Of a stretch of 64,000 bases of DNA, positions 1-64,000 are shown piece by piece. The notes beneath the pieces were generated by a model. It had not been told where the DNA came from, did not search any database, and was given only the letters and a program-made list of their open reading frames with translations. Both the position numbers and the translations under genes were made by a program. This stretch comes from a virus. The stretch lies in IMG/VR virus record IMGVR_UViG_3300035670_000027. The stretch is one strand, 5' to 3'. Every line of letters begins with the position of its first letter. The first letter of the stretch is position 1.

Positions 1-27
1 AGTCTTTGGCGATAAAGTCACGCCGTT

Positions 28-429
28 TCACTTTACCAATTCGTAGGGTTTGTTCCATTTTCCAATATTCACATCAACATAATATGCGGTGTCGAAATAG
101 TCGATTTGTGCATCGCTATTATCGTAATAATCGGCACCATACAAACATGCAAATGCTTCCTTTAAAAATTGTTTTGCTTTACCCGTAAAGTGGTCTTGAT
201 ACCAATACGGATTTACATCAATCGAACCATAACGGCGGACAAACGATTCGTCCTGGCACTTGCCATCCGCTAGGTAGTTCTCAATAAAATCAATGCTACC
301 GGCTTTTACATTCAGCACAATGGTAGAATGATTACGGACTGCGAGGGTGCCTTTGACGCCATACTTCTTAAGCACAGGTTTCAGCATCGCCGCAATTTTC
401 GCTTTTTTCTCTTGGGACATATAAGCCAT
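28..429 (-). CDS. hypothetical early protein
   Basis: 133-aa ORF; start overlaps the upstream stop (TAATG); AAGGAG SD. Confidence 0.8.
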   Translation of the reverse strand: MAYMSQEKKAKIAAMLKPVLKKYGVKGTLAVRNHSTIVLNVKAGSIDFIENYLADGKCQDESFVRRYGSIDVNPYWYQDHFTGKAKQFLKEAFACLYGADYYDNSDAQIDYFDTAYYVDVNIGKWNKPYELVK

Positions 430-581
430 TATACATTCTCCTTTGCAAGGTCACGCTCACGAATTTCAACTTCGATTTTCATTTTCACTTGCTCTAAAAC
501 TTCGGTGGGAAGTTTTTCGATAGTAAGATAAAAATCGTGTGTCACAATCATATCAATTTCATCTTGGCTATAGTCAAACAT
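429..581 (-). CDS. small hypothetical protein (MFDYSQDEID..., 50 aa)
   Basis: Hand-translated; fills the gap exactly, with TAATG overlaps at both ends. Confidence 0.7.
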   Translation of the reverse strand: MFDYSQDEIDMIVTHDFYLTIEKLPTEVLEQVKMKIEVEIRERDLAKENV

Positions 582-811
582 TATACACTCCCTACACGAC
601 TGGTTGCAAATTTTAAATTACGGACAAGGTCTTCAGTAGTATCCAAACGGTCAGCCGCAAGCGGAATCAGATTCGCTTCAAGGAAACCAGCAAGGCGGGC
701 GTAGGCAAAATCGCCATCGTTTTTTACTGCCGCTTCATATTCACGCAAGGCATCAAAAATCATTTTGGACCGAGCGGACCTCGCTTCCATTTCTTTCACA
801 AATTTACTCAT
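581..811 (-). CDS. hypothetical protein
   Basis: Start moved to MSKFV (GGAG SD); translational coupling. Confidence 0.75.
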   Translation of the reverse strand: MSKFVKEMEARSARSKMIFDALREYEAAVKNDGDFAYARLAGFLEANLIPLAADRLDTTEDLVRNLKFATSRVGSV

Positions 812-813
812 TA

Positions 814-1035
814 TCAAACTCCAAAAACATAGTTGGAAACACCAAGGACATTCGAAAACAGAAAAGTACCTTGGAGAGCCGAAAGGTTCCAGTTTTTTTG
901 CTTCATGGCTGAGTAGAAAAGACAGACAGAGGAAACGAAAAACAGGCAGAACCCTACCGCTAGAAAACCACGGGCTACTAGGAACGACCCAGTAATACCG
1001 CAAACAACACCGAAAAATTCAATCGCTTTCAACAT
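814..1035 (-). CDS. small inner-membrane protein (3 TM)
   Basis: Hydrophobic ORF starting MLKAIEFF, just downstream of a promoter (possibly leaderless). Confidence 0.7.
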   Translation of the reverse strand: MLKAIEFFGVVCGITGSFLVARGFLAVGFCLFFVSSVCLFYSAMKQKNWNLSALQGTFLFSNVLGVSNYVFGV

Positions 1036-1041
1036 GTTTAT

Positions 1042-1138
1042 AGTATACCGAGGCTGGTTCGGAAAGTCAAGGGTTTTCCACACTTTTTTTTGTATGTTGC
1101 TCAAATACAACACCATGTTAGTAAGCACTCACTAACAT
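1042..1138 (-). promoter_or_regulatory. sigma70 early promoter plus TGTTG-N8-CAACA box plus 20-bp palindrome
   Basis: TTGACT-17-TATACT (1070-1042); boxes at 1095-1112 and 1117-1136. Confidence 0.8.
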
Positions 1139-1261
1139 AATCATAGTCACAACCCAGGCAATTTCAAGAATTCCGGCGACAATAAAGGTTGCCCAATCTG
1201 CCGGACCCATGGAGTCGGCGGCTAGGCAGATATCGAACCAGGTATCCTTTAGGAAATTCAT
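1118..1261 (-). CDS. 47-aa single-TM peptide resembling helix 1 of SMR transporters
   Basis: Hand-translated MNFLKDTW...WATFIVAGILEIAWVVTMIMLVSAY; ATGA overlap with the upstream ORF. Confidence 0.6.
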   Translation of the reverse strand: MNFLKDTWFDICLAADSMGPADWATFIVAGILEIAWVVTMIMLVSAY

Positions 1262-1500
1262 GACCTTACAATTTCAAAATTCTCACCAAGGTACTTGTCA
1301 AAGGTTCGGACAAGGTGTTCATAATCGCCTTGCATCATTTCCTTCGCAATGGCTTCGCCCAATTCGGGAGCACCACTACGCCGAAATGTTTTTTTCACTA
1401 CGGCTAAAAGATAAAATGCATTACCTTGTTCGCCATCCAAATCAATCACAGGTCGAATGGAAGGAAACCCTTCCAAGCCTGGACATTTTGTTCTAATCAT
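1258..1500 (-). CDS. hypothetical protein
   Basis: 80-aa ORF with SD; IDLDGEQGNAFYLL motif typical of small phage proteins. Confidence 0.75.
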   Translation of the reverse strand: MIRTKCPGLEGFPSIRPVIDLDGEQGNAFYLLAVVKKTFRRSGAPELGEAIAKEMMQGDYEHLVRTFDKYLGENFEIVRS

Positions 1501-1511
1501 TCTAGTTTCTC

Positions 1512-2003
1512 CTAACTAACGAATTCTTTAATAGACTTCACTTGGCATTCATCCCAAATTTTTTGGCTTATCATCAGTTTCGATATTCCTTTGGTGGGGC
1601 GGCCGCCTTCTACTGAAAATAAAATTTTGAAACTATTTTTTCCTTTATAAAATTTATACGGAATTTTAAAATAATAAACTTGACCATTTTTTCCGTCTGC
1701 AACAATGGTTCTTAAAATGCCTTTTTTATTTTTGCAATTGTTTACTGTGGCTCTCCTACCTGTTTCTCCACTCACTACAGTTTTTTTTGCATCGGACCCA
1801 TCTATAAAATCTTGACCAATACCATAAGACCTTTCTAGTTTTCCTAATTTTGATATTGCATACTCAACAAAATTATCAATCGAAATAATTCCGTGTTCAA
1901 TTTGTTTTAAATTTATTTTTCTAACTTCATTTGGAATTTTTAATGCCTTAGCCAATTCGGAATAAATTAATTTATGACCAATAATTGTCCTTTGAGTATC
2001 CAT
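1512..2003 (-). CDS. low-GC basic hypothetical protein, possible nuclease
   Basis: 163 aa, Lys-rich; AT-richer than its neighbours. Confidence 0.6.
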   Translation of the reverse strand: MDTQRTIIGHKLIYSELAKALKIPNEVRKINLKQIEHGIISIDNFVEYAISKLGKLERSYGIGQDFIDGSDAKKTVVSGETGRRATVNNCKNKKGILRTIVADGKNGQVYYFKIPYKFYKGKNSFKILFSVEGGRPTKGISKLMISQKIWDECQVKSIKEFVS

Positions 2004-2009
2004 TATTTT

Positions 2010-2225
2010 CTACCACTCCTTTTGTGCGAATGGTGTTTCATTATAGCCAGCCATGTAGGCGGCAATCTCTTCTTCACTCATATCCACTTCTTCAATCTCG
2101 GTTGACTGATAAGTGTTACCAGTAAAATAATGTGGGCGAGGTTCACGACCATAGTAAGCATCAGCCGAACCACGATCATAGGCACCGCCGTGCCGAGTAA
2201 AAACTTCACGCTCTGAATAATTCAT
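2010..2225 (-). CDS. hypothetical protein (HGGAYDRGSADAYYGR family)
   Basis: 71-aa ORF with a recurrent phage motif. Confidence 0.75.
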   Translation of the reverse strand: MNYSEREVFTRHGGAYDRGSADAYYGREPRPHYFTGNTYQSTEIEEVDMSEEEIAAYMAGYNETPFAQKEW

Positions 2226-2226
2226 C

Positions 2227-2946
2227 TTAAGCCGCCTTCATCATAATAGTTGGATACTTCACAAAACCGCTGGTATCTTTTTTCGCTTTGCCTTTTGCAT
2301 ACAGACCAACCACGACACCTTTGGGATCAAGGAAACGCAAATCAGAATCGTCACCGTTGAAAACAGGAACACCATTGTAAGTTTCAGGCATCGGAGAATT
2401 TTTCTTAATGCCGAACACGGTAGCGATATTGTAACCTTCTTTAATCGCACGGAGAACATCAAGGTCATTGCCGTCTGCCGCTGAGAAGGTCAGGTGATAA
2501 TTCGCCAGACCGTTCACTTTACGACCAAGAATTTTTGTATAGTCATAAAATTGGACATTGGGAAACTCTTGAATGACGCCATACTTTTCCCATGAGATAT
2601 CAGAGGTGCCGTTCAGGCGGAAGACAGGAATCAAGCCTTTCTTTTCTGATTGACGAATCGCTTTACGGATATCATCTTTCAGAGTAGCAAGGAAATTTTC
2701 ACGGTCTTCAAAAAAGAATCGGGTTTTACGCTTGCGGGCTTCTTGAATCACATTGGTGGATTCGCCACGCTTGAACATGCCGCCACGACCAGCGGTGTTT
2801 AGGCAAGCCGCTTTACAACCAGCCGTAGCCTTTGGGCAAGTATTGTAGCCAGAAACATCAGCCGGGGCAAGGTGAAGGATATAGGTCATATAGCCTTGCT
2901 TCATACCTTTGAGAATTTTGGGATTACCGACAGAAAGCAATTTCAT
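2227..2946 (-). CDS. phage Gp88-like protein (Cys-rich, radical-SAM-like)
   Basis: CPxATxGCxxxCL, RLNGTSDI, FYDYTK and GDxxDLRFLD motifs. Confidence 0.7.
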   Translation of the reverse strand: MKLLSVGNPKILKGMKQGYMTYILHLAPADVSGYNTCPKATAGCKAACLNTAGRGGMFKRGESTNVIQEARKRKTRFFFEDRENFLATLKDDIRKAIRQSEKKGLIPVFRLNGTSDISWEKYGVIQEFPNVQFYDYTKILGRKVNGLANYHLTFSAADGNDLDVLRAIKEGYNIATVFGIKKNSPMPETYNGVPVFNGDDSDLRFLDPKGVVVGLYAKGKAKKDTSGFVKYPTIMMKAA

Positions 2947-2950
2947 AACA

Positions 2951-3060
2951 TCTCCGTATCAATCACTATGAATACAGTATACCATAGTGGGAGGAAAAGT
3001 CAACAATTATTTTCAATGGTGTTGCAGAAAAACAACATAAGTTAGTGAGTACTTACTCAC
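2951..3060 (-). promoter_or_regulatory. early promoter with conserved leader and operator pair
   Basis: TTGACT-16-TATACT; TGTTG-N8-CAACA at 3020-3037; GTTAGTGAGTACTTACTCAC at 3041-3060; leader TAGTGATTGATACGGAGA. Confidence 0.8.
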
Positions 3061-3123
3061 AAAAAAAGAGGGGTTTTCATAAGCATCTCATGACCGCCTA
3101 GCGGACCGGGCAGAAAACCCCCT
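3061..3123 (-). terminator. putative terminator with a large structured loop
   Basis: AGGGGTTTTC/GAAAACCCC stem followed by a T7 tract on the minus strand. Confidence 0.5.
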
Positions 3124-3128
3124 AACAT

Positions 3129-3338
3129 TTATTCGTACCAGCCCAATTCGTATCCAATGCACTCACGGACTGCGGTGTCTGTAATCTCGCCGTAGCATTC
3201 ATCCTTGCCAATCGCACTCATCATACCCATGACAACATCGCTGGACAAGCCGTGGGTTTTTGCAAATTTCACAAGGTCAGCAACCATAGCATCGCCAGCG
3301 GAAGTAAACATCTCAAAAGAAACAGGTGCGGTTCTCAT
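3129..3338 (-). CDS. hypothetical protein
   Basis: 69-aa ORF with SD. Confidence 0.7.
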   Translation of the reverse strand: MRTAPVSFEMFTSAGDAMVADLVKFAKTHGLSSDVVMGMMSAIGKDECYGEITDTAVRECIGYELGWYE

Positions 3339-3349
3339 TCTATATCCCC

Positions 3350-3598
3350 TTAAACCAAATCAACTTGAACATCAATTCCGTCATTGGTGCGAGTACTAAA
3401 CCCTACCATTGGCATTCCATGACGGCGGCGCATTGCCACTTGCATCAAAGCATTCCACACGGCAACCCTTTGCTCACGCTGAGGAAAGCGGCTACCCATC
3501 AAATCTTTCACTTGACAATCACCAATAAACACACCGTTGATAACGGCACGAAATTTCTGGGAATTCTTCAAGCCGTCAATGATAATTTTCGTATTCAT
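3350..3598 (-). CDS. hypothetical protein
   Basis: Start MNTKII follows the conserved GGAGA leader. Confidence 0.75.
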   Translation of the reverse strand: MNTKIIIDGLKNSQKFRAVINGVFIGDCQVKDLMGSRFPQREQRVAVWNALMQVAMRRRHGMPMVGFSTRTNDGIDVQVDLV

Positions 3599-3604
3599 CT
3601 CAAA

Positions 3605-3725
3605 TCTCCGTATCAATCACTACATTAACTATTCTACAGGACTCTTGGCAAAAGTCAAGGGTTTTTTCAACTTTTTTTGCAGATTTGGGTAAAAACAACA
3701 TCTATGTTAGTGAGTACTTACTAAC
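3605..3725 (-). promoter_or_regulatory. early promoter with leader and operator
   Basis: TTGACT-16-TAGAAT; palindrome GTTAGTGAGTACTTACTAAC at 3706-3725. Confidence 0.8.
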
Positions 3726-3817
3726 TAGCCTAGGGTCTTGACCGAGCCAGAAACGGCACCACCGATCAAAGCAAGGACGAGGAAGGAACTCAGAAAAATC
3801 GCAAGAATCGTAATCAT
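3725..3817 (-). CDS. 30-aa hydrophobic membrane peptide
   Basis: MITILAIFLSSFLVLALIGGAVSGSVKTLG; own promoter and GGAGA SD. Confidence 0.6.
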   Translation of the reverse strand: MITILAIFLSSFLVLALIGGAVSGSVKTLG

Positions 3818-3822
3818 TTTTT

Positions 3823-3960
3823 TCTCCGTATCAATGTCAATCACTACAGTACCCATTCTACACTACTAGGGGCAAAAGTCAACAACTTTTTTTCAACCTG
3901 TTGCAAAAAAACAACTCTAAATCATAGCACTAAAATTGTTTGTGAGTACTCACTTACAAT
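3823..3960 (-). promoter_or_regulatory. early promoter with leader and operator pair
   Basis: TTGACT-16-TAGAAT; TGTTG-N8-CAACT at 3899-3916; palindrome at 3935-3960. Confidence 0.8.
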
Positions 3961-3981
3961 TGATTTAGATCAAGCCCGGCT

Positions 3982-3989
3982 TATAAATA
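3982..3989 (+). promoter_or_regulatory. T4-type late promoter
   Basis: TATAAATA upstream of the plus-strand module. Confidence 0.7.
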
Positions 3990-4059
3990 AGTGTATGTAA
4001 TTGATTTTACTCTTTAGTTATGGTTTCGCTATGCCAATCAACTAGGGAGACAAACCACA

Positions 4060-5052
4060 ATGAATTACCAAGGCAGAAAGACCGTTGTTGCGGTTCTTTT
4101 CGCTATGACATTCGGTGCCGCAATGGCGCAAGATACGAATGTAAACACGACAAATACAAGTACCTCAACAAGCACGGTCAATTCAACAAACACGAACAAC
4201 AATACAAACACTAGCACATCCACATCTACGGTGGACAGTACAAGCACGAACACCAATAACAACAACAATGTAAACACTTCGACAAGTACTTCGACCAATA
4301 CGAATGTCAACACCAACAACAATATCAATAGTGGTGACCAAACCATTCGTAATGTCAACTCTGGAGAGATGACCTACAATAACAACAATGTCAATACTTC
4401 GACTAGCACAAACACGAACAACAATAACAATGTCAATACTTCGACTAGCACAAATGTAAACACAAATAACAACATCAATAGCGGAGAGCAGACATTCAAC
4501 AATAACAACAATACAACTTCGAACAACACCAATACGAATAACAATGTAAACACTTCAACAAGCACCAATACCAATGTAAACAAAAATGAAAACTCTGGTA
4601 CGGTAACTAACATCAATAAGAATGAAACTGAAGTCAGACAGATTTCACCTCCACCAACTGCCGTAGCACCTACAATGATGAGTGGTGGTAATTCTGATTT
4701 GTGTACAGTCGGAACATCTGGTGCAGTTCAGACACAGATTCTTGGTGTATCAAGCGGTGGCGTATTGAGAGATAAGAATTGTGAAAGATTGAAAAACGCT
4801 AAAGTTCTATACGATATGGGTATGAAGGTTGCGGCAGTCGCTACACTTTGCCAAGACCGTAGAGTATTTGATGCAATGTGGAATGCTGGAACACCATGCC
4901 CATTTGAGGGTGAGATTGGTGCAAAAGCAAAAGCCGCATGGGAACAGTTCCCAGACAGAAAACCTGCATACGAGGAAGACGAGAGTGATCCATTCTATAA
5001 GAAAACATTGTTCGCTACTATTCTTGGCTATCTGCTTTTCATCGGTCTCTAA
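4060..5052 (+). CDS. exported Asn/Thr-repeat protein with a Cys-containing domain and C-terminal TM
   Basis: Signal peptide AMA-Q; N/T/S repeats; GGGAG SD. Confidence 0.8.
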   Translation: MNYQGRKTVVAVLFAMTFGAAMAQDTNVNTTNTSTSTSTVNSTNTNNNTNTSTSTSTVDSTSTNTNNNNNVNTSTSTSTNTNVNTNNNINSGDQTIRNVNSGEMTYNNNNVNTSTSTNTNNNNNVNTSTSTNVNTNNNINSGEQTFNNNNNTTSNNTNTNNNVNTSTSTNTNVNKNENSGTVTNINKNETEVRQISPPPTAVAPTMMSGGNSDLCTVGTSGAVQTQILGVSSGGVLRDKNCERLKNAKVLYDMGMKVAAVATLCQDRRVFDAMWNAGTPCPFEGEIGAKAKAAWEQFPDRKPAYEEDESDPFYKKTLFATILGYLLFIGL

Positions 5053-6583
5053 CGCACAGACAGTAGATAGCACCGGCAACCTAATCAATAATCAAAATTG
5101 GTTAGGTGTTGGTGCTTATGCGCCTGACCCAAATGATTGTTGTTCAAATCCTGCTGGCAGTCAACCCTTATATGATACTTCAACTGGAACAATTAAATGG
5201 AGTTATGGCTTCAATAGTGTGTCACAATCAATAGGTATTCAAAGTGCATTGTCCGCGGCAGGAACAGGATTATTAGTGCAAGGTTACAACTATTCTTTTG
5301 ATGCAAAAAATCTTTCTGAAAATGGTGCAGGCTTTGACACATTTGGATATAACACTTGGCTTACAAATAATTCAGGACAAGTATTATTAAGTCAAGGTGG
5401 CGATTTGACCACGGCATTCAATTGGACAACATTCTCTGGAAGTTTGAGTTTACCGACTGGATTGCCTTTACCTGAATCTGGTTCTGTTGGCATCTCATTC
5501 TATGGAAGAGATGATGGGTTTTGGGCTGGCTTGTATGGACCAGAAGTTCGCAATGTATCATTGTCATTGAATTATTCGTTTGATCCATGTGCGGCTGATC
5601 CATTGTATTCATCTTCATGCCCAGGTTATCTTGATGCGTTCTTTGCAAAGATTGGTATGGCTCTCTTTGGAACACCAGAAACATCAACGCCAGTAGTCGA
5701 AACAACTCCAGTTGTTGCAACAACTACAACAAGTGAACCAGAACAAACTCAAGAGGTTGTGTCCGCACCAGTAATAGTCTCCCAACCTGTGACACAAGCA
5801 ACAACCGAAACTGCACCTGTCGCAACTGTAACATCAACACCAGCGGCAACATCTGAAGCACAATCATCTGGTGGTTCTAGAGTTTCGCTCTCAACAATTC
5901 TCAGCATCGTTGGTAATGAACAATCACGAATTGCAGGCGTAGAAAGATCAACTGTAGAACAATCTGTAGAACAATCAGTAAGAGAAGGTGATAAGGCAAC
6001 TCAGCAAGCCGAATCAATTGCCGCAAGTGCAACAAGTGAAAGCATCTCAGTAAGCATTTCATCTGCACAATCGCAAATGGCAATTGATCAACAACAAGCA
6101 ACATCATCTGCACAGTCTTCAGGAGGTGGCTTAAATTTTTTCTCCAGCGCATCAGGCTCACTATCACCATTCGATTCTAGTGTTGGATTGAAACCGCCAA
6201 CACCAACAATGACCGAACAACTTGCATCAATTCAAATTGAAGAGAAAACAGAATCCGCCGTATCATTTTCAGGTTTCTCGGCTGTAAATGTTTTGAAAGA
6301 AGAAGAAGCAAAGGTTAACTCTGGTGGACAGACTGAACAAAAGACTGAAACGGTTAAACGAAATGTGCCGAACAATGAATTGGCTGGTAATGTAACTTTG
6401 GCTTCTTTGGGTGCAACACCAGAAGGGTTTCAAGCATACTCTACAATGATGCCAGATGCGGCATTCTATGCACCAAAAGAAATTTACAAGAATCAAGTAG
6501 TGGTTGACAATAGAGCAGGTAGAAGAATGTTTAGCGGTAGTGACAATCTACATCAACAAATGGTCGATCAACAATACAAATAA
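4985..6583 (+). CDS. exported protein with beta-sandwich-like N-terminus and Ser/Thr/Gln-rich linker
   Basis: Probable GTG start at 4985 gives signal peptide SNA-Q. Confidence 0.7.
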   Translation: MIHSIRKHCSLLFLAICFSSVSNAQTVDSTGNLINNQNWLGVGAYAPDPNDCCSNPAGSQPLYDTSTGTIKWSYGFNSVSQSIGIQSALSAAGTGLLVQGYNYSFDAKNLSENGAGFDTFGYNTWLTNNSGQVLLSQGGDLTTAFNWTTFSGSLSLPTGLPLPESGSVGISFYGRDDGFWAGLYGPEVRNVSLSLNYSFDPCAADPLYSSSCPGYLDAFFAKIGMALFGTPETSTPVVETTPVVATTTTSEPEQTQEVVSAPVIVSQPVTQATTETAPVATVTSTPAATSEAQSSGGSRVSLSTILSIVGNEQSRIAGVERSTVEQSVEQSVREGDKATQQAESIAASATSESISVSISSAQSQMAIDQQQATSSAQSSGGGLNFFSSASGSLSPFDSSVGLKPPTPTMTEQLASIQIEEKTESAVSFSGFSAVNVLKEEEAKVNSGGQTEQKTETVKRNVPNNELAGNVTLASLGATPEGFQAYSTMMPDAAFYAPKEIYKNQVVVDNRAGRRMFSGSDNLHQQMVDQQYK

Positions 6584-6593
6584 GAGGAACAAA

Positions 6594-7109
6594 ATGTCAG
6601 AAAAAAATATTGACGAGGCAGTAGACAAATTAGAAGCGGCGGTTGATCCAAACACCGTCATTAGCATTGGTGGTTACAACTTTACTCCAGCGAAACTTAT
6701 GATTGCTGGTGGTATTCTTTCATCTGTACTCGGTGGTCTCTATGGTGCGTTTGAAGTCTATAAAGATTATCAGAGTATGAAAGAAGCGATTCAGACTTAT
6801 GTTGCACCGGACTTATCAGAGTTTGACAAGCGCCTTACTGTAGTCGAAAAGAGTAGTAAAGATTCTGTAGAGTATACAAACGAAATTAAAAATGATTTGA
6901 AACAGGACCTTCGTAGAGTAGAGAAGGTTGTTGAAGACATGGAAAGAACCAATAAAGACATGCAGAGAGAGGTTGATCGTTCAATCGCTACTGCAAGAGT
7001 TGAGATGAGAGCATTACAAAAAGAAGTTGATGTTGAGATTAAGAATGTGAAGAGAGAGATGGATGATAAACTGAAGAAAGCATTAGACAACCCATTGGCA
7101 AATCAATGA
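6594..7109 (+). CDS. TM plus coiled-coil protein ending LDNPLAN
   Basis: GAGGA SD; one TM helix and a heptad region. Confidence 0.8.
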   Translation: MSEKNIDEAVDKLEAAVDPNTVISIGGYNFTPAKLMIAGGILSSVLGGLYGAFEVYKDYQSMKEAIQTYVAPDLSEFDKRLTVVEKSSKDSVEYTNEIKNDLKQDLRRVEKVVEDMERTNKDMQREVDRSIATARVEMRALQKEVDVEIKNVKREMDDKLKKALDNPLANQ

Positions 7110-7150
7110 TATTTGATCAATATGTTTACATGATGATTCAAATGTGGTTT

Positions 7151-7181
7151 CTGCCATACACCCTCATTGGGTATATGGCAG
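7151..7181. terminator. hairpin between convergent genes
   Basis: CTGCCATA...TATGGCAG inverted repeat. Confidence 0.55.
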
Positions 7182-7189
7182 ATTCAAAC

Positions 7190-7696
7190 TCAGGAATTAA
7201 GAACCTTTGCAACTGAATTCATGACTGCGGCAATGCGCCCAATGTCACGCAATTGTTCAACGGTGTAACCTTCCTTCTTCAAAGTGTCATAGTGTGCTTT
7301 CACACAGAAATGGCACTTGCCTACAATTGAAGCGGCGAGAGAGTAAGCCTCAAATCGATCCTTTGTAGTACCACCATGATTCATAATTGCATTCATACGC
7401 AATTGTGCTGGTAGACCTTTGAGTGCTTCATCTTCAGCCATTTCAACATATGGATACCACACATTGTTTTGCGCCATTAGACTTGCGGCAGTCATTGCTG
7501 GTTCTGCATCTGCTGGTAAGTCTGAAAGAATCAAACTCAACAACTTACCATTTCCTGTTGCCGCAAGAGCCGCAACTGCACAACCCATTGCAACATCTGC
7601 ATCTAGTGTACTACGCAAAAGAACCGCATCAATATTTAACTTAGTGTCTTTTGCATAGTCTGGCATTGCACTTTTAATTGCTTCAATGAAATTCAT
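7190..7696 (-). CDS. ahpD: alkyl hydroperoxide reductase AhpD
   Basis: PDYAKDxKLN start, MAQNNVWY, CHFCVKAH; adjacent to ahpC. Confidence 0.9.
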   Translation of the reverse strand: MNFIEAIKSAMPDYAKDTKLNIDAVLLRSTLDADVAMGCAVAALAATGNGKLLSLILSDLPADAEPAMTAASLMAQNNVWYPYVEMAEDEALKGLPAQLRMNAIMNHGGTTKDRFEAYSLAASIVGKCHFCVKAHYDTLKKEGYTVEQLRDIGRIAAVMNSVAKVLNS

Positions 7697-8241
7697 AGTG
7701 TGTCACCACCTACTGTACGATTACATGCACAGAGTTCGCCAGTCTGGAGAGCATCAAGCACACGGAGAGTTTCTTCTGGACTACGACCAACATCAAGATT
7801 GTTGACTGTTACATGTTGAATCACATTGTCTGGATCAACAATAAATGTTGCACGAAGAGCCGCACCTGCTGGAGCATAGAATACACCAAGTTGATCAGCA
7901 AGACTTAGAGTGTTATAATCTGCATTGCGGCGCTGGGTGTCAGCAAACTGAATGTGCTTAATTTTCTTCAAGTCTTCATGTGCATTCTGCCATGCAAGTT
8001 TACAGAATTCGTTATCTGTAGAACCCGTCAATAGAACGGCATCACGGTCTGCAAAGTCTTGGAAGAGTTTATCGTATGCAACGATTTCGGTTGGGCAAAC
8101 GAATGTAAAGTCTTTAGGGTAGAAGACAATGACTTTCCATTTGCCTTCAAAAGATTTTTCTGTAATGTCAAAGAATTTATCGCTTCCTGGATTAATACCA
8201 GTTACGACAAAAGATTCAATTTTATCACCTACTGTTTTCAT
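7693..8241 (-). CDS. ahpC: 2-Cys peroxiredoxin AhpC
   Basis: FYPKDFTFVCPTE and LDALQTGELC motifs. Confidence 0.95.
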   Translation of the reverse strand: MKTVGDKIESFVVTGINPGSDKFFDITEKSFEGKWKVIVFYPKDFTFVCPTEIVAYDKLFQDFADRDAVLLTGSTDNEFCKLAWQNAHEDLKKIKHIQFADTQRRNADYNTLSLADQLGVFYAPAGAALRATFIVDPDNVIQHVTVNNLDVGRSPEETLRVLDALQTGELCACNRTVGGDTL

Positions 8242-8340
8242 CTCACGCTCCTTAAAAATATTAGGGGAAGTACTAATGTACTTTATATGTATACATAGAT
8301 TTATACAAAACCCCTCAAGTTATTCATATTAATTTTCTAT

Positions 8341-9189
8341 CTAGTCGATAGATACAACTTTTGGAAGATAAGGATCAGTTTTATCTTCACCACGCTCATA
8401 TCCAACATAACCTCTTGGATTACAGACGATGCGAGTATTGCCAACCATGTAGTCAAACTCATGGTGAGTGTGACCATGTGTCCACAATTTGATTTGTGGG
8501 CGGTCAAGAATAAACTCACTTAGATCGGAACTGTAACCACCGTTCATCAATGTGTCATTCTCATACATTGGCTTGGTCGAAAGTTTGCTAGGCGAATGAT
8601 GACCAACGACAACATACTTTGCAGTAGGATCGTTTTCAATCACCACTCGGATATAGTCAAGCATTTTCTTGTGATCCTCAACCGCATCTTCAGGACAGAA
8701 TCTTGCAACTCTCTCATGAAACTTGCCTTCATCATCTTTGAAATTGACCACACGATTGCTATTGCGAACAATGCGAAAGTCATTCATTCTACTCTTAATA
8801 TGATACAGAGTGAGTGAATCTTCTTTGTTCATATCTGTCCAAAGAGTACCACCAATGAATGTCACATCATCGATTTTCACACATGATTTATCAAGAAAAA
8901 CAATTCCTCTTTCAGCACATGCTTCACCTAACAGTTTGTGTGATTCTGCAAAGTCACCATTGTAATGTTCATGGTTACCCATGACATAGATGACATGCTT
9001 GTACTCTTTCTTGCAGTTATCAAGAAAGTCTAGAAAGCGATCCGTTTTGTGTGTGCCATACAAATCTGATGCAACCATAATGTCGCCAGATAGAATAAGC
9101 ACATCTGCACCTTCGGGATTGACTGGATACCAGTCACCGAATTCAAGATGAATGTCGCTAGTGATTGCAATTTTCATGATTAACTCCAT
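8341..9189 (-). CDS. calcineurin-like metallophosphoesterase
   Basis: DIH, GD, GNHE, HH and HGHTH motifs. Confidence 0.9.
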   Translation of the reverse strand: MELIMKIAITSDIHLEFGDWYPVNPEGADVLILSGDIMVASDLYGTHKTDRFLDFLDNCKKEYKHVIYVMGNHEHYNGDFAESHKLLGEACAERGIVFLDKSCVKIDDVTFIGGTLWTDMNKEDSLTLYHIKSRMNDFRIVRNSNRVVNFKDDEGKFHERVARFCPEDAVEDHKKMLDYIRVVIENDPTAKYVVVGHHSPSKLSTKPMYENDTLMNGGYSSDLSEFILDRPQIKLWTHGHTHHEFDYMVGNTRIVCNPRGYVGYERGEDKTDPYLPKVVSID

Positions 9190-9199
9190 TTACTACAGT

Positions 9200-9276
9200 T
9201 GGTACGGATGGCGGGACTCGAACCCGCAGGACTCAGATTTTAAGTCTGATATGTATACCGATTCCATCACATCCGC
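9200..9276 (-). tRNA. tRNA-Leu(TAA), short variable arm
   Basis: Cloverleaf; loop CTTAAAA; encoded CCA. Confidence 0.9.
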
Positions 9277-9284
9277 AAAATTAC

Positions 9285-9313
9285 ATTATACTAAAATTTG
9301 CTCTGAATGTCAA
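9285..9313 (-). promoter_or_regulatory. consensus sigma70 promoter
   Basis: TTGACA-17-TATAAT. Confidence 0.8.
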
Positions 9314-9440
9314 TGAACCAGTCGCAAGAGGTGGAAAAAGTTTTCATGGTATAACAACCTAGAAAGTCTCCTGTGTATATAAGCAATGCCGTGAAAATCA
9401 TCATGGCAAATATGATTGCCCAATCTTTTATTTTTTTCAT
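9291..9440 (-). CDS. 49-aa TM peptide
   Basis: Hand-translated MKKIKDWAIIFAMM...; AAGGA SD. Confidence 0.55.
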   Translation of the reverse strand: MKKIKDWAIIFAMMIFTALLIYTGDFLGCYTMKTFSTSCDWFIDIQSKF

Positions 9441-9453
9441 ATCACTATCCTTA

Positions 9454-9540
9454 TGGCGGAGAGTATAGGATTCGAACCTATGCGCCTCTTTCGAAACGAC
9501 GGATTAGCAATCCGCTACATTACCACTCTGTCAACTCTCC
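9454..9540 (-). tRNA. tRNA-Ser(GCT)
   Basis: Cloverleaf with long variable arm; CCA. Confidence 0.95.
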
Positions 9541-9545
9541 ATGAT

Positions 9546-9619
9546 TGGAGCGGCTAGCGAGAATCGAACTCGCATCCGAACCTTGGCAAGGTCCCGTTCT
9601 ACCATTTAACTATAGCCGC
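9546..9619 (-). tRNA. tRNA-Gly(GCC)
   Basis: Cloverleaf; CCA. Confidence 0.95.
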
Positions 9620-9624
9620 ATGTT

Positions 9625-9714
9625 TGGCGGAAGCGGTGAGATTCGAACTCACGGTGCCTTTCGACACGACAGTTTTCAAGACTGTTGCAATAAACCGGGC
9701 TCTGCCACGCTTCC
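9625..9714 (-). tRNA. tRNA-Ser(TGA)
   Basis: Cloverleaf with long variable arm; CCA. Confidence 0.95.
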
Positions 9715-9719
9715 TTATT

Positions 9720-9796
9720 TGGTGCCTCAGGCGGGAGTCGAACCCGCAAAATCCAGTTTCTAAGACTGACATGTATACCAATTCCATCACCGAGGC
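9720..9796 (-). tRNA. tRNA-Leu(TAG), short variable arm
   Basis: Loop CTTAGAA; CCA. Confidence 0.9.
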
Positions 9797-9797
9797 T

Positions 9798-9872
9798 TGG
9801 TGCCGAATGGTGGGTTCGAACCACCGACTTACGCCTTATCAAGACGCCACTCTACCGCTGAGTTAATCCGGC
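9798..9872 (-). tRNA. tRNA-Ile(GAT)
   Basis: Cloverleaf; CCA. Confidence 0.95.
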
Positions 9873-9944
9873 AAAACTTTATTGTACATTACCACGAATC
9901 CACTTCCAGTATTCTTCTGCTGACATGTGATTCTCCTTTATGTA

Positions 9945-10020
9945 TGGTGCCACCTGTTGGAATCGAACCAACTTCCTCGGCTCTTCAGACCGGTGCAATG
10001 ACCACACTTGCTCAAGTGGC
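9945..10020 (-). tRNA. tRNA-Phe(GAA)
   Basis: Loop CTGAAGA; CCA. Confidence 0.9.
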
Positions 10021-10022
10021 TT

Positions 10023-10098
10023 TGGTGCGCCTAGTAGGATTCGAACCTACGATCCATCGATTATGAGTCGATTGCCTTGACCGCTTGGCTATGGGCGC
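10023..10098 (-). tRNA. tRNA-CAT (probably Ile2)
   Basis: Loop CTCATAA in a CGA/TCG stem, like bacterial Ile2; identity inferred. Confidence 0.85.
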
Positions 10099-10099
10099 A

Positions 10100-10174
10100 T
10101 GGTACCCGGTGACGGGATTGAACCGCCGACATTCGCCTTGTAAGGGCGCTACTCTACCGCTGAGTTAACCGGGC
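10100..10174 (-). tRNA. tRNA-Val(TAC)
   Basis: Cloverleaf; CCA. Confidence 0.95.
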
Positions 10175-10178
10175 AAAA

Positions 10179-10254
10179 TGGGGTAACCTATGAGGATCGA
10201 ACTCATACTATCTCGGTCACAACGAGAGGTGCAGACCACTACACTAAGGTCACC
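10179..10254 (-). tRNA. tRNA-His(GTG)
   Basis: G-1:C73 pair; CCA. Confidence 0.95.
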
Positions 10255-10259
10255 ATTGT

Positions 10260-10336
10260 TGGCTACGGCGGAGGGATTCGAACCCCCAACATACAGTTTT
10301 GGAGACTGTCGTTCTGCCAGTTGGAACTACGCCGTA
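10260..10336 (-). tRNA. tRNA-Trp(CCA)
   Basis: Cloverleaf; CCA end. Confidence 0.95.
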
Positions 10337-10343
10337 TCGTTTT

Positions 10344-10418
10344 TGGCTGGGGCACAAGGATTCGAACCTCGGAATGCCGGAATCAAAATCCGGTGCCTTA
10401 CCGCTTGGCGATACCCCA
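10344..10418 (-). tRNA. tRNA-Gln(TTG)
   Basis: Cloverleaf; CCA. Confidence 0.95.
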
Positions 10419-10421
10419 ATG

Positions 10422-10892
10422 TTATGCGGCTACTGCGTACTTGAATCTGTCTGCCGCATGTGTCGCCGCCCATGCATGTGGCTTCACTAAAGGAATCACA
10501 TTGCATGTACCACGAATGTAGCCTATTGCTTCGTTGATCACACATGAAGAACCATGCATTTCATTTGGATTGATATCTAAATGAACTTCAACATGACGCC
10601 CTTCTAGTACATCTGCAAGTTTCAAATACATTTCACTTGCTTTGTACACTTCATTCATTAGTCTGAATCTTGGTCGATCAATCTTTTGGTCGTAATCTCT
10701 TTCACGATCTACTTGACCAAAGAGTTTGCATCCATTGTTGCCGTTGATATGCACTACGATTGCAGTAATGTAATCAGCATACCACACTTCACCTAAGCGG
10801 AATCGTTCTGAATCGCAACCTAGGTAAATCTTTGTTTCTGCCGACTGTCTTGCAATGTATTCTCTTACTTCTTCTAGGTTCAATTTTCTCAC
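10422..10892 (-). CDS. RNase H-like protein (DUF458-type)
   Basis: IYLGCDS, RLMNEV, VHLDIN and AATHAAD motifs. Confidence 0.75.
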   Translation of the reverse strand: MRKLNLEEVREYIARQSAETKIYLGCDSERFRLGEVWYADYITAIVVHINGNNGCKLFGQVDRERDYDQKIDRPRFRLMNEVYKASEMYLKLADVLEGRHVEVHLDINPNEMHGSSCVINEAIGYIRGTCNVIPLVKPHAWAATHAADRFKYAVAA

Positions 10893-10916
10893 GATCCACT
10901 CCTTTCGTATATTTAA

Positions 10917-10992
10917 TGGAGCGGGTAGTGGGTATCGAACCCATCTACTTCAGTTTGGAAGACTGACATGTATCCATAAACACCTTACCCGC
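10917..10992 (-). tRNA. tRNA-Gly(TCC)
   Basis: Cloverleaf; CCA. Confidence 0.95.
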
Positions 10993-11404
10993 AATACTCT
11001 ATAAACTCTTCGTACATTTTGTCGCCAAGTTTGTTGGCTTCGATTTCCCATGGATGATCTTCATAAGGTACAACATCCGAGTTGACCTTGCGTGACTTCC
11101 ATTTGGTTAATTCTTCGTTGATTTCATTTCTGACAAACTGACGAACATGAACCATCTCATGCGCCATTGTTTGAATTTGAGTGTTTTGATCATCTTCTTT
11201 GGCAATTTCCATGATGAAATAGCGTGGTTCTCCGACCACATTATAGTCATCGACATATACTGCCCCATAATCACTACTGTTTGATACAAACTTCACACGG
11301 ATATGCAAATTGGCAATCATCTGTGGAGAGAACAATCTCTCGGCAAAAAAATTCAAAGCCTTTTTCTGTTTCGATTTTATTCGTGAACCATAGAGATTTA
11401 GCAT
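10985..11404 (-). CDS. putative zinc metallopeptidase
   Basis: AHEMVH (HExxH) and PWEIEA motifs. Confidence 0.8.
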   Translation of the reverse strand: MLNLYGSRIKSKQKKALNFFAERLFSPQMIANLHIRVKFVSNSSDYGAVYVDDYNVVGEPRYFIMEIAKEDDQNTQIQTMAHEMVHVRQFVRNEINEELTKWKSRKVNSDVVPYEDHPWEIEANKLGDKMYEEFIEYCG

Positions 11405-11446
11405 ATCAACCTCCTTTCATCACATATTTATCCATTACAATATTTC

Positions 11447-11523
11447 TGGTCGGAGATGCAGGATTCGAACCTGCGACCCTCTGCTCCCAAAGCAGATGCG
11501 CTACCAGACTGCGCTAATCTCCG
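11447..11523 (-). tRNA. tRNA-Pro(TGG)
   Basis: Cloverleaf; CCA. Confidence 0.95.
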
Positions 11524-11527
11524 AAAT

Positions 11528-11601
11528 TGGTGCCCTTGGTCTGAATCGAACAGACAGTCACGGATTACAAAACCGTTGGTTTACCACTAACCGACAAGGG
11601 C
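11528..11601 (-). tRNA. tRNA-Thr(TGT)
   Basis: Cloverleaf; CCA. Confidence 0.9.
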
Positions 11602-12531
11602 AATGTTACTCATTTGCTTTTCGACCATCTCAACATACTGGTCTTTTACTTTCTCGCCATTGTTCTTGTATAAGTCACAAGCACAATAGGCACAATTCTT
11701 ACCGACAACCAAATAATTCAGTACAATGTGTTTATAATTCTGATTCATGCTTTCGTACTTAAAAAACTCAGTTACATCAACACCGTTCTTCCAAAGCAAA
11801 TCAATTGAATTGAACACTAACGACCTTTGGTCGAAATGCTTCAAACCGTTCACTTGCAAAAACTCCATGTACTTTTCAGGATTCAATCGTATCAGACTAT
11901 ACAGTATGCTATAAACTGTTCCTAATTTATGCGACAACTCTCTTGAAATAAACAAGTCTGCAACATCGCTAACTAAACCATATTTTGATACATCGTTAAT
12001 TGCACCTTTGTCCCAAAGAAAGTTCCAGTCATTTCGAATCATGTAGTCTAGCAAGTCTCTAAGTCTACTAGGTTCTCCATCATTTGTCAAGTATGAATAC
12101 CTACCACATTTGTAATCTAGCATGTAATACGACTGAGCATTTTCCTCATCATATAACACATAGTCTAGCACATCTACCGATGAAAACTCAAAGATGGTAG
12201 AGTTTAAAACAATTGTTCCTTCTTTGACACCACATGTGCCAATGAAGTCTGGAAAGAATGGCTGATACTTCTCTTGAAAAATGCCAGTCTTACCTTTGAA
12301 ACATTTTTTTGCTACTTGATATCCTAAATAAAAGATATCAGTCTTTTCTAAAATCTCATATCTGAGATCATCGAATTCTAGCATTGTGTGATAACGATAT
12401 GGAACACCAACGCCTTTGTAGTAACACTTGTTACCTTTTGAAACTCTGCCATTAATGTGTTGAATATCATCATCAATACTCAACTCATTTATCTGCACAC
12501 CTAACGAATCATAAATCGGAACTATAGTCAT
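11587..12531 (-). CDS. hypothetical protein inside the tRNA array
   Basis: 314-aa ORF with SD; CAYCAC motif. Confidence 0.8.
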   Translation of the reverse strand: MTIVPIYDSLGVQINELSIDDDIQHINGRVSKGNKCYYKGVGVPYRYHTMLEFDDLRYEILEKTDIFYLGYQVAKKCFKGKTGIFQEKYQPFFPDFIGTCGVKEGTIVLNSTIFEFSSVDVLDYVLYDEENAQSYYMLDYKCGRYSYLTNDGEPSRLRDLLDYMIRNDWNFLWDKGAINDVSKYGLVSDVADLFISRELSHKLGTVYSILYSLIRLNPEKYMEFLQVNGLKHFDQRSLVFNSIDLLWKNGVDVTEFFKYESMNQNYKHIVLNYLVVGKNCAYCACDLYKNNGEKVKDQYVEMVEKQMSNIALVG

Positions 12532-12543
12532 ATGTTATCCTTT

Positions 12544-12618
12544 TGGTGGTGATGGCAGGAGTCGAGCCTGCAACCTCTGCCGTATGAAGGCATTGCACTA
12601 CCATTGTGCTACATCACC
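12544..12618 (-). tRNA. tRNA-Met(CAT), probably elongator
   Basis: Cloverleaf; CCA. Confidence 0.85.
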
Positions 12619-12625
12619 TATACTT

Positions 12626-12809
12626 AGCCATTAGTGAGAGTACTGCCATATCCGTTTAATGCCTTTAGATAAAACGGCATCTCTTACCTTAGTAACCATC
12701 TATCGAGGCTGACTAATTCCTCATCTAGGCGATGGCGGTAGAGAGCGGTATTCCCTCGGCAGTCAGGTCGCTAGTCAAGCACCTCGCTTTCGGACTCTCA
12801 CTAATGGCT
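12626..12809 (-). ncRNA. ~180-nt structured RNA closed by a 16-bp stem
   Basis: Perfect inverted repeat AGCCATTAGTGAGAGT at 12626-12641 / 12794-12809; nested internal stems. Confidence 0.7.
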
Positions 12810-12879
12810 CCAGAGGTAGGGATCGAACCTACGACACACGGATTAACAGTCCGCTGATCTACCGCTGATCTACTCTGGA
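12805..12879 (-). tRNA. tRNA-Asn(GTT)
   Basis: Cloverleaf; CCA. Confidence 0.95.
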
Positions 12880-12880
12880 A

Positions 12881-13112
12881 CAGGTGCTTCCTCTCTGCGG
12901 CGGTAATTATAGTCTATGTGGTCTTTGCTTTCGCTATACATAAACCTTCCACCCGCTCCTCGACCAGAGAGGATTGTCGCATTGCCAGCGCCGGTTCGGT
13001 TTGACCTGCCCTTGTGAGGCAATCTCATTTTCCATGAGATGGAACCACCCATGAGTAACGAACTCATTTCTCCTTCCTGCGGGTCACAGTAGCCAAGCGT
13101 TACCTCGGCGGG
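12881..13112 (-). ncRNA. ~230-nt multi-hairpin RNA, possibly manA-motif-like
   Basis: GC-rich, at least six stems and a candidate pseudoknot; family assignment from memory of size and context only. Confidence 0.65.
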
Positions 13113-13114
13113 GT

Positions 13115-13191
13115 CGGTAGCAGAGGCAGGATTCGAACCTGCGATTCTCGGCTTATGAGACCAAGCGGATAGACCTCTTCCATACTCTGCG
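13115..13191 (-). tRNA. tRNA-fMet-like (CAT), genomic end CCG rather than CCA
   Basis: C1:U72 mismatch; loop CTCATAA. Confidence 0.8.
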
Positions 13192-13196
13192 AAACT

Positions 13197-13271
13197 TGGC
13201 GGTCTCAACGGGAATCGAACCCGTCCCTGCGCCGTGACAGGGCGCTATACTAACCGATATACTATGAGACC
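13197..13271 (-). tRNA. tRNA-Asp(GTC)
   Basis: Cloverleaf; CCA. Confidence 0.95.
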
Positions 13272-13281
13272 AATATTTAGT

Positions 13282-13310
13282 ATTGTACAACAAAAAACTT
13301 GATTTGTCAA
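13282..13310 (-). promoter_or_regulatory. internal sigma70 promoter in the tRNA array
   Basis: TTGACA-17-TACAAT. Confidence 0.75.
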
Positions 13311-13311
13311 G

Positions 13312-13385
13312 TGGTAGGGGCACGGAGAATCGAACTCCGGTTAATAGGTTAAAAGCCTACTACTTTGCCACTAAGTTATACCCCC
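13312..13385 (-). tRNA. tRNA-Lys(TTT)
   Basis: Cloverleaf; CCA. Confidence 0.95.
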
Positions 13386-13393
13386 ACAAAATC

Positions 13394-13468
13394 TGGCACC
13401 ACCTGAAGGAATCAAACCCTCAACTCAAGGTCCGTAGCCTAGCGTGATATTCATTTCACTAAGGTGGT
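13394..13468 (-). tRNA. tRNA-Arg(ACG)
   Basis: Cloverleaf; CCA. Confidence 0.9.
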
Positions 13469-13475
13469 ATAAAAC

Positions 13476-13553
13476 TGGAGTGAGGAGTGGGATTCGAACC
13501 CACGATACAAGAGTTTTGCAGGCTCCGCCATTTGACCGCTCTGGCATCCTCAC
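13476..13553 (-). tRNA. tRNA-Cys(GCA)
   Basis: Cloverleaf; U73; CCA. Confidence 0.95.
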
Positions 13554-13558
13554 ATGAA

Positions 13559-13634
13559 TGGTGGAGAGTATCGGGTTCGAACCGATGACCTCCTGCTTGC
13601 AAAGCAGGCATTCTCCCAACTGAACTAACTCCCC
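13559..13634 (-). tRNA. tRNA-Ala(TGC)
   Basis: G3:U70 pair; CCA. Confidence 0.95.
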
Positions 13635-13740
13635 ATATTGAAGCACACCGACAGTATCGAAACTGCCCACACCGCCGAAAGACGATGCTAGGTCCACTCC
13701 CAAGGCCGGCGCCGTCTAGCCTTAGTGTGCTTCAATATGG
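13633..13740 (-). ncRNA. ~108-nt tRNA-like RNA with a 16-bp terminal stem and no anticodon arm
   Basis: CCATATTGAAGCACAC inverted repeat; D-like, V-like and TTCGAT T-like hairpins. Confidence 0.7.
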
Positions 13741-13825
13741 TGGGTGGTGATGGTAACGCTCCACGAGGCAACTTCCGATCTTATTATGCCGACGGTTTTA
13801 CAGACCGCTGACCGGGGCACCACCC
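13738..13825 (-). tRNA. aberrant D-armless tRNA-Tyr(GTA)
   Basis: 8-bp acceptor, GCGGT-CTGTAAA-ACCGT anticodon arm, long variable arm, 4-bp T stem, A73-CCA. Confidence 0.75.
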
Positions 13826-13833
13826 ATAAACTT

Positions 13834-13970
13834 CCATTTGAAATGCTGACTGCACTATTTGCTATACCTCATATGCTTTATCTAGAATTACATCTTATCG
13901 GTATAGTTACTCAGGCGTTGCACCGCCCATGGCTTACAATCAGCATATCAAATGGTGCCCACCGGGCACC
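13834..13970 (-). ncRNA. ~120-nt three-way-junction RNA preceded by a mini-hairpin ending CCA
   Basis: CCATTTGAwATGCTGA inverted repeat extended to about 20 bp; two internal stems. Confidence 0.65.
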
Positions 13971-13977
13971 GAAACTT

Positions 13978-14154
13978 TTACAATTTATCAGCAATCTCAA
14001 CTTCGAAACACAATCGATTCGAAATTGTTCTTGCCACTTGAATCCAAAACAAACTTCTTTCAGATTCTAATTTATCGAAAACAAACTTTACGATTTTGAC
14101 ATTATCAAAGTCGCACTCTTTTTGAATCAACTCAACAGTCTTATCAACTTTCAT
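13978..14154 (-). CDS. small hypothetical protein
   Basis: Start MKVDKTV with GAGGA SD. Confidence 0.6.
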   Translation of the reverse strand: MKVDKTVELIQKECDFDNVKIVKFVFDKLESERSLFWIQVARTISNRLCFEVEIADKL

Positions 14155-14175
14155 TTGTTTCCTCTCAAAATTAAG

Positions 14176-14250
14176 TGGTACACCGTAGGGGAATCGAACC
14201 CCTCTTACCGCCGTGAAAGGGCGGTGTCCTAACCGATAGACGAACGGTGC
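14176..14250 (-). tRNA. tRNA-Glu(TTC)
   Basis: Cloverleaf; CCA. Confidence 0.95.
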
Positions 14251-14251
14251 A

Positions 14252-14327
14252 TGGCCTGCCCGGCAGGAATCGAACCTGCGACCCATTGCTTAGAAGGCAA
14301 TTGTTCTATCCTCTGAACTACGGGCAG
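14252..14327 (-). tRNA. tRNA-Arg(TCT)
   Basis: Cloverleaf; CCA. Confidence 0.95.
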
Positions 14328-14342
14328 AAAAGACTTTCCAGA

Positions 14343-14355
14343 TTGTTAAAGAGCG
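14343..14355 (-). promoter_or_regulatory. rrn-type boxA antitermination element
   Basis: CGCTCTTTAACAA between the promoter and the first tRNA. Confidence 0.75.
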
Positions 14356-14376
14356 ATTTCTCAACCAACAAAAGAG

Positions 14377-14430
14377 AGTATACTCTACATCTCATCGGTT
14401 GTCAACACCTAGTGTTGTTTTCCTACGACA
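14377..14430 (-). promoter_or_regulatory. sigma70 promoter of the tRNA array with TGTTG-N8-CGACA box
   Basis: TTGACA-17-TATACT; box at 14413-14430. Confidence 0.8.
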
Positions 14431-14433
14431 CAC

Positions 14434-14469
14434 AAACAAAAACCCCCAACTTTTTTAGGGTTGGGGGTC
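14434..14469 (-). terminator. intrinsic terminator (attenuator)
   Basis: GACCCCCAAC-loop9-GTTGGGGGTT followed by TTTGTTT. Confidence 0.85.
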
Positions 14470-14495
14470 TTTGGTATTAGTGAGTACTTACTAAC

Positions 14496-14609
14496 TTATC
14501 CATTGACCCCCATTCGATCCTCATTGCATAGAATGGCAGGTGTGCGTGACCATGCAAATGGCATTGCACTCTTTCCTGTTCTATACTGGAGGTGGGTTAT
14601 GGATAACAT
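14496..14609 (-). CDS. 37-aa leader peptide containing all 20 amino acids
   Basis: MLSITHLQYRTGKSAMPFAWSRTPAILCNEDRMGVNG; AAGGAAG SD; 3' codons complementary to the terminator arm. Confidence 0.75.
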   Translation of the reverse strand: MLSITHLQYRTGKSAMPFAWSRTPAILCNEDRMGVNG

Positions 14610-14663
14610 TGAAAATACTTCCTTTTGAAAAAATTTATTTATCATCTTCTATATATGCAAACT

Positions 14664-14870
14664 TCACTCTGAATTCTTCATTTTGATATAATTTTTGTTT
14701 AAAAATCCTAACAAAAATAGTGCCGCTAACCATTCAAAGAATCCAAATGCAATTGTAAGACCAAACAATGTATTAAGTGACCAGATAAAAATAAATGGTG
14801 CTACAAGAATTGCTATGATTGCTACGATTAAAAGGGTGATTAAAACACCGCCGCCTAAATTTTCTTTCAT
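14664..14870 (-). CDS. small membrane protein
   Basis: Two TM segments. Confidence 0.7.
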   Translation of the reverse strand: MKENLGGGVLITLLIVAIIAILVAPFIFIWSLNTLFGLTIAFGFFEWLAALFLLGFLNKNYIKMKNSE

Positions 14871-15052
14871 TTAAAAAACTCCTCATCATCGAAATTATCT
14901 TCGTCAAAGTCTTCCGGATTGAAATTCTTCAACTTCTGTTTTGCCTTTAGTCGATCTTTCTTATTCTCTTTGGGTTGCTTCTTAGGCTTGCCAACCTCTT
15001 CTTCTTCATAGAACTCACGAAAACTCTTGTACTTTTTATCCGTCTTAGACAT
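14867..15052 (-). CDS. small charged hypothetical protein
   Basis: Coupled ORF. Confidence 0.7.
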   Translation of the reverse strand: MSKTDKKYKSFREFYEEEEVGKPKKQPKENKKDRLKAKQKLKNFNPEDFDEDNFDDEEFFK

Positions 15053-15053
15053 G

Positions 15054-15500
15054 TTAGTTTACTCTTTCTCCTACAAACAGAGATGGAATTGCCTCCTCTA
15101 CAACTTTTCGTGTGATGCCTTTGTATTTTAGTTTCTTGTCCTTGATCATCAATACAAGTTTCGCTTCTTCTGGAGATACAGTTTCAAGCATTTGAATAAA
15201 CATCTGCTCTTTCTTTGCTCTAGTCAAATTGTTTGGTATGCTCTTTACGAAATACTTAAACTTCTTGATCTCTTTAGGTAGTCTATTATAGCCCCAATTT
15301 TCTGGCATGTCAAGTGGTTTGTATGGGGGATCGCCTGCTGGTAGATCAATCTCTACATCAACACGAAACACCAATTCAAACACATCCCGAAAGCCAGGAA
15401 CAACTTTTGTCAATTGACGAATTGCATCAACCTTTTTACTTGCCGGTAATTCCTCAATGTGCTTGAGTAGTTCCGGGAAAGTCATTTTGCTAACATCCAT
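15054..15500 (-). CDS. conserved T4-like hypothetical protein
   Basis: LPxGxPPY and FIQMLE motifs; position after rnh. Confidence 0.8.
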   Translation of the reverse strand: MDVSKMTFPELLKHIEELPASKKVDAIRQLTKVVPGFRDVFELVFRVDVEIDLPAGDPPYKPLDMPENWGYNRLPKEIKKFKYFVKSIPNNLTRAKKEQMFIQMLETVSPEEAKLVLMIKDKKLKYKGITRKVVEEAIPSLFVGERVN

Positions 15501-15502
15501 GG

Positions 15503-16369
15503 TTAAAATTCCTGTATATGTTCCATCAATAGTTTCATACGATTCTTGATGAAATAGTTAAGTATCTTATCTTTGCCTTTCACTTCTCCAGGCACACGAT
15601 AAGCGTCTAAAATTCGACTGGAAAACTCTTCAGGTACTTTAGACAAGTCAATCAGACTTTCATTTCGCTTGTAGTTTTTCAGCATTGTTGCATCACAAAA
15701 TTCTTCAGGATTCTGTGTTACCCATATATTTAGTTTTTTCTCAATTACAGGCTTCTGGCGAGATTCGGCTACGAATGTATCATCGCTAGAAAGAATGTTA
15801 GGAATGCCATCACCTCGGTCGCCTTTGATGATATGCTCTCTCAGAAATCGTACAGGATTCGCTTCTTTGAGAAACTTCTTGGCAATCGGACTATACTGTT
15901 CAACATTGGCAAACTTCTGTAACTGCATGAAGTCTTTGTCACTTGAAAGAATCAGAATCTTTTCAGTAGATTCATTCTTCAACTCTACGCCATATTCGTG
16001 ACATAGTGTGCCAATTACATCATCGGCTTCAGTCTTGTCAATCTGAATCACTTTGTATGGAAAGTTTTCACGAATCTCATCACGGACTTTGTTCAGAGTT
16101 TCGAAAATCAAATTCCAATCGTATGGTGATTCTTCTCTAGTCTTCTTACGACTTGCTTTGTAGTATGGAAAGAGATCACGGCGCCAATACTTTTTGTCAT
16201 CGGCACAGATTACCATCTCACCATACTGGTCTTTGAACTTCACATTGTACATGCGAATGCTATTCAGCACCATGTGGCGAATCATGTTCTCATTGATGCC
16301 ATCTGCTTTCAAGCCAGGTTGCATCATGAGATTAGAAATCATCACTTGGTTCAGGTCAACTAAAATCAT
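15503..16369 (-). CDS. rnh: T4-type RNase H / 5'-3' exonuclease
   Basis: WRRxxFPYYK, EADD, SSDKDF and GDxGDGIPN motifs. Confidence 0.95.
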   Translation of the reverse strand: MILVDLNQVMISNLMMQPGLKADGINENMIRHMVLNSIRMYNVKFKDQYGEMVICADDKKYWRRDLFPYYKASRKKTREESPYDWNLIFETLNKVRDEIRENFPYKVIQIDKTEADDVIGTLCHEYGVELKNESTEKILILSSDKDFMQLQKFANVEQYSPIAKKFLKEANPVRFLREHIIKGDRGDGIPNILSSDDTFVAESRQKPVIEKKLNIWVTQNPEEFCDATMLKNYKRNESLIDLSKVPEEFSSRILDAYRVPGEVKGKDKILNYFIKNRMKLLMEHIQEF

Positions 16370-16377
16370 TATTCTTC

Positions 16378-17478
16378 CTAATTTGTCACTCTAACAATAA
16401 TTGTATCAGAATTCATCCTACCTGTCAAGTTTGTTTCCTTGGTAGTCAAGTCTGGTAGAATCTTCTTAATCTGAACTTTGCCAGCACTCAGCACATTCGG
16501 CAAAACAATCTCAGGCTTTCTCAATCGTTTGCCAATGGATGTTTGCTCATTGAAATTCTGTAGTGTGCTACCTTTGACTGTAATGCCTTTTGCATTGTCG
16601 GCATTGTAGACACCAAGTAACTTCGTTTTGGTATTGTATGTCCACACTTGTAAAGCACCAACAATCTTTTCTGGTGCAATGCTGACAAGATTCAACTCAG
16701 GAAACTCTTTCATGTAATTCATCTTTGCGACAACAAGCACCGCTGGCTTTTCTTTCACTCTGCGCTTTTTGCGAGTAGGCTTGTTTGCAACTGCACCAGC
16801 ATTGGCGGCAACGACAATTGAATCAAGAAACTCTTTGAACTTACGCAACTCTACTTTTGAAAAGTTTGAGTAACCTTCTTTCAACTGAGGATCATCGGTG
16901 ACCATTACTTCTTCAATCTCTTTTGCTCTCTCAACAAACACATCGCAAATTCGATTCATGACAACTGAAGATAAACTACGAGATTTGAAATACGAACTCA
17001 TGTCGATGTTTTTCTTGCAACCAGACATAATGAAATCATCAATCATACCTTCAATCTCGCCTGCTTCTTCACTTGCTTTCTCACGAATGCGGTCTTGAAT
17101 GCTTACCTTTGGTGTAGTATCTTCTACAGGCAAAGGATCATTCTTCAGACTGTTGTTAGCCATAGTCAAAAGAGTGTCATAGAACTCTTTGAATCTTTCG
17201 ATTGTTTTTTGTGAGGGTTTGAAGCCGAGAGTAAACATTCGTGCAAGCCATCCAAACTGTACAATGTACTTTGAATCTGGCAATGAACGAAATGCCGCAA
17301 TGACTTCTTTGGATTTGTTTGTTGCTTTGAGATAGTCGAGTACAAATTCTTTTGCGTCTTTCTTGTCGCAAGAGTAATTGTAAAAATTGAAAGCGCCCAT
17401 AATCTCGCTTTGCTCATTGTACTCTTCTTTGTTGATCCAATTTGGTTCAGTACCTAAATCAGATTTGATCTTTCTCAT
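16378..17478 (-). CDS. conserved phage hypothetical protein
   Basis: 366-aa ORF. Confidence 0.85.
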   Translation of the reverse strand: MRKIKSDLGTEPNWINKEEYNEQSEIMGAFNFYNYSCDKKDAKEFVLDYLKATNKSKEVIAAFRSLPDSKYIVQFGWLARMFTLGFKPSQKTIERFKEFYDTLLTMANNSLKNDPLPVEDTTPKVSIQDRIREKASEEAGEIEGMIDDFIMSGCKKNIDMSSYFKSRSLSSVVMNRICDVFVERAKEIEEVMVTDDPQLKEGYSNFSKVELRKFKEFLDSIVVAANAGAVANKPTRKKRRVKEKPAVLVVAKMNYMKEFPELNLVSIAPEKIVGALQVWTYNTKTKLLGVYNADNAKGITVKGSTLQNFNEQTSIGKRLRKPEIVLPNVLSAGKVQIKKILPDLTTKETNLTGRMNSDTIIVRVTN

Positions 17479-17538
17479 AATATAAATGTTCTCCAGTGGT
17501 TAGTTTCAATGTTCCATTCTGTAACAACTAAACTGTTT

Positions 17539-17862
17539 CTAGCGTGAATCTGTAGGAGTATTCGATTTGTTCTTAAAAAAGAAATCAAGGAACTTCTTAA
17601 TTTCGTCAGGTCGGAGGGCGGCTGAGTTATCACTATTCTCACTTGTGTAGATGTGGTCATATAATTCTTTTATTCCACCTATGTATTTTGTACCGAAAAA
17701 TATTTGAGGAACTGTTGTTGCGCCAGGCACAAGTCTTTGCAATTGATTGAGAGTGTAATCTCTTCCATAAATATAGAATCTGTAATTTGCTCTGGTTGCA
17801 TGAAGTAGTAATTCGGCTTTTTCACACGCTATGCTATTTTTTGCGCCGTAGATAAAATACAT
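17539..17862 (-). CDS. glutaredoxin-like protein (SxxC)
   Basis: TVPQIF and YIGG motifs; SIAC in place of CxxC. Confidence 0.75.
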   Translation of the reverse strand: MYFIYGAKNSIACEKAELLLHATRANYRFYIYGRDYTLNQLQRLVPGATTVPQIFFGTKYIGGIKELYDHIYTSENSDNSAALRPDEIKKFLDFFFKNKSNTPTDSR

Positions 17863-18470
17863 TATTCTAGTCTTGTTGTCACTCGCAACCTCACATGTGT
17901 TCCTGGATGATAACCCATTGTGATTGTTTTTGTTTCTCCACGATCAACATAAGTTACATTGTATCCAATTGTCACAAGTCTTTCATAAGGCACACTTTTT
18001 GCTTGACAGTTTTGTTGTTGTCTGTATCCTACAAATTGTGTAGTGTATCCGTGCGTAACTGTTCTTGGTGCAGAATCAATTGCATGACCAATTGCGCCAC
18101 CAACAATTGCACCGCCTATTTGTGCGGTACCTTTTGTAAGTGCAACGCCAGCGATTGTTCCAAGAATCAAACCTGCGTGACTGTTATTCTGAACTTGTGA
18201 AGTAACAGGAACATGTTGATATACGGGAACACTAATTGGAGAACAGACATATTCGGTCTGACTAAAAGATTCAGCATGTTGAATGGGATCAACTCGCACC
18301 ACAGGTATCATACGAATACCATCTTGTGGTACAACTGGCGCAACTGTAACTGGTGCCGTGATTGGTGCATGAGGGATCGGATCAACTTGAACCTCTTGCG
18401 TATAACGAACTCCAGCCTGAGCGGCGCCAGTAATAAATGCCATGGCAACTGCTAATGCTTTGAGTTTCAT
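17862..18470 (-). CDS. glycine-zipper 2TM (YcfJ-like) exported protein
   Basis: Signal peptide; GxxxG zipper; GYNVTY motif. Confidence 0.75.
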   Translation of the reverse strand: MKLKALAVAMAFITGAAQAGVRYTQEVQVDPIPHAPITAPVTVAPVVPQDGIRMIPVVRVDPIQHAESFSQTEYVCSPISVPVYQHVPVTSQVQNNSHAGLILGTIAGVALTKGTAQIGGAIVGGAIGHAIDSAPRTVTHGYTTQFVGYRQQQNCQAKSVPYERLVTIGYNVTYVDRGETKTITMGYHPGTHVRLRVTTRLE

Positions 18471-18495
18471 TTGACTGCTCCTTTCATTTGTATAT

Positions 18496-18551
18496 ATCAT
18501 ATCTCAATTTTTGGTGCATGTCAAGTGTGATGTAAGTGAGTACTTACTTAG
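18496..18551 (-). promoter_or_regulatory. sigma70 promoter with palindromic operator
   Basis: TTGACA-17-TATGAT; GTAAGTGAGTACTTACTTAG at 18532-18551. Confidence 0.7.
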
Positions 18552-18834
18552 CCCTTGTAGTCTTTCTTGCGGCAGTCTTTGCTTTAACTGCGGCTTTCTT
18601 TACGGCAGTCTTTGCCTTTGTTGCCACAACTTTAGCATCGGCAGAATCAACTTTGCCATCTTTGTTTACATCGGCAGTTTGTTTTACGCCTTCAACGGCA
18701 TTCTTTACTGCCGCTTTTGCATCTTCAGCATTGACTTCACCATCAGAATTGATATCAAGGCTCTTTGATGAACGATTAAAATAAATGAGTGCGGCAACAA
18801 CTACAACGATTGCAATAATAAGTAATGTTTCCAT
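18544..18834 (-). CDS. TM protein with two DxNxDG loops and a Lys/Ala tail
   Basis: DINSDG and DVNKDG; late promoter TATAAATA upstream. Confidence 0.8.
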   Translation of the reverse strand: METLLIIAIVVVVAALIYFNRSSKSLDINSDGEVNAEDAKAAVKNAVEGVKQTADVNKDGKVDSADAKVVATKAKTAVKKAAVKAKTAARKTTRAK

Positions 18835-18875
18835 GAAAATCTCCTAGTTTAAAGGGTTAGTAAGAGTATTTATAA

Positions 18876-19640
18876 TTAGTCCCAGAGGTTGCGAAAATAT
18901 TTGCCGAACAAGCGGAGACCGTTATTGACACGATCCCACTCTTTTTGTAGACCATCGTAGTCACACTTGTATGTGTGATTCGGTCCTTCTTTCATTGTGT
19001 ACAATGTAGGTTTGCCATTCTCATCCCACTCACATGGTTCAGAGTAATGATCCATTTCACCGCTACGATATTTGTCTTCCCATGCATCGTCAACCAAGTG
19101 TTCGAATGCAAAGATCATTTCATCAAGTACCCAAGTCCAACGGTCATGAATGTCATAACCTTTTTTATTCCAACCATGAAGATCGCTCTCATGGTAGAAG
19201 TCAAAACATTTTTGATCATCCCAATCTTCGGTTTCGGTTGTTCGCATTTCTTCTGGCACATCTTCTAAATCAACCATAGCCGAGCCGTGCTTTGTTGCTT
19301 TCAATTGTTTCAGCATTGGCAGAATGATAGGTGCCAATGTGCTATCCATTGACCAAGTGTCATAGCGATCAATCTTGATATACTGTCTACGCACTTTAAA
19401 CTTATCTACCCAAAGCAGAAACTTGTAGAGTAATGTCTTATGCTCTTCTTTGCGATTGAATGGATCGGTTTTTTCTCCATCCCAAGAACCATTTGCAAGC
19501 CAATGCCCAAAGTTATGAACCCACTCTGGTTCACGCTCAAATCCAAATTCGTCTTTTTCTTTTTTCGCCCAAAAGCAAAGCAACTCGGCTAACTGATATG
19601 GACCGAACCAGTTTTTATATGGACCAATGTAGACTTTCAT
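18876..19640 (-). CDS. hypothetical protein
   Basis: 254-aa ORF ending GLRLFGKYFRNLWD. Confidence 0.85.
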   Translation of the reverse strand: MKVYIGPYKNWFGPYQLAELLCFWAKKEKDEFGFEREPEWVHNFGHWLANGSWDGEKTDPFNRKEEHKTLLYKFLLWVDKFKVRRQYIKIDRYDTWSMDSTLAPIILPMLKQLKATKHGSAMVDLEDVPEEMRTTETEDWDDQKCFDFYHESDLHGWNKKGYDIHDRWTWVLDEMIFAFEHLVDDAWEDKYRSGEMDHYSEPCEWDENGKPTLYTMKEGPNHTYKCDYDGLQKEWDRVNNGLRLFGKYFRNLWD

Positions 19641-19763
19641 TTTGTTTCAACTTTCATTTGACCAAGTAACTCTCTCGCTCTATCACGAACTTCTGCCGTG
19701 ACTGCGTACCCATACATCTCAGGATTCAATAAGTCTTTAAGAAAGCGATATATCGCTTCGTTA

Positions 19764-20036
19764 TCAAGCAACACTTGGTGGTGGGTCGAATTCATCATCA
19801 TTTTCCTTCTGATCTACAAGTCTTAGATTTAAGAATGAATTTGTTTTTGAAAATTCATTCGGTAATGCTTGTGCTATCATCTCAAAATGATAGTTTCCAG
19901 GATAATGTCTAAGAATGCTTCTCGCTCTATCACGAACTGCCTTAGGCACTTTTGGTGTTGCTTGAGGGTTGCACAATTCCATGAGAAATTGATAACCACA
20001 TCTCATGGCACGATATCTTTCATCAGGTAGCGTCAT
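19764..20036 (-). CDS. hypothetical protein (MTLPDERYRA family)
   Basis: Start moved to MTLPDE; ATGA overlap. Confidence 0.75.
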   Translation of the reverse strand: MTLPDERYRAMRCGYQFLMELCNPQATPKVPKAVRDRARSILRHYPGNYHFEMIAQALPNEFSKTNSFLNLRLVDQKENDDEFDPPPSVA

Positions 20037-20481
20037 CTTCTTTCCACTCCGTAACAAATACTTCTATTTTCTTTTCATCAGTCCAACCTTTGCAATAGTC
20101 ATTGTCTTCATCGCAAAGTTTAAGAACTTCATCATAAGTAAGCACACGATGGCTTGTAATCGTTTCACCGAGATGCTTTTGCGAAAACTCGCTTGCTTCT
20201 TCCATCGTGACTGTATCTAATGCCCACAATGCTTTGTCATTGCCATAGTCATCAATACCTGTAGGCACTTCAACAACATATCGCTCACGGAACATGCTAA
20301 CAGTTTCAACAAGTACAAACTGAGTATCAACCTTCTTCATTTCAAAACTCCCATCACCACGATCAATCCATCGAATGCGATCACCTTCTTTCCATCCTGT
20401 TTCTTCAATAAGATCAGGAGGAAATTGAATCATTGCATCACCATTCTCATCTTCTTGCACATCAATTGTCCATCGTTTCAT
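20023..20481 (-). CDS. protein with AbrB/MazE-like N-terminus
   Basis: IQFPPDL...GWKEGD motif. Confidence 0.7.
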   Translation of the reverse strand: MKRWTIDVQEDENGDAMIQFPPDLIEETGWKEGDRIRWIDRGDGSFEMKKVDTQFVLVETVSMFRERYVVEVPTGIDDYGNDKALWALDTVTMEEASEFSQKHLGETITSHRVLTYDEVLKLCDEDNDYCKGWTDEKKIEVFVTEWKEDDAT

Positions 20482-20765
20482 AATATCATCCTTATCAAGC
20501 CTACACTATCAATAGTAACAAGTAGTAAATAGTTAGCGAGCATACCGAAACTCCTACGAGTCCAAGAAGCCCAGGCATACATGCCGCAACCAAGGATCCA
20601 AATAGGATAAAGAATAATAAGAGGTGGGGTTGGAACAGTAAGAGCCATGGTAATACTACAACCAATACTAATAGCCCAAGCGAGTACCTCAACAACAAAT
20701 CTAAACTTGTTAGACTGCCAATCATCTTTTATCCATTCGAATGTGTTAGTAAAAATTTCATGCAT
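20478..20765 (-). CDS. small membrane protein
   Basis: Three TM segments. Confidence 0.7.
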   Translation of the reverse strand: MHEIFTNTFEWIKDDWQSNKFRFVVEVLAWAISIGCSITMALTVPTPPLIILYPIWILGCGMYAWASWTRRSFGMLANYLLLVTIDSVGLIRMIL

Positions 20766-20797
20766 ATATGGTAGTGTATCACACCACCCTCCTTTTG

Positions 20798-21673
20798 TCA
20801 ATCCAAATGCAACAACTGTGGCATGTCTTTTAGGTAGGCAATTCTCATAGAATTCCAGCACTCAAACAACTCTCTTGATTTGTGCTGATGTACCAATGTC
20901 TTCATGGTATTCAATGAACTGAGAATGTTTACCATGTTCTCTTGCAACTCATTGTACACTTTATAATTGTATGGCTTTGAAAGCACCTTCAAGTCTTGAC
21001 GATGCTGAAGATAGGTAGAGAACATTCTTTCAGCAATGAATGGGAACATGTTCAACGATGCATCTCTACTGTAGTTTGCGCTACCATAATAAATCTCTGC
21101 AAGATCATCTGGCAGATTTTCAAGTCGCTTCTTAATCATATCAAGAAAGTCGAGATAGTCTTTCCAGAATGCGTTTGTTGCAATGAAGTAACTGCAATAG
21201 CAAGTATCAAGATTGGTCATCATTGCATTGGTTAGATTTGGATCATAGCCAGCGGCACCAAGTGCATGTCTTGCAACTTTAGTAATGCCCTTGTGAAACA
21301 ACTCACCTTGATCCCATACATTGTATGTCAATGCGTTTACGATTCTTGCATGATTGAAGATATACACATCATGCCCAGGATTCTGTTCAATCGTATCAAA
21401 AATTTCTTGTGCAGAGTAACGCAACTTGCCACCCCATCGTGGACCAAATGCACCCCACAAGTCTAAGTCTTTTGTGTGTCCCTCATCAAACAATCGATGA
21501 AAGTTATGATACTCACGCAACTCAGGTTGTTCATTCTTTGTATTGTCAAATGGTGTAAGCAATGGATCAACATTGCCCAACTGTCGCTCTTCAAAACAAA
21601 TCTCAAATAGTTTTACATTCATTTTATTTCCTTCTGCGTATTCGCCAGCAGTAGTAAATTTCAAATCATTCAT
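20798..21673 (-). CDS. hypothetical protein, possibly glycosyltransferase-like
   Basis: 291 aa; PFIAERMFS motif. Confidence 0.65.
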   Translation of the reverse strand: MNDLKFTTAGEYAEGNKMNVKLFEICFEERQLGNVDPLLTPFDNTKNEQPELREYHNFHRLFDEGHTKDLDLWGAFGPRWGGKLRYSAQEIFDTIEQNPGHDVYIFNHARIVNALTYNVWDQGELFHKGITKVARHALGAAGYDPNLTNAMMTNLDTCYCSYFIATNAFWKDYLDFLDMIKKRLENLPDDLAEIYYGSANYSRDASLNMFPFIAERMFSTYLQHRQDLKVLSKPYNYKVYNELQENMVNILSSLNTMKTLVHQHKSRELFECWNSMRIAYLKDMPQLLHLD

Positions 21674-22359
21674 TCTTCAACTCCATATCCATTTGGTGCG
21701 ATGTTACCACTCACACCCACTTTATCAACATTGACAACTTTACTTCTATCTAAATAATGAAAGAGAAGATGTTCGATATCAACATAGCCACCTTGCTCTA
21801 GTCTTGCAATCATGTGTTCGTACATTTTCTTGTAAACTTCACCAACATGATTATGCTGACTGATATCAAAACTCCATAGTCTACTCATGTACTGCAACTC
21901 AAGCCCACCAGTAATGTGTGGAGGAAACTGACTTGTATATGGTCCACGAATTACAATCGGACCATTGTGCCTATTGATATCAAAATTTTCATTGAGTGTA
22001 TAACGACCACTCATCTTGAAAATTCTAGAGTATTCTGAAAAGTCTGGACCATTCAATACATCCATAAACATATAGATTTCAATCAGATTCTTTACAATGT
22101 CATGATTGTTTGACTGTTGAATTTCTTTTACTCTAGGATGATCACCATAGTACATGAATTCATAAACATACTTACTGAGTTTTTCTTTTTGACCATCGTT
22201 GATTGGTTTGAGTCCACCGTCAATCAAAATGATATCTGCATTGTGGCATTTATCTTTGATTGACTTGCATGATTCATATGTCTGAAGAAATCTTTCTCTT
22301 GGCGTATAAATGCCATGTCTGGCATTGATTGCCGAAGACACTAAAAATAAATTTTTCAT
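21670..22359 (-). CDS. hypothetical protein, possibly GT-A-like
   Basis: KMSGRY and DIEH motifs. Confidence 0.65.
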   Translation of the reverse strand: MKNLFLVSSAINARHGIYTPRERFLQTYESCKSIKDKCHNADIILIDGGLKPINDGQKEKLSKYVYEFMYYGDHPRVKEIQQSNNHDIVKNLIEIYMFMDVLNGPDFSEYSRIFKMSGRYTLNENFDINRHNGPIVIRGPYTSQFPPHITGGLELQYMSRLWSFDISQHNHVGEVYKKMYEHMIARLEQGGYVDIEHLLFHYLDRSKVVNVDKVGVSGNIAPNGYGVEE

Positions 22360-22967
22360 GATGTAGTTTTCTTAGTCGCTTTCTTTGTCGGTGCCTTTGC
22401 TGGTTTCTTTTTCTTAGACATAATTTCTTTAACTTTTCTTTCAAGTCGCTTCATGACTTCTTCACCATCCATCCAGATATCTTTATTGTCAAGTATACTA
22501 CGGATTTCTTCTGGTGTCAAGAAGCCCTCATACAGTCTACGAATGATTTTCTCTGACCACTTTCTCTCTTTGGTCAACTGATCATACATCTCGCCACCTT
22601 TACCAAAAGAGAATCCTGAGTAATTGTGGAACATGAACAATGAATGTTCAGAGATTTCGTAGCGGTCTGCTGATAGGAAGATCATTGTTGCGGCAGACAT
22701 ACATGCACCTTCTGCTGATGCAACAACCATACCTTTGCATTCTGCAATTGCACGAAGGAATTGAATTGTGGTAAACAAATCACCGCCTGGTGAATTGATG
22801 TTGAACTTAATGATATCGGTTTCTTGTGCATGACGAATTGCTTCAAATGCGCCAAGATAATTTTCAGGTGCACCGATCTCACCAGAGAGATAGATTGTAA
22901 TTAAATTGCCAAGAGGTTTAACATCAATCGCTTTGTTGTCTGTTGAGATTTTGTCTTCATTAGCCAT
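22356..22967 (-). CDS. ClpP-like peptidase
   Basis: INSPGG, CMSAAT and FMFH motifs. Confidence 0.85.
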   Translation of the reverse strand: MANEDKISTDNKAIDVKPLGNLITIYLSGEIGAPENYLGAFEAIRHAQETDIIKFNINSPGGDLFTTIQFLRAIAECKGMVVASAEGACMSAATMIFLSADRYEISEHSLFMFHNYSGFSFGKGGEMYDQLTKERKWSEKIIRRLYEGFLTPEEIRSILDNKDIWMDGEEVMKRLERKVKEIMSKKKKPAKAPTKKATKKTTS

Positions 22968-23535
22968 TCACATTCTCCAATGTTTTAGATTTCATAAAAC
23001 CGTACTTACATATGTAGTACGCATCGATAATATCTGAAGAGGGATTCCATTGTTTCTCCGTTTGATTCAACTCCTCTTTCAAACGAATGGTATTCTCTTC
23101 TTCAAAAACTTCCTGCATTCTTTCTTTGTTTGCATTGCCTTTACCTGTAGCAAACTTTTTAACTACGGTTGGTGGTACAGTTTGAAACGGAACATGAAAC
23201 TGAAAGAATCTATACTTAAGAACTCCTGTGTTCTCGGCAATGTGAAACACTCTGCCTTTTGAACCCATTGAATAGTCTTCAATGTATACACAAACACCAG
23301 GTTCTTTTTCTAAGATTCTGTCTAGAAAAAAACTTGAGATCACTTCGTAGCGATGCATCTCGCTCTGATAGTCAAAGTAATGACCAGTCACATTCTTAAA
23401 AGAGACTTCGTATTTTTTTGATTGTGTTAAGTAATGAATAAAACAGTTATTGAAGTTAAACTCTCCTGCGGCATCATCAAAGATACACACCGCAGGAGAA
23501 GTCATTGAGTAATCAATGCCGAAATAAGTCATCAA
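22960..23535 (-). CDS. RuvC-like endonuclease
   Basis: GIDYS, IEDY, KKFATGKGNA and DIIDA motifs. Confidence 0.85.
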   Translation of the reverse strand: MMTYFGIDYSMTSPAVCIFDDAAGEFNFNNCFIHYLTQSKKYEVSFKNVTGHYFDYQSEMHRYEVISSFFLDRILEKEPGVCVYIEDYSMGSKGRVFHIAENTGVLKYRFFQFHVPFQTVPPTVVKKFATGKGNANKERMQEVFEEENTIRLKEELNQTEKQWNPSSDIIDAYYICKYGFMKSKTLENVNG

Positions 23536-23729
23536 AAATACTTTCTCAGCACCTCCAGTTTATCGTGGTAGTTTGAGATTTCTTCTAACTCTTTCTCAAT
23601 TGTACCCATGATATCTGGATGCTCTGCTACGCCAACGCTAGTATCTAACAACAATTCTACATTGACAATATGCTTAGTGATATGTGCCTCTAGATGTTGT
23701 TCTAAGGCTTGTTTAATTCTACCTCTCAT
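23532..23729 (-). CDS. hypothetical protein
   Basis: VGVAEHPD motif. Confidence 0.7.
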   Translation of the reverse strand: MRGRIKQALEQHLEAHITKHIVNVELLLDTSVGVAEHPDIMGTIEKELEEISNYHDKLEVLRKYF

Positions 23730-23910
23730 CATCTTTCCACTCCCAATCAGGTTCTTCTTCGAATTCATCATCATCGTATGAATCTGATTCGTTGATGTTT
23801 GATTCATCTAATTCTGCGCCACATACAGAACAAAATTTAACTTTTTCTTTTTCTATTTCAACCTCGTGGTCTGAACCACAAGATTCGCAGTACACTTGAT
23901 ATGTAGTCAT
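23719..23910 (-). CDS. zinc-ribbon protein
   Basis: Two CxxC motifs. Confidence 0.75.
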   Translation of the reverse strand: MTTYQVYCESCGSDHEVEIEKEKVKFCSVCGAELDESNINESDSYDDDEFEEEPDWEWKDDER

Positions 23911-23918
23911 CTATTCTC

Positions 23919-24629
23919 CTATTTCCAGTAATTTGAATAGTCAATACTATTCCAATACTTTTCATTATTGCGATTCCAGAAATTTTTAATCAAATACCAT
24001 GCCATACCAAAGTAACCCATCTTTTGAAATCGTCTACTGTCTTGACCAAAGTAGTGATTGATCAATGCAAACTTCTTCACATCATACTTTTTTGAAAGAA
24101 AGAAGTCTTCGCTTGTTTCATACTTCGCTGGAAAACAACCAAGTTCTTCAAACTTATCACGCCTTGTTAAAAAGAATGCACCAACTGCAAAAGGTACCCA
24201 ATGTTTCATGATACGATTGATAAGATTGAACATGCCAAAACCAATCTTTGCACGAATGTCATTGTCATAACACTTCACATATAATCCAACTAGGTCAAGA
24301 TTCTTACTTTCTAATTCTTCTACCGAATCAACTATGACTGTATTGCTAAAAAATCTTACATCACTATCTATAAACAAAATATAAGGTGTTGTGACAAGTT
24401 TAGCGCCGTTATTCTTTGCGATTGAAACTGGACCACCTTCAATTATTTCAATGTTCAAACGATCTTTATAATTGTTAATTACCGATCTTGTATTGTCTGT
24501 TGATGCATCGGCAATGATAATACGAGTTTCACCAATGTCCTGCTGAATCAGATTCAACAATAGATGACCGATATAGTTTTCTTCATTCTTACACGGAACA
24601 ACAATGGTTATTTTTTCTGATAGTTTCAT
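23919..24629 (-). CDS. glycosyltransferase family 2
   Basis: VVPCKNEE, DxxSTD and FIDSD motifs. Confidence 0.9.
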   Translation of the reverse strand: MKLSEKITIVVPCKNEENYIGHLLLNLIQQDIGETRIIIADASTDNTRSVINNYKDRLNIEIIEGGPVSIAKNNGAKLVTTPYILFIDSDVRFFSNTVIVDSVEELESKNLDLVGLYVKCYDNDIRAKIGFGMFNLINRIMKHWVPFAVGAFFLTRRDKFEELGCFPAKYETSEDFFLSKKYDVKKFALINHYFGQDSRRFQKMGYFGMAWYLIKNFWNRNNEKYWNSIDYSNYWK

Positions 24630-25378
24630 TTGAGTATTTCGTTCCAAGTAACAAGTTCCCATTTGCCGTTATGATGTTCGACAAGTGCAGTACAAGATTC
24701 AACCCAATCGCCATCGTTCATATATATCACACCTTCTATTTCTTTAATTTCTGCGTTGTGGATGTGTCCGCAGATAACTCCATCGTATCCTTTTCTTTTA
24801 CAGTAGGATGCGAGGTTGTGTTCGAATTGAAAAATGAAATCAATTGCTTTTTTGACCCTATGTTTAAGATATTTGCTAAGGCTCCAATAACCCAAACCAA
24901 AACGGTGACGCAAGCGATTAAAAGAAGTATTGAAACTAAGGATAACATCGTATGCTTTATCTCCTAGAAAGGAGAGCCACGGTGCAAGGCGTGTAATACC
25001 ATCGAATAAGTCACCATGAGTGACCAGATAGTGCTTACCGTCAACACCAATGTGTTCAAACTGATTGAAGATTTCCACATTTCCAAAACTGAAGCCGTAC
25101 GGGAGCATTGGTCTGAGAAATTCATCATGGTTTCCCGCAATGTAGATAACTCTTGTTCCCCTCTTTGCATGTCCTAACACTCTCCTTACGACATTAGTGT
25201 GGCTCTGTTTCCATCGCCATTTGTTTTGTTGTATTTTCCATCCATCAATTATATCACCAACCAGATAAAGCGTTTCGCAATCGTTATGCTTTAAAAAATT
25301 ATTCAGTAATTCTGCTTTACAGTCTTTTGTTCCAAGATGTACATCACTAATAAAAATAGTTTTGTACTTTTTTTCCAT
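24626..25378 (-). CDS. UDP-2,3-diacylglucosamine hydrolase-like metallophosphoesterase
   Basis: SDVHLG, GDIIDGW, GNHD, HGD, GHIH and NDGDWVES motifs. Confidence 0.85.
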   Translation of the reverse strand: MEKKYKTIFISDVHLGTKDCKAELLNNFLKHNDCETLYLVGDIIDGWKIQQNKWRWKQSHTNVVRRVLGHAKRGTRVIYIAGNHDEFLRPMLPYGFSFGNVEIFNQFEHIGVDGKHYLVTHGDLFDGITRLAPWLSFLGDKAYDVILSFNTSFNRLRHRFGLGYWSLSKYLKHRVKKAIDFIFQFEHNLASYCKRKGYDGVICGHIHNAEIKEIEGVIYMNDGDWVESCTALVEHHNGKWELVTWNEILK

Positions 25379-25822
25379 TTAGTTACACCAACTTTGTTTT
25401 GCCTCTCCATAATATTCTCTAGCGAAACCCCTCTCAATAAGCATCATGCGTAGGCTCTTGCCATCAAGAACAACATCACCTAACACACGACCACCATATT
25501 TGTCCCAAGCCATAAGATAAATTTGTCTTTGTTGTGCTGATGCGATTGCTTGCTTAGTAAACTCTGATGCCGCTTTACCTCTTGCATCTTCTTGTGGGCA
25601 TTGGGCACGATGACCTTTCTCAGGAGTATCTACACCAAATACACGAATAGACAATTCTTTCTTAAGTGGATCGGGCAACCAGTTTGCTTGAAACGCAACT
25701 GTGTCACCATCGATAACTCTGGTAATTGTTGCGTTATAGAGTACACCTTCTTTTTGTTTCTGTGCATACGCTACTGGTGATAAAAGTAGCAATGCGACAA
25801 GTGAATAAATTATAGTTTTCAT
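25379..25822 (-). CDS. secreted thermonuclease (SNase family)
   Basis: Signal peptide; IDGDT, GVDTPE and DKYGGR motifs. Confidence 0.9.
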   Translation of the reverse strand: MKTIIYSLVALLLLSPVAYAQKQKEGVLYNATITRVIDGDTVAFQANWLPDPLKKELSIRVFGVDTPEKGHRAQCPQEDARGKAASEFTKQAIASAQQRQIYLMAWDKYGGRVLGDVVLDGKSLRMMLIERGFAREYYGEAKQSWCN

Positions 25823-25991
25823 TGAATTTTATCTCCTCGAATTACAATGCAGTCATATATGTATGCGTCACGATTGTTGTCTTGTAAGTTATGCTTTTCG
25901 ACTAGGCATTGGCTATGTGTTTCAAAATATCTTACTGTGTGCATGTCGGCAGTATTAATTGCTGACATAGCAACAAGGGCGTAGAGATACA

Positions 25992-26987
25992 TCATGCGGC
26001 TTTACCCCATACATCATCCCACTTACCAGACAATGCGCCTTTGGCATAGTCTGTGGCACGATTCTCAAAGAAGTTTGTATGAGTTGGTGCATTGATCATC
26101 TCTTCAACCCATGGCAATGGATTCTTTTTACGCTTGAAGATACCTTTCATGCCAAGAGAAATCAATCTGCGGTCTGCAATGTAGCGAATGTATTCTTTTA
26201 CATCCTCTGCCTTGAGGTTTTCCATCTCGCCCATTTCAAACGCAAGATCAATAAACTTATCTTCCAACTCAACCATCTTATCCGCAATCGTATATATTTT
26301 GCCTTTAAGTTCATCATTCCAAATCTCACGATTCTCTTCTATGTATGTACGGAATAACTTGATCATGGATTCGGCATGTTGCGTTTCATCTACAATTGAC
26401 CAAGTAACGATCTGCCCCATGCCACGCATCTTGCCATGTCTTGGAAAGTTCAATAGCATGATGAATGATGAGAACAATTGCATACCCTCTGTGAATGCAG
26501 AGAATGCGGCAATGTGTGTTGCAGTATTTTCTTTTGTTGTATTCTTTGATGAAATGTCGAGAATGTATTCATGCTTCTCTTTCATCTGTTCATACTCCAT
26601 AAACTCATTGTATGTGCTTTCAGGCATACCAAGAGTTTCAATCAAGTGCGAGTATGCGGCAATGTGCAATGCTTCTCTTGCGGCAAAGCCACAAAGCATC
26701 ATGCGTACTTCTGGTTGTGGAAAGTATGGCAGATAGTTCTTGACATAGCCACCAGCAACATCAATGTCGCCCTGTGTGAAGAAACGAAAAATGTGTGTAA
26801 GAAACTTCTTTTCGTTTTCTGATAGTTTTCTCTTCCAATCTTTTACATCTTCAAGCATCGGTACTTCTGTGTGAAGCCAGTGACTTTGCTCATGCTTCAA
26901 CCATGCTTCATACGCCCATGGATAATTGAATGGTTTAAAGTATGAACGATCTTCTTGTAGATTTAACTCTCTCTTGTTTGTAACCAT
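25992..26987 (-). CDS. nrdB: class Ia ribonucleotide reductase beta subunit
   Basis: EALH, EG and DETQH di-iron ligands; NFFE..Y motif. Confidence 0.95.
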   Translation of the reverse strand: MVTNKRELNLQEDRSYFKPFNYPWAYEAWLKHEQSHWLHTEVPMLEDVKDWKRKLSENEKKFLTHIFRFFTQGDIDVAGGYVKNYLPYFPQPEVRMMLCGFAAREALHIAAYSHLIETLGMPESTYNEFMEYEQMKEKHEYILDISSKNTTKENTATHIAAFSAFTEGMQLFSSFIMLLNFPRHGKMRGMGQIVTWSIVDETQHAESMIKLFRTYIEENREIWNDELKGKIYTIADKMVELEDKFIDLAFEMGEMENLKAEDVKEYIRYIADRRLISLGMKGIFKRKKNPLPWVEEMINAPTHTNFFENRATDYAKGALSGKWDDVWGKAA

Positions 26988-27262
26988 TTTTCTAAGTCCC
27001 TATTTGATACGATTAAATAATTTTTGTTTGGAAATTTCTGCTGAATATGATCTAGTACATCTTCAACTTGTTTTGATTGAACGATAAAGTCATTGTCACG
27101 CCATGCATAATATGTGTCTTCGATCTGTTCAATCTTAATATTGATTCTTTCTGCTTTTGGTTTTTCTCCTACATCTTCGTCTTCAATTGAAAATTTATCT
27201 CGCATGTAGATTGCAAGAAGAATGCCAATGACAAAGAAAATTAAATCAAAAATGTTATTCAT
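26963..27262 (-). CDS. hypothetical protein with N-terminal TM
   Basis: ORF between the nrd genes. Confidence 0.7.
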   Translation of the reverse strand: MNNIFDLIFFVIGILLAIYMRDKFSIEDEDVGEKPKAERINIKIEQIEDTYYAWRDNDFIVQSKQVEDVLDHIQQKFPNKNYLIVSNRDLEKWLQTRES

Positions 27263-27887
27263 ACATCACCGTATCAGAATCACCAAGCGCCCACTTAGCA
27301 TTGTGTTCGACAACATACTTCTTAGTGCAAACTTTAAAGTCTGGAAACAACAACTCTTTTGGATTTGATGATGGGTCCAAAAAGATTGTACGATTGTTTG
27401 GTTGTGCGGCATACTGTCCATTGTCAAGTTCAATAAAGTTAAATGACTTATGGTCCATTGGCTCTTCAGCGAAACCTGTTGGTACTATGTTGGGATCAGC
27501 ATTCGCATGATCAACTGTAAACATGTACTTGCCTTCATACCAGTTCTTATCTTTTGCATAAAATTTGCAACTGAGATTTTGCAAGAATGACTTACGAATT
27601 ACTGTAATGTCATAGCCCATGCAATCCCAAATCTGAAGATAGTTGAGTGGTAAGAATTCATCAGGCTTCAAATCTTTATTGCGAGATACAAATGCTGAGA
27701 TTGGAAACTTATCATACAATGCACCATAGTTAGGTAGATATGCTTCAATGCGTAGTGCTTGCCCTTGAATAGACTTCACACTTACCCAATAGCAAGGTTC
27801 ATACTCTCCAAAACCTTTTTCAAAGTCATAGAGAAATTCTTTGCGAATGTAACAATAAACTGTCGGTATGTTAGCAACTAGAAACAT
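27255..27887 (-). CDS. conserved phage hypothetical protein
   Basis: LDNGQYAAQPNNR motif. Confidence 0.85.
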   Translation of the reverse strand: MFLVANIPTVYCYIRKEFLYDFEKGFGEYEPCYWVSVKSIQGQALRIEAYLPNYGALYDKFPISAFVSRNKDLKPDEFLPLNYLQIWDCMGYDITVIRKSFLQNLSCKFYAKDKNWYEGKYMFTVDHANADPNIVPTGFAEEPMDHKSFNFIELDNGQYAAQPNNRTIFLDPSSNPKELLFPDFKVCTKKYVVEHNAKWALGDSDTVMYE

Positions 27888-27889
27888 GA

Positions 27890-29674
27890 TCAGCCTTCAC
27901 ATGCCAAGCAAGTATCACCCTCCACAATTGCTTTCATGTCGAGTTCTTTGATGACTTCCCTCTCAATACGCTTCGCCACTTTATCTGCCTTACCAATCTT
28001 TTCAGAACGGCAATAGTAAAGTGTCTTAAGACCATTTTTCCAAGCCATGAAATGAATGGCATGAAGATACTTGATATTAACATCTGGTCTGAAGAATAGA
28101 TTTAGCGATTGTGCTTGATCGACAAACTGTTGACGATCTGCGGCATGTTGAACAATCCATCGTTGATCAATCTCCATAGAAGTTTTGAATACATCTTTAG
28201 TCCAATCATCCATCCACTCTAGATGTTGTACTGAACCATCGTTTGCAATAATGCTTGACCATGTTTCTTCGTACCAACCCTCTTTGTGATTCTCTGCTTC
28301 TTTGCGAATGATTGCATCAAGATACTTATTCTTATTCAATGATGAACCTGATAAGGTATCTTGTCGATAAGCGTTTGCACGAAATGGTTCAATGCTAGGA
28401 CTGGTATTGCCCATAATAATACTGCTAGAGGCATTGGGTGCAATAGCCACCATGTGAGAAAAGCGCCTACCGGTGCCCATTGTATCAGGTGCTTCACCTC
28501 TTTCAGTACCAAGTTGTAGATTTGCATCTTCTAATCCTTTTTGAATGTGCTTGAAGATTTTCAAGTTCGTACCTGTTGCTTGGGCAGATTCCCAAGGAAT
28601 ATTTTTCTGCTGAAGATACGCATGAAAACCTAATGCACCAATGCCAATAGAACGCTCTTGCTTTGCAGAGTAAATCGCTCTTGAAATAGTTTTTGGTGCG
28701 TTATCAATAAAGTATTGTAACACATTATCTAGCATCTCTGCAACATCTTTAAGGAACAATTTATTCTTTGACCATTGATCATAGTACTCAAGATTCAATG
28801 ACGATAGGCAACATACCGCAGTACGCTTCTTATCGGTAGGCAGAATAATCTCTGAACACAAGTTCGATTGCCTAATTGAAAGCCCTTTGTCTTTCTGAAA
28901 CTGTGGCATCAAACGATTGCTTGTATCGATGAAATGAATGTATGGTTCACCAGTGATCATGCGAGTTTCAAGAATGCGTTGCCACAATTCTCTCGCAGAG
29001 ATAACTTCACGAACCTCACCGCTATGTGGGTCTTTAAGTTCCCATGAATCATCTGCATGTGCATCAAGCATACACTTTTCAATCAATTGCATGAAGTCAT
29101 CTGTAATATTGATGCCGTGATGCAAATTGAGTGTACGCATATTTGGATCGCCAGTTGGCTTTCGCATCTCTAAAAACATAAGTATATCAGGATGGGAAAT
29201 ATCCAAGTAAGTAGCATAACTGCCTCTACGAGTTCGACCTTGCCTGTAAGCAAGAGAAGAAGCATCATAAGTGCGTAGGTGAGGCATAACACCAACACTT
29301 TTGTCATCAGCACTACGAATACCAAGACCAATTCCAACACCTCCTCCCAACATCGATAGCCAGTTAACTTCGGATAGTGTATCGACCAGTCCCTCTGCGC
29401 TATCATCTAGGTAGGGAAGAAAACAACTTATAGGAAGACCACGCTTAGAACGACCAAAGGACAAGATAGGAGTAGAATAAGAAAGCCAATGTCTACTACT
29501 ATAGTCATAAAGTCTTTGTGCGTGTTCGGCATTTGATCCGAACGCTTTTGAAACATATGCAAACCTTTCTTGTGGAGAGTTTTCTTCCTCTCTCATGTAA
29601 CTCTCTTTTAATCTTTTGATTCCCAACTCATCAAATAGTTCATCTCTACTATAATCGACTATAATTTCAGACAT
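27890..29674 (-). CDS. nrdA: ribonucleotide reductase alpha subunit (no ATP cone)
   Basis: SCF, SNLCSE, APNASSS, LYY and C-terminal CLAC. Confidence 0.95.
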   Translation of the reverse strand: MSEIIVDYSRDELFDELGIKRLKESYMREEENSPQERFAYVSKAFGSNAEHAQRLYDYSSRHWLSYSTPILSFGRSKRGLPISCFLPYLDDSAEGLVDTLSEVNWLSMLGGGVGIGLGIRSADDKSVGVMPHLRTYDASSLAYRQGRTRRGSYATYLDISHPDILMFLEMRKPTGDPNMRTLNLHHGINITDDFMQLIEKCMLDAHADDSWELKDPHSGEVREVISARELWQRILETRMITGEPYIHFIDTSNRLMPQFQKDKGLSIRQSNLCSEIILPTDKKRTAVCCLSSLNLEYYDQWSKNKLFLKDVAEMLDNVLQYFIDNAPKTISRAIYSAKQERSIGIGALGFHAYLQQKNIPWESAQATGTNLKIFKHIQKGLEDANLQLGTERGEAPDTMGTGRRFSHMVAIAPNASSSIIMGNTSPSIEPFRANAYRQDTLSGSSLNKNKYLDAIIRKEAENHKEGWYEETWSSIIANDGSVQHLEWMDDWTKDVFKTSMEIDQRWIVQHAADRQQFVDQAQSLNLFFRPDVNIKYLHAIHFMAWKNGLKTLYYCRSEKIGKADKVAKRIEREVIKELDMKAIVEGDTCLACEG

Positions 29675-29834
29675 TTAATTTCCTTTTTCTTTTAATTCTT
29701 CGTACTTCAATTTAAGCCAAGGCAAATTTCGTTTAACATATTCATCGAATGTTATATACTCTTGGTTATAGTTTAATCTCTCTTCACGATTTAAACTATA
29801 CATGCTATACATCCAAGTTCTAAATTCGTTATCG

Positions 29835-30518
29835 TTATCCATCTGTTTTCTCCACAAAGTCTGAGATCATAGGGAACACCTTACTTATAACTTCTGCACA
29901 TGCTTTTGCAATTTCGATATGTTCTTTCTGAGTACCATTACCACTTCTCAATTCAATGTAATGCACCCAACTTCTTAATGTGCCATTGACATACAACCTT
30001 GATACAGTCAATCCTTCTGGTAGTACTGCTCTCGCTTGTTCTTTTGCAATACCGTTTTTGATTGCCCAATCATATTCTCTTTGTGCCGCAAAGATAACTC
30101 TCTTTTGCGCTCTCTCCCATTCAATTTGAAGAAGATGATCGTCAATTTCTATACTGTTTTGTCGATTCTTGGTGTCCTGAAGGCGTGCCTCTCTACATAC
30201 GAAATCCAAATCTTTCGTTGGATCGGCGTAGCGTTGGCTAAATTCTTGAAAGGAAAAACTTCTGTGTCTAAGGAATTGTCTTGCGATATCTCTGGTTGTT
30301 TCGACTTCGATGCAGACTGAGACCATTTCGAGTGGTGACCAGTGCTTATTGTTGACGAGGTATTTGATGAGTCTTTCTGAAGTTTCGGTATTGGACTGAT
30401 TGGCTGGATTCGAAACTCTCGCACAATACGCCACCAAGTCCTGGGCGTCAAAGGTATGTTGTAAAGCATTTTTGAAATCCTCAGAGGGTTGACTGTAACT
30501 AATTAATTTGACTTTCAT
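29835..30518 (-). CDS. thyX: flavin-dependent thymidylate synthase
   Basis: RHRSFSFQEFSQRY motif. Confidence 0.95.
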   Translation of the reverse strand: MKVKLISYSQPSEDFKNALQHTFDAQDLVAYCARVSNPANQSNTETSERLIKYLVNNKHWSPLEMVSVCIEVETTRDIARQFLRHRSFSFQEFSQRYADPTKDLDFVCREARLQDTKNRQNSIEIDDHLLQIEWERAQKRVIFAAQREYDWAIKNGIAKEQARAVLPEGLTVSRLYVNGTLRSWVHYIELRSGNGTQKEHIEIAKACAEVISKVFPMISDFVEKTDG

Positions 30519-31543
30519 GTTTTCTTCCATAGATTAAATTGCAACATCGCTTCAGGACCAGAAAAAGTATTTTTATTTATAGTATTCTGTATCTCTTCAG
30601 CACTTAAATTCTGCTTGACTATCATATCGTTGATATCTTTTTCCAAAATTTCTTTCGACCAAATGCAAACTGTATAACCATCATCGATTGCTGATTTAAC
30701 TTCTCTTACGATTTCTTTGTTTCTAGGTTCATTGTCATATACTAAAATCAATTTATCTTTAGGCAAATACTCACCAACTGATTTTAGATTTGCGTTACCA
30801 ACTGCTACAGAGTTAGGTAAGAATAAACTATCAATAGGTCCTTCTGTTACATAAATTGTCTGATCTTTGTCTACATTATTCAGACAAAAAATCATTGGGG
30901 CATCATCTTTGATGCGTATTGTCACATAGCGTAACTTTTCACCACGAATTGCACGACCAGATAATCCAACCAGGTCACCATCGCCGTCAAAAAAAGGCAA
31001 TACGAGCCTCGGCTCATTGCCTAGTATCTTGTCTTCATATCCATCTGCAAACTGCTTAAACTTCGCTATGTCATCCACATAGTATAACTCATCATACTTA
31101 TGCTCTGGGATTTTTCTAGAACGCAAGTATTTGACTACCTCATGATCATTTGCCAACTTTTTAATTGGTGTCAGTAAACCTTTAAATGCGTTATCTTGTT
31201 TCGTACTCTGAAATGTAACTGGCTTGAAAACAAAGCCATGCTCTTTGTGTGCTTTGTGCCCAGTCTCACCAGACTTGTATCGATCAAGGCAATATTCTTT
31301 GTATAGATTTGGATCAAGAAATTTTATCAGATTGCCAAGAGACATTGATGCCTGACAATTGTGGCACTTGTATGATAGCCCACCTTTGTTTGGGTAAAGA
31401 TATCCCCTCGCTTTGTTGCGATTGGTTTGACTGTCACCACATACGGGACAACGGAAATTATAATTGTAGTCGCCTTTGCGCTTAAACTTATCTAAGCGAA
31501 TGGAAATAGTACCGACATACTGCTGATCAAGCCACATACTCAT
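30515..31543 (-). CDS. 61: DNA primase (gp61)
   Basis: CPVCGD zinc finger; EGPIDSLF and DNEPRN motifs. Confidence 0.95.
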   Translation of the reverse strand: MSMWLDQQYVGTISIRLDKFKRKGDYNYNFRCPVCGDSQTNRNKARGYLYPNKGGLSYKCHNCQASMSLGNLIKFLDPNLYKEYCLDRYKSGETGHKAHKEHGFVFKPVTFQSTKQDNAFKGLLTPIKKLANDHEVVKYLRSRKIPEHKYDELYYVDDIAKFKQFADGYEDKILGNEPRLVLPFFDGDGDLVGLSGRAIRGEKLRYVTIRIKDDAPMIFCLNNVDKDQTIYVTEGPIDSLFLPNSVAVGNANLKSVGEYLPKDKLILVYDNEPRNKEIVREVKSAIDDGYTVCIWSKEILEKDINDMIVKQNLSAEEIQNTINKNTFSGPEAMLQFNLWKKT

Positions 31544-31577
31544 AATTTAAAATACTCCAGAGATACGATTTCTGCTA

Positions 31578-31605
31578 GTATAGCAGAAAGTCGCTTAAAG
31601 GTCAA
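31578..31605 (-). promoter_or_regulatory. sigma70 promoter for primase
   Basis: TTGACC-17-TATACT. Confidence 0.6.
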
Positions 31606-32037
31606 CTAGCCAAATAATGCAAGAAGTGCTTCTATTCTAACATTGGAGATAATCCATGCCAAAACAACTACGCCACCGGCAATCATCCACTTCCATTGAA
31701 GAATCTTTTTGAGGTCTTCATCCTCTTTTTGATTGTGTTCGCTAATGTGTGAACGCAAAGACTTTATCTCATCCATAATCCTACGCTCAGTCAATTCTAT
31801 CTTATCAGATAGATTTCTGTCAACTGTTGATATGCGAGAATGGAGTTCTTTGATATCTTGTCCTGTATCGTCTTCTCTTTTGTTCATGTCGTTATAAATC
31901 TGATTGACCATGCGATCATTATTGTCCACCAATTTTTCTATAATGGTGTCCATCTTTTGGCACAATTGCGTGATGTTGGAGACCTGAGTTTTCAGGACCT
32001 CCACATCAACTCTAAGACTAACTGTTGAATCTTCCAT
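31606..32037 (-). CDS. coiled-coil protein with C-terminal TM
   Basis: ORF in the lysis region. Confidence 0.8.
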   Translation of the reverse strand: MEDSTVSLRVDVEVLKTQVSNITQLCQKMDTIIEKLVDNNDRMVNQIYNDMNKREDDTGQDIKELHSRISTVDRNLSDKIELTERRIMDEIKSLRSHISEHNQKEDEDLKKILQWKWMIAGGVVVLAWIISNVRIEALLALFG

Positions 32038-32274
32038 TTACTTTGGTGGAACTTTTGTTCCTTCAAGTTTCTTATGTACCTTCATTTCTTTGCATTCTTG
32101 AACCTGCTTGCCATCTTTACCCATGACTGGCTTGCCATCTTTGGTTACTTTGTCAATGCAAACTTTTTTAACTTGTGCAGGTACGGGTTCTTTTTTTGGT
32201 TCTTCTTTAGCACATGCGGCAGTACCGAATGCCAAAGACATTGCAACAAATGTAGATGTGATTAATTTCTTCAT
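32038..32274 (-). CDS. small exported protein
   Basis: Signal peptide; Cys pair. Confidence 0.75.
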   Translation of the reverse strand: MKKLITSTFVAMSLAFGTAACAKEEPKKEPVPAQVKKVCIDKVTKDGKPVMGKDGKQVQECKEMKVHKKLEGTKVPPK

Positions 32275-32528
32275 AGTTCCTCCTGATGGTTTGTATATTT
32301 ATCGATTGAAGGTTTTCTATCTGCAAATCTTTCGGTGACTGTGACACCTAATCCTGCGATTGCAATAAACATCATACCTTCAAACATGTATTCATGTACT
32401 TCATAGCCAAAAAATAAATTTGCGAAAAAAGCAATGCTACAAAAACAAAATGCGGCGAATGTTACAACTCGCTTACTACTCCAAGTTCCATCCGCCCCAT
32501 CTTGCAACATGCTTTTGAAAAACGACAT
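32271..32528 (-). CDS. holin-like 2-TM protein
   Basis: SSKR followed by two TM helices; near the endolysin. Confidence 0.6.
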   Translation of the reverse strand: MSFFKSMLQDGADGTWSSKRVVTFAAFCFCSIAFFANLFFGYEVHEYMFEGMMFIAIAGLGVTVTERFADRKPSIDKYTNHQEEL

Positions 32529-33014
32529 TTAAATCTCCGGATGATTCACCGGTGCTGGTCCTGGCTTACCACCAAATCCTGACACCACTTCTCCAGTAGA
32601 CATAGATTCATAATCAACTTTTGGTTTTTCAAATACTGGGTCTTCTTTCTTAAAAGGATTCTTTACATCACCGAATCCAAAACCACCTGATGTTGGTGCT
32701 GGTGGTGGCGGTGGTGTGTATGGTTTGTTTGCGGCTTCAAGTGCTTTCATTTTCATGTCTTTGTCATCGCCAGCAAGCATGATGCCTGATAGAGTACCAG
32801 TCAAGAATGTTGCGATTGGAATGATTAACTCAAAGAATTTGTTGTCAACTGGTGACATACCATTCATTGGTTGAGTAACAAAGATAAGAGAATAAAGAAC
32901 AACAAATACAATGCCGAACAATGTGAGTCCTAGCACAATGCCGATGAAAAATTTTAATCGTGCATTGAGTTCTTCTGTGGTGTATTTTTCACCTCTAAAT
33001 AAACTGTCTAACAT
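32529..33014 (-). CDS. 2-TM membrane protein with Pro-rich tail
   Basis: Hydropathy pattern. Confidence 0.75.
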   Translation of the reverse strand: MLDSLFRGEKYTTEELNARLKFFIGIVLGLTLFGIVFVVLYSLIFVTQPMNGMSPVDNKFFELIIPIATFLTGTLSGIMLAGDDKDMKMKALEAANKPYTPPPPPAPTSGGFGFGDVKNPFKKEDPVFEKPKVDYESMSTGEVVSGFGGKPGPAPVNHPEI

Positions 33015-33238
33015 GATCCCGCCCCTCCTTGTGCTGGTTTATTACTTGGTGCTGGTTTTGGTGCACCTGGCTTTTCATAGTGAGTTAAGTCTTCAGGACA
33101 TGTTCCATCAGCACTACACCATGGCTTCTTACATTCTTGTTTGTCCCAATTGTCCGGGTCTTGACATGGGTATCTAAATCGGTCACTACATCCAGTCATC
33201 ATCAAAGCGGCGATTCCCGCAATGATTAGTAATTTCAT
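33008..33238 (-). CDS. small lipoprotein
   Basis: MTGC lipobox; RYPCQDP motif. Confidence 0.75.
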   Translation of the reverse strand: MKLLIIAGIAALMMTGCSDRFRYPCQDPDNWDKQECKKPWCSADGTCPEDLTHYEKPGAPKPAPSNKPAQGGAGSC

Positions 33239-33864
33239 TAGTGTGCTCCTAATACATGAAGTGCATGGTTGTAATGCTTAATGCGATCTTCAAGACCGAT
33301 AAAACCACCATTGATGCGCTTTGTTAAAGTTTTAATATCACCGCTATCTGCCCACTGGTTGAGTTTGTTTGTCTCCCAGAACCAACATGCAGATTGTGCG
33401 GCACCTTCGAATGTGCCAAGATACTCGGTTGCTTCGTCAGCAGAAATCTCTAATGATGCGGCGAACCAAGTATAGTTATCTCTACCTGTCAATTGAATCA
33501 AACCACGACCACGATACTTCCAGCCATCACCTGATGCTTCATCACGATTGCCCATGCGATTTGCATAGACACGATTTGCGATTGCTTGTGCTTTGTTTGG
33601 TCTGCTTGCGTACTCTTGTGCTAGTGCATCTGTTGGGAAGTACTTTGGAAAAATCTTTCTTAGCGTTTGCCAACGATAGTTTAGATTCTCTTCAAGAATT
33701 GCAAAGTTTGCAGATTCGTGGGCGCATTGTGCAATGAACGCCGCCATTCTCTGCGGTGTATTAATTTCGTAATCAGGAAACAATTGTGCTAGAGCGCCAT
33801 GCCAATATTCGACATACTTGTTTCTAGGCAATAATTGTTTCAATTGGTCTAAGGTTAATTCCAT
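33238..33864 (-). CDS. GH19 endolysin
   Basis: AQCAHES, ENLNY, YRGRGLIQLTG and INGG motifs. Confidence 0.95.
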   Translation of the reverse strand: MELTLDQLKQLLPRNKYVEYWHGALAQLFPDYEINTPQRMAAFIAQCAHESANFAILEENLNYRWQTLRKIFPKYFPTDALAQEYASRPNKAQAIANRVYANRMGNRDEASGDGWKYRGRGLIQLTGRDNYTWFAASLEISADEATEYLGTFEGAAQSACWFWETNKLNQWADSGDIKTLTKRINGGFIGLEDRIKHYNHALHVLGAH

Positions 33865-33878
33865 AAGCCATCCTTTCT

Positions 33879-34268
33879 TTATTTACTTTTCTCAGATTTT
33901 TTCGCAGGCTCATAATATTCTTTATACTTAACGATGATTGCTCTTTGCTTCACAATATAGTTTCTCAACTCTGCCATTGTTAATGACAACTGCTCATAGC
34001 CTTCATCGGTAAGTGCAATTAAAACAAGATCAACATTCTTTTCTCTTAGACTGTTCCATACTTGTTCAGCATTCTCTGGTGTGATTACAACCCATTGTAC
34101 ATCACGCTTTTCTAGCGGTGGAGGATCACTCAGATTTAATGGTGTCTTTTCTACTGCTACAGTTTTTACCTCTAGAGGTTTTACATCTGTACCCCACTTA
34201 GGCAAAATAGAGCAACCACTAATTAGCGGGATTAGTGTAGTCGCTATCAATAAGGTTCGGACATTCAC
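33879..34268 (-). CDS. putative o-spanin lipoprotein
   Basis: ISGC lipobox; overlaps the i-spanin gene. Confidence 0.65.
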   Translation of the reverse strand: MNVRTLLIATTLIPLISGCSILPKWGTDVKPLEVKTVAVEKTPLNLSDPPPLEKRDVQWVVITPENAEQVWNSLREKNVDLVLIALTDEGYEQLSLTMAELRNYIVKQRAIIVKYKEYYEPAKKSEKSK

Positions 34269-34701
34269 GATTTGCCTCCGTTGGTGTTTTTGCTTTTTTC
34301 TCTGCTTCATTCAATGGTGCACCAGATGCAAGTTCTAAACAACGCAATGCATTTGTTGTACCACGATTAATTAGTTCTTGTGCTTTCTCTGGATTGTTTG
34401 CAACAAACGCACCAAAGTCTCTCTTATCAAATTTCTTTGTTAGATTCGCAACATCTTTCTTTTGCTTTTCATTCTCAACTTCTAATTCTTTGTTAATGGT
34501 TTGAATCTGTGCAACTTCTTTCTGCATATTCTCTATGACTTGATTCTGTTTCTCTGCGGCATCTTTCAATGTTTTTGCATTCATTTCAGACACGGCTAAG
34601 TCTGCTTTCAAATTAGTGATATACCAAATACCACCAATCACGGTAAGCACAACTACCGAAATCAAAACCATACGAATTATCGGAACAATTGCGAGTATCA
34701 T
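34219..34701 (-). CDS. putative i-spanin
   Basis: N-terminal TM followed by coiled coil. Confidence 0.65.
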   Translation of the reverse strand: MILAIVPIIRMVLISVVVLTVIGGIWYITNLKADLAVSEMNAKTLKDAAEKQNQVIENMQKEVAQIQTINKELEVENEKQKKDVANLTKKFDKRDFGAFVANNPEKAQELINRGTTNALRCLELASGAPLNEAEKKAKTPTEANRECPNLIDSDYTNPAN

Positions 34702-35756
34702 ACTTTTAACTTTGGATTACTTGTCATGAAATTCTTTTTTCTCATAACTGTTTTAGCAACTAGGTCCAACTCTTCAGCATCACGATCCCACTTGAGTACA
34801 AATGGCATATTGATATCTGATGCCATGTCAGCAATAACTGCTTCAGCGTCAGGACCTAACTTTGAAATTCTTTTACCATGAGTGTTATATGTCTTGCGGA
34901 ACAAGGCAGTCAACTCATCTGTTGTAATATCTTTTTGATTTCTTGCATCGTTAACACGGTCTAGAAAATGTCGAGTAAATTCTACATCAATGCCAAGTGC
35001 TTTAAACAACTTATCAGCATAAACTTCGATGCCTTTGAGATCACCTTGAGTAATGCTCTCCATTACTTGAAATGATTCTGTGAACATTCCACTACGACCA
35101 TAACGCAAGAAAATCATTGCGCCTGTTTTATCATCTTGAAGTATGATGGGTTTCTTTGGATACTTACGACCATATTGACGAATCTCATTGCCAACTTCAT
35201 CGTTACCAACATATGTTTCATACTTCAGATACTTCTTCTTACCTAGTCTTGCTTTGTTAAATCTTTCTGTGTCAACTACGAACACATCATTGTTTGCAAA
35301 CTTTGCTCTGCGAACAAGTGCCATCTGTGCTTTCTTGCCAACTGGTGCATCATCACCTGTGCCAGCAATTTGTCCACCACCAACTGCATTGACTGGTGCT
35401 TCTTCATTTAATTTCTTTTCAAACTTCTCATTTAGTCTATGTTTGCGAAACTCTTCTTCAAAGTTTTCTTCAGTCAAATTCTTTTCTTCTTTAATTAACC
35501 ACAAAGCGGCGGCATAAGATGCAAGGCGTGTTTTACCACCTGGAATTGTACCAAGCAACTTCTTTAACTTGATCATGAGAACATCAAAGGTTGTCAGAGA
35601 ATCTTTCTCTGCCATTGTTCTACGATCATCACCTTTCTTCAGAATGTTACCTTGTGAATCAATGACGCCAAGTTTATAGGCATCCCACTCAGTAAAAGGC
35701 TGAGTAAGTCTTCTTAAGATTCTGTAAACAACATATAAGTCTACTAAGTTTGCCAT
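34698..35756 (-). CDS. multi-domain probable virion protein
   Basis: Domains separated by LNEE and MES sites. Confidence 0.75.
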   Translation of the reverse strand: MANLVDLYVVYRILRRLTQPFTEWDAYKLGVIDSQGNILKKGDDRRTMAEKDSLTTFDVLMIKLKKLLGTIPGGKTRLASYAAALWLIKEEKNLTEENFEEEFRKHRLNEKFEKKLNEEAPVNAVGGGQIAGTGDDAPVGKKAQMALVRRAKFANNDVFVVDTERFNKARLGKKKYLKYETYVGNDEVGNEIRQYGRKYPKKPIILQDDKTGAMIFLRYGRSGMFTESFQVMESITQGDLKGIEVYADKLFKALGIDVEFTRHFLDRVNDARNQKDITTDELTALFRKTYNTHGKRISKLGPDAEAVIADMASDINMPFVLKWDRDAEELDLVAKTVMRKKNFMTSNPKLKV

Positions 35757-36103
35757 ACTCTTCTCTGAATTTCTTCTAACAATTCTATGTCATGTTCAAC
35801 ATTGTTCTTTATGTAATTTAGAAAAATCAAAAAACTATTTAAGACTTTGTGATTTTCTTTCTCTACTTTAAATGTTAACATGTTGACCGTTGCTTCTACC
35901 CCAAAAACATTTGAGAGAAAGATGATATGATTCAGCACCAGTCTTTCTCTCAACTCTCTTTTCTCAGAGTACTTGTTCAGCAGTCGCTTGATATACTTAA
36001 TTTTATTTAAGTCTTCAAGAAACTCAAGTACTGATATGCAATTTGGATTTTGATAATTGTTGATTGCATATTCATCAAAATCATCTTCATTCTGTATTAG
36101 CAT
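35744..36103 (-). CDS. conserved T4-like hypothetical protein
   Basis: EFxEDL..IKYIKRLL and ERLVLNH motifs. Confidence 0.85.
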   Translation of the reverse strand: MLIQNEDDFDEYAINNYQNPNCISVLEFLEDLNKIKYIKRLLNKYSEKRELRERLVLNHIIFLSNVFGVEATVNMLTFKVEKENHKVLNSFLIFLNYIKNNVEHDIELLEEIQRRVWQT

Positions 36104-36108
36104 AATAA

Positions 36109-36528
36109 TTAGAATGCGCTAAGTGAAGCCCTCACAATGTTTGTTGAGTTCGCCGCAATGTAGATGTAGTTATCATCCCATGCAATTGTACCAACTGCCC
36201 AACCAACTGCGGTATTGTTACCACTTGCTGGTGTTTGTTTTGTGCGAATACGAATCTCATCATTGTTGAAATCTGCAAGACCGACAACCTCAAAGCGAGT
36301 GTTTGGTGTAACCTTAACAACATCACCACCAATCGTTGCAGTACCAGATGTGGTATTTGCGCTAATATCGATTGTGCTGAAAACTGTTTGAGATGTTTCA
36401 CCAAAGATATCACCGAGTTCAACTTTCTTTGAAACTGGTGATCCTGATGGATCGTCAATAATCAAAAGAAGATCAGTATTTGCTGGTGCAGTCAATGCGG
36501 TCAACTGCGTTACTTTTTTATCTGCCAT
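36109..36528 (-). CDS. probable structural protein
   Basis: MADKKVTQL start; GTIAWDDNYIY motif. Confidence 0.75.
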   Translation of the reverse strand: MADKKVTQLTALTAPANTDLLLIIDDPSGSPVSKKVELGDIFGETSQTVFSTIDISANTTSGTATIGGDVVKVTPNTRFEVVGLADFNNDEIRIRTKQTPASGNNTAVGWAVGTIAWDDNYIYIAANSTNIVRASLSAF

Positions 36529-36548
36529 TTAATTCTCCTAATTTTATA

Positions 36549-36570
36549 AACCCCCTCCGAAGAGGGGGAA
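36549..36570 (-). terminator. intrinsic terminator
   Basis: CCCCCTC-TTCG-GAGGGGG-TTT. Confidence 0.8.
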
Positions 36571-36602
36571 TGCTACTCCTGGGACTCAGGCCAAAGTGTT
36601 AC

Positions 36603-37349
36603 TTAAACAACTTCTGTAAGTGTTGCGTTAGCGGAAACTGTATTTGCAGTTACACCAGCCGCAGACAACTGAACACGATAGATGTATCCATCAAGTCCTG
36701 TGTTATCAGAAATTGTAAGTGTCGCATTACTTGTGTTAGAGTACACACCAGTATTAGTTAGATTCACAAAGCCAGCGCCTTGATCTTCTTGCCAACGATA
36801 GTTAATTGTAGTACCTGCTGGTAGTGTGCTTGCAACAACTGAGAACGAAACTGCATCACCAGTATTTGCTGATGAGTTTTGTGGCTGAGTATTGATTGTA
36901 ATAACTGTGTCTGGATAGACAACATCTTCAGCGTCAGCAGAAATGCTAGACAATGCAACCAATACTTCACGCTTGTCACGGGTGCGACCATGAACATCTG
37001 TGTAAGTATTGCGTAGAACCCAACCTGCATCTCTTGTGGTTGCTTCTGCTTCAGTTGTATCAACACCGAAAGTCTTGCGACCATCAGCAGGTGTTAAATA
37101 CTTTGGTGTGTCTTGACCAGTAATGGTACCACCAGAAACATTAGAGCCAGAGAATGCTGGACTAATTGTTAGGTAAGTATCATTAGCGATTGCGACAACC
37201 TTGTATTTGCTATCTGAAATTGTAATCATGTCGCCAATGTTTAAATTAGCGGTAAATGAGGTACTTGTTCCGACAACAATTGTTTCAGTATTGTTAACAT
37301 CTACAGTACCGGCGATTGAGAATGAATCTCTTTTTCCCCATAGTGCCAT
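36603..37349 (-). CDS. virion protein with C-terminal Ig-like domain (Hoc-like)
   Basis: ITINTQP...YRWQ...YRV Ig pattern. Confidence 0.8.
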   Translation of the reverse strand: MALWGKRDSFSIAGTVDVNNTETIVVGTSTSFTANLNIGDMITISDSKYKVVAIANDTYLTISPAFSGSNVSGGTITGQDTPKYLTPADGRKTFGVDTTEAEATTRDAGWVLRNTYTDVHGRTRDKREVLVALSSISADAEDVVYPDTVITINTQPQNSSANTGDAVSFSVVASTLPAGTTINYRWQEDQGAGFVNLTNTGVYSNTSNATLTISDNTGLDGYIYRVQLSAAGVTANTVSANATLTEVV

Positions 37350-37361
37350 TGTTTTTCTCCT

Positions 37362-37853
37362 TTAGTATCCTAATCTTCGTAGTTGAGATATGGTTTTCAT
37401 AGTATTTATATGACGAATACCTATACCACCCTTTGCAACCCATTCATTTATGTTTTTAATGTGGTCATCGATAAGTAAATTTGGTTTGCCATCTTTTGTC
37501 ATAGCATAATTCTGCTTTTGTTCACGAGGAACAAGGTGTGTTTCTTTCACACGACCCAAATGCTTACGAATCCACTCTATTTTTTCTGGTCTACAAGTTG
37601 GCATTCTTTTAGAAGGCGTAGAAAGAATGATTGGATTGTAACCACGAATAAACTTCCATAATGCCATGCCATCTGGCATAGGGTCTAGGTTTGCCCAAAA
37701 CTTGGGTACCCGTTTTAGTGCTTCCCATTTCGCTTCCTTGTCTTCGTCTGGGAAATCACGCAAGCCTTGCATACGCAATGCTTCATTGGCGCCGCCTAAA
37801 AAATTGACTAGCACCTGGTCCATATCGCAATAAATTTGTGGTAACTGTTCCAT
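37362..37853 (-). CDS. HAD-family 5'(3')-deoxyribonucleotidase
   Basis: DMDQVL and LIDD motifs. Confidence 0.85.
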   Translation of the reverse strand: MEQLPQIYCDMDQVLVNFLGGANEALRMQGLRDFPDEDKEAKWEALKRVPKFWANLDPMPDGMALWKFIRGYNPIILSTPSKRMPTCRPEKIEWIRKHLGRVKETHLVPREQKQNYAMTKDGKPNLLIDDHIKNINEWVAKGGIGIRHINTMKTISQLRRLGY

Positions 37854-39683
37854 TTAATTCTTTTCATCGACCTCTGGATCAATCGTAATAGGTTCTTTTT
37901 TATTGCTTATCTTTTCGCCGCTTTTAACTGGCTTTTCTTTACCAGTCGCTTCTTTTTTCATTTCTTTCTTTTCAGCCATAATTTTTTTAACGACATTTGC
38001 TCCAGTAGACTTCATCTTACCTGGAATCATTACGCCTTCTTCTTTTGGCTTCTTGCCTGCTTTCTTCATAGAGATTGCAATGGCGGCTTGTTGTGCAGGT
38101 GATGATGCTTCTTCAACTTCTTCTTTCATTTTCTTTTCGTCTGGGCTCTTACCAAAAGTCTTATGCACAAGTTTGTCTAACTTTGTGTGAAACTCAGTTT
38201 CTTTTTTCTTGCTTGCGCCTTCGTCTTTTGCTTCTTCTAAAGCGGCTTTGGCATCATCCATAGACTTGTAGTACTTTGTTTTTTTGCCGTCTTTGTATAG
38301 TGCAAACTTTTCATCGCCATACTTTTCAATATGATCGTTACCTTTTTTCCACACTACAGGACCACCAGATTCTTCAAGTGCCTCTTCTTCGTTCATCTTT
38401 CTCACTACACGATTCTGTGCAAGACCAGAAACAAATTTGATTTTTGCACCTGCCAATTGCTGAAGTGTTTTGATATCAAGTTTGTCAAGCATTGCAGTAA
38501 GTTTCTTGTAATTGTCACTTGCTGGATCAATCTTGCCAATCTTCTCATATTCTTGACGCAACTTTGCAACTTGTGCAGAAGACATGCCTTCTTCAAGTTC
38601 TTCTTTTTTGATTGGCTTCTTTTGTTGTTGCATTGCTCTTCTTTGCGCCGCAAGTTTTTCTAAACCAGGATTAACATATTTTTCTTCAACATCTTCTTCT
38701 TTGATTGACTTCTTTTGTTGTTGCTTTTTCATTGCCATCTTTGCTAGATGTTTTGCAATAGAAGGACCAACGCCACGCTTGCCAGGAACAACACCAGGAT
38801 TCTTCTTTGGTTTGTCTGGTGTGAATGGTAAGTCTCTTTCTTCATCGAGGTCTTCTTTGTACATGTTGAGTTCGTAACGCTTGTTGTCAAGGTTAGTCAC
38901 CTGTACTTGAATTGCTTTTTTACCAGTCTTATCTAGCAAACGATATGCATTTGCTTTACCAGATGATGGTTTCTTTGGACCCATCGCAACATTGCGGTCA
39001 ATCTCTTGTGGATCAACTTCAATGTTATATTTCTTTTTTGCAAAATCATATGCGTGTGCCATCGCTGAAGAAAAGTCTTTGTGATAGAGTTCATAGCCTG
39101 TACCAGACTTACCTTCTTCAAGTTCTACATCTTCTTTTACTTTTTTATCTTTATATGATTTGTACAATGTTTTTAATGCATCTTGCTTAAGTTTGTTAGT
39201 TTTAATTGGGTTCGCTTTTTTTCCTGTTGGCACACCCTCCGCACCACGACTTGAAGATGGTTGAGATTTGTCCATTTCATTGATTTCAACTTCTTCAGCC
39301 ACACTACGAATCACCTCAGCAATTTTTGATGCGGTTGCTTCTGGATGACGCTTAACGGCTGATGCAAATTCTTTGTCTACCATCTTCTTGGCAGACTGAG
39401 GATTGTTACCATACTTGATTAATAGTTTAGTAACATCCTCTTTGCTAACAGGCTTTTTTGCTTCGTCAAGATTAGCCTCCTCATTCTTTGCTTGATGCAT
39501 TGAATCAAGTGTATTGAAGAATGCTTTCTTTTCGTCTGGCGACAACTGGCTCAATGAAGTAATGCCTTTCTTTTTCATCAAGGCTTTTACTTTCATCTGA
39601 TATTCAGTTTCTTCAGTTTGAATCTTCTTGACTGCATCAAGCAATGATTCTGGCAAACCAAATTTGTTTGACATGTGGTCCAT
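37854..39683 (-). CDS. probable internal head polyprotein
   Basis: Lys/Glu-rich modules bounded by (L/V/I)xE sites. Confidence 0.75.
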   Translation of the reverse strand: MDHMSNKFGLPESLLDAVKKIQTEETEYQMKVKALMKKKGITSLSQLSPDEKKAFFNTLDSMHQAKNEEANLDEAKKPVSKEDVTKLLIKYGNNPQSAKKMVDKEFASAVKRHPEATASKIAEVIRSVAEEVEINEMDKSQPSSSRGAEGVPTGKKANPIKTNKLKQDALKTLYKSYKDKKVKEDVELEEGKSGTGYELYHKDFSSAMAHAYDFAKKKYNIEVDPQEIDRNVAMGPKKPSSGKANAYRLLDKTGKKAIQVQVTNLDNKRYELNMYKEDLDEERDLPFTPDKPKKNPGVVPGKRGVGPSIAKHLAKMAMKKQQQKKSIKEEDVEEKYVNPGLEKLAAQRRAMQQQKKPIKKEELEEGMSSAQVAKLRQEYEKIGKIDPASDNYKKLTAMLDKLDIKTLQQLAGAKIKFVSGLAQNRVVRKMNEEEALEESGGPVVWKKGNDHIEKYGDEKFALYKDGKKTKYYKSMDDAKAALEEAKDEGASKKKETEFHTKLDKLVHKTFGKSPDEKKMKEEVEEASSPAQQAAIAISMKKAGKKPKEEGVMIPGKMKSTGANVVKKIMAEKKEMKKEATGKEKPVKSGEKISNKKEPITIDPEVDEKN

Positions 39684-39970
39684 TATAGTTCCTCTCTAAT
39701 TTCTAAAACTAAGTTTCCGTTACCTTTTAAAATTCTATGATACTGCATAGCCTCGATAAAATAAATTTTTCCTTCTTCTAAATCTACTGGAAGTTCATTG
39801 TCCATTTGCAACTTCCAATCTTTAGATTCTACAACTTTGACATAGCGATCTCTACGATCACGATGCCATATTAATTCTTCGCCAACAACATTATCATCAA
39901 ATGTTCTGTGAATAATACCTTCAGCCCAAAACTCTGAGTAAGGTTTACCAGAAGAAGTTTCCACCACCAC
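39683..39970 (-). CDS. small cupin-like protein
   Basis: WHRD...HR motifs. Confidence 0.7.
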   Translation of the reverse strand: MVVETSSGKPYSEFWAEGIIHRTFDDNVVGEELIWHRDRRDRYVKVVESKDWKLQMDNELPVDLEEGKIYFIEAMQYHRILKGNGNLVLEIREEL

Positions 39971-42908
39971 TTAATCCTAACTGCTTTGCATATCTTGGTG
40001 TATTGCAAGCCCAGTATGCGGCACTTGTTCTATCTTTCTGTGTTGAACATTGATGACGAGCCGCAAAAGATTTTCTTGCTTCTGGATCATTCATCTTAAC
40101 TGATAGACCAGTCGTATCGCCCCATGTGACTTTCTTAATGCCACCATCAGGTTTTCTTACATACACATAAAACTTTTTAGGACCACCACGCTTTGGTTGA
40201 TTCAATGGTGGGTCTTTCTCTTCTTCTTCGTACATTGGGCAGTCAAGAGGAACATGATTGCCATCGTATTCTGCAAACTCGCCAATGTCTGTTTCTTCAA
40301 TGAGATGTTTATCTTCTGCGCTGAGTTCTAACTTGCCTTCGTTATACAATTTTCTTGCTTCACGAAAGAGTTCGAAATAGTTTTCTGAACCTACACGATA
40401 GACATTTTCGCACAATGGTACTTGATTGTCCATGTGCCAATCGATTGCTTCATGCACCTTTTCTCTAGAGAACATCTTCTTCAAGTCTTTAAACTTTTCA
40501 GGAAGTTGTACTGCTGGTTTTTCATCAGAAAATTCTGCAACATTTACTAGACTTTCTTGCCCTGGAGTATCTGCCGCATACTTCTTACGCATTTGGTCAG
40601 TTCCCCACTCCAGGGCTTCGATAAAATTTGCGAATTCTTCGTTCTTTGAAACTTTCTTTGCAAGGTCACTATCAGCACCGCCCCAAGTTCCTTTGCCTTT
40701 TGTGATGAATGAGTTCACTCTAGCAAACGCCCATTGTTGTGGTGTTGTACCTGGACGATGACCACCTTGCCATGCCGCCATACCACGGTCATAGACTTTC
40801 TTTAGAATGCCGTAAGGTATGCCAGACTTCTCTGCTTTCTTTTTGAGTCCATCGATCTCTTCGAAAAGATCAGCAAATTCTTTAATTTCTTCTTCAGTCA
40901 ATTCTTCTTGTGGAATCTCTGAGATTGCTTCGTAGATATCCTCATCATCGATTTCAAATTCATCTTCGCCTTCTTCTTCATCGTCTTCCATATCTTCATC
41001 ATCGTAATCGTACATACCTTCAAACTCAAGATAGTCTTTTACGCTTTCGATATAGTCTGTTGCTTTTGTAATCTTAGAGAGAACCCATGCTTCTGGTTCT
41101 TCATCCATCATGTCAAGCAACTCTAGAAGTTCTTCAGCATCTTGCATGAGATTAGCAACTTCAATCTGTGCCATCTCAAGCCCATCAATTTTATCGTAAT
41201 CATCGTACTCGCCTTTTTCAACCATGTTGGCAAGTTTCTTTGTGTCTACGCCAGGATAACTTCTGGCAACTTGTGATGCATAATAGAGTTTATCTTTACT
41301 ACCATCTTTCTTTCTTGCCAATACACCTTGCAATGCATCTTTGGCTAAACTATATGACTTCGCATGTGTGATTGGGCTGAGTGCTTTGCGAATGCCAAAC
41401 ATGTCTTCAAAGACTTCGTTGACTTCTTCTTTTTGCAATTGTGTTCTTGTCAAACGGAACAACTGATCGGATGATGTGACCATATCAAGCAAAGTAGTAA
41501 GAAGATTCTGTGTCGCAGTTCTTTCTGTAGGATTCAATACTTCGCCATTGTCCATCTTTGTAATTGAACGCTTGATGATTGCTAGAAGTTTTTTGTCAGC
41601 AAGACCCATGCGAACCAATTGCTCTAACTTGTTGACTTGTTTCTTGTCTAACTCTTCGCCATACATCTGCTTAAATTTCTTTGTATGCTTTGACTGTGGC
41701 ATGCCTTTTTCTCTTGCCTCTTTGTCGCCTGGTGCGTCTGCGTATGCTGATTGATCAGAATCAGACTTTGGTCCCATACGCTTGAAGTGTGCATCTCTAC
41801 GCTCTTTAGTATCTTTGTCTAAACCTTTATAATACTTTGAAGGTTGTGTACCTGGTTTACCAGACACATCTTTGTCTTGTGGCAGTTTACCTTCTAAGAA
41901 ATTTTCAAACGCTTCATTCTTTGCTTGTGTTTGGCGCTTCTTTCTTTCAATCTCTGCTTTGCGTACTCTTGGTAGCAAGCGCATTGAAATCTTTGCGATT
42001 GCGCCTTTCATCTTTTCAACTTTTTTATCAACTGCAATCTTTTGTCCAACTGAAAGAGACTTGTATGCTTTGCCGCCACCAAAACGCTTTTTCAAAAACT
42101 TAAGTGCGGCTCTTCTTGCTCTAGTTTTTAGTTTGCCTTGTGTAGCAAAACGGCGAGAGGCGAGTTCTCTAGTTCTCTTTAGTTTTGCTTTCATTCTTCT
42201 CAGCATCATACCTCTTTTTCTACGCTGAGCCATTGATAAGGCTTCGGTAGTATTCTCTTCCTTTTCTTCAGGAACGCAATTTGGTACCATACGATTACCC
42301 TTCTTTTTTAGTCCTTGTTGTTTGTAACCAACCCAACATGCTTCGTCTATACTTTCTGTTAATCTCATTCCTTTTTTAACTGCATCAAACATTTGCTTTG
42401 CTTGCATATCGTTGAGTGCAGATGGAACACCTTCTTTAAACTTTTTGAAATCGTTATCTCTTACAAAACCACGCATCTTAGAAGCGGACATACCAGATAC
42501 ACCTTCGGCATCAGGATCACGCTCACCTGCGCTAATGACTTCTATTGAATTGAAGGTAAAGTCTTTACCATTGTATCGATTCAATAGAGTTTTAAATTCT
42601 TGTACACGATCACTTCCGACAACAACTGTTACATCGGTAAACTTTTCTCTTTGAAGTTCTTGCATGACTTCAATGATTGTTCTTGCTCTTGACTTGACAA
42701 CATCAAGCATTTTACCAAAAGCAAGTTTCGCAAACTTCAGTTTGTCATCGTATGAAAGTGGATCTTTTTTGGGATTAGTCGTGTGGGAAAGATACAGTCT
42801 AGCGACTGCGCCACGAGATTTTGCCGCTTTGGCTATATTTTGTGCAACCAGTTCATGACCGGTTGTTGATGGATTCATTCTACCGAATCCGAGTGTAACT
42901 TTCTTCAT
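39945..42908 (-). CDS. cytidylyltransferase-like domain fused to multiple internal-protein modules
   Basis: FGRxNPxTxGH, VVGSDR and SASKMR, followed by E-delimited modules. Confidence 0.85.
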   Translation of the reverse strand: MKKVTLGFGRMNPSTTGHELVAQNIAKAAKSRGAVARLYLSHTTNPKKDPLSYDDKLKFAKLAFGKMLDVVKSRARTIIEVMQELQREKFTDVTVVVGSDRVQEFKTLLNRYNGKDFTFNSIEVISAGERDPDAEGVSGMSASKMRGFVRDNDFKKFKEGVPSALNDMQAKQMFDAVKKGMRLTESIDEACWVGYKQQGLKKKGNRMVPNCVPEEKEENTTEALSMAQRRKRGMMLRRMKAKLKRTRELASRRFATQGKLKTRARRAALKFLKKRFGGGKAYKSLSVGQKIAVDKKVEKMKGAIAKISMRLLPRVRKAEIERKKRQTQAKNEAFENFLEGKLPQDKDVSGKPGTQPSKYYKGLDKDTKERRDAHFKRMGPKSDSDQSAYADAPGDKEAREKGMPQSKHTKKFKQMYGEELDKKQVNKLEQLVRMGLADKKLLAIIKRSITKMDNGEVLNPTERTATQNLLTTLLDMVTSSDQLFRLTRTQLQKEEVNEVFEDMFGIRKALSPITHAKSYSLAKDALQGVLARKKDGSKDKLYYASQVARSYPGVDTKKLANMVEKGEYDDYDKIDGLEMAQIEVANLMQDAEELLELLDMMDEEPEAWVLSKITKATDYIESVKDYLEFEGMYDYDDEDMEDDEEEGEDEFEIDDEDIYEAISEIPQEELTEEEIKEFADLFEEIDGLKKKAEKSGIPYGILKKVYDRGMAAWQGGHRPGTTPQQWAFARVNSFITKGKGTWGGADSDLAKKVSKNEEFANFIEALEWGTDQMRKKYAADTPGQESLVNVAEFSDEKPAVQLPEKFKDLKKMFSREKVHEAIDWHMDNQVPLCENVYRVGSENYFELFREARKLYNEGKLELSAEDKHLIEETDIGEFAEYDGNHVPLDCPMYEEEEKDPPLNQPKRGGPKKFYVYVRKPDGGIKKVTWGDTTGLSVKMNDPEARKSFAARHQCSTQKDRTSAAYWACNTPRYAKQLGLSGGGNFFW

Positions 42909-42978
42909 GGAGTTTTCCTTAGACTTATCCTGACAGGTTTGGCATACCCTAACTGTCCATACTTCTTATTTAGTAATT

Positions 42979-43980
42979 TTAAACGCCACCTCGCTCATTT
43001 GCCGCAATTTTAATGACATTTCCTGTCATTCTACTCTTGTATGCGGCTAACGCTCTAGTTCCTGGATAACCAGGGATTGATTTTCTTGTTGAATCGTTAC
43101 GAATTAGAAACCATACTTTCTTACTGTCTGGCACTTCGCTGAGTTTTGTAATCACGCTTGAAACGCTGATTGTCAGAGTATTGTTCTCACCAGTATATTT
43201 GAAGTCATCACCTTCGAATGTTCGTGTGATAACTGAACCTTTGTTTGGCAGAATATCGCTACCAAAGATTACGCTCTTTGATTCTTCTACTGTTGCTTCA
43301 ATACCAATGTTTGGTGTAATCTTAATAACGCCACCAGCAAGACTTTCTACTTTTACTTTATTCTCTTTAACTGCTTTGTCTAAAAAGTTCTTTGCATTCT
43401 CTCTCCAGAAACTATCAGCAGATTCCCAATACTCAGCATTGTCTTTCTTCAATGAGACTGGTATCACTTTACCTTTTGAATCTGTAATGGTCAAGTCTGC
43501 TTTCTTTCTGCCTGCGGTGTCTTCACCAGTTCTCTTTGCAATCTTTGCTTCTTTGATGAGGTGTTTGTGCTTACCATCTGTAAACAATACATCACACACA
43601 CCATACTTTTGAATCACAAAGTTAATTGCTTGCACTAAGTTTGTTTCGTTTGCAACACCAGCAGAGGCAGTACCTTGTAGTGAAAGAGGCTTAACTGCAA
43701 TTCTGAAATTAGCAACATCAATGTGACCAAGAGAACCACCGAATGAACGATTTGGATTTCTCTTACCACCAAGTTGATTCATTAGATTCGCCATCACGGT
43801 ATCACGCTTTTCATTTGTCAAAACAAAGAGTGATCTTGCATCTTTTTTCTTCAAGTCTTTATAGCCGATAGAAGCCATGTACTTCATCAACGCATCTAAT
43901 GTTGTAAATCGTGCCATATTACCATCCTCTTCTTCGTTTTTCTTTTCGGTAATAAATGATCTGAATCTCATTATTGCCAT
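42979..43980 (-). CDS. hypothetical protein, possibly PD-(D/E)xK nuclease-like
   Basis: KAD...VSLK motif; N-terminal FRSFITE. Confidence 0.7.
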   Translation of the reverse strand: MAIMRFRSFITEKKNEEEDGNMARFTTLDALMKYMASIGYKDLKKKDARSLFVLTNEKRDTVMANLMNQLGGKRNPNRSFGGSLGHIDVANFRIAVKPLSLQGTASAGVANETNLVQAINFVIQKYGVCDVLFTDGKHKHLIKEAKIAKRTGEDTAGRKKADLTITDSKGKVIPVSLKKDNAEYWESADSFWRENAKNFLDKAVKENKVKVESLAGGVIKITPNIGIEATVEESKSVIFGSDILPNKGSVITRTFEGDDFKYTGENNTLTISVSSVITKLSEVPDSKKVWFLIRNDSTRKSIPGYPGTRALAAYKSRMTGNVIKIAANERGGV

Positions 43981-44027
43981 GGTTTTTGGTCTCTTTCTTT
44001 ATAAATTGAGGTGTAGCCTTTCATCTG

Positions 44028-45257
44028 CTACCTCTGCCAGCCTTTAATAACATCCGGTGAGAAATTGGCGTAACTGAATCTCATTCTGTCAACCAACTTC
44101 ACGGTGTTACCACTCAGATGGTCAATCGCAACATATCCCTCAACACCCGTAACTTCGTAACCTTTATTTGTCATCAAGAAAGTACCAATCGACTTCACTT
44201 GATCTAGTTTTGTAATCAGCACCAACTTCGCTTCAGCAAGCAAGTTCATCAAAGTAAAAATACTTTCAAGTTCAGATTTATTTCCAGCAGAAAAGAATTT
44301 CAAAACCTCATCACGCTTTGCGTATGTAGTCGCTTTTCCTTTCTCGCCTTTCTTTGATGCTTCTTTTTCATAGTAGTCTGTAATGAATTGAATGAGTTCA
44401 GCAACATGTCGCTTGACATTTGTGATCTTCAATTGATTTCGTACTTTTGTATTGTTGAATGTCTTGATGCGATCTCTTAAATCATCATTGCCTGCAATAA
44501 AGTTCAATGTTTTTGCATCGATGCGATAGAATACTTTGCCTGCATCAGATAGAATCTTTGTGATTTTCTTTGTTTCGGCATCTGTCATTGTCGCTTTGCC
44601 TGAGAGGTCACGATAGTTCACATCGGTCGACCAAACTCTTGGTGTTTTTCGAATCATTGAAAGAATATCTTTACCAAAGACTGCTCTCATCTCTTCAAAT
44701 GTATTGCCTTCGTATAGTGTGTGCCATACAACGCCAATTTTAGCGGCTTTTATCTCTTTTGCAAGTTCACTTTGCGCTGGGATTGCATACACGATTGTAT
44801 TTGGATGAAAGGTGATATACTCTTCACCATCAATTGTTGCAGTCTTCAAGTCTTTTTCTGTGAAAAGCAAGTCACCTTGAATCACGCCTTTGGTGATTCC
44901 TAGGTTTTTAAATTCTTCAAGAGATGCTTTCAGTTTATCTGCTAGGTCTCCTGAAGTGTCGGCATCGATCTCGGATGGCGTCTTGTATATTTTGGGATTC
45001 TTATTGAATATTCCCTTCTTTGCGACAAAAAATTTCCCATCGCTTGGATCGATTCCAACGAAAACTGCGGGTGCACCATCCCACTTTACTGTAATGTCTA
45101 CACGCTTGGTAGATTTACCAGCAAGCATATCACGCACCGCTCTAAGTGCATTGATTGAGTTACGGGCACCAGTTACACCATGGTTGAGAACATCGTCCTC
45201 TGCATGCTCCATGTGTGTATTTTTCTGTTCTACTATAAATTGTTTGAAGTTCAACAT
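44028..45257 (-). CDS. conserved T4-like protein with ligase-like motifs
   Basis: KWDG, QGD, EGYV and KLVDR motifs; N-terminal FKQFIVE; late promoter upstream. Confidence 0.8.
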   Translation of the reverse strand: MLNFKQFIVEQKNTHMEHAEDDVLNHGVTGARNSINALRAVRDMLAGKSTKRVDITVKWDGAPAVFVGIDPSDGKFFVAKKGIFNKNPKIYKTPSEIDADTSGDLADKLKASLEEFKNLGITKGVIQGDLLFTEKDLKTATIDGEEYITFHPNTIVYAIPAQSELAKEIKAAKIGVVWHTLYEGNTFEEMRAVFGKDILSMIRKTPRVWSTDVNYRDLSGKATMTDAETKKITKILSDAGKVFYRIDAKTLNFIAGNDDLRDRIKTFNNTKVRNQLKITNVKRHVAELIQFITDYYEKEASKKGEKGKATTYAKRDEVLKFFSAGNKSELESIFTLMNLLAEAKLVLITKLDQVKSIGTFLMTNKGYEVTGVEGYVAIDHLSGNTVKLVDRMRFSYANFSPDVIKGWQR

Positions 45258-45312
45258 TGTCCTAGATAAAAAAAGTCCATCTTGCGATGGACTATTTATA
45301 AGATTGAAAGAT

Positions 45313-45651
45313 TTATCGCCTCATTGTGGCTTGATCTTTGGCTTCTTCATCGGAAAAGATAGGCACCGCATTTGACTTATGTAGGGTGCCAATGCCAAGC
45401 ATTTTTGTGCCTGTATATCGAACACCTTTGATAGGTTTCGTGCAAGTGTCAGGACTGTTTGTCATCAAACTAGGATAGTGTGGCGTTTGCCTCACAAAAG
45501 GTTTGGGCGGCACATAGGTGTCGCTTTTATTTGCCTTAGCAACAGGCTTTGTCGCATGTTTTAGTTTAATGGCTTCCCACTCAGCGGCAAGTTGCCGTTG
45601 CTTTGCGGTAGGCTTACGCTTTTTGGAACGCTGATTTGTGTAAATTATCAT
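45313..45651 (-). CDS. hypothetical protein
   Basis: HKSNAVP motif; sigma70 promoter just upstream. Confidence 0.75.
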   Translation of the reverse strand: MIIYTNQRSKKRKPTAKQRQLAAEWEAIKLKHATKPVAKANKSDTYVPPKPFVRQTPHYPSLMTNSPDTCTKPIKGVRYTGTKMLGIGTLHKSNAVPIFSDEEAKDQATMRR

Positions 45652-45706
45652 GCTTACACTATAACATAACGACAAACTCCTGTCAATACTGTAAATTTAT
45701 ACAGTA

Positions 45707-45940
45707 TTACCTAGCACTAATATTGATTTCAGATAGTGAAATGCTATCGTCTACATGGAGTGTAGGTTGTGCGGCGGCAAAATTATAGTTCATGTTGTCA
45801 TCAATGGCTCCAGAGACAATATATTGATCACCAAAAGATACAAAGATATCATTCTCATCTTTCTTTGGTTTGCCAATGTGTGCTTCAAGTTCTTCAACCA
45901 ATGCTTTCATCTCTACTAAAATTTCGTTTAATGTTCTCAT
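45707..45940 (-). CDS. hypothetical protein
   Basis: Coupled to gene 41. Confidence 0.65.
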   Translation of the reverse strand: MRTLNEILVEMKALVEELEAHIGKPKKDENDIFVSFGDQYIVSGAIDDNMNYNFAAAQPTLHVDDSISLSEINISAR

Positions 45941-47337
45941 ACTTTAAACCCCTCAAATTTTCGTTGTTTATCCCTACGCCCGAAATCTGATTTATCGAAC
46001 ACAGGACCATCGTCTTGCTTACTGTCGAGAATGTCATCTTGTGCAGTTTGCTCTGCATCGTATAACTTCATCTTTGCTTTGTCAACTCCAATCACGAATC
46101 GTTTGTTTGTATCTGGATTACTATAACGATTCTTCAATTGCTTGACCATGATTTGATTGAGATCAATCAACTCTTCAGTACTGATAAGTGCAATCATAAA
46201 GTCTGCGGTTGCAGGCAAACCAAATGATTCTGAAGTATCAGTCAAGTCAACATCTGAATTAGAGTAGCCACTTCTCGTAGTTTGTGTAGCCGATATGACC
46301 GGCACACTATGTTCAACTGCAAGCCCTCGCAACTCTTCGGCAATTGCTTTGATGTATGAATATGAATTGACATTCGATCCGTGCTTGATTCGTGCTGATG
46401 CACAAATGTTTAGATAGTCAATGTAGATGATATCAGGAATGAATTGTCGTTTCAGTTTCAGTTCATTGAGTAGATGCTTGAAGTGTGTTACGCTGGCGCT
46501 GGCAGTTGGATACTCTTTGATAATCAATCGACCCAAAGTTTTTTCTTTGAGTTTTTCAATCTTTCTGAGATAAGTTTCTTTTGGTAATGCCGCAAGTTTA
46601 TCAACATCGGTGTTCAAAAGATTCGCATCAATTCGTTCAGCGATTCTTTCTTCAGCCATCTCAAGTGTGATATACAAAACATTCTTACCTAGATTTAGAT
46701 TCGATGCCGCACAATGACACATGAACATCGACTTACCGACACCAGTACCAGCAAGAATAATGTTTAGTGTTTTCTCAGGAAGACCGCCTTTTGTAATTCT
46801 GTTAAGGTAGTCAAGGTCAAAAGGTATGCGCTTCTCAACCTTATGATAGAAATCATACCGATTCGATGCATCGTCAAGAAAGTCATGACCAACATGGTTA
46901 TCAAAAGATATCGCAAGTGCGTCAGATAGAATAGTAGGGATTGCGCCTTTGTCATGTTTACTCTTTCCACTTTCATCTAGAATCTGTATAGATTCCATAA
47001 TTGCGTTGTAGATAGCCTTTTCTTGACAAAACTTCTCAGTAGCATCAACAAGCCATGTGGTATCTTTCTTGTCGAATTCAGCACCCGCAATTTCGTGTAT
47101 GAGTGCGGTAATTTTCTTGTGCTGATCACCAGAGAGATTGGTCCTCTTATCAACTTCGATTTCAATCGCTTCGGTGGTAGGTAGAGTGTTATATTTGGTG
47201 ATGTATTTGTGAATCTCTTCAAATACTGTTTTCTCGGAATGTTCAGAGAAATACTCACCGGATAGGAATGGCAGAGTTTTGCGTGTGTATTCATCATCGT
47301 TAATCAGGTGTTTCAGTATCTTTTTTTCTACGCTCAT
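45937..47337 (-). CDS. 41: replicative helicase (gp41)
   Basis: AGTGVGKS, IDYLN and SESFGLPATAD motifs. Confidence 0.95.
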   Translation of the reverse strand: MSVEKKILKHLINDDEYTRKTLPFLSGEYFSEHSEKTVFEEIHKYITKYNTLPTTEAIEIEVDKRTNLSGDQHKKITALIHEIAGAEFDKKDTTWLVDATEKFCQEKAIYNAIMESIQILDESGKSKHDKGAIPTILSDALAISFDNHVGHDFLDDASNRYDFYHKVEKRIPFDLDYLNRITKGGLPEKTLNIILAGTGVGKSMFMCHCAASNLNLGKNVLYITLEMAEERIAERIDANLLNTDVDKLAALPKETYLRKIEKLKEKTLGRLIIKEYPTASASVTHFKHLLNELKLKRQFIPDIIYIDYLNICASARIKHGSNVNSYSYIKAIAEELRGLAVEHSVPVISATQTTRSGYSNSDVDLTDTSESFGLPATADFMIALISTEELIDLNQIMVKQLKNRYSNPDTNKRFVIGVDKAKMKLYDAEQTAQDDILDSKQDDGPVFDKSDFGRRDKQRKFEGFKV

Positions 47338-47623
47338 GTTCTCTTTCTGCTTCTTCTAGACTGTTCATTAAAATATCATTCATAATCTGTTCAAGCACCA
47401 ATTCAAACTTTTCATTCTTTTCTAACTTGTCATTGTTATGCACCTGATAATCAAATGAGAGTGTAGCAGTACCTTGCTCTTCGTCTTCTTTGATTGATAC
47501 AGTACCGAATGTAAATTGTGTGCCTTCGAAATCGCCAGTCTTGATTTCAATCGTGGCGATATCATCTTTCTCTTTGTAAGACTGATGAATGTCTAATACC
47601 TGATAGTCTTCATTCATTTTCAT
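47300..47623 (-). CDS. small acidic protein (gp40 position)
   Basis: Synteny between uvsX and 41. Confidence 0.65.
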
Positions 47624-48698
47624 TTTCAGTCGCCAATTCTTCAAATTCTTCCATTGAGTTCTCACCTTGGGCACCTTCTTGACCATACAAGAATTCTTTC
47701 TTACATGCTTCGTCAATCTTGTCCAAAACTTCTTTGGTGAAATACTTCTCAGGTTCTTCGTTGATTGCTTTACCGAAAACTTTAGAGCCATCAGGCAGTT
47801 CGTACCTTGTAGATACTTTCTTGATTATATCATACTTCTCAGCAATGTCAAGCAAGCCATAGTAACGATCAAGACCTGTGCTATAGGTAATCTTTACTTC
47901 TACCTGTGCATTCTCTTTCGTCAATCGTGACTTCACAAGTTTTGCTTTCACAATGTTGCCAATCACTTCAGTACCATCTTTGTCTTTCTTCTTAGAAAGA
48001 AACACAATTGTTGATGCGGTGTACTTGAGACCAGAACCACCAGACATTTCTTTTGTTGGAATGTATGCACCGACAACATCGTACACATGGTTTGTCACAA
48101 TTAAAGGCACACCAATCTTTGCAAGTTTCAGATTTAATACTCTGAATGTTGCTTTGAGAATGGATGCTTTGGTCATGTCTTTTGTTTCTTTGCCTTCAGC
48201 AGTATCTTCCATTTCTTTCGTAGAAGACAACTGACCAAGAGAATCAAGAACCATCATCATTGGTTTGCGTTTCGATTCTGCCTGTGCAGAATACTTGTCG
48301 ATGATCTGCAATGCAGTATGACGAAACTTTTGAATTGTATCTGGTTCAGAGATTACAACTCGCTTCGTATCAACACCACGAGATTCCATCATCTGTCGTG
48401 TAACTGCCGCTTCAGTATCAAAGTAAATGACACCGCCTTCAGGATTTGCATCTAAGAATTGCTTTACAATTCCGAGTACAAAAAAGGTTTTACCTGTGGC
48501 AGATTCTCCTGCAAATGCGGTGACTTTGTTGTTGGGCACTCCACCATATATACTTCCACTAAGGACTGCGTTGAGAGCATATGAACCAGTATCGATACAA
48601 CCGCTATATTCAGCACTAGCAGTACCATCAGCGAGAATTGTAGTATCTTCATCTTTTAATTGCTCCACTAAATCTGTAAAAAAATTACCCATAATCAC
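47610..48698 (-). CDS. uvsX: RecA-like recombinase
   Basis: [12 protein letters not shown] and GGSGLKY motifs. Confidence 0.95.
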
Positions 48699-49213
48699 CT
48701 CTCAGACTTTTTATGTAACTCGTTTAAATATTTTTCAAGTAATGCTGGCGAGTGTTGTTCTACTGCCAATTCTACTTTATCGTTTTGCTTCTTCAATTCT
48801 AATTCATAGGTTCGTTTTCTCAAATCGCTTGAACTATATGAATGTCTACGCTTATGATAATACAATTCGATCCCGTTGTCAATACAGTATTGCTTTCCTG
48901 TGAAATCTCTACCATAATATTCTTCACTTAGAAAACGAATGTTTATGTCTTGCGTCATCAGAAGATTTAATAAATCTGCTTCGGTATCATAAACAAGAAT
49001 CTCATCTACATATCGGCAAGCCTGTAACTGAACATACCTTTCATAGATTGATTGTACAGGTTTGTTTTTTACACCAGGTCTGTCGATTGTAGGATCAACT
49101 TGAACGGCAACTTTAAGATAGTCGCACAATTCTTTTTCTTGTTTCAACATGGTAACATGACCAGCATGAAGCAAATCAAATGACGAACATTGAAAACCAA
49201 TTTTCATAATCAC
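48695..49213 (-). CDS. glycerol-3-phosphate cytidylyltransferase-like protein
   Basis: FDLLHAGH and SSSDLR motifs. Confidence 0.85.
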
Positions 49214-50058
49214 CTCTCAATTTTTGTTTTCTTTTCTATCTCTTCCTTATCCATAGGAATTGGGTCCAATGATGTAAGATCAATCTTTTCTTTTTTCTTC
49301 TTAATCTTATCTAGTCCTTTTGCAAAGTCTTCTTTGATATTGTCTGTGATGCTAGTCATATCAACAAATGCTGGTGCATCAGGTTTTTTGTATTGCTTCA
49401 ATGAATAGTTTGCCGCAACAATTAGTAAGACTGCAAGTGGATCAAACACAAAGATTAGTAGAATGATCACCAAGCGAACTGCGGCATCAAAATGATTCTG
49501 TGCGTCACTTCCGTAAATCATCTCTGCAATATACTTCAGAGGACCAACCTCTGCCATCATCTTATTTTCTTCTTTTAGAAGAGGTAGTTTTTCTTTTTGA
49601 ATTGCAATCAATTCATCTTGCGTTTGTTGAATTTGGTCTGCGGTTCTTCTTGCAATTTTCTCAGGATCATCACCTGCTCTCTTCAAAAGAAACTGAAGTC
49701 TTTCTTTTGTAATCTTTTCTTTTTCTTCCAGCACTCTTAACTGTACAGAATTTTCACCAACATTCAAATTCGCTTCAATGTGCGCCCTGGAAAGAAAACC
49801 AAAGATGCCCAATGATGTAATGAACATAAGAACTACAACTGCAAATGTGAAATAGTATTTTAGAAGTCTTGGTGCTTCATGCCAGTTACGATACAACCAA
49901 GAAGCGGTAACAAGTTTTGCTAACTCTAGTGATCCACCCATCAATGCAATCGCAAGTGGTGATGCCGCAAAGATCGCCATCAAGCCAACAACTGAGTACC
50001 ATGCGGCAATCGCAGATACTATCAATGCACAAAATAGAGTGAGAAGGGCGAATAGCAT
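49210..50058 (-). CDS. membrane protein with coiled coil
   Basis: EVGPLKY and IFVFDPLA motifs. Confidence 0.85.
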   Translation of the reverse strand: MLFALLTLFCALIVSAIAAWYSVVGLMAIFAASPLAIALMGGSLELAKLVTASWLYRNWHEAPRLLKYYFTFAVVVLMFITSLGIFGFLSRAHIEANLNVGENSVQLRVLEEKEKITKERLQFLLKRAGDDPEKIARRTADQIQQTQDELIAIQKEKLPLLKEENKMMAEVGPLKYIAEMIYGSDAQNHFDAAVRLVIILLIFVFDPLAVLLIVAANYSLKQYKKPDAPAFVDMTSITDNIKEDFAKGLDKIKKKKEKIDLTSLDPIPMDKEEIEKKTKIER

Positions 50059-50059
50059 T

Positions 50060-50461
50060 TTATTCTCTAGTCAATTTCAGAATCTTATCAATTTGATCCT
50101 GAATCTTTTCGGTTCTGTTTGGCCAGTAGATATATTCTTTCTCTGGATTCTTCATGAGATTCACAAGCAATGGCATGATCATTTCTTCTAATTGCTTTAA
50201 CTTGCCTGTTGTTTCCTCGTAGAGTTTTGCTCTCTCTGCATCAAGCCCTAACTTACCTTCATTGTACAACTGAAGAATTGAATCCATTTTACTTTCAAGG
50301 CGAGAGATGCCTTCTGTAGTAGCGCCTACAGTTTCACGAATGACTGAAGTTTCAAGTGTGTCTTGATTGACAACTGGTGTTAACTCTGCTTCGTCAACTG
50401 CGCTGAAACCAAAATCTTCCATTGATCTTGGTAGTAAATATTCTTGAGGAATTCTACTCAT
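50060..50461 (-). CDS. hypothetical protein
   Basis: DFGFSAVD and YIYWPNR motifs. Confidence 0.8.
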   Translation of the reverse strand: MSRIPQEYLLPRSMEDFGFSAVDEAELTPVVNQDTLETSVIRETVGATTEGISRLESKMDSILQLYNEGKLGLDAERAKLYEETTGKLKQLEEMIMPLLVNLMKNPEKEYIYWPNRTEKIQDQIDKILKLTRE

Positions 50462-50850
50462 TCGAAAAACCTTTCTAAATTTGCTTTGGATTTATCCTGT
50501 CGTTCTCTGTATGTTTTCCAACTGTTATGCATTTCTCTATTCTTAAATGTTTCTTCAACATGACAATTCTTGCATAGTATTTTACACTTGCGAATCTCGT
50601 CTATCAACTCTCTCAGATACTTTCGATTCTTCTCCGCATCTTTAACTGATATTCTTCCTACAAGTTTTCCAATGCCAGAACCACAAGGACCATGCTTCGT
50701 GATCTCCACACTCTTTTGCGATGGATCAATGTGTGCAAAGTCTAACGCAAGTGCATACTTATTGAACCCACACTTTTCACAACCTTTGTCTGTCTTGTAT
50801 TTACTCAGCCAATGTTGTCTTCTTTTCAAAATAAATTTTCTTTTGCTCAA
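50458..50850 (-). CDS. HNH endonuclease
   Basis: CxxC..HIDP...CKILCKNCH; probable TTG start overlapping the gp43B stop. Confidence 0.75.
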   Translation of the reverse strand: MSKRKFILKRRQHWLSKYKTDKGCEKCGFNKYALALDFAHIDPSQKSVEITKHGPCGSGIGKLVGRISVKDAEKNRKYLRELIDEIRKCKILCKNCHVEETFKNREMHNSWKTYRERQDKSKANLERFFE

Positions 50851-51938
50851 CTGAAAAATCCCATCAATGAAGAGACTGGCTCTGGATTCCAACCAAATGT
50901 ATTCACAATAATCTTAAGCGGTTCAAGATATGCTTTCTCAAATTGTGTATCGTAGTCGATATACTTCTCTAAGCCAAACTCTTTTGGTAAAACATTCAAT
51001 ACAGAAAATACATTTTCTTGCAATGGGTTTGGCAACTTCATGTAACAAAACTTGATCTTGTCGCCATCACGAATTGCTTGGTATTTCTTGTCTAACTTCT
51101 TTTGCCTTAGCATGTGATTGTAAAGCAAACTGCCACGAACATGAATAGGTGTACCTTTTGGATACAGACTACTTTCGTTCTTGTTATCATATTTAGTCAG
51201 TTCAGAAACGCCTCTTGGAAACGCAACATCTTCAAATGGCAGAGATTTAAACTCTTCTTTGAATTTCGCATTGAATGCTTGAAACTCAGATTCATCACCA
51301 CGCATGATGATCACCAACGCTTCTTTAATTTTTTCACGGCATGACATTGGTGTGGAAGACTTGACTGCTTCGATACCCATCATCTTGAGTTTTGGTTCTG
51401 AATAACGAACACCTTCAGAGTCCCAGACATTAAGAATGTATCTCTTCTTGGCAGTCCAGATGCCTTTGTCTGCAATGACTTCTCGTTTCATCTGCATCTT
51501 TTGATCAAAGGCATTCATGTAGTATGCAAGTTCTTCATATGCCTTGTCGATGAATGGTTCAATTTTATCTGAACATGCTTTGTCTAATAGATTCACAATC
51601 TCTTCTCTGCTCTTGCCTTTGAATACTTTCTCAACAAGAGGACCAAGGTGTAGATAGATTGAATCTGTATCTGATGCAATTACATAGTCAACATTCTCAG
51701 TCTTCAATAGTTTGTTCATAAACTGATTGAGTTTCTTTTCGATCCAACGAATAGACAATTGACCAGAGAGTGTGATTGCCTCTGCCTGACGAATATCAAA
51801 GAAGCGAAAGTATTCGTTGCCTAACGCACCATAGGCTGAGTTCAACTGAACCTTCTTGGCTAGTTGAAGATTTTTGTAGCGTGAGATTTCGTTTTCTAAT
51901 TGCTTCTTACGCTTAAGTAATTCTGTTTTTTCAGACAT
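50847..51938 (-). CDS. 43: family B DNA polymerase, C-terminal subunit (gp43B)
   Basis: KVQLNSAYG, SDTDS and KKRY motifs. Confidence 0.95.
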   Translation of the reverse strand: MSEKTELLKRKKQLENEISRYKNLQLAKKVQLNSAYGALGNEYFRFFDIRQAEAITLSGQLSIRWIEKKLNQFMNKLLKTENVDYVIASDTDSIYLHLGPLVEKVFKGKSREEIVNLLDKACSDKIEPFIDKAYEELAYYMNAFDQKMQMKREVIADKGIWTAKKRYILNVWDSEGVRYSEPKLKMMGIEAVKSSTPMSCREKIKEALVIIMRGDESEFQAFNAKFKEEFKSLPFEDVAFPRGVSELTKYDNKNESSLYPKGTPIHVRGSLLYNHMLRQKKLDKKYQAIRDGDKIKFCYMKLPNPLQENVFSVLNVLPKEFGLEKYIDYDTQFEKAYLEPLKIIVNTFGWNPEPVSSLMGFFS

Positions 51939-52440
51939 AATGGAAGTATGTACTCATAATGTATTTTGGTGTTTGTGTTGGCATCAAACCTTCGTGTGGA
52001 TACATCCACATTGGAGGAAAGATTAAAACATTGCCTTGCTTTGCTTCATATGTAAATTCATCGTTTGGCATATAAAACTTTGTGCCTGCTTCGTTGTCAT
52101 TAAGATAAAATAAAAATGCTAGGTATCTAGTACATGATTGTACACTAATTGCATCGGCATGTAAAGGGAAGCAATGCTTATTTGGCTCATATCTTTTCAC
52201 ACGGAAAGATTCTATTCTTCTTTTTGTTGGTAAGAGTTTCTTTGGATCGTATCTGCTGGTATAATCTTCTGCAAGACCTTTTGCCACTTCAACTAAATCT
52301 TTGTGTTCACTTTTCCAATGTGTGATTTCAATCTGATCAAAAATGTCATATGAGGTATCTTTGTTTTCATCGGCATCAAACTTCGCCATGATGTATTCAC
52401 AAATTTCTTTGGGCAAAACATTTTGATACATTTGAATCAT
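51931..52440 (-). CDS. 2OG-Fe(II) oxygenase
   Basis: HxD, YLND and FPP..xPH motifs. Confidence 0.9.
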   Translation of the reverse strand: MIQMYQNVLPKEICEYIMAKFDADENKDTSYDIFDQIEITHWKSEHKDLVEVAKGLAEDYTSRYDPKKLLPTKRRIESFRVKRYEPNKHCFPLHADAISVQSCTRYLAFLFYLNDNEAGTKFYMPNDEFTYEAKQGNVLIFPPMWMYPHEGLMPTQTPKYIMSTYFHYV

Positions 52441-53879
52441 GCCAACTCCTTCAATTGTGCTTTGATGTTTTCTAGTTCTTTCTGTGCTTCAATCATCTTC
52501 TTTTTATATAGAACACGGTCATCATACATTTTCTGCATCATCTCAGGAAGAAAACCTTGAACATCTTTTTTGAAATAGTGACCATTGGCTGCCATACAAT
52601 AATTTCGATCTGGCTCATACGCACCTTCTAGAAGTTCATCGATGGTCGTTGTTGTGTGCTTACCACTAATGAATGTGTCAGGCGAAACATTGTACTGCAT
52701 AATCAAGTGCGGATAGAGAGAGTTCAAGTCAAACGATACAACCCATTCGTACTTGCCTGGTACAGGTTCTTTCACATAAGCGCCAGCATATTGTTCGTTC
52801 TTTGAAGTGTGCTTTTTCTGAGGAACAACAATGCTCTTCTTCCACAAATGATTGTGCGTGAGAGTATCCCACATGCGTACTTGCGTGAACACATCGGTCA
52901 GATTCACCTTTGCGTCATAGGCAAGTGCAAGCACCATGTCAATAAACTTCATCTTCTCATCTAGTTTATCGACAAGTTCCACATCTTTGATGTTGTATTC
53001 AATAAATTTTTGATAGTCAAGTTTATACAGTTGGTGTAGCGTTTCATATTCAGAGTAATCGATTTTGTTTTCACCAAGTTCAATGTACGCAATGTGGTCA
53101 AGGCGAAACGATTCTTGCTGAGTGTATGTGAATTTTTTGTAGAGTTCTAGATAGTCTAGAATTGCGATGCCAACAAGATCAAATGCAGTCTGTTGACGAT
53201 TGTGAATTGTTGTCGTGCGTTCACCAATCATGCGATATGGTGACAAACGATTTGCAACTTTGTCATCCATCAAACGCTTGATGCGATTATAGAGATATGG
53301 TATGTCAAAGAATTGAATGTTCCAACCGGTCACAATGTCAGGCGACTTCTCTTCCCACATCTGAAGAAACTTGTTGATCAAATCATTTTCATCACGGCAC
53401 TTGAAGTATGTAACATCTTCACGATTGTTTCTGAAGTCACCACAACCAAACACATAGAATGCGCCAGCAATCTTGAATGTGATTGCAGTAATTGGTTCGC
53501 TTGCTTTGTCTGGTTCTGGAAAGCCATTCTCAGAGCCAACCTCAATATCAATATTGGCGATGCGAATTAGTTCACGATCATAATGCACTTCATCTGGATA
53601 CTGTTCATTGATATAAACATAGGCATAGTTTGTCGAACCATAGATGGGAAAGTTTTCTACTTGCTCATACTTTTGAATGAAGTCACTAGCATCACGCATA
53701 GTACCCATCTCAATCGCAGAGACATATCTTCCGTCTAGTGTGCGAAACTCGGTTTCATCTTTTGCAGGAACGAAAAGAGTAGGATTGTATTCTACTTTGC
53801 GAGAATATCTTCTACCGTTTTCGTAACCTCGTTCAAGGATGTAATTACCTTTTCTTGTGAAGTGCGTATAAAATTTCAT
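52437..53879 (-). CDS. 43: family B DNA polymerase, N-terminal subunit (gp43A)
   Basis: DIE, GWN..FD and YNIKD exonuclease motifs; DLNSLYP. Confidence 0.95.
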   Translation of the reverse strand: MKFYTHFTRKGNYILERGYENGRRYSRKVEYNPTLFVPAKDETEFRTLDGRYVSAIEMGTMRDASDFIQKYEQVENFPIYGSTNYAYVYINEQYPDEVHYDRELIRIANIDIEVGSENGFPEPDKASEPITAITFKIAGAFYVFGCGDFRNNREDVTYFKCRDENDLINKFLQMWEEKSPDIVTGWNIQFFDIPYLYNRIKRLMDDKVANRLSPYRMIGERTTTIHNRQQTAFDLVGIAILDYLELYKKFTYTQQESFRLDHIAYIELGENKIDYSEYETLHQLYKLDYQKFIEYNIKDVELVDKLDEKMKFIDMVLALAYDAKVNLTDVFTQVRMWDTLTHNHLWKKSIVVPQKKHTSKNEQYAGAYVKEPVPGKYEWVVSFDLNSLYPHLIMQYNVSPDTFISGKHTTTTIDELLEGAYEPDRNYCMAANGHYFKKDVQGFLPEMMQKMYDDRVLYKKKMIEAQKELENIKAQLKELA

Positions 53880-54169
53880 CGTATAATTGGTTGTTGAGCA
53901 ATGACAATACCTGATCCAAAGATTTCATTATACTTGTTTTCGATCTTAATGTCAACGCTTGTAACAAACAATACATGCGAATCTTTTAGTGTGACTTCTT
54001 TTTCGGTAGAAAAGATTAACCATGGTTGCATATTCAATGATGGTTTGCCATCAGGACCCGCACCAATCATAATCACGCAAGGGTTTTTAATTTTGTGTTC
54101 AGTACTTGAAGAATCTAAAACTTCACCAAGCACTTCTTCACCGCTAATCAAACGAAATAATTTAATCAT
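53876..54169 (-). CDS. conserved Sm-like T4 hypothetical protein
   Basis: LISGEEV motif; position upstream of gene 43. Confidence 0.8.
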   Translation of the reverse strand: MIKLFRLISGEEVLGEVLDSSSTEHKIKNPCVIMIGAGPDGKPSLNMQPWLIFSTEKEVTLKDSHVLFVTSVDIKIENKYNEIFGSGIVIAQQPIIR

Positions 54170-54188
54170 AATGTTTCCTTCATGTGAA

Positions 54189-54209
54189 ATGGGGGCATTG
54201 CGCCCCCAT
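54189..54209 (-). terminator. GC hairpin after the hsp20 unit
   Basis: ATGGGGGC/GCCCCCAT. Confidence 0.65.
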
Positions 54210-54276
54210 GTTTATTTTTTATTTGGGTAGTTTAATTCTTCCCACTCTTCGTCTGTATATGGCCACCAGTTCATGA

Positions 54277-54393
54277 TTAATCCCATCTACCACGGCGGTG
54301 CTTAATGTAATAGTCCGCTTGTGCTTGACGGGCTTCCGCTACAGATTCTCCGAAGCCGACAAGAAAGTCCCAAATCTTACTTAGAATCTTCAT
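54277..54393 (-). CDS. 38-aa peptide downstream of hsp20
   Basis: MKILSKIWDFLVGF...; GGAGGA SD. Confidence 0.55.
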   Translation of the reverse strand: MKILSKIWDFLVGFGESVAEARQAQADYYIKHRRGRWD

Positions 54394-54910
54394 CTGTATC
54401 CTCCACAAGCAACTGAGGTTGTGGATTCTTAGAAGCAAACTCGGATACAGTAGAACCTTCTTCGCTAACTTCGATTTTCTTTGGCTTCTTATGTTCTGGA
54501 ATGATTTTCTCTAGACCGATCTTAAGCATACCGTTGACTAGAGCCGCACCTTTGATTTCGATTTGATCATTCAAAGCGAATGTGCGAGTAAAGTTTCTTG
54601 CGGCAATACCTTGGAAGAGATAATCATATGGGGATGATGTGTCTTCTTTAGCGTTACCTTTCACAATCAACTTGTCATCCACAAACTCAATTTCGATCTC
54701 TGATTTAGAGAAACCAGCAACCGCAAGTTCAATGACATAGCGAGTGTCATCAACTTTCTTGATGTTGTATGGAGGATAGTTAGGAATGTGTTTTGTTAGA
54801 TCATCATGCATCTTTGAGAGTTTGTTGAATTGATCATCAAAACCTACAAAGAATTTATCAAAGTCTTTGCCGAATTTGGCAAAAGGATATGGAAAGTCGA
54901 GATTGGACAT
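54377..54910 (-). CDS. hsp20: small heat-shock protein (IbpA-like)
   Basis: YPPYNI, AVAGF, GIAARNF and NGML motifs. Confidence 0.95.
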   Translation of the reverse strand: MSNLDFPYPFAKFGKDFDKFFVGFDDQFNKLSKMHDDLTKHIPNYPPYNIKKVDDTRYVIELAVAGFSKSEIEIEFVDDKLIVKGNAKEDTSSPYDYLFQGIAARNFTRTFALNDQIEIKGAALVNGMLKIGLEKIIPEHKKPKKIEVSEEGSTVSEFASKNPQPQLLVEDTDEDSK

Positions 54911-54916
54911 AATAGT

Positions 54917-54933
54917 CTCCTTAATTAAGCGAG
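54917..54933 (-). promoter_or_regulatory. ROSE-like RNA thermometer hairpin
   Basis: CTCGCTT-AATT-AAGGAG pairs the SD with a bulged G. Confidence 0.6.
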
Positions 54934-55024
54934 TTAAAGTTTACTACCCATTAGGCGTAGTAGATGCACCAACGGATGCATCATAGTTATTTATAACGCA
55001 TCCGTTGGAATTTCAGTTAAGAAA

Positions 55025-55252
55025 TTATGATTGCCAAATCATTCGGCGAGAAACAAAGTAAGTCGTGCGACCCTCGGTGTTGATTGTCTTGCGAACACGA
55101 TAGCCTGCTTGGCGAATGTCGCTCATGCGGGCACGGAGGTTCTTAACACCGAAAAGTGCTTGTGCTTGTGGTGCTGAGATACCACGGCTCTTACCACGAA
55201 GGAAAGAAACAAGGCTCTCTACTTGAGTTTTACCAGTTTTAACAAATGCCAT
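55025..55252 (-). CDS. small winged-HTH protein
   Basis: NLRARMSDIR motif; own sigma70 promoter. Confidence 0.75.
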   Translation of the reverse strand: MAFVKTGKTQVESLVSFLRGKSRGISAPQAQALFGVKNLRARMSDIRQAGYRVRKTINTEGRTTYFVSRRMIWQS

Positions 55253-55337
55253 ATTAATGCTCCTTATTCAAGTCAAAGTTTAAAGTACGATGATTAACCT
55301 ATCATCAAAGGAATTGTAACACATTTACATGTGTTTG

Positions 55338-55742
55338 TCAAATTCTTTTCTTGTTACCAATGCTATACTTTGTAACAAGTTCCCAATCATCTCTTTCAGT
55401 ATATGAGAGAATTTTAATTTGAGACAATGGCGCAATTGGATGCTCAGACATATCTTTCGAAATGATTTCGACCAAGCCCCATTCAGCCAATAGTCTGGCA
55501 ATTGTATTTCGTCTACCTAGATCGTTCTCATCAAAGTCTGTTGATTTGCCGTCTAGTGCGAATAGTTCTTTAAAATGGACAATATAATACTTACCTTTCT
55601 TGTGAAGGATGTGGCAAGATTGATAGAGTTTCTTTTCTTTCCGAGATGCAACACCAATACGGGTAAGTGTTTCTCTAACTTTGAGAAAATCGTCTTCTTC
55701 TTTTAATCTTACCTCCAACAAATTTTCAATACTCAAACTCAT
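55338..55742 (-). CDS. regA: translational repressor RegA
   Basis: FLKVRETLTRIG and HFKELF motifs. Confidence 0.95.
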   Translation of the reverse strand: MSLSIENLLEVRLKEEDDFLKVRETLTRIGVASRKEKKLYQSCHILHKKGKYYIVHFKELFALDGKSTDFDENDLGRRNTIARLLAEWGLVEIISKDMSEHPIAPLSQIKILSYTERDDWELVTKYSIGNKKRI

Positions 55743-56147
55743 GCTTTTCTCTCCTTGGCGTTCGTACCGCCTTTTTGTAGTTTTTCTTTTATGATTTTTA
55801 TCTGATCATCGGTGAGAATTTCAATGATATCTTTTGCCTTGGATTTGCTATAGCCAAAATACTCAGATATAATGTCCAACTTCTCAATTTTTTCTTGCTT
55901 AAACCACTTACTATAACGCTTGCGTGGTCTGATACTATTTAGTAAATAGGCAAATTGAGGTTTTTTGTCAAGCATAGCAAGGCGATTCATCTCATTGGCA
56001 TGAAGAATCGTATCGGTAAAAAAAGACAAGCCACGGTTTACAATGTATGGTTCATACATCTTTTCTGCTAGTTCTGGATTGTCACTCTTGGCAATTAAGT
56101 CTTCTTTCGATTCGTTGATTGCCTTGATAAAGTCAAACGGCGACATT
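55739..56147 (-). CDS. 62: clamp loader small subunit (gp62)
   Basis: NRGLS..DT..ANEMN motif; synteny. Confidence 0.9.
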
Positions 56148-56334
56148 ATGACACCCAATCTTCTGCAACACTCTCGGCATAGTCTTCCGAGTTTACTGCA
56201 TACTCTACATCCATATTGGGTTTAAGTTTATCAATAAGTTTAATTACAAATTCTTTTTTGTCTTGATAAACTTCCTGATAGATTTGTGCGATTCGATTGG
56301 CATCATCGCTGAAGTATTCTGAAAGTAGTTTCAT
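56146..56334 (-). CDS. hypothetical protein
   Basis: Coupled ORF. Confidence 0.65.
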   Translation of the reverse strand: MKLLSEYFSDDANRIAQIYQEVYQDKKEFVIKLIDKLKPNMDVEYAVNSEDYAESVAEDWVS

Positions 56335-57275
56335 TATTTCACCTCACATGAAGCCATGACTTCGGTTAGAAAGGCAACCATATTGATTTCTTGGTCAGCA
56401 ACGAATGCAGACTTGTATTGATACTCACCAAGGAGTACAACAAGTTCTGGAATAGATTGTGGCGAAAAGTAATCAACTGCATGGTCAAAAAAGTTTCGAA
56501 ACAAGACAGATGATTCATTGTCAAGATTGTCCACCACCCATTTACGCATTGTGGTGAAGTCTTTCTCGCCAATTGCTTCTAAGAGTTTCTTCATCGAAAC
56601 TTCAGTTACATTTGCAAGAAGACCTGTATCGATTTTACCTGTGGCTGAGTAACGCTGAAGTTCATTCAGCACACGGCGAAAGTCTGGAAAATGTTTCTTG
56701 ACAAGTTCAGCAACAACTTTGCTATCGTACTCTACTTGTTCACTTTGCAGAATACTCTCAACTCGTTTGAAGAATTGTGTAGCAAGTTTTGGCTTGTCTG
56801 TTGCGGCTATCTTAAATTGTACAACTGAGCACCGACTGTGTAGTGGTGCAATAATTCTGTTGAGAAAGTTACAAGTAAGAATAAAACCGCAATTATTAGA
56901 ATACTCTTCCATAAAATTTCGTAGTGCTGGCTGAGTGCTTTGAGGATTAAGATAGTCAGCCTCGTCAAGTATAACATACTTGCGACCCCCAACAAACGAA
57001 ACAGTACTGGCAAAGTTTTTAATCTCATTACGGAGCGTATCGATATTGCCATTCATACTCCCATTGATAACGATATAGGAACAACCAAGTTCTTCCAGCA
57101 TCGATTTAGCAATAGTAGTCTTACCGATACCTGGACCACCTGCAAGAATTAGATTTGGTATTTCTTTCTGATCAACAAATTTTTGAAATGTGTTTTTCAG
57201 TTCCGCTGGTAGAATTGTGTCTTCTACTTTTCTTGGGCGATACTTCTCGACCCACAAGAATTCTTCTTTCATCAT
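56334..57275 (-). CDS. 44: clamp loader ATPase (gp44)
   Basis: WVEKYRP, GPGIGKT, DEAD and SRC motifs. Confidence 0.95.
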   Translation of the reverse strand: MMKEEFLWVEKYRPRKVEDTILPAELKNTFQKFVDQKEIPNLILAGGPGIGKTTIAKSMLEELGCSYIVINGSMNGNIDTLRNEIKNFASTVSFVGGRKYVILDEADYLNPQSTQPALRNFMEEYSNNCGFILTCNFLNRIIAPLHSRCSVVQFKIAATDKPKLATQFFKRVESILQSEQVEYDSKVVAELVKKHFPDFRRVLNELQRYSATGKIDTGLLANVTEVSMKKLLEAIGEKDFTTMRKWVVDNLDNESSVLFRNFFDHAVDYFSPQSIPELVVLLGEYQYKSAFVADQEINMVAFLTEVMASCEVK

Positions 57276-57339
57276 TCACCTCATTCATAACATAAAAAAT
57301 ATATTCTAACATAAACAATGTTAGAAAGCAAGAGTAGTG

Positions 57340-57714
57340 TTATACTTGTGCAGGATCGCAATAAGTAGGATTACACCAATCAGGATCAAGTGCTACTCTT
57401 CGCCACTTGCCATCCGCTTTAATCCATAGCCTGTTATCTTTACCAACAGACATATGGACCTTGTTTAGGTATTCTTCATTAGTCATAACAAAAGAAGAGT
57501 ATTCACCAGGTAAAGGAGATTTTTGAGGTTTTTTATTACCCTGAAGAACAAATGTTAGGTCACTTTCTGGTTTCAAATGAGATATATCCTCAATCTCTTT
57601 CTTTGCCTCTGGCATCGTCACGACCACAGTAGTCACTACTGGTGCTACAATTGCCGCACCAACAATACCTGCTTTACAAAAAAAATTTCTACGACTTACT
57701 TGGTTAGAATCCAT
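57340..57714 (-). CDS. Tat-signal hypothetical protein
   Basis: SRRNFF twin-arginine motif and hydrophobic segment. Confidence 0.7.
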   Translation of the reverse strand: MDSNQVSRRNFFCKAGIVGAAIVAPVVTTVVVTMPEAKKEIEDISHLKPESDLTFVLQGNKKPQKSPLPGEYSSFVMTNEEYLNKVHMSVGKDNRLWIKADGKWRRVALDPDWCNPTYCDPAQV

Positions 57715-57989
57715 TTGGCGATTTCCTTTGCATCTGTTTCAATCACTTGTTTTTGCGCTGGCATAGGGATTGCACCCCAAACGCCTTGTGCGCCATTACG
57801 AATCTTGCCAGCAAGATAATTAACATTGTCGCCTTTCGTTTTGTACTTTGCAGAGATATCTTTGAATGCAGGACCAACAATCTTCTTCTCTACATTGTGA
57901 CATGCCACACAACCATACTTCTTAACTAGGTCTTCGCTGGCATAGATTGACGGTGAAACTAAAAGTAAAGCAAGTAAAAGTTTTTTCAT
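57696..57989 (-). CDS. cytochrome c551/c552-type monoheme cytochrome
   Basis: Signal peptide; CVACH, VGPAF and WGAIPMP motifs. Confidence 0.95.
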   Translation of the reverse strand: MKKLLLALLLVSPSIYASEDLVKKYGCVACHNVEKKIVGPAFKDISAKYKTKGDNVNYLAGKIRNGAQGVWGAIPMPAQKQVIETDAKEIAKWILTK

Positions 57990-57998
57990 ACTGCCTCC

Positions 57999-58262
57999 TT
58001 ATTTGATAACTTGAGTATATAGTTCCTCAAGGTCAGAGATTTCTGTGGTCACTTCAGCGAGGTTCTGCTTGTGATAGATTCGTGCCATCTTTGCAATGTA
58101 CTTCTTTGGCACACCAACTTGGTCGTGCAAATTCACAATTGCTTCTTTGATGAAATCTTTCTCTGAATCGATTCGTGTCATTGATGCATCGATTTCACGA
58201 ATACAATCTGCAATCTTTTTCTTGTCTGCTTCACTTGTTGGAATAACAATATTGGTACTCAT
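57999..58262 (-). CDS. dsbA: DsbA-like dsDNA-binding protein
   Basis: Size; KMARIYHKQ motif. Confidence 0.75.
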   Translation of the reverse strand: MSTNIVIPTSEADKKKIADCIREIDASMTRIDSEKDFIKEAIVNLHDQVGVPKKYIAKMARIYHKQNLAEVTTEISDLEELYTQVIK

Positions 58263-58264
58263 AA

Positions 58265-58933
58265 TTAAGCCTCGTAGCGTGAACCTGCCTCAGTTGCAAT
58301 CCAATATTCAATTGGGTCTTTCTTCGATTTGAAGTGTGAGATACCTTTAGAAGAAATCTTCACATCATAGTCGCCAGGAATCATTTTGAGATTCTCTGTG
58401 ACAAAGATCATCTGAAAGTCTGCATCGGTGTCACCAACATCAATAGAGAATACATCTGAATCGCCATTCTTCACATCAAGACAAACGATAGAGATTTTTT
58501 TGCGGTTGCCACGAACTGCAATGTTGGGCAAGCCAAGAACACCTGCAAGTTTGAGAACCTGATTCAAATCGTCTTTTGTGAGTGTGAAATTCACTTCGGC
58601 GTTTTTCACATCTAGGTCTTTATCTGGTGGTGCAACAACCATAGATTCATCAGAGAGACCATAGGTGGTGCTAGAAGTTCCGGCGGTGATTTTCAAAGTC
58701 TTGTCATTGACTTTTACATCTGGATCCTTTAGAGAGGTCAACAATGCAAGCAAACGATTGAGATCATAGATTGCAAAGTCTTTGTCAAAGGATTCTGTTA
58801 CGGTTGCTTTCGCCATAACATTTTGTTGTTTACTGATAGTGCGTAGAGTGCTACCAGTCTTGAAAACGATTCCTTGATTGATTGTAGAAAAGTTTTTCAA
58901 AACATTCAAGGTTGATTCACTTAGTTTCATCAT
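58265..58933 (-). CDS. 45: sliding clamp (gp45)
   Basis: LKNFSTIN, FAIYDL and YWIA.E motifs. Confidence 0.95.
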   Translation of the reverse strand: MMKLSESTLNVLKNFSTINQGIVFKTGSTLRTISKQQNVMAKATVTESFDKDFAIYDLNRLLALLTSLKDPDVKVNDKTLKITAGTSSTTYGLSDESMVVAPPDKDLDVKNAEVNFTLTKDDLNQVLKLAGVLGLPNIAVRGNRKKISIVCLDVKNGDSDVFSIDVGDTDADFQMIFVTENLKMIPGDYDVKISSKGISHFKSKKDPIEYWIATEAGSRYEA

Positions 58934-59207
58934 TACTTACTCCTTCATATAGGTCATGTACATAGAGCATAATCATAGCATAGTGTAAGACTTTTAGCAA
59001 GTCTTTTCGGTTCTTTCCTTCTTTCTTACCATATCTCTGAGCATACTTGATGATGTTGCCACGACAGAATCCAATACCATCTCCATTATCGATAATGAAT
59101 TCTGTGGTTTGAAATTTGCTCTGAGAATAATGTTCACCATATGTCTTATCAATGTACTCTTTCAATTCGTTGATAAGTGCCGCTTCATTATATTTGTAGT
59201 CAATCAT
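58917..59207 (-). CDS. DUF3310-like protein
   Basis: GNIIKYAQRYGKK and DLLK motifs. Confidence 0.8.
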   Translation of the reverse strand: MIDYKYNEAALINELKEYIDKTYGEHYSQSKFQTTEFIIDNGDGIGFCRGNIIKYAQRYGKKEGKNRKDLLKVLHYAMIMLYVHDLYEGVSNDETK

Positions 59208-59223
59208 AATATAAAATCCTCAA

Positions 59224-60180
59224 TTACTTTTTGGGAGAATCTACACTCGCAGTTGGTGATGCGCCAACTGCCGCAAGTGCTGAAAGAGAACCGCCAAAAA
59301 TGTATGTACCAGTGTGCTTGAGTTTAACCCATGGTAGCATCCAAATGTGACCACCTGCTTTACGCAAGTACTGGCAGAACATATAGTCTTCAGATAGATA
59401 ACGCTTGGAAGATTCTGGCTCTCTTGAAAGATACTCTGCCGCTCTCGCTTTGATTTCTTCAGTATCTTTACCTTCGGCTAAATCTTCTAGCACCTTGTGC
59501 ATGTCATCAAAAGTGTAACCACGATCAATGACACAATCAAAGTAAGTCATGATTTCACGGGTGCCATCAAAGTTCTTTGTGCGAACATGGTCTGGTTTGT
59601 ATGAGAAGTTTGGATATGCTTCATCCATCAATTCAAATGCTTCACGCTTGATCATCATGAAACCAGTACCACCTTCTTTCACTTCAACTGGTTCATCAAC
59701 TTTGAATGATGTGATATGATCAGCAGGATTGAAAACATAATCACCAACAAACTCTTCAAGCATCATTGGATTCTTATCTGCAAATCCTTTATCGACTGCT
59801 TGCTTGATCTTCTCCCAAGAAATTGCTTTCTTTGGATATGGACCGCAGACAACATCCATTTGCTTACCATTGTAACCATTGGTAAGAAAGTGTGACATAA
59901 CAAGAATGTCATGGGCTTCGAAATGAATGTCACTATCGATAAAGAGCAAATAGTCATAACCGCTTCGCAGAAATTCATCTGCCAAGTAGTTTCTTGCTCT
60001 GGTGATTAGGGATTCGTTAAACATGAAAAAGAGTTTGGCATCGATTTGATGCTTGGTTGCCAAGATCATAAAGTCTGTAAGTGCTTTGGTATATGAACCA
60101 TAACACATACCGCCATACATTGGCGAGGCAATAAAGATTTTCTTTTCACGCAATTGTTGGATGTTCAATTCAAGTTGCAT
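59224..60180 (-). CDS. glycosyltransferase-like protein
   Basis: ESLITRARN, FIDSD, GTGFM and LSEDY motifs. Confidence 0.85.
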   Translation of the reverse strand: MQLELNIQQLREKKIFIASPMYGGMCYGSYTKALTDFMILATKHQIDAKLFFMFNESLITRARNYLADEFLRSGYDYLLFIDSDIHFEAHDILVMSHFLTNGYNGKQMDVVCGPYPKKAISWEKIKQAVDKGFADKNPMMLEEFVGDYVFNPADHITSFKVDEPVEVKEGGTGFMMIKREAFELMDEAYPNFSYKPDHVRTKNFDGTREIMTYFDCVIDRGYTFDDMHKVLEDLAEGKDTEEIKARAAEYLSREPESSKRYLSEDYMFCQYLRKAGGHIWMLPWVKLKHTGTYIFGGSLSALAAVGASPTASVDSPKK

Positions 60181-60226
60181 ATGTTCTCCATTATAAGGGA
60201 ATGATAAGTGTTTTATTTATATATGC

Positions 60227-60256
60227 GAAAAGAGGTCGCATTTAACGACCTCTTTC
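60227..60256. terminator. hairpin terminator
   Basis: AAAGAGGTCG/CGACCTCTTT. Confidence 0.7.
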
Positions 60257-60271
60257 AATTAGTACCGCAGA

Positions 60272-61450
60272 TTAGAACGGAATTTCTTCTTCGTTTTTCA
60301 CTTCGGCAGTTTCTACCGGAGCGGCGGTAGGATCGATACCAGCATCAATCTTGGTGTAGAGATCAAGGAAAGAAGTCTTGGTCTCGCCATCGAATCGATT
60401 GATACAGTACTGAATCGCATCCATTTTATCACCAAAGATTGTATATGCTTCGGCAATGTGGACAAGACGGCGAGTAGAAATCAATTCGTCAATCGCACCT
60501 TCTTCGAAAGTCTTACGAATGATATCAGCCCACTTCACAAGATTTGTGGCAAACTCTTCATCTTGAATGCTAAGACTGGCGAACACTTTCTTGAGAATCT
60601 TGGTCTCAATAGAAGTGGAAGGATATTCTTGCTCGACTGTAATCGGGAATCGCTCAAGGAAGGCATCATCAAGAATCGTAGCCGCCATGTAACGACCAGT
60701 CTCATCACCTTTACCCTTGGTGTTAGCGGTAGCGATAATGTTGAAACCATCAACGGGATCGACAAACTCACCAGTCTTCTTAATCAGAATACCTTTGCCT
60801 TCAAGGATACCTTGCAGACACATAAGTTTGTTAGAGCCACGATCAATCTCATCAAGCACAAGGACAGAGCCACGCTTCATTGCTTGGATAACAGGACCGT
60901 CAAACCATTTGGTCTCACCATCAATCAAACGGAAGCCACCAACAAGATCATCCTCATCGGTCTCAGGTGAAATGTTCACACGGAGAAACTCTCGCTTGGT
61001 TTGGGCACAGGCTTGTTCGACCATGAAAGTCTTGCCGTTACCAGACAGACCAGAAACGAATACAGGATAGAACCGCTTGCTATTCACAATGGCTTTCATC
61101 TTGTCAAAGAAACCAAACGCAACATATAGAGGATTCACTTTAGGAATCACGGCGCCTTCTTCGACACGACCAACAGTAGAAATTTTTGCAACAGGTTTTT
61201 GAACAACCGGTGCGGGAGTTTGTTTAGGCATCTCAACAACATTCGATCCAAGGTTGAGGTCGATACCGAATTCTGCGAGGGGCAATTCATACTTGCCACG
61301 ACCAACTCGGTATTTATCGTTTTCAATCCAGAAGTGGCGACTGAACCCTTCGCTAGAAAGGTCAACCAATTGCTGGCGGGTCACTACATTACCATAACGC
61401 TTTGCGGCTTCGGTCAAGAAGGCAACTTTTTCGGTCTGGCTAATCATCAC
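60272..61450 (-). CDS. CobS-like MoxR AAA+ ATPase
   Basis: GLSGNGKT, LDEID and TANTKG motifs. Confidence 0.9.
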   Translation of the reverse strand: MMISQTEKVAFLTEAAKRYGNVVTRQQLVDLSSEGFSRHFWIENDKYRVGRGKYELPLAEFGIDLNLGSNVVEMPKQTPAPVVQKPVAKISTVGRVEEGAVIPKVNPLYVAFGFFDKMKAIVNSKRFYPVFVSGLSGNGKTFMVEQACAQTKREFLRVNISPETDEDDLVGGFRLIDGETKWFDGPVIQAMKRGSVLVLDEIDRGSNKLMCLQGILEGKGILIKKTGEFVDPVDGFNIIATANTKGKGDETGRYMAATILDDAFLERFPITVEQEYPSTSIETKILKKVFASLSIQDEEFATNLVKWADIIRKTFEEGAIDELISTRRLVHIAEAYTIFGDKMDAIQYCINRFDGETKTSFLDLYTKIDAGIDPTAAPVETAEVKNEEEIPF

Positions 61451-61483
61451 AAATTTCCTTTCATCATCAAGTCAATAAACATA

Positions 61484-61511
61484 GTATACCAAAGAAGTGG
61501 TGGTATGTCAA
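61484..61511 (-). promoter_or_regulatory. sigma70 promoter
   Basis: TTGACA-17-TATACT. Confidence 0.75.
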
Positions 61512-63688
61512 GCGATTTCTTCAATTACTTTGGACAGTAGCACTCGGTTGGTCAAGCGGTTCTGATTCATCTTAAGAAACGCACCCCTAAGTTTGCGAGT
61601 ACTCACTTCTTTGTTGTCATCTCCCAACAAGTCATTCAAGTCTTCATCTTCAACATTCAATTCTTTGCCACCAGGAATCAGAAAATACTGATTGTATCCA
61701 TAGTTAGGAATCGAATAGAATTTTTCACTCTTGAAAGATTTGTAATCACTATCAGGAACAAACATACCAAAGCGGCGCATTGCATCAAAGAAGTAACGCT
61801 TGGTCGCTGGCAGAATGTAAAAGCCAATCAGATTACAACCGGTGCGGTCTTTAAGAATCTGCAACAGTACAGGCGTCACACCATTGTCACCGATACGGTA
61901 CCGCTTTTGTGTTTGCTTATCTTGAATATAAGAAACAGAGTACCGAGTAGGAGCCGCAATGCGAATCGAACTGTAATAGTCTTCACCTTTGGTGTAGAGA
62001 GAACTGCTATCATCACCGTCAGTCAAAAAGACAACATCAACAATTTCTGCTTTGTGCGATTTGCGAAAACGATTCACGATACCGCTTGCGGCATAGATTG
62101 TTGCATTCAGCGGAGTACCACCAAGACCCATGTTAGGATTTATGGCACTATTCCGCTTGTAGTAATCAAGAATAAACTCACCATAATTCAACATGTCATT
62201 CGCCATACGGCGATACTCTTGATTCTTCATGCGGCTGGAAAAGAGATTCAACAAAACAAATTGCTCACCGAAAGTAATGTCACCAGTCTTTTCGCTGAAA
62301 GGAGTAACACGCTTGCGGAAACCATTTTCATCTATTTGAATATCACGCTTAACATATTCAGTAGAGAATGCATACACTTCAAAAGGAACATTCACTTTGC
62401 GGCAGAAGGTTGTGAGAGTAATCAACTGCTCAATGGTGCCTTGCATGTTATCAGTCATAGAACCAGACCAGTCAAGGAACATCACAATGCCGTGATTCTT
62501 ACCAGCGGCTACTGAACCGACCTTGCGGAAGATATTGTCATTGAATTTGTATGTGTGAAGTTTGTTGGTATCGATAACACCAGTATCAGACACAACCACA
62601 CGGCGCAACTCAGCCGCTTTCTTACGCATCTCAAATTCTTTGACAAGATACGAAACTGAATTCTTTGTTTTCTTTTCGAATTCAATCAGCATATCGTTTT
62701 TGTAATCTTCATGCTTTTCAAGAAACACTTGACCAACAAGGTCTTTGAAAGGCACAATTAATTTTGCGTAATTTACGCATTCATCACAACCAGACAAAGG
62801 ACCATTGTGAATCTCTTTTTGCTCTGCCATGTTGCGTAGAGCATTTTCAAGATTCTCATCGGTAGAAGATTTCACTTCATCATATTCTTTCAATTCTTCT
62901 GGTTGATGATCTTCGAATTGTGGCTCTTGACTACGATAGCCACGACCTTCGGTGCTATCATCAAAATCATCTTCATCAGAATCAACCATGTCTGGATTCA
63001 GACTTTCGGCTTCATCTTGAAATGGATCATCGAAATCATCCATGTCATCCATGTCCATCTCATCATCAAATTCGCCAGCGGCAAGTTTCTCTTTGAATTC
63101 TTGCATGGCTTCTTCACGCTTTTTTTCTAATTCTTCTTTACAGTAGGCATACAATTCTTTGCACACGGCAACAACATCATCAAAGGTTTCGCATGAGGAA
63201 ACTTTTTTGACAAGGGCTTGCTCTTCAGGTGTGAAGTCTACAGTAAAGAAAGGACCGATCTTAAAGTAAAGATTGATTCGGTCAATGAGTAACATGCGAT
63301 TTACATCCTTGTTTTTCACTTGGAAGAAATCACGATTCATAAATTCTTTGTAACCAACATTGAATGATTTTTTGAGACCAGGATAGCGGTCTTTGATGCG
63401 CCGTTCAATACGGGCATCTTCAACAACATTCAGGAATGTTTTGAACCCCTTAGGCATATCTGCTTGAACAGAACCGTAGTCTGTCGGAGTATCAATCGCA
63501 TGACCGACTTCGTGACCAATGAACAGGTCTTCCATATCGGTAGTCATATCGTTAAGTAGGGGAAGAACCAGAGTCCGTGTCGCAACATTGAATGATGCCG
63601 TATCAGTCTTGCGGTATTCAACATTGATATTTTCGGTGGCTAAGAGTTTAGCCAGATTAGATTTGGTAATTTGCGTGGTTTGCATCAT
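61508..63688 (-). CDS. CobT-like metallopeptidase plus VWA protein
   Basis: HEVGH; DWSGS MIDAS motif; GTPL and LTDG. Confidence 0.9.
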   Translation of the reverse strand: MMQTTQITKSNLAKLLATENINVEYRKTDTASFNVATRTLVLPLLNDMTTDMEDLFIGHEVGHAIDTPTDYGSVQADMPKGFKTFLNVVEDARIERRIKDRYPGLKKSFNVGYKEFMNRDFFQVKNKDVNRMLLIDRINLYFKIGPFFTVDFTPEEQALVKKVSSCETFDDVVAVCKELYAYCKEELEKKREEAMQEFKEKLAAGEFDDEMDMDDMDDFDDPFQDEAESLNPDMVDSDEDDFDDSTEGRGYRSQEPQFEDHQPEELKEYDEVKSSTDENLENALRNMAEQKEIHNGPLSGCDECVNYAKLIVPFKDLVGQVFLEKHEDYKNDMLIEFEKKTKNSVSYLVKEFEMRKKAAELRRVVVSDTGVIDTNKLHTYKFNDNIFRKVGSVAAGKNHGIVMFLDWSGSMTDNMQGTIEQLITLTTFCRKVNVPFEVYAFSTEYVKRDIQIDENGFRKRVTPFSEKTGDITFGEQFVLLNLFSSRMKNQEYRRMANDMLNYGEFILDYYKRNSAINPNMGLGGTPLNATIYAASGIVNRFRKSHKAEIVDVVFLTDGDDSSSLYTKGEDYYSSIRIAAPTRYSVSYIQDKQTQKRYRIGDNGVTPVLLQILKDRTGCNLIGFYILPATKRYFFDAMRRFGMFVPDSDYKSFKSEKFYSIPNYGYNQYFLIPGGKELNVEDEDLNDLLGDDNKEVSTRKLRGAFLKMNQNRLTNRVLLSKVIEEIA

Positions 63689-63735
63689 TGCCCTTTCGAT
63701 CACAGACTATATAGTAACATAACTTTTCGGCAATG

Positions 63736-64000
63736 TCAAGCGACTGCTACCGCTTCATCAATCAACTTGATGCGAGGATCAGTCGGATCAATCTCTTCAA
63801 GTACCATTCGCTCTTCCATCATATTGCCAACATCAGCACCAATGTAGGGGTTAGCAGGTTTTGCTTTCGGTTTGAATTCGCTCAAAGGCTTCCAAGATAT
63901 CTTGCGAAAGAACCAGTCAGGCACCGTGACTTTGACTTCGAAATTCTTGCCGATGAATTTCACTTGAGCCACAGAGAGTGGCATCCAAGATTCAAGTCCA
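63736..64000 (-). CDS. hypothetical protein (probably partial)
   Basis: The reading frame stays open to the window edge. Confidence 0.55.
   Translation of the reverse strand, partial: GLESWMPLSVAQVKFIGKNFEVKVTVPDWFFRKISWKPLSEFKPKAKPANPYIGADVGNMMEERMVLEEIDPTDPRIKLIDEAVAVA

Follow-up and report, generated by a model that had tools for sequence, protein, structure and literature searches.

A D-armless tRNA-Tyr-like gene in phage tRNA arrays, with a predicted pseudoknot in place of the D arm

The window (the whole stretch of DNA analysed, 64,000 nucleotides of IMG/VR virus record IMGVR_UViG_3300035670_000027) is phage DNA: it has matches to PHROG families, a ribonucleotide reductase, a DnaB-type helicase and a family B polymerase, and its cultured-phage relatives are distant only (T4-like or jumbo). 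ARAGORN finds 25 tRNAs at 9200-14327, all on the minus strand, which cover 19 amino acids and leave Tyr alone absent. In this array, at 13738-13825 on the minus strand, lies a tRNA-like gene of 88 nt that has GUA as its anticodon, carries A73 and encodes its CCA, and a search with our family model found no second copy of it in the window. The gene had been picked out by a model's sequence-only reading as a D-armless tRNA-Tyr, and the sequence given there is indeed the minus strand of 13738-13825, read as written.

The surroundings of the gene have some features of their own. CCA is encoded by 24 of the 25 neighbouring array tRNAs, the sole exception being one of the three tRNA-Met genes (13116-13191, minus strand). 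A 314-aa ORF within the array (11587-12531, minus strand) has no Pfam or PHROG match. The spacers that flank the gene (13633-13740 and 13834-13955, both minus strand) fold as long-stem RNAs with z-scores of -5.65 and -5.67, respectively, and 0/200 shuffles are equally stable; the CCA of the Tyr gene forms part of the closing stem in the downstream spacer RNA. The same stem start, ATATTGAAGCAC, lies before or after the gene in several relatives too (L011, L027, L031, L020 and L021).

Standard tRNA scanners miss the gene, as the sequence-only reading had expected: whether run in default, relaxed or mitochondrial mode, ARAGORN makes no call, and the Rfam tRNA model (RF00005, threshold 29 bits) reports nothing at 13738-13825 even at E<=10. 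The only ARAGORN setting that produces a call on the gene is '-mt -ps90', and that call is truncated. Measured against a canonical tRNA, the gene scores below the RF00005 threshold and has no local D hairpin, the 8-9 nt between its acceptor and anticodon stems pairing with nt 46-51. It also splits the acceptor/T arm 8/4 instead of the canonical 7/5. The acceptor stem, the 7-nt anticodon loop with U33, the T arm, the discriminator and the CCA are all present and backed by covariation. The parts of the gene are as follows (nt are numbered from its 5' end, and fractions refer to the 84 homologues described below).

13818-13825, minus strand: acceptor stem 5' strand, GGGUGGUG (nt 1-8), pairs with 13742-13749
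13816-13817, minus strand: two-nt connector CC (nt 9-10), replaces U8/A9; CC in 74/84
13810-13815, minus strand: P helix 5' strand, CCGGUC (nt 11-16), the D-stem replacement, pairs with 13775-13780
13791-13809, minus strand: anticodon arm (nt 17-35), stem of 6 bp, loop CUGUAAA, GUA at 13799-13801; four stem pairs covary
13787-13790, minus strand: V stem 5' strand, GGCA (nt 36-39), pairs with 13767-13770
13781-13786, minus strand: linker L2, UAAUAA (nt 40-45), A/U-rich, variable in sequence and length
13775-13780, minus strand: P helix 3' strand, GAUCGG (nt 46-51), within the variable loop, crosses the variable stem
13771-13774, minus strand: AAGU (nt 52-55), from the P helix back to the V stem; kept in 83/84
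13767-13770, minus strand: V stem 3' strand, UGCC (nt 56-59); the fourth pair, A39-U56, is often missing
13750-13764, minus strand: T arm (nt 62-76), stem of 4 bp (GUGG/CCAU), loop AGCGUUA; no change within the window's subfamily
13742-13749, minus strand: acceptor stem 3' strand (nt 77-84), with compensatory changes relative to the 5' strand
13738-13741, minus strand: discriminator A73 and encoded CCA (nt 85-88); A in 84/84, CCA in 79/84

We gathered related loci from IMG/VR and metagenomes via a neighbouring protein and four DNA patterns, and 33 distinct sequences of the window's own subfamily make up alignment A1. Further subfamilies came from two looser patterns, one combining the anticodon loop with the T arm and the other the anticodon arm with GGAAGU. 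A MAFFT alignment of 71 sequences (A2) misregisters some subfamilies, so a structure-anchored parse of all loci was used in its place, giving 84 distinct homologues of 86-91 nt from viral and metagenome contigs. Approximately 60 of 70 pattern matches in genome contigs were chance or an unrelated repeat, and those in L083, L155, L160 and L161 were chance matches. One further sequence, L162:1418-1493 (minus strand), is tRNA-like and shares AAGU, the GUGGAGCGUUACC T arm and the ACCA end, but an anticodon arm with GUA is missing; the family model gives the sequence 24 bits.

The homologues support each conventional stem. The acceptor stem is 8 bp long, with pairs 3-6 covarying widely and pair 8 switching from G-C to U-A in 4 sequences, while T-stem pair 3 switches from G-C to A-U in 2 sequences (L270 and L287, as GUAG/CUAU). 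The 8/4 fold that had been read from the single sequence is thus upheld by covariation in both of its stems. Outside the window's subfamily, T-stem variants also include CCAC and CCUC, and the T loop varies across subfamilies as A/U/C-GC-G/A-U/A-UA, without TTC. The anticodon stem is 6 bp, which refines the stem originally drawn, and its pair 17-35 alternates between G.U and A.C. Its loop, CUGUAAA, is invariant, also in a scan that did not require the loop.

The segment that occupies the D position, CCGGUC, had been proposed to pair with GAUCGG in the variable loop, and covariation in homologues had been named as the check. Compensatory changes are present, and the pairing is no chance event. 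On A1, 96.4% of cells are paired across the structure, 0/500 shuffles reach the observed covariation, and shifted registers lower the pairing to 34-58%; the P helix itself is 99.5% paired, with four pair types at each of three pairs. Across the 84 homologues it occurs in 31 distinct variants and is perfect in 82, compared with a permutation mean of 9.5 and maximum of 20 (2000 permutations). An earlier parse of 71 sequences, made without a pairing filter, has a perfect P helix in 70.

The V stem consists of 3-4 bp (nt 36-38/39 with nt 56/57-59). It is invariant in the window's subfamily and takes nine complementary types across subfamilies: GGC/GCC, ACC/GGU, ACU/AGU, CCU/AGG, CCC/GGG, GUC/GAC, GCC/GGC, GUG/CAC and GCU/AGC. 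It was found in 84/84 homologues against a permutation mean of 36. A pseudoknot of the "H-type" is one in which the strands of two helices interleave. The P and V strands do so, and each helix is independently supported (31 P variants, 9 V variants), so the core is an H-type pseudoknot.

Other folding approaches agree in part. Three of the helices (acceptor, P and anticodon) also emerge independently from RNAalifold when it is given the first 33 sequences. Where we place the V stem and T arm, the program draws a 3' hairpin (nt 54-68), but compensatory V-strand changes across the wider subfamilies break this hairpin and therefore rule it out. The single-sequence minimum-free-energy fold is a different structure with z = -1.5, which is uninformative. 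That unremarkable fold, together with rejection by the scanners, is what one might expect of a decaying tRNA-Tyr pseudogene with fortuitous pairing. Covariation refutes such an explanation, since 84 homologues keep every helix with the anticodon loop and A73 invariant, and a canonical Tyr gene is almost never found alongside; we give it next to no chance. The re-wired architecture set out in the sequence-only reading (no D arm, an 8/4 split and the variable loop reaching into the D position) shows covariation in all of its helices, the V stem included, and the replacement of the D arm by a pseudoknot is almost certainly real. Within this core, AAGU may contact the minor groove at the invariant C-G pairs of the P helix.

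The tRNA content of the arrays bears on what the gene does. In five large relatives of the window, an RF00005 search combined with an ARAGORN reading of the arrays gave no canonical Tyr in any; three lack only Tyr, and each of the five holds one copy of the gene. Among them is a 357-kb contig, rated 100% complete, with 19 amino acids covered and only Tyr absent. More broadly, the 164 loci with the gene contain 2303 ARAGORN tRNAs, of which 3 are canonical Tyr while each other amino acid has 67-204, and this disparity argues that the gene serves as the phage tRNA-Tyr. Where arrays have at least 15 tRNAs, 79/80 are without a canonical Tyr. The argument that this is the only Tyr candidate, and hence not a pseudogene, therefore holds in the window and generalises beyond it, and the canonical tRNA-Tyr elsewhere that would have spoken against it amounts to those 3 genes. 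They lie at L065:3786-3870 (minus strand), L091:6143-6228 (plus strand) and L127:8112-8195 (minus strand). Both forms can therefore coexist, and these three contigs could represent transitional states or redundancy.

Identity elements point the same way. In bacteria, the Tyr identity set is A73, U35 and G1-C72, carried by a tRNA of class II (PMC9976931), and the gene agrees with it. The elements that had been recognised in the gene, A73, G1-C72 and the GUA anticodon (G34/U35) together with a long variable arm, recur in its homologues: A73 in 84/84, G1-C72 in 82/84, a variable stem of 3-4 bp in 84/84 and the CCA in 79/84. When we scanned with the anticodon left free, GUA was present in 93/93 real matches, and the anticodon arm is nearly identical to that of ordinary phage tRNA-Tyr genes. 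The gene is single copy at each locus searched, lies on the tRNA strand and is 5-9 nt from adjacent tRNAs. A search for a TyrRS gene (PF00579) in the five large relatives found none, so a host enzyme would have to charge the gene product. Taken from sequence comparison, the gene probably supplies the phage with a functional tyrosine tRNA, one whose scaffold is non-canonical.

Two other roles deserve consideration. The RNA might be charged with an amino acid other than tyrosine and recode UAY codons, resembling allo-tRNAs and tRNA-Sec, which SerRS charges whatever their anticodon. Its 8/4 acceptor/T arm and long variable arm are of that kind, and allo-tRNAs with mismatched anticodons are known (PMC7609411). 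However, the discriminator is A in 84/84 rather than the G73 of Ser or Sec tRNAs, G3.U70 is absent, the anticodon-free scan links the scaffold to GUA, and the arrays would be left without any Tyr decoder, making recoding very improbable.

The other role is that of a tRNA-Tyr mimic outside translation, i.e., a decoy or sponge for tRNA-Tyr nucleases or tRNA-binding factors, or a charged regulator that never reaches the ribosome. Titration is a known mode of action because PtuAB toxicity is neutralised when tRNA-Tyr, of either origin, is over-expressed (PMC12673091). Conservation of the 3' domain also far exceeds what neighbouring tRNAs show: between G50 and C77 (28 nt) there are zero changes in the window's subfamily, compared with 74-84% column identity and variable T stems for ordinary tRNAs at the same loci. 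This suggests a dedicated binding surface, and the near-invariant domain could bind a protein in some function besides translation. Furthermore, having no D loop and a non-TΨC T loop removes the usual elbow contacts. A mimic would nonetheless leave unexplained the near-absence of canonical tRNA-Tyr from arrays that cover the other 19 amino acids, and the gene keeps its anticodon loop, A37/A38, A73, CCA and 12-bp acceptor/T stack, all of which matter for charging and decoding. We therefore consider a role outside translation unlikely, and a working tyrosine tRNA is the reading we prefer.

Some contigs that carry members of the family were binned with MAGs of Verrucomicrobiales, Lachnospiraceae, Bacteroidales, Bacilli and Crocinitomicaceae. 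In one Verrucomicrobiales MAG, the gene sits in an accessory tRNA array on a 1.28-Mb contig and a normal tRNA-Tyr is present elsewhere in the MAG, so the unusual form is a feature of mobile arrays rather than the tRNA of the host itself. Megablast and blastn searches of cultured phages with the locus gave no match, and that collection holds no close member; matches to subfamily queries were only the anticodon arms of ordinary tRNA-Tyr genes.

The scaffold is also seen with a second anticodon. Two UCU (Arg) paralogues, at L234:8255-8342 (plus strand) and L193:4885-4971 (minus strand), lie in Verrucomicrobiales-binned arrays and are likewise D-armless, 8/4 and pseudoknotted. Between the two, the P and V helices diverge through compensatory changes, one of them has a normal T loop (UUCGAUU), and ARAGORN calls neither. 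Related arrays may hold further odd tRNAs: ARAGORN reports a 95-nt tRNA-Ile(UAU) at L041:2327-2421 and irregular anticodon loops at L039:11169-11240 and L043:9502-9575 (the 4-nt 'tgat' and the 2-nt 'ta').

Among known tRNAs, the closest comparison is with class II tRNA-Tyr (RF00005), e.g., that of Aeromonas phage CC2, an ordinary gene at L163:1474-1564 (JX123262.1 199538-199628) which is unannotated in its record. Our gene and class II tRNA-Tyr share the loop CUGUAAA, a near-identical anticodon arm, A73, G1-C72, CCA, a stem in the variable-arm position and a location in phage tRNA arrays. They differ in that our gene has no D hairpin or D loop, is 8/4 rather than 7/5, has the T loop AGCGUUA instead of TΨCRANN, and pairs its variable loop with nt 11-16. 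The D stem of the CC2 tRNA-Tyr, CUAC/GUAG, is the core of many P helices (CCCUAC/GUAGGG). There are thus hints that the P helix may descend from a D stem that has lost the D loop and its own 3' strand.

Metazoan mitochondrial D-armless tRNAs (tRNA-Ser AGY, and those of nematodes and mites) also have a short connector in place of the D arm (PMC7609411). They are small and floppy, lack a long variable arm or pseudoknot, and are served by adapted mitochondrial factors, whereas our gene is 86-91 nt, G+C-rich, rigidly paired and found in phages of bacteria. The connector in our gene does not behave as in the mitochondrial forms, being paired in a 6-bp helix with the variable loop.

Resemblances to tRNA-Sec and allo-tRNAs (8/5, 9/4, 8/4 and 9/3 folds) include the long variable arm and an acceptor stem of 8 bp. 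The anticodon stem of tRNA-Sec is 6 bp, as in our gene. The 12-bp 8/4 acceptor/T domain is shared with allo-tRNAs, and a 6-bp helix in the D position with tRNA-Sec (PMC7609411). In tRNA-Sec and allo-tRNAs, however, the 6-bp D stem folds locally, as a hairpin whose loop has 4 nt, while in our gene its 3' strand comes from the variable loop. Our gene therefore has the long acceptor and short T stem of this group without its D hairpin; it also lacks the Ser/Sec identity base G73, and its anticodon matches its inferred identity.

Two further systems offer parallels. A T5-like phage tRNA-Tyr, which escapes the PtuAB of Retron-Eco7, likewise derives a functional novelty from an altered variable loop (PMC11555353, PMC12673091). 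It keeps the normal cloverleaf, with a variable loop that is longer, and escape was shown there, whereas for our gene it is hypothesised. Plant-virus tRNA-like structures (TLSs; TYMV and BMV TLS-Tyr) are, like our gene, pseudoknotted RNAs with tRNA identity elements. In TYMV-type TLSs, it is the acceptor stem that the pseudoknot forms. The BMV TLS is tyrosylated, but TLSs lie at the 3' ends of RNA genomes and have no part in protein synthesis (PMC9976931).

The architecture that we arrive at is as follows. Together, the acceptor stem of 8 bp and the T stem of 4 bp would add up to the usual 12-bp acceptor/T arm. Two nucleotides past the acceptor stem, with no D hairpin between, nt 11-16 begin and run directly into the 6-bp anticodon stem; they pair with six nucleotides in the loop of the long variable arm, and the 3-4-bp V stem closes round that strand. 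Because the 5' strands of the P helix and anticodon stem are continuous, the two 6-bp helices can stack, much as the D stem does in normal tRNAs, and would form an anticodon arm of 12 layers, as tRNA-Sec has. The V stem would branch where a class II variable arm normally does, and the invariant AAGU would have to run back along the P helix and may line its groove. The RNA would presumably be excised from the array transcript like its neighbouring tRNAs, after which host TyrRS would charge it via A73, G1-C72 and G34/U35, allowing it to read UAY codons.

Why such a tRNA would be favoured is a more speculative matter. The PtuAB nucleases of Retron-Eco7 and Septu cleave the variable arm of tRNA-Tyr at U47/C48 (PMC12673091, PMC13096335), and a T5-like phage tRNA-Tyr escapes them thanks to its distinctive variable loop (PMC11555353, PMC12673091, PMC13096335). 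The earlier idea of toxin resistance becomes more concrete because these nucleases cut the variable arm. A variable loop tied up in a pseudoknot, together with loss of the D arm, would alter exactly the surface that PtuAB targets, hiding or reshaping the variable arm, and the phage would retain a Tyr tRNA once the host's is destroyed. By analogy with these systems, evasion of PtuAB-type nucleases might have driven the rewiring, though we hold this only tentatively.

Reviews of non-canonical tRNAs describe D-armless forms as mitochondrial only and 8/4 folds only in allo-tRNAs with a D hairpin, and mention neither phages nor pseudoknots (PMC7609411). Our literature search, whose coverage is incomplete such that earlier publication is possible, found no description of a D-armless or pseudoknotted tRNA of bacteria or phages. 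To our knowledge, no D-armless tRNA is known outside organelles and none has a pseudoknot core. It is possible, if doubtful as a whole, that the gene represents a new structural class of translating tRNA which extends beyond tyrosine (two UCU array copies have the same scaffold). In such a class, a variable-loop pseudoknot would replace the D arm, the tRNA would work on bacterial ribosomes with host TyrRS, and it would have been selected in phages and mobile arrays as refractory to nucleases that cut the variable arm (the PtuAB of retron Eco7 and Septu).

One consequence is practical: the apparent Tyr-only gap in large phage tRNA arrays would be an annotation artefact, explained by this gene, and the covariance model from our analysis can find the missing Tyr gene. 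The scaffold may also provide a compact new starting point for orthogonal tRNA engineering. If our reading is true, this would be the first known non-organellar D-armless tRNA and the first with a pseudoknot core, the bacterial translation apparatus would tolerate a very different tRNA body, and there would be a testable link to the arms race over tRNA-Tyr, the molecule cleaved by the PtuAB of retron Eco7 and Septu.

What the first reader, a model, noticed from the sequence alone, without database searches (positions are those of the whole stretch)
14434..14645. All-20-amino-acid leader peptide attenuator upstream of the phage tRNA array (candidate sensor of the whole tRNA pool)
Seen in sequence: a 37-codon minus-strand ORF (14609-14496, SD AAGGAAG), too short for the ORF track, encodes MLSITHLQYRTGKSAMPFAWSRTPAILCNEDRMGVNG. 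It contains every one of the 20 amino acids and uses 31 different codons. Repeated residues mostly switch isoacceptor: Leu TTA/CTC/CTA, Ser TCC/AGT/TCA, Arg AGA/CGC/CGA, Ile ATA/ATT, Gly GGA/GGG. Its last codons supply TGGGGGTC (14505-14512), which is perfectly complementary to GACCCCCA in the 5' arm of an intrinsic terminator about 25 nt past the stop (GACCCCCAAC/GTTGGGGGTT plus U-tract, 14434-14469). The palindrome at 14476-14495 forms the apex of that alternative hairpin. A late-promoter-like ATAAATA lies just upstream (about 14636-14642), and the 26-tRNA array lies directly downstream. Established: in trp/his-type attenuators, a ribosome reaching the stop masks the antiterminator, while stalling frees it. 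Inference: instead of a run of one codon, this leader samples nearly the whole code. Loss of almost any charged tRNA (starvation, or cleavage by host anticodon nucleases) would then allow read-through into a full replacement tRNA set. Caveats: stalls at the last codons (N, E, D, V) may still cover the antiterminator, and a separate sigma70 promoter downstream of the terminator bypasses this control.
Basis: partly seen in the sequence, partly recalled or inferred. Interest (0 to 1): 0.96.

Follow-up and report, generated by a model that had tools for sequence, protein, structure and literature searches.

The report
All-amino-acid leader gating phage tRNAs
Just upstream of this uncultured T4-like phage's 25 tRNA genes sits a 37-codon leader gene that uses all 20 amino acids and ends inside an RNA hairpin competing with a transcription terminator; related phages keep this design, which probably lets more transcription run into the tRNA genes whenever ribosomes decode slowly.

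Summary
There is an SD plus a 37-codon ORF (14609-14496, minus strand) with all 20 amino acids and 31 codons. Its G-run is complementary to the 5' arm of an intrinsic terminator. A sigma70 promoter and 25 (not 26) tRNA genes follow.

In the window alone, an all-20 ORF is within chance (1 of 214 small ORFs). Relatives decide the case:
- A composition-blind DNA pattern recovered 24 distinct cassettes in seven lineages. Every lineage has members directly upstream of tRNA genes.
- Five lineages keep 19-20 amino-acid kinds at 14-31% peptide identity between most lineages (homology-aware P 0.001-0.02 for three).
- All five indels are in frame.
- The antiterminator is kept through compensatory changes.
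- The window leader of 25 array tRNAs.
- A cassette heading only Leu, Ser and Tyr tRNAs has a Leu/Ser/Tyr-rich leader.

Best reading (0.7): a ribosome-mediated attenuator. It terminates when the ribosome reaches the last seven codons in time and reads through when decoding lags.

Caveats: the late promoter is not supported. Asp and Val lie in the blind zone. A promoter after the terminator bypasses control here, though not in three relatives.

No expression data and no published account were found. This scan has noted the same device on other phage DNA.

The parts
14618..14624 (-). Shine-Dalgarno AAGGAAG, 8 nt before the leader ATG
   Evidence: The same heptamer sits 10 nt before the ATG in lineage B (L009). 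It is weakened to AAGGTAG in L001-L003.
14496..14609 (-). Leader ORF: 37 codons plus TAA, with all 20 amino acids and 31 distinct codons
   Evidence: Homologous ORFs occur in 24 distinct cassettes. Five within-lineage indels are all multiples of three. There is no Pfam hit and no protein-database homologue.
14496..14606 (-). Long imperfect hairpin folding the 5' half of the ORF onto its 3' half; it includes CCCA paired with UGGG of the G-run. Candidate anti-antiterminator or pause structure.
   Evidence: Fold of 14472-14625 gives -45.7 kcal/mol, z -3.6. Two G:C-to-A:U / U:A-to-A:U double changes against L001 keep it paired.
14549..14562 (-). Mid-ORF hairpin built from the Pro (CCA) and Trp (UGG) codons (the M-P-x-x-W motif)
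   Evidence: The equivalent UGCCA...UGGCA hairpin is kept in lineages B, C and D. Lineage C keeps it with GNRA loops and a compensatory A:U-to-G:C change.
14505..14512 (-). 5' strand of the antiterminator (UGGGGGUC), inside codons 33-35 of the leader
14462..14512 (-). Antiterminator hairpin: G-run paired with the C-run, with apex hairpin 14476-14494. The stop codon lies in its 5' strand.
   Evidence: -22.8 kcal/mol, z -6.7. Own-partner pairing beats cross-lineage partners in all but 16 of 5040 permutations.
14434..14470 (-). Intrinsic terminator: 12-bp stem sharing the C-run with the antiterminator, followed by a U-tract
   Evidence: -17.5 kcal/mol. It is 100% identical in L001-L003.
14377..14405 (-). 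Sigma70-type promoter TTGACA-17-TATACT, downstream of the terminator; it bypasses the attenuator
   Evidence: It is conserved in lineages A, B and most of D, and absent in L109, L100 and L088.
14343..14355 (-). boxA-like CGCTCTTTAACAA between the promoter and the first tRNA
   Evidence: Conserved in lineages A, B and D. Also noted by another first-stage reading.
9200..14327 (-). Array of 25 tRNA genes covering 19 amino acids (no tRNA-Tyr)

Best explanation
This is a ribosome-mediated (leader-peptide) transcription attenuator placed in front of the phage's tRNA array.

How it would work:
1. Transcripts coming from upstream carry a translated 37-codon leader.
2. The leader's last codons hold a G-run that pairs with the C-run of the terminator's 5' arm. 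This antiterminator hairpin forms before the terminator's 3' arm is made.
3. If the ribosome has reached the last seven codons or the stop by then, it covers the G-run. The terminator then folds and the transcript ends.
4. If the ribosome lags anywhere in codons 1-30, the antiterminator holds and RNA polymerase runs on into the tRNA genes.

The leader uses nearly every amino acid once or twice and of the 25 array tRNAs. Slow decoding of almost any codon class would therefore raise tRNA transcription, which gives feedback on overall decoding capacity.

What is shown: the anatomy, its conservation, covariation of the antiterminator, in-frame conservation of the ORF, and the compositional completeness.

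What is inferred: translation of the ORF, the kinetic competition, and the direction of the response.
For: 1. Anatomy is present in the window.
2. A DNA pattern that says nothing about ORF length, composition or tRNAs found 24 distinct cassettes in seven lineages. Five of 14 viral hits and 25 of 35 metagenome hits belong to the family. Every lineage has members directly upstream of tRNA genes. In 185,579 cellular genomes the same pattern gave 8 hits, none near a tRNA.
3. Antiterminators of -18 to -28 kcal/mol (z -3 to -6.9) compete with terminators of -16 to -23 in all seven lineages. Flanks of the G-run and C-run covary. In lineage C, 21 pairs are 100% paired, 4 pairs show changes on both sides, and none is broken.
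4. The ORF is kept: SD or a promoter placed for a leaderless start, no internal stops, and 5 of 5 indels in frame. Window versus L001 shows 6 non-synonymous to 1 synonymous changes, four of them RNA-compensatory. So the open frame is conserved rather than a protein sequence.
5. Composition: lineages A, B, C and E have 20 kinds and D has 19, at 14-31% identity between most lineages (B and D share 62%). P is 0.001-0.02 each for A, C and E even with every residue shared with another lineage held fixed.
6. The leader of 25 array tRNAs; none of 15,809 control windows reaches that (mean 15.2). In L100 it of 26.
7. L088/L103: promoter, a leader in which 11 of codons 2-16 are Leu, Ser or Tyr, terminator, then exactly 5 Leu, 4 Ser and 1 Tyr tRNA genes. 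The modelled switch point falls right after that block.
8. L100, L088 and L109 have no promoter between terminator and tRNAs.
Against: - There is no expression or ribosome data; no RNA run is listed for this DNA.
- In the window a strong sigma70 promoter lies between the terminator and the array. The switch can therefore only add read-through transcription to a constitutive source.
- No clear promoter lies directly upstream of the leader, and the late-promoter-like site is not conserved.
- Asp and Val occur only in the seven blind codons. Lineage D lacks Val or Phe although L112, the one lineage-D array long enough to check, has both tRNAs. Two lineage-C variants lack Asp. Completeness is therefore not absolute and is not fully explained by sensing.
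- The window has a Tyr codon in the leader but no tRNA-Tyr gene.
- A relative (L007) has the array with promoters only and no leader.
- At thermodynamic equilibrium the terminator wins for most ribosome positions. The model therefore depends on kinetics that I cannot test.
- The G-run and C-run were part of the search pattern, so their presence in lineages C to G is by ascertainment.
Confidence: 0.7

Rival explanations
1. The ORF encodes a functional micro-protein at the end of the upstream operon. The hairpins are just its mRNA's 3' structure and terminator, with no regulatory role.
For: The ORF is kept open with in-frame indels. It is translationally coupled to the upstream MazG-like gene in lineage B through an ATGA overlap. 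M-P-x-x-W and M-G motifs recur.
Against: Peptide identity between most lineages is only 14-31%. The 90%-identical pair shows 6 non-synonymous to 1 synonymous changes. The recurring motifs coincide with RNA stems: CCA pairs with UGG, and the G-run pairs with the C-run. There is no Pfam or protein-database relative. A micro-protein does not explain all 20 kinds, the constant position before tRNA arrays, or the Leu/Ser/Tyr match in L088.
Confidence: 0.07
2. It is a structured non-coding RNA (a small RNA or a 3'-end stability/processing element). The open frame is incidental or unimportant.
For: Strong folds are predicted (z -3.6 to -6.9) with compensatory changes. Lineages C and G are stand-alone promoter-to-terminator cassettes followed by another promoter. 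Attenuated leader transcripts are known to act in trans in other systems (rnTrpL, PMC6614838).
Against: All 24 distinct cassettes keep a start codon, an uninterrupted frame of 23-42 codons and a stop at a fixed register in the hairpin. Five of five indels are multiples of three. Amino-acid completeness is a property of the reading frame, not of the RNA. No Rfam family matches.
Confidence: 0.1
3. It is a constitutive insulator. The terminator simply ends the upstream operon so that the tRNA array runs from its own sigma70 promoter. The alternative hairpin is fortuitous.
For: In the window and in lineages A, B and most of D, a strong promoter follows the terminator. L007 has a plain terminator plus promoters at the same place.
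Against: L100, L088 and L109 have no promoter after the terminator, so a constitutive stop would silence their arrays. The antiterminator is conserved with covariation. This reading does not explain the leader ORF or its composition.
Confidence: 0.08

Closest known systems
Leader-peptide attenuators of enterobacterial amino-acid operons (trpL, hisL, leuL, thrL, pheL; the multivalent ilvGMEDA leader)
   Same: It has a short translated leader, an antiterminator and a terminator that share one strand, and an ORF end or stop placed so that a finishing ribosome covers the antiterminator. The leader's codons name what the downstream genes supply.
   Different: It controls tRNA genes, not enzymes. 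Instead of a run of one to three amino acids it samples 18-20. With no ribosome the model gives read-through, not super-attenuation. There is no Rfam leader match. In this window a promoter follows the terminator.
pheST attenuator (pheM leader) of E. coli (from my own knowledge)
   Same: Leader-peptide attenuation applied to a gene of the translation apparatus.
   Different: It senses one amino acid and regulates a synthetase, not tRNA genes.
Translation-stress uORF attenuators: whiB7 of mycobacteria (PMC10274678) and antibiotic-induced leaders such as mef/mel and yxjB (PMC4335068, PMC6851288)
   Same: Ribosome stalling in a short upstream ORF switches off a terminator, so the element reports impaired translation rather than one metabolite.
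   Different: Their targets are a transcription factor or resistance genes. No compositional completeness has been described for those uORFs. No sequence relation was tested or expected.
T-box riboswitches
   Same: They link the tRNA/aminoacylation state to antitermination of translation-related genes.
   Different: A T-box binds one uncharged tRNA directly and needs no ORF. There is no T-box match here, and here the reading frame is conserved.
Composition-matched and all-amino-acid leaders before phage tRNA arrays noted earlier in this scan (unpublished AI notes)
   Same: Same device: a leader ORF plus a switchable terminator ahead of tRNA blocks, with the leader written in the amino acids of the tRNAs that follow. 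T-even-like freshwater phages carry all-20 leaders.
   Different: Those notes concern other genomes. Here I link the two forms through one shared 3' module (G-run, stop five codons later, C-run terminator) found in both the all-20 leaders and the Leu/Ser/Tyr leader of L088.

Membership tests
Leader-peptide (ribosome-mediated) transcription attenuator | Short ORF with translation start signals in the transcript upstream of the regulated genes | tested here: met
   SD AAGGAAG lies 8 nt before the ATG. The ORF is kept in 24 distinct cassettes with in-frame indels only.
Leader-peptide (ribosome-mediated) transcription attenuator | Intrinsic terminator between the leader ORF and the regulated genes | tested here: met
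   12-bp stem plus U-tract at 14434-14470. Present in all seven lineages.
Leader-peptide (ribosome-mediated) transcription attenuator | Antiterminator that is mutually exclusive with the terminator | tested here: met
   The two share the C-run. The antiterminator is -22.8 kcal/mol against -17.5 for the terminator. Covariation is shown.
Leader-peptide (ribosome-mediated) transcription attenuator | A ribosome at the ORF end masks the antiterminator, and a ribosome stalled earlier leaves it free | tested here: met
   Masking model on the transcript truncated after the C-run: P(antiterminator) is about 1 for A-site codons 1-29, 0.7 at codon 30, and about 0 for the last seven codons and the stop. 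This is a model, not a measurement.
Leader-peptide (ribosome-mediated) transcription attenuator | Leader codons correspond to what the regulated genes supply | tested here: met
   The leader has 20 amino-acid kinds and of 25 array tRNAs. The L088 Leu/Ser/Tyr leader precedes Leu, Ser and Tyr tRNAs.
Leader-peptide (ribosome-mediated) transcription attenuator | The terminator is the only path from promoter to regulated genes | tested here: not met
   In the window TTGACA-17-TATACT lies at 14405-14377, after the terminator. The feature is met in relatives L100, L088 and L109.
Leader-peptide (ribosome-mediated) transcription attenuator | Structure that sequesters the antiterminator when the leader is not translated (1:2 hairpin) | tested here: inconclusive
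   A long ORF-internal hairpin with two compensatory changes exists. The truncated-transcript model still gives the antiterminator without a ribosome.
Leader-peptide (ribosome-mediated) transcription attenuator | Read-through shown to depend on translation of the leader | not testable with these tools
   This needs a reporter, an in vitro coupled system or Term-seq. No RNA run is listed.
Rfam amino-acid operon leaders (Trp, His, Leu, Thr, Phe leaders) | Match to the family covariance model | tested here: not met
   There is no such hit at E up to 1 in window 9000-15200, nor in L100, L104 or L095.
T-box riboswitch | Match to RF00230 (specifier loop and T-box sequence) | tested here: not met
   No hit at E up to 1.

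The most novel reading that the evidence does not exclude
Selection keeps the leader a near-pangram so that loss of almost any charged tRNA switches on a replacement tRNA set. Such loss could come from starvation, host shut-off, or cleavage by host anticodon nucleases. The cassette would then be a damage sensor for the whole decoding system and part of phage counter-defence. The same module can be re-written for tRNA subsets, as in the Leu/Ser/Tyr version.
Probability: 0.35. Interest if true: 0.95.

Novelty: new variant of a known kind. Interest (0 to 1): 0.86.

Why it matters
How phages regulate their tRNA arrays is largely unknown. I found no published case of tRNA genes controlled by leader-peptide attenuation. 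A leader kept by selection to contain every amino acid would be a new sensing logic for a classical mechanism: it would read overall decoding capacity rather than one metabolite. It would explain how a phage matches tRNA supply to need, and it links to the arms race around tRNA-cleaving defences. It also gives a short, portable part of about 180 nt that can be tested directly in reporter or cell-free systems.

Tried and rejected
- DNA similarity to cultured phages: no real match for the window leader or for lineages B, C and E. The Bacillus phage hits are 38-nt chance matches.
- Protein search with the 49-residue extended ORF: no candidate. The upstream in-frame ATG at 14645 was rejected as the start, because all three differences in the extension are non-synonymous against L001 and lineage B aligns at the SD-proximal ATG.
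- No whole genome is held for this window.
- Sequencing runs: no RNA holder is listed, so I laid no reads.
- Equilibrium folding with a masked ribosome and the complete terminator gave 'terminator' for most positions, except codons 1-8 and 11 in the window. I judged this the wrong model for a kinetic switch and replaced it with the truncated-transcript model.
- Idea that lineage D lacks Val or Phe because its array lacks those tRNAs: rejected, since L112 has both.
- Idea that leader codons are chosen to be read by array tRNAs under strict wobble: not supported, because the share of codons read is no higher than in control windows. Only the breadth of tRNAs called stands out.
- Position swaps of residues (Ser/Thr in lineage A, His/Tyr in lineage C) as composition-level compensation: left open, because the same changes are also RNA-compensatory.
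- tRNA-Tyr search in the window using relatives' genes: nothing found.

Full report
**The locus.** The window comes from an uncultured T4-like phage. Its RNase H is 56% identical to that of Methylophilales phage Melnitz. On the minus strand the order of features is as follows:
- a DUF6433 gene, then two small ORFs;
- SD AAGGAAG (14624-14618);
- a 37-codon ORF (14609-14496);
- a small hairpin;
- an intrinsic terminator (14470-14434);
- a TTGACA-17-TATACT promoter (14405-14377);
- a boxA-like motif;
- 25 tRNA genes (14327-9200).

The one correction is that there are 25 tRNA genes, not 26, and none for Tyr.

**Chance in the window alone.** All 20 kinds in 37 codons is rare per ORF: 7 of 14,665 windows of real ORFs, and 0.2-0.4% of random peptides. 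But the window holds 214 small ATG ORFs, and this is the only one with 20 kinds. One such ORF per window is expected by chance, so the window alone proves nothing.

**Finding relatives.**
- The neighbouring DUF6433 protein brought in 76 viral contigs.
- L001-L003 carry a 90%-identical cassette.
- L009 carries a diverged one: a 42-codon ORF overlapping the stop of a MazG-like gene (ATGA), with the same SD and again all 20 kinds.
- L007 has the array but no leader.
- I then searched with a DNA pattern that specifies only ATG plus a G-run, a C-run and a G-run with a T-tract. The second scan also required a stop five codons after the ATG. The pattern says nothing about ORF length, composition or tRNAs.
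- It returned 14 viral hits, 35 metagenome hits and 8 cellular-genome hits.
- Five viral and 25 metagenome hits form a family of 24 distinct cassettes in seven lineages, A to G. Every lineage has members directly upstream of tRNA genes.
- None of the 8 hits in 185,579 cellular genomes is near a tRNA. The link to tRNA arrays is therefore not an artefact of the pattern.

**RNA switch.**
- In all seven lineages the stretch from the G-run to the C-run folds into a long imperfect hairpin of -18 to -28 kcal/mol (z -3 to -6.9). Its 3' strand is the 5' arm of the terminator, which itself scores -16 to -23 kcal/mol.
- The stop codon always lies in the hairpin's 5' strand, and a small apex hairpin follows it.
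- The bases flanking the two runs differ between lineages but stay complementary. Own partners beat swapped partners in all but 16 of 5040 permutations.
- Within lineage C, 21 pairs are paired in every sequence. Four pairs changed on both sides, none is broken, and slid controls give no such changes.
- In the window lineage, four of the seven substitutions against L001 are two compensatory doubles in a long ORF-internal hairpin.
- The recurrent M-P-x-x-W motif is a CCA/UGG hairpin, kept in lineages A to D.

**The ORF is under selection as an open frame.**
- All cassettes keep a start, an uninterrupted frame and the stop register.
- The five indels seen within lineages are 3, 3, 3, 6 and 6 nt long.
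- The peptide itself is not conserved. Identity is 14-31% between most lineages (B and D share 62%), and the closest pair shows 6 non-synonymous to 1 synonymous changes.
- Lineages C, E, F and G have a strong promoter ending 6-9 nt before the start, which suggests leaderless mRNAs. This is inference.

**Composition.**
- Lineages A, B, C and E have 20 kinds in 36-42 codons. Lineage D has 19, and two lineage-C variants have 19. Chance gives about 15.
- I held fixed every residue that any other lineage shares at the aligned position and redrew the rest. P(at least as complete) is then 0.004-0.02 for A, 0.001-0.005 for C and 0.01-0.02 for E, under three different backgrounds. The product is below 1e-6.
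- The rare residues (Cys, His, Tyr, Phe) sit at different positions in different lineages.
- The window leader of the 25 array tRNAs under strict wobble. None of 15,809 equally long windows of the phage's ORFs reaches that (mean 15.2, maximum 22). L100 of 26.

**An independent case.**
- L088/L103 is a 142-kb soil phage contig with promoter, a 23-codon leader and terminator. Six bases later come exactly five Leu, four Ser and one Tyr tRNA genes, and then genes on the other strand.
- Eleven of codons 2-16 of its leader are Leu, Ser or Tyr. Twelve of its 23 codons are read by the array's tRNAs, against a mean of 4.3 in controls.
- It shares the 3' module of the all-20 leaders.
- The leader's composition thus follows the tRNAs behind it, as attenuation logic predicts.

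**Mechanism.**
- I masked a ribosome footprint at each A-site codon and folded the transcript as it exists before the terminator's 3' arm is made.
- The antiterminator forms with probability about 1 for codons 1 to N-8. The probability is about 0 for the last seven codons and the stop.
- In L088 the switch point falls directly after the Leu/Ser/Tyr block.
- Without a ribosome the antiterminator forms, except in L088. Termination therefore requires a ribosome that keeps pace with the polymerase.
- In the window the sensing zone is codons 1-30, with 18 kinds. Asp and Val occur only in the blind zone. In lineage B all 20 kinds lie inside the zone.
- With the whole terminator present, equilibrium folding favours the terminator. 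The decision must therefore be kinetic, which I cannot test.

**Limits.**
- In the window a promoter after the terminator bypasses the switch. L100, L088 and L109 lack that promoter, so the terminator is the only gate there.
- The ATAAATA site is not conserved.
- Completeness is not absolute.
- There are no expression data, and no cultured phage carries the element.

**Known systems.**
- The device works like the amino-acid operon attenuators, but it matches none of their Rfam models and does not match the T-box model.
- Functionally it is nearest to the multivalent ilv leader and to translation-stress uORF attenuators such as whiB7 (PMC10274678).
- Full-text searches found no account of tRNA genes under leader-peptide control.
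- Earlier unchecked notes of this scan describe the same device in other phage genomes. I reached my reading before seeing them.

Noticed in passing
window 14343-14355 (-): CGCTCTTTAACAA, close to the rrn boxA consensus, lies between the sigma70 promoter and the first tRNA. It is conserved in lineages A, B and D, including L109, which has lost the promoter. It may recruit Nus-type antitermination for the untranslated array.
   Followed up: partly
window 9200-14327 (-): The array has 25 tRNA genes for 19 amino acids and no tRNA-Tyr by ARAGORN, Rfam or similarity to relatives' tRNA-Tyr. Relatives L100 and L112 do have one.
   Followed up: partly
window 13635-14175 (-): The spacer between tRNA-Glu and tRNA-Ala is 541 nt here but 216 nt in L001. 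The extra DNA holds a small ORF and a terminator-like hairpin at 13970-13954. It may be an insertion.
   Followed up: no
window 15285-15313 (-): A perfect TTGACA-17-TATAAT promoter lies inside the DUF6433 gene. It could be the source of the transcripts that reach the leader.
   Followed up: no
L095:375-595 (+), and the same stretch in L099, L101, L104, L107, L115, L119: In lineage C, a second promoter after the attenuator is followed by a conserved spacer of about 220 nt before tRNA-Thr. It has no Rfam match and no convincing ORF.
   Followed up: partly
L103:11866-12255 (+): The 142-kb phage contig with the Leu/Ser/Tyr cassette also carries a tmRNA gene.
   Followed up: no
L089:4000-4210 (+): A stand-alone cassette (promoter, 26-codon leader with 15 kinds, switchable terminator) lies downstream of a long ORF that resembles a periplasmic phosphate-binding protein by eye (not searched). 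It is followed by another promoter and a 109-residue ORF, with tRNAs only about 800 nt further on.
   Followed up: no
L007:6210-6480 (+): This relative has the same gene order but no leader: a plain terminator, then two tandem sigma70 promoters before the array. The leader is therefore optional within this phage group.
   Followed up: partly
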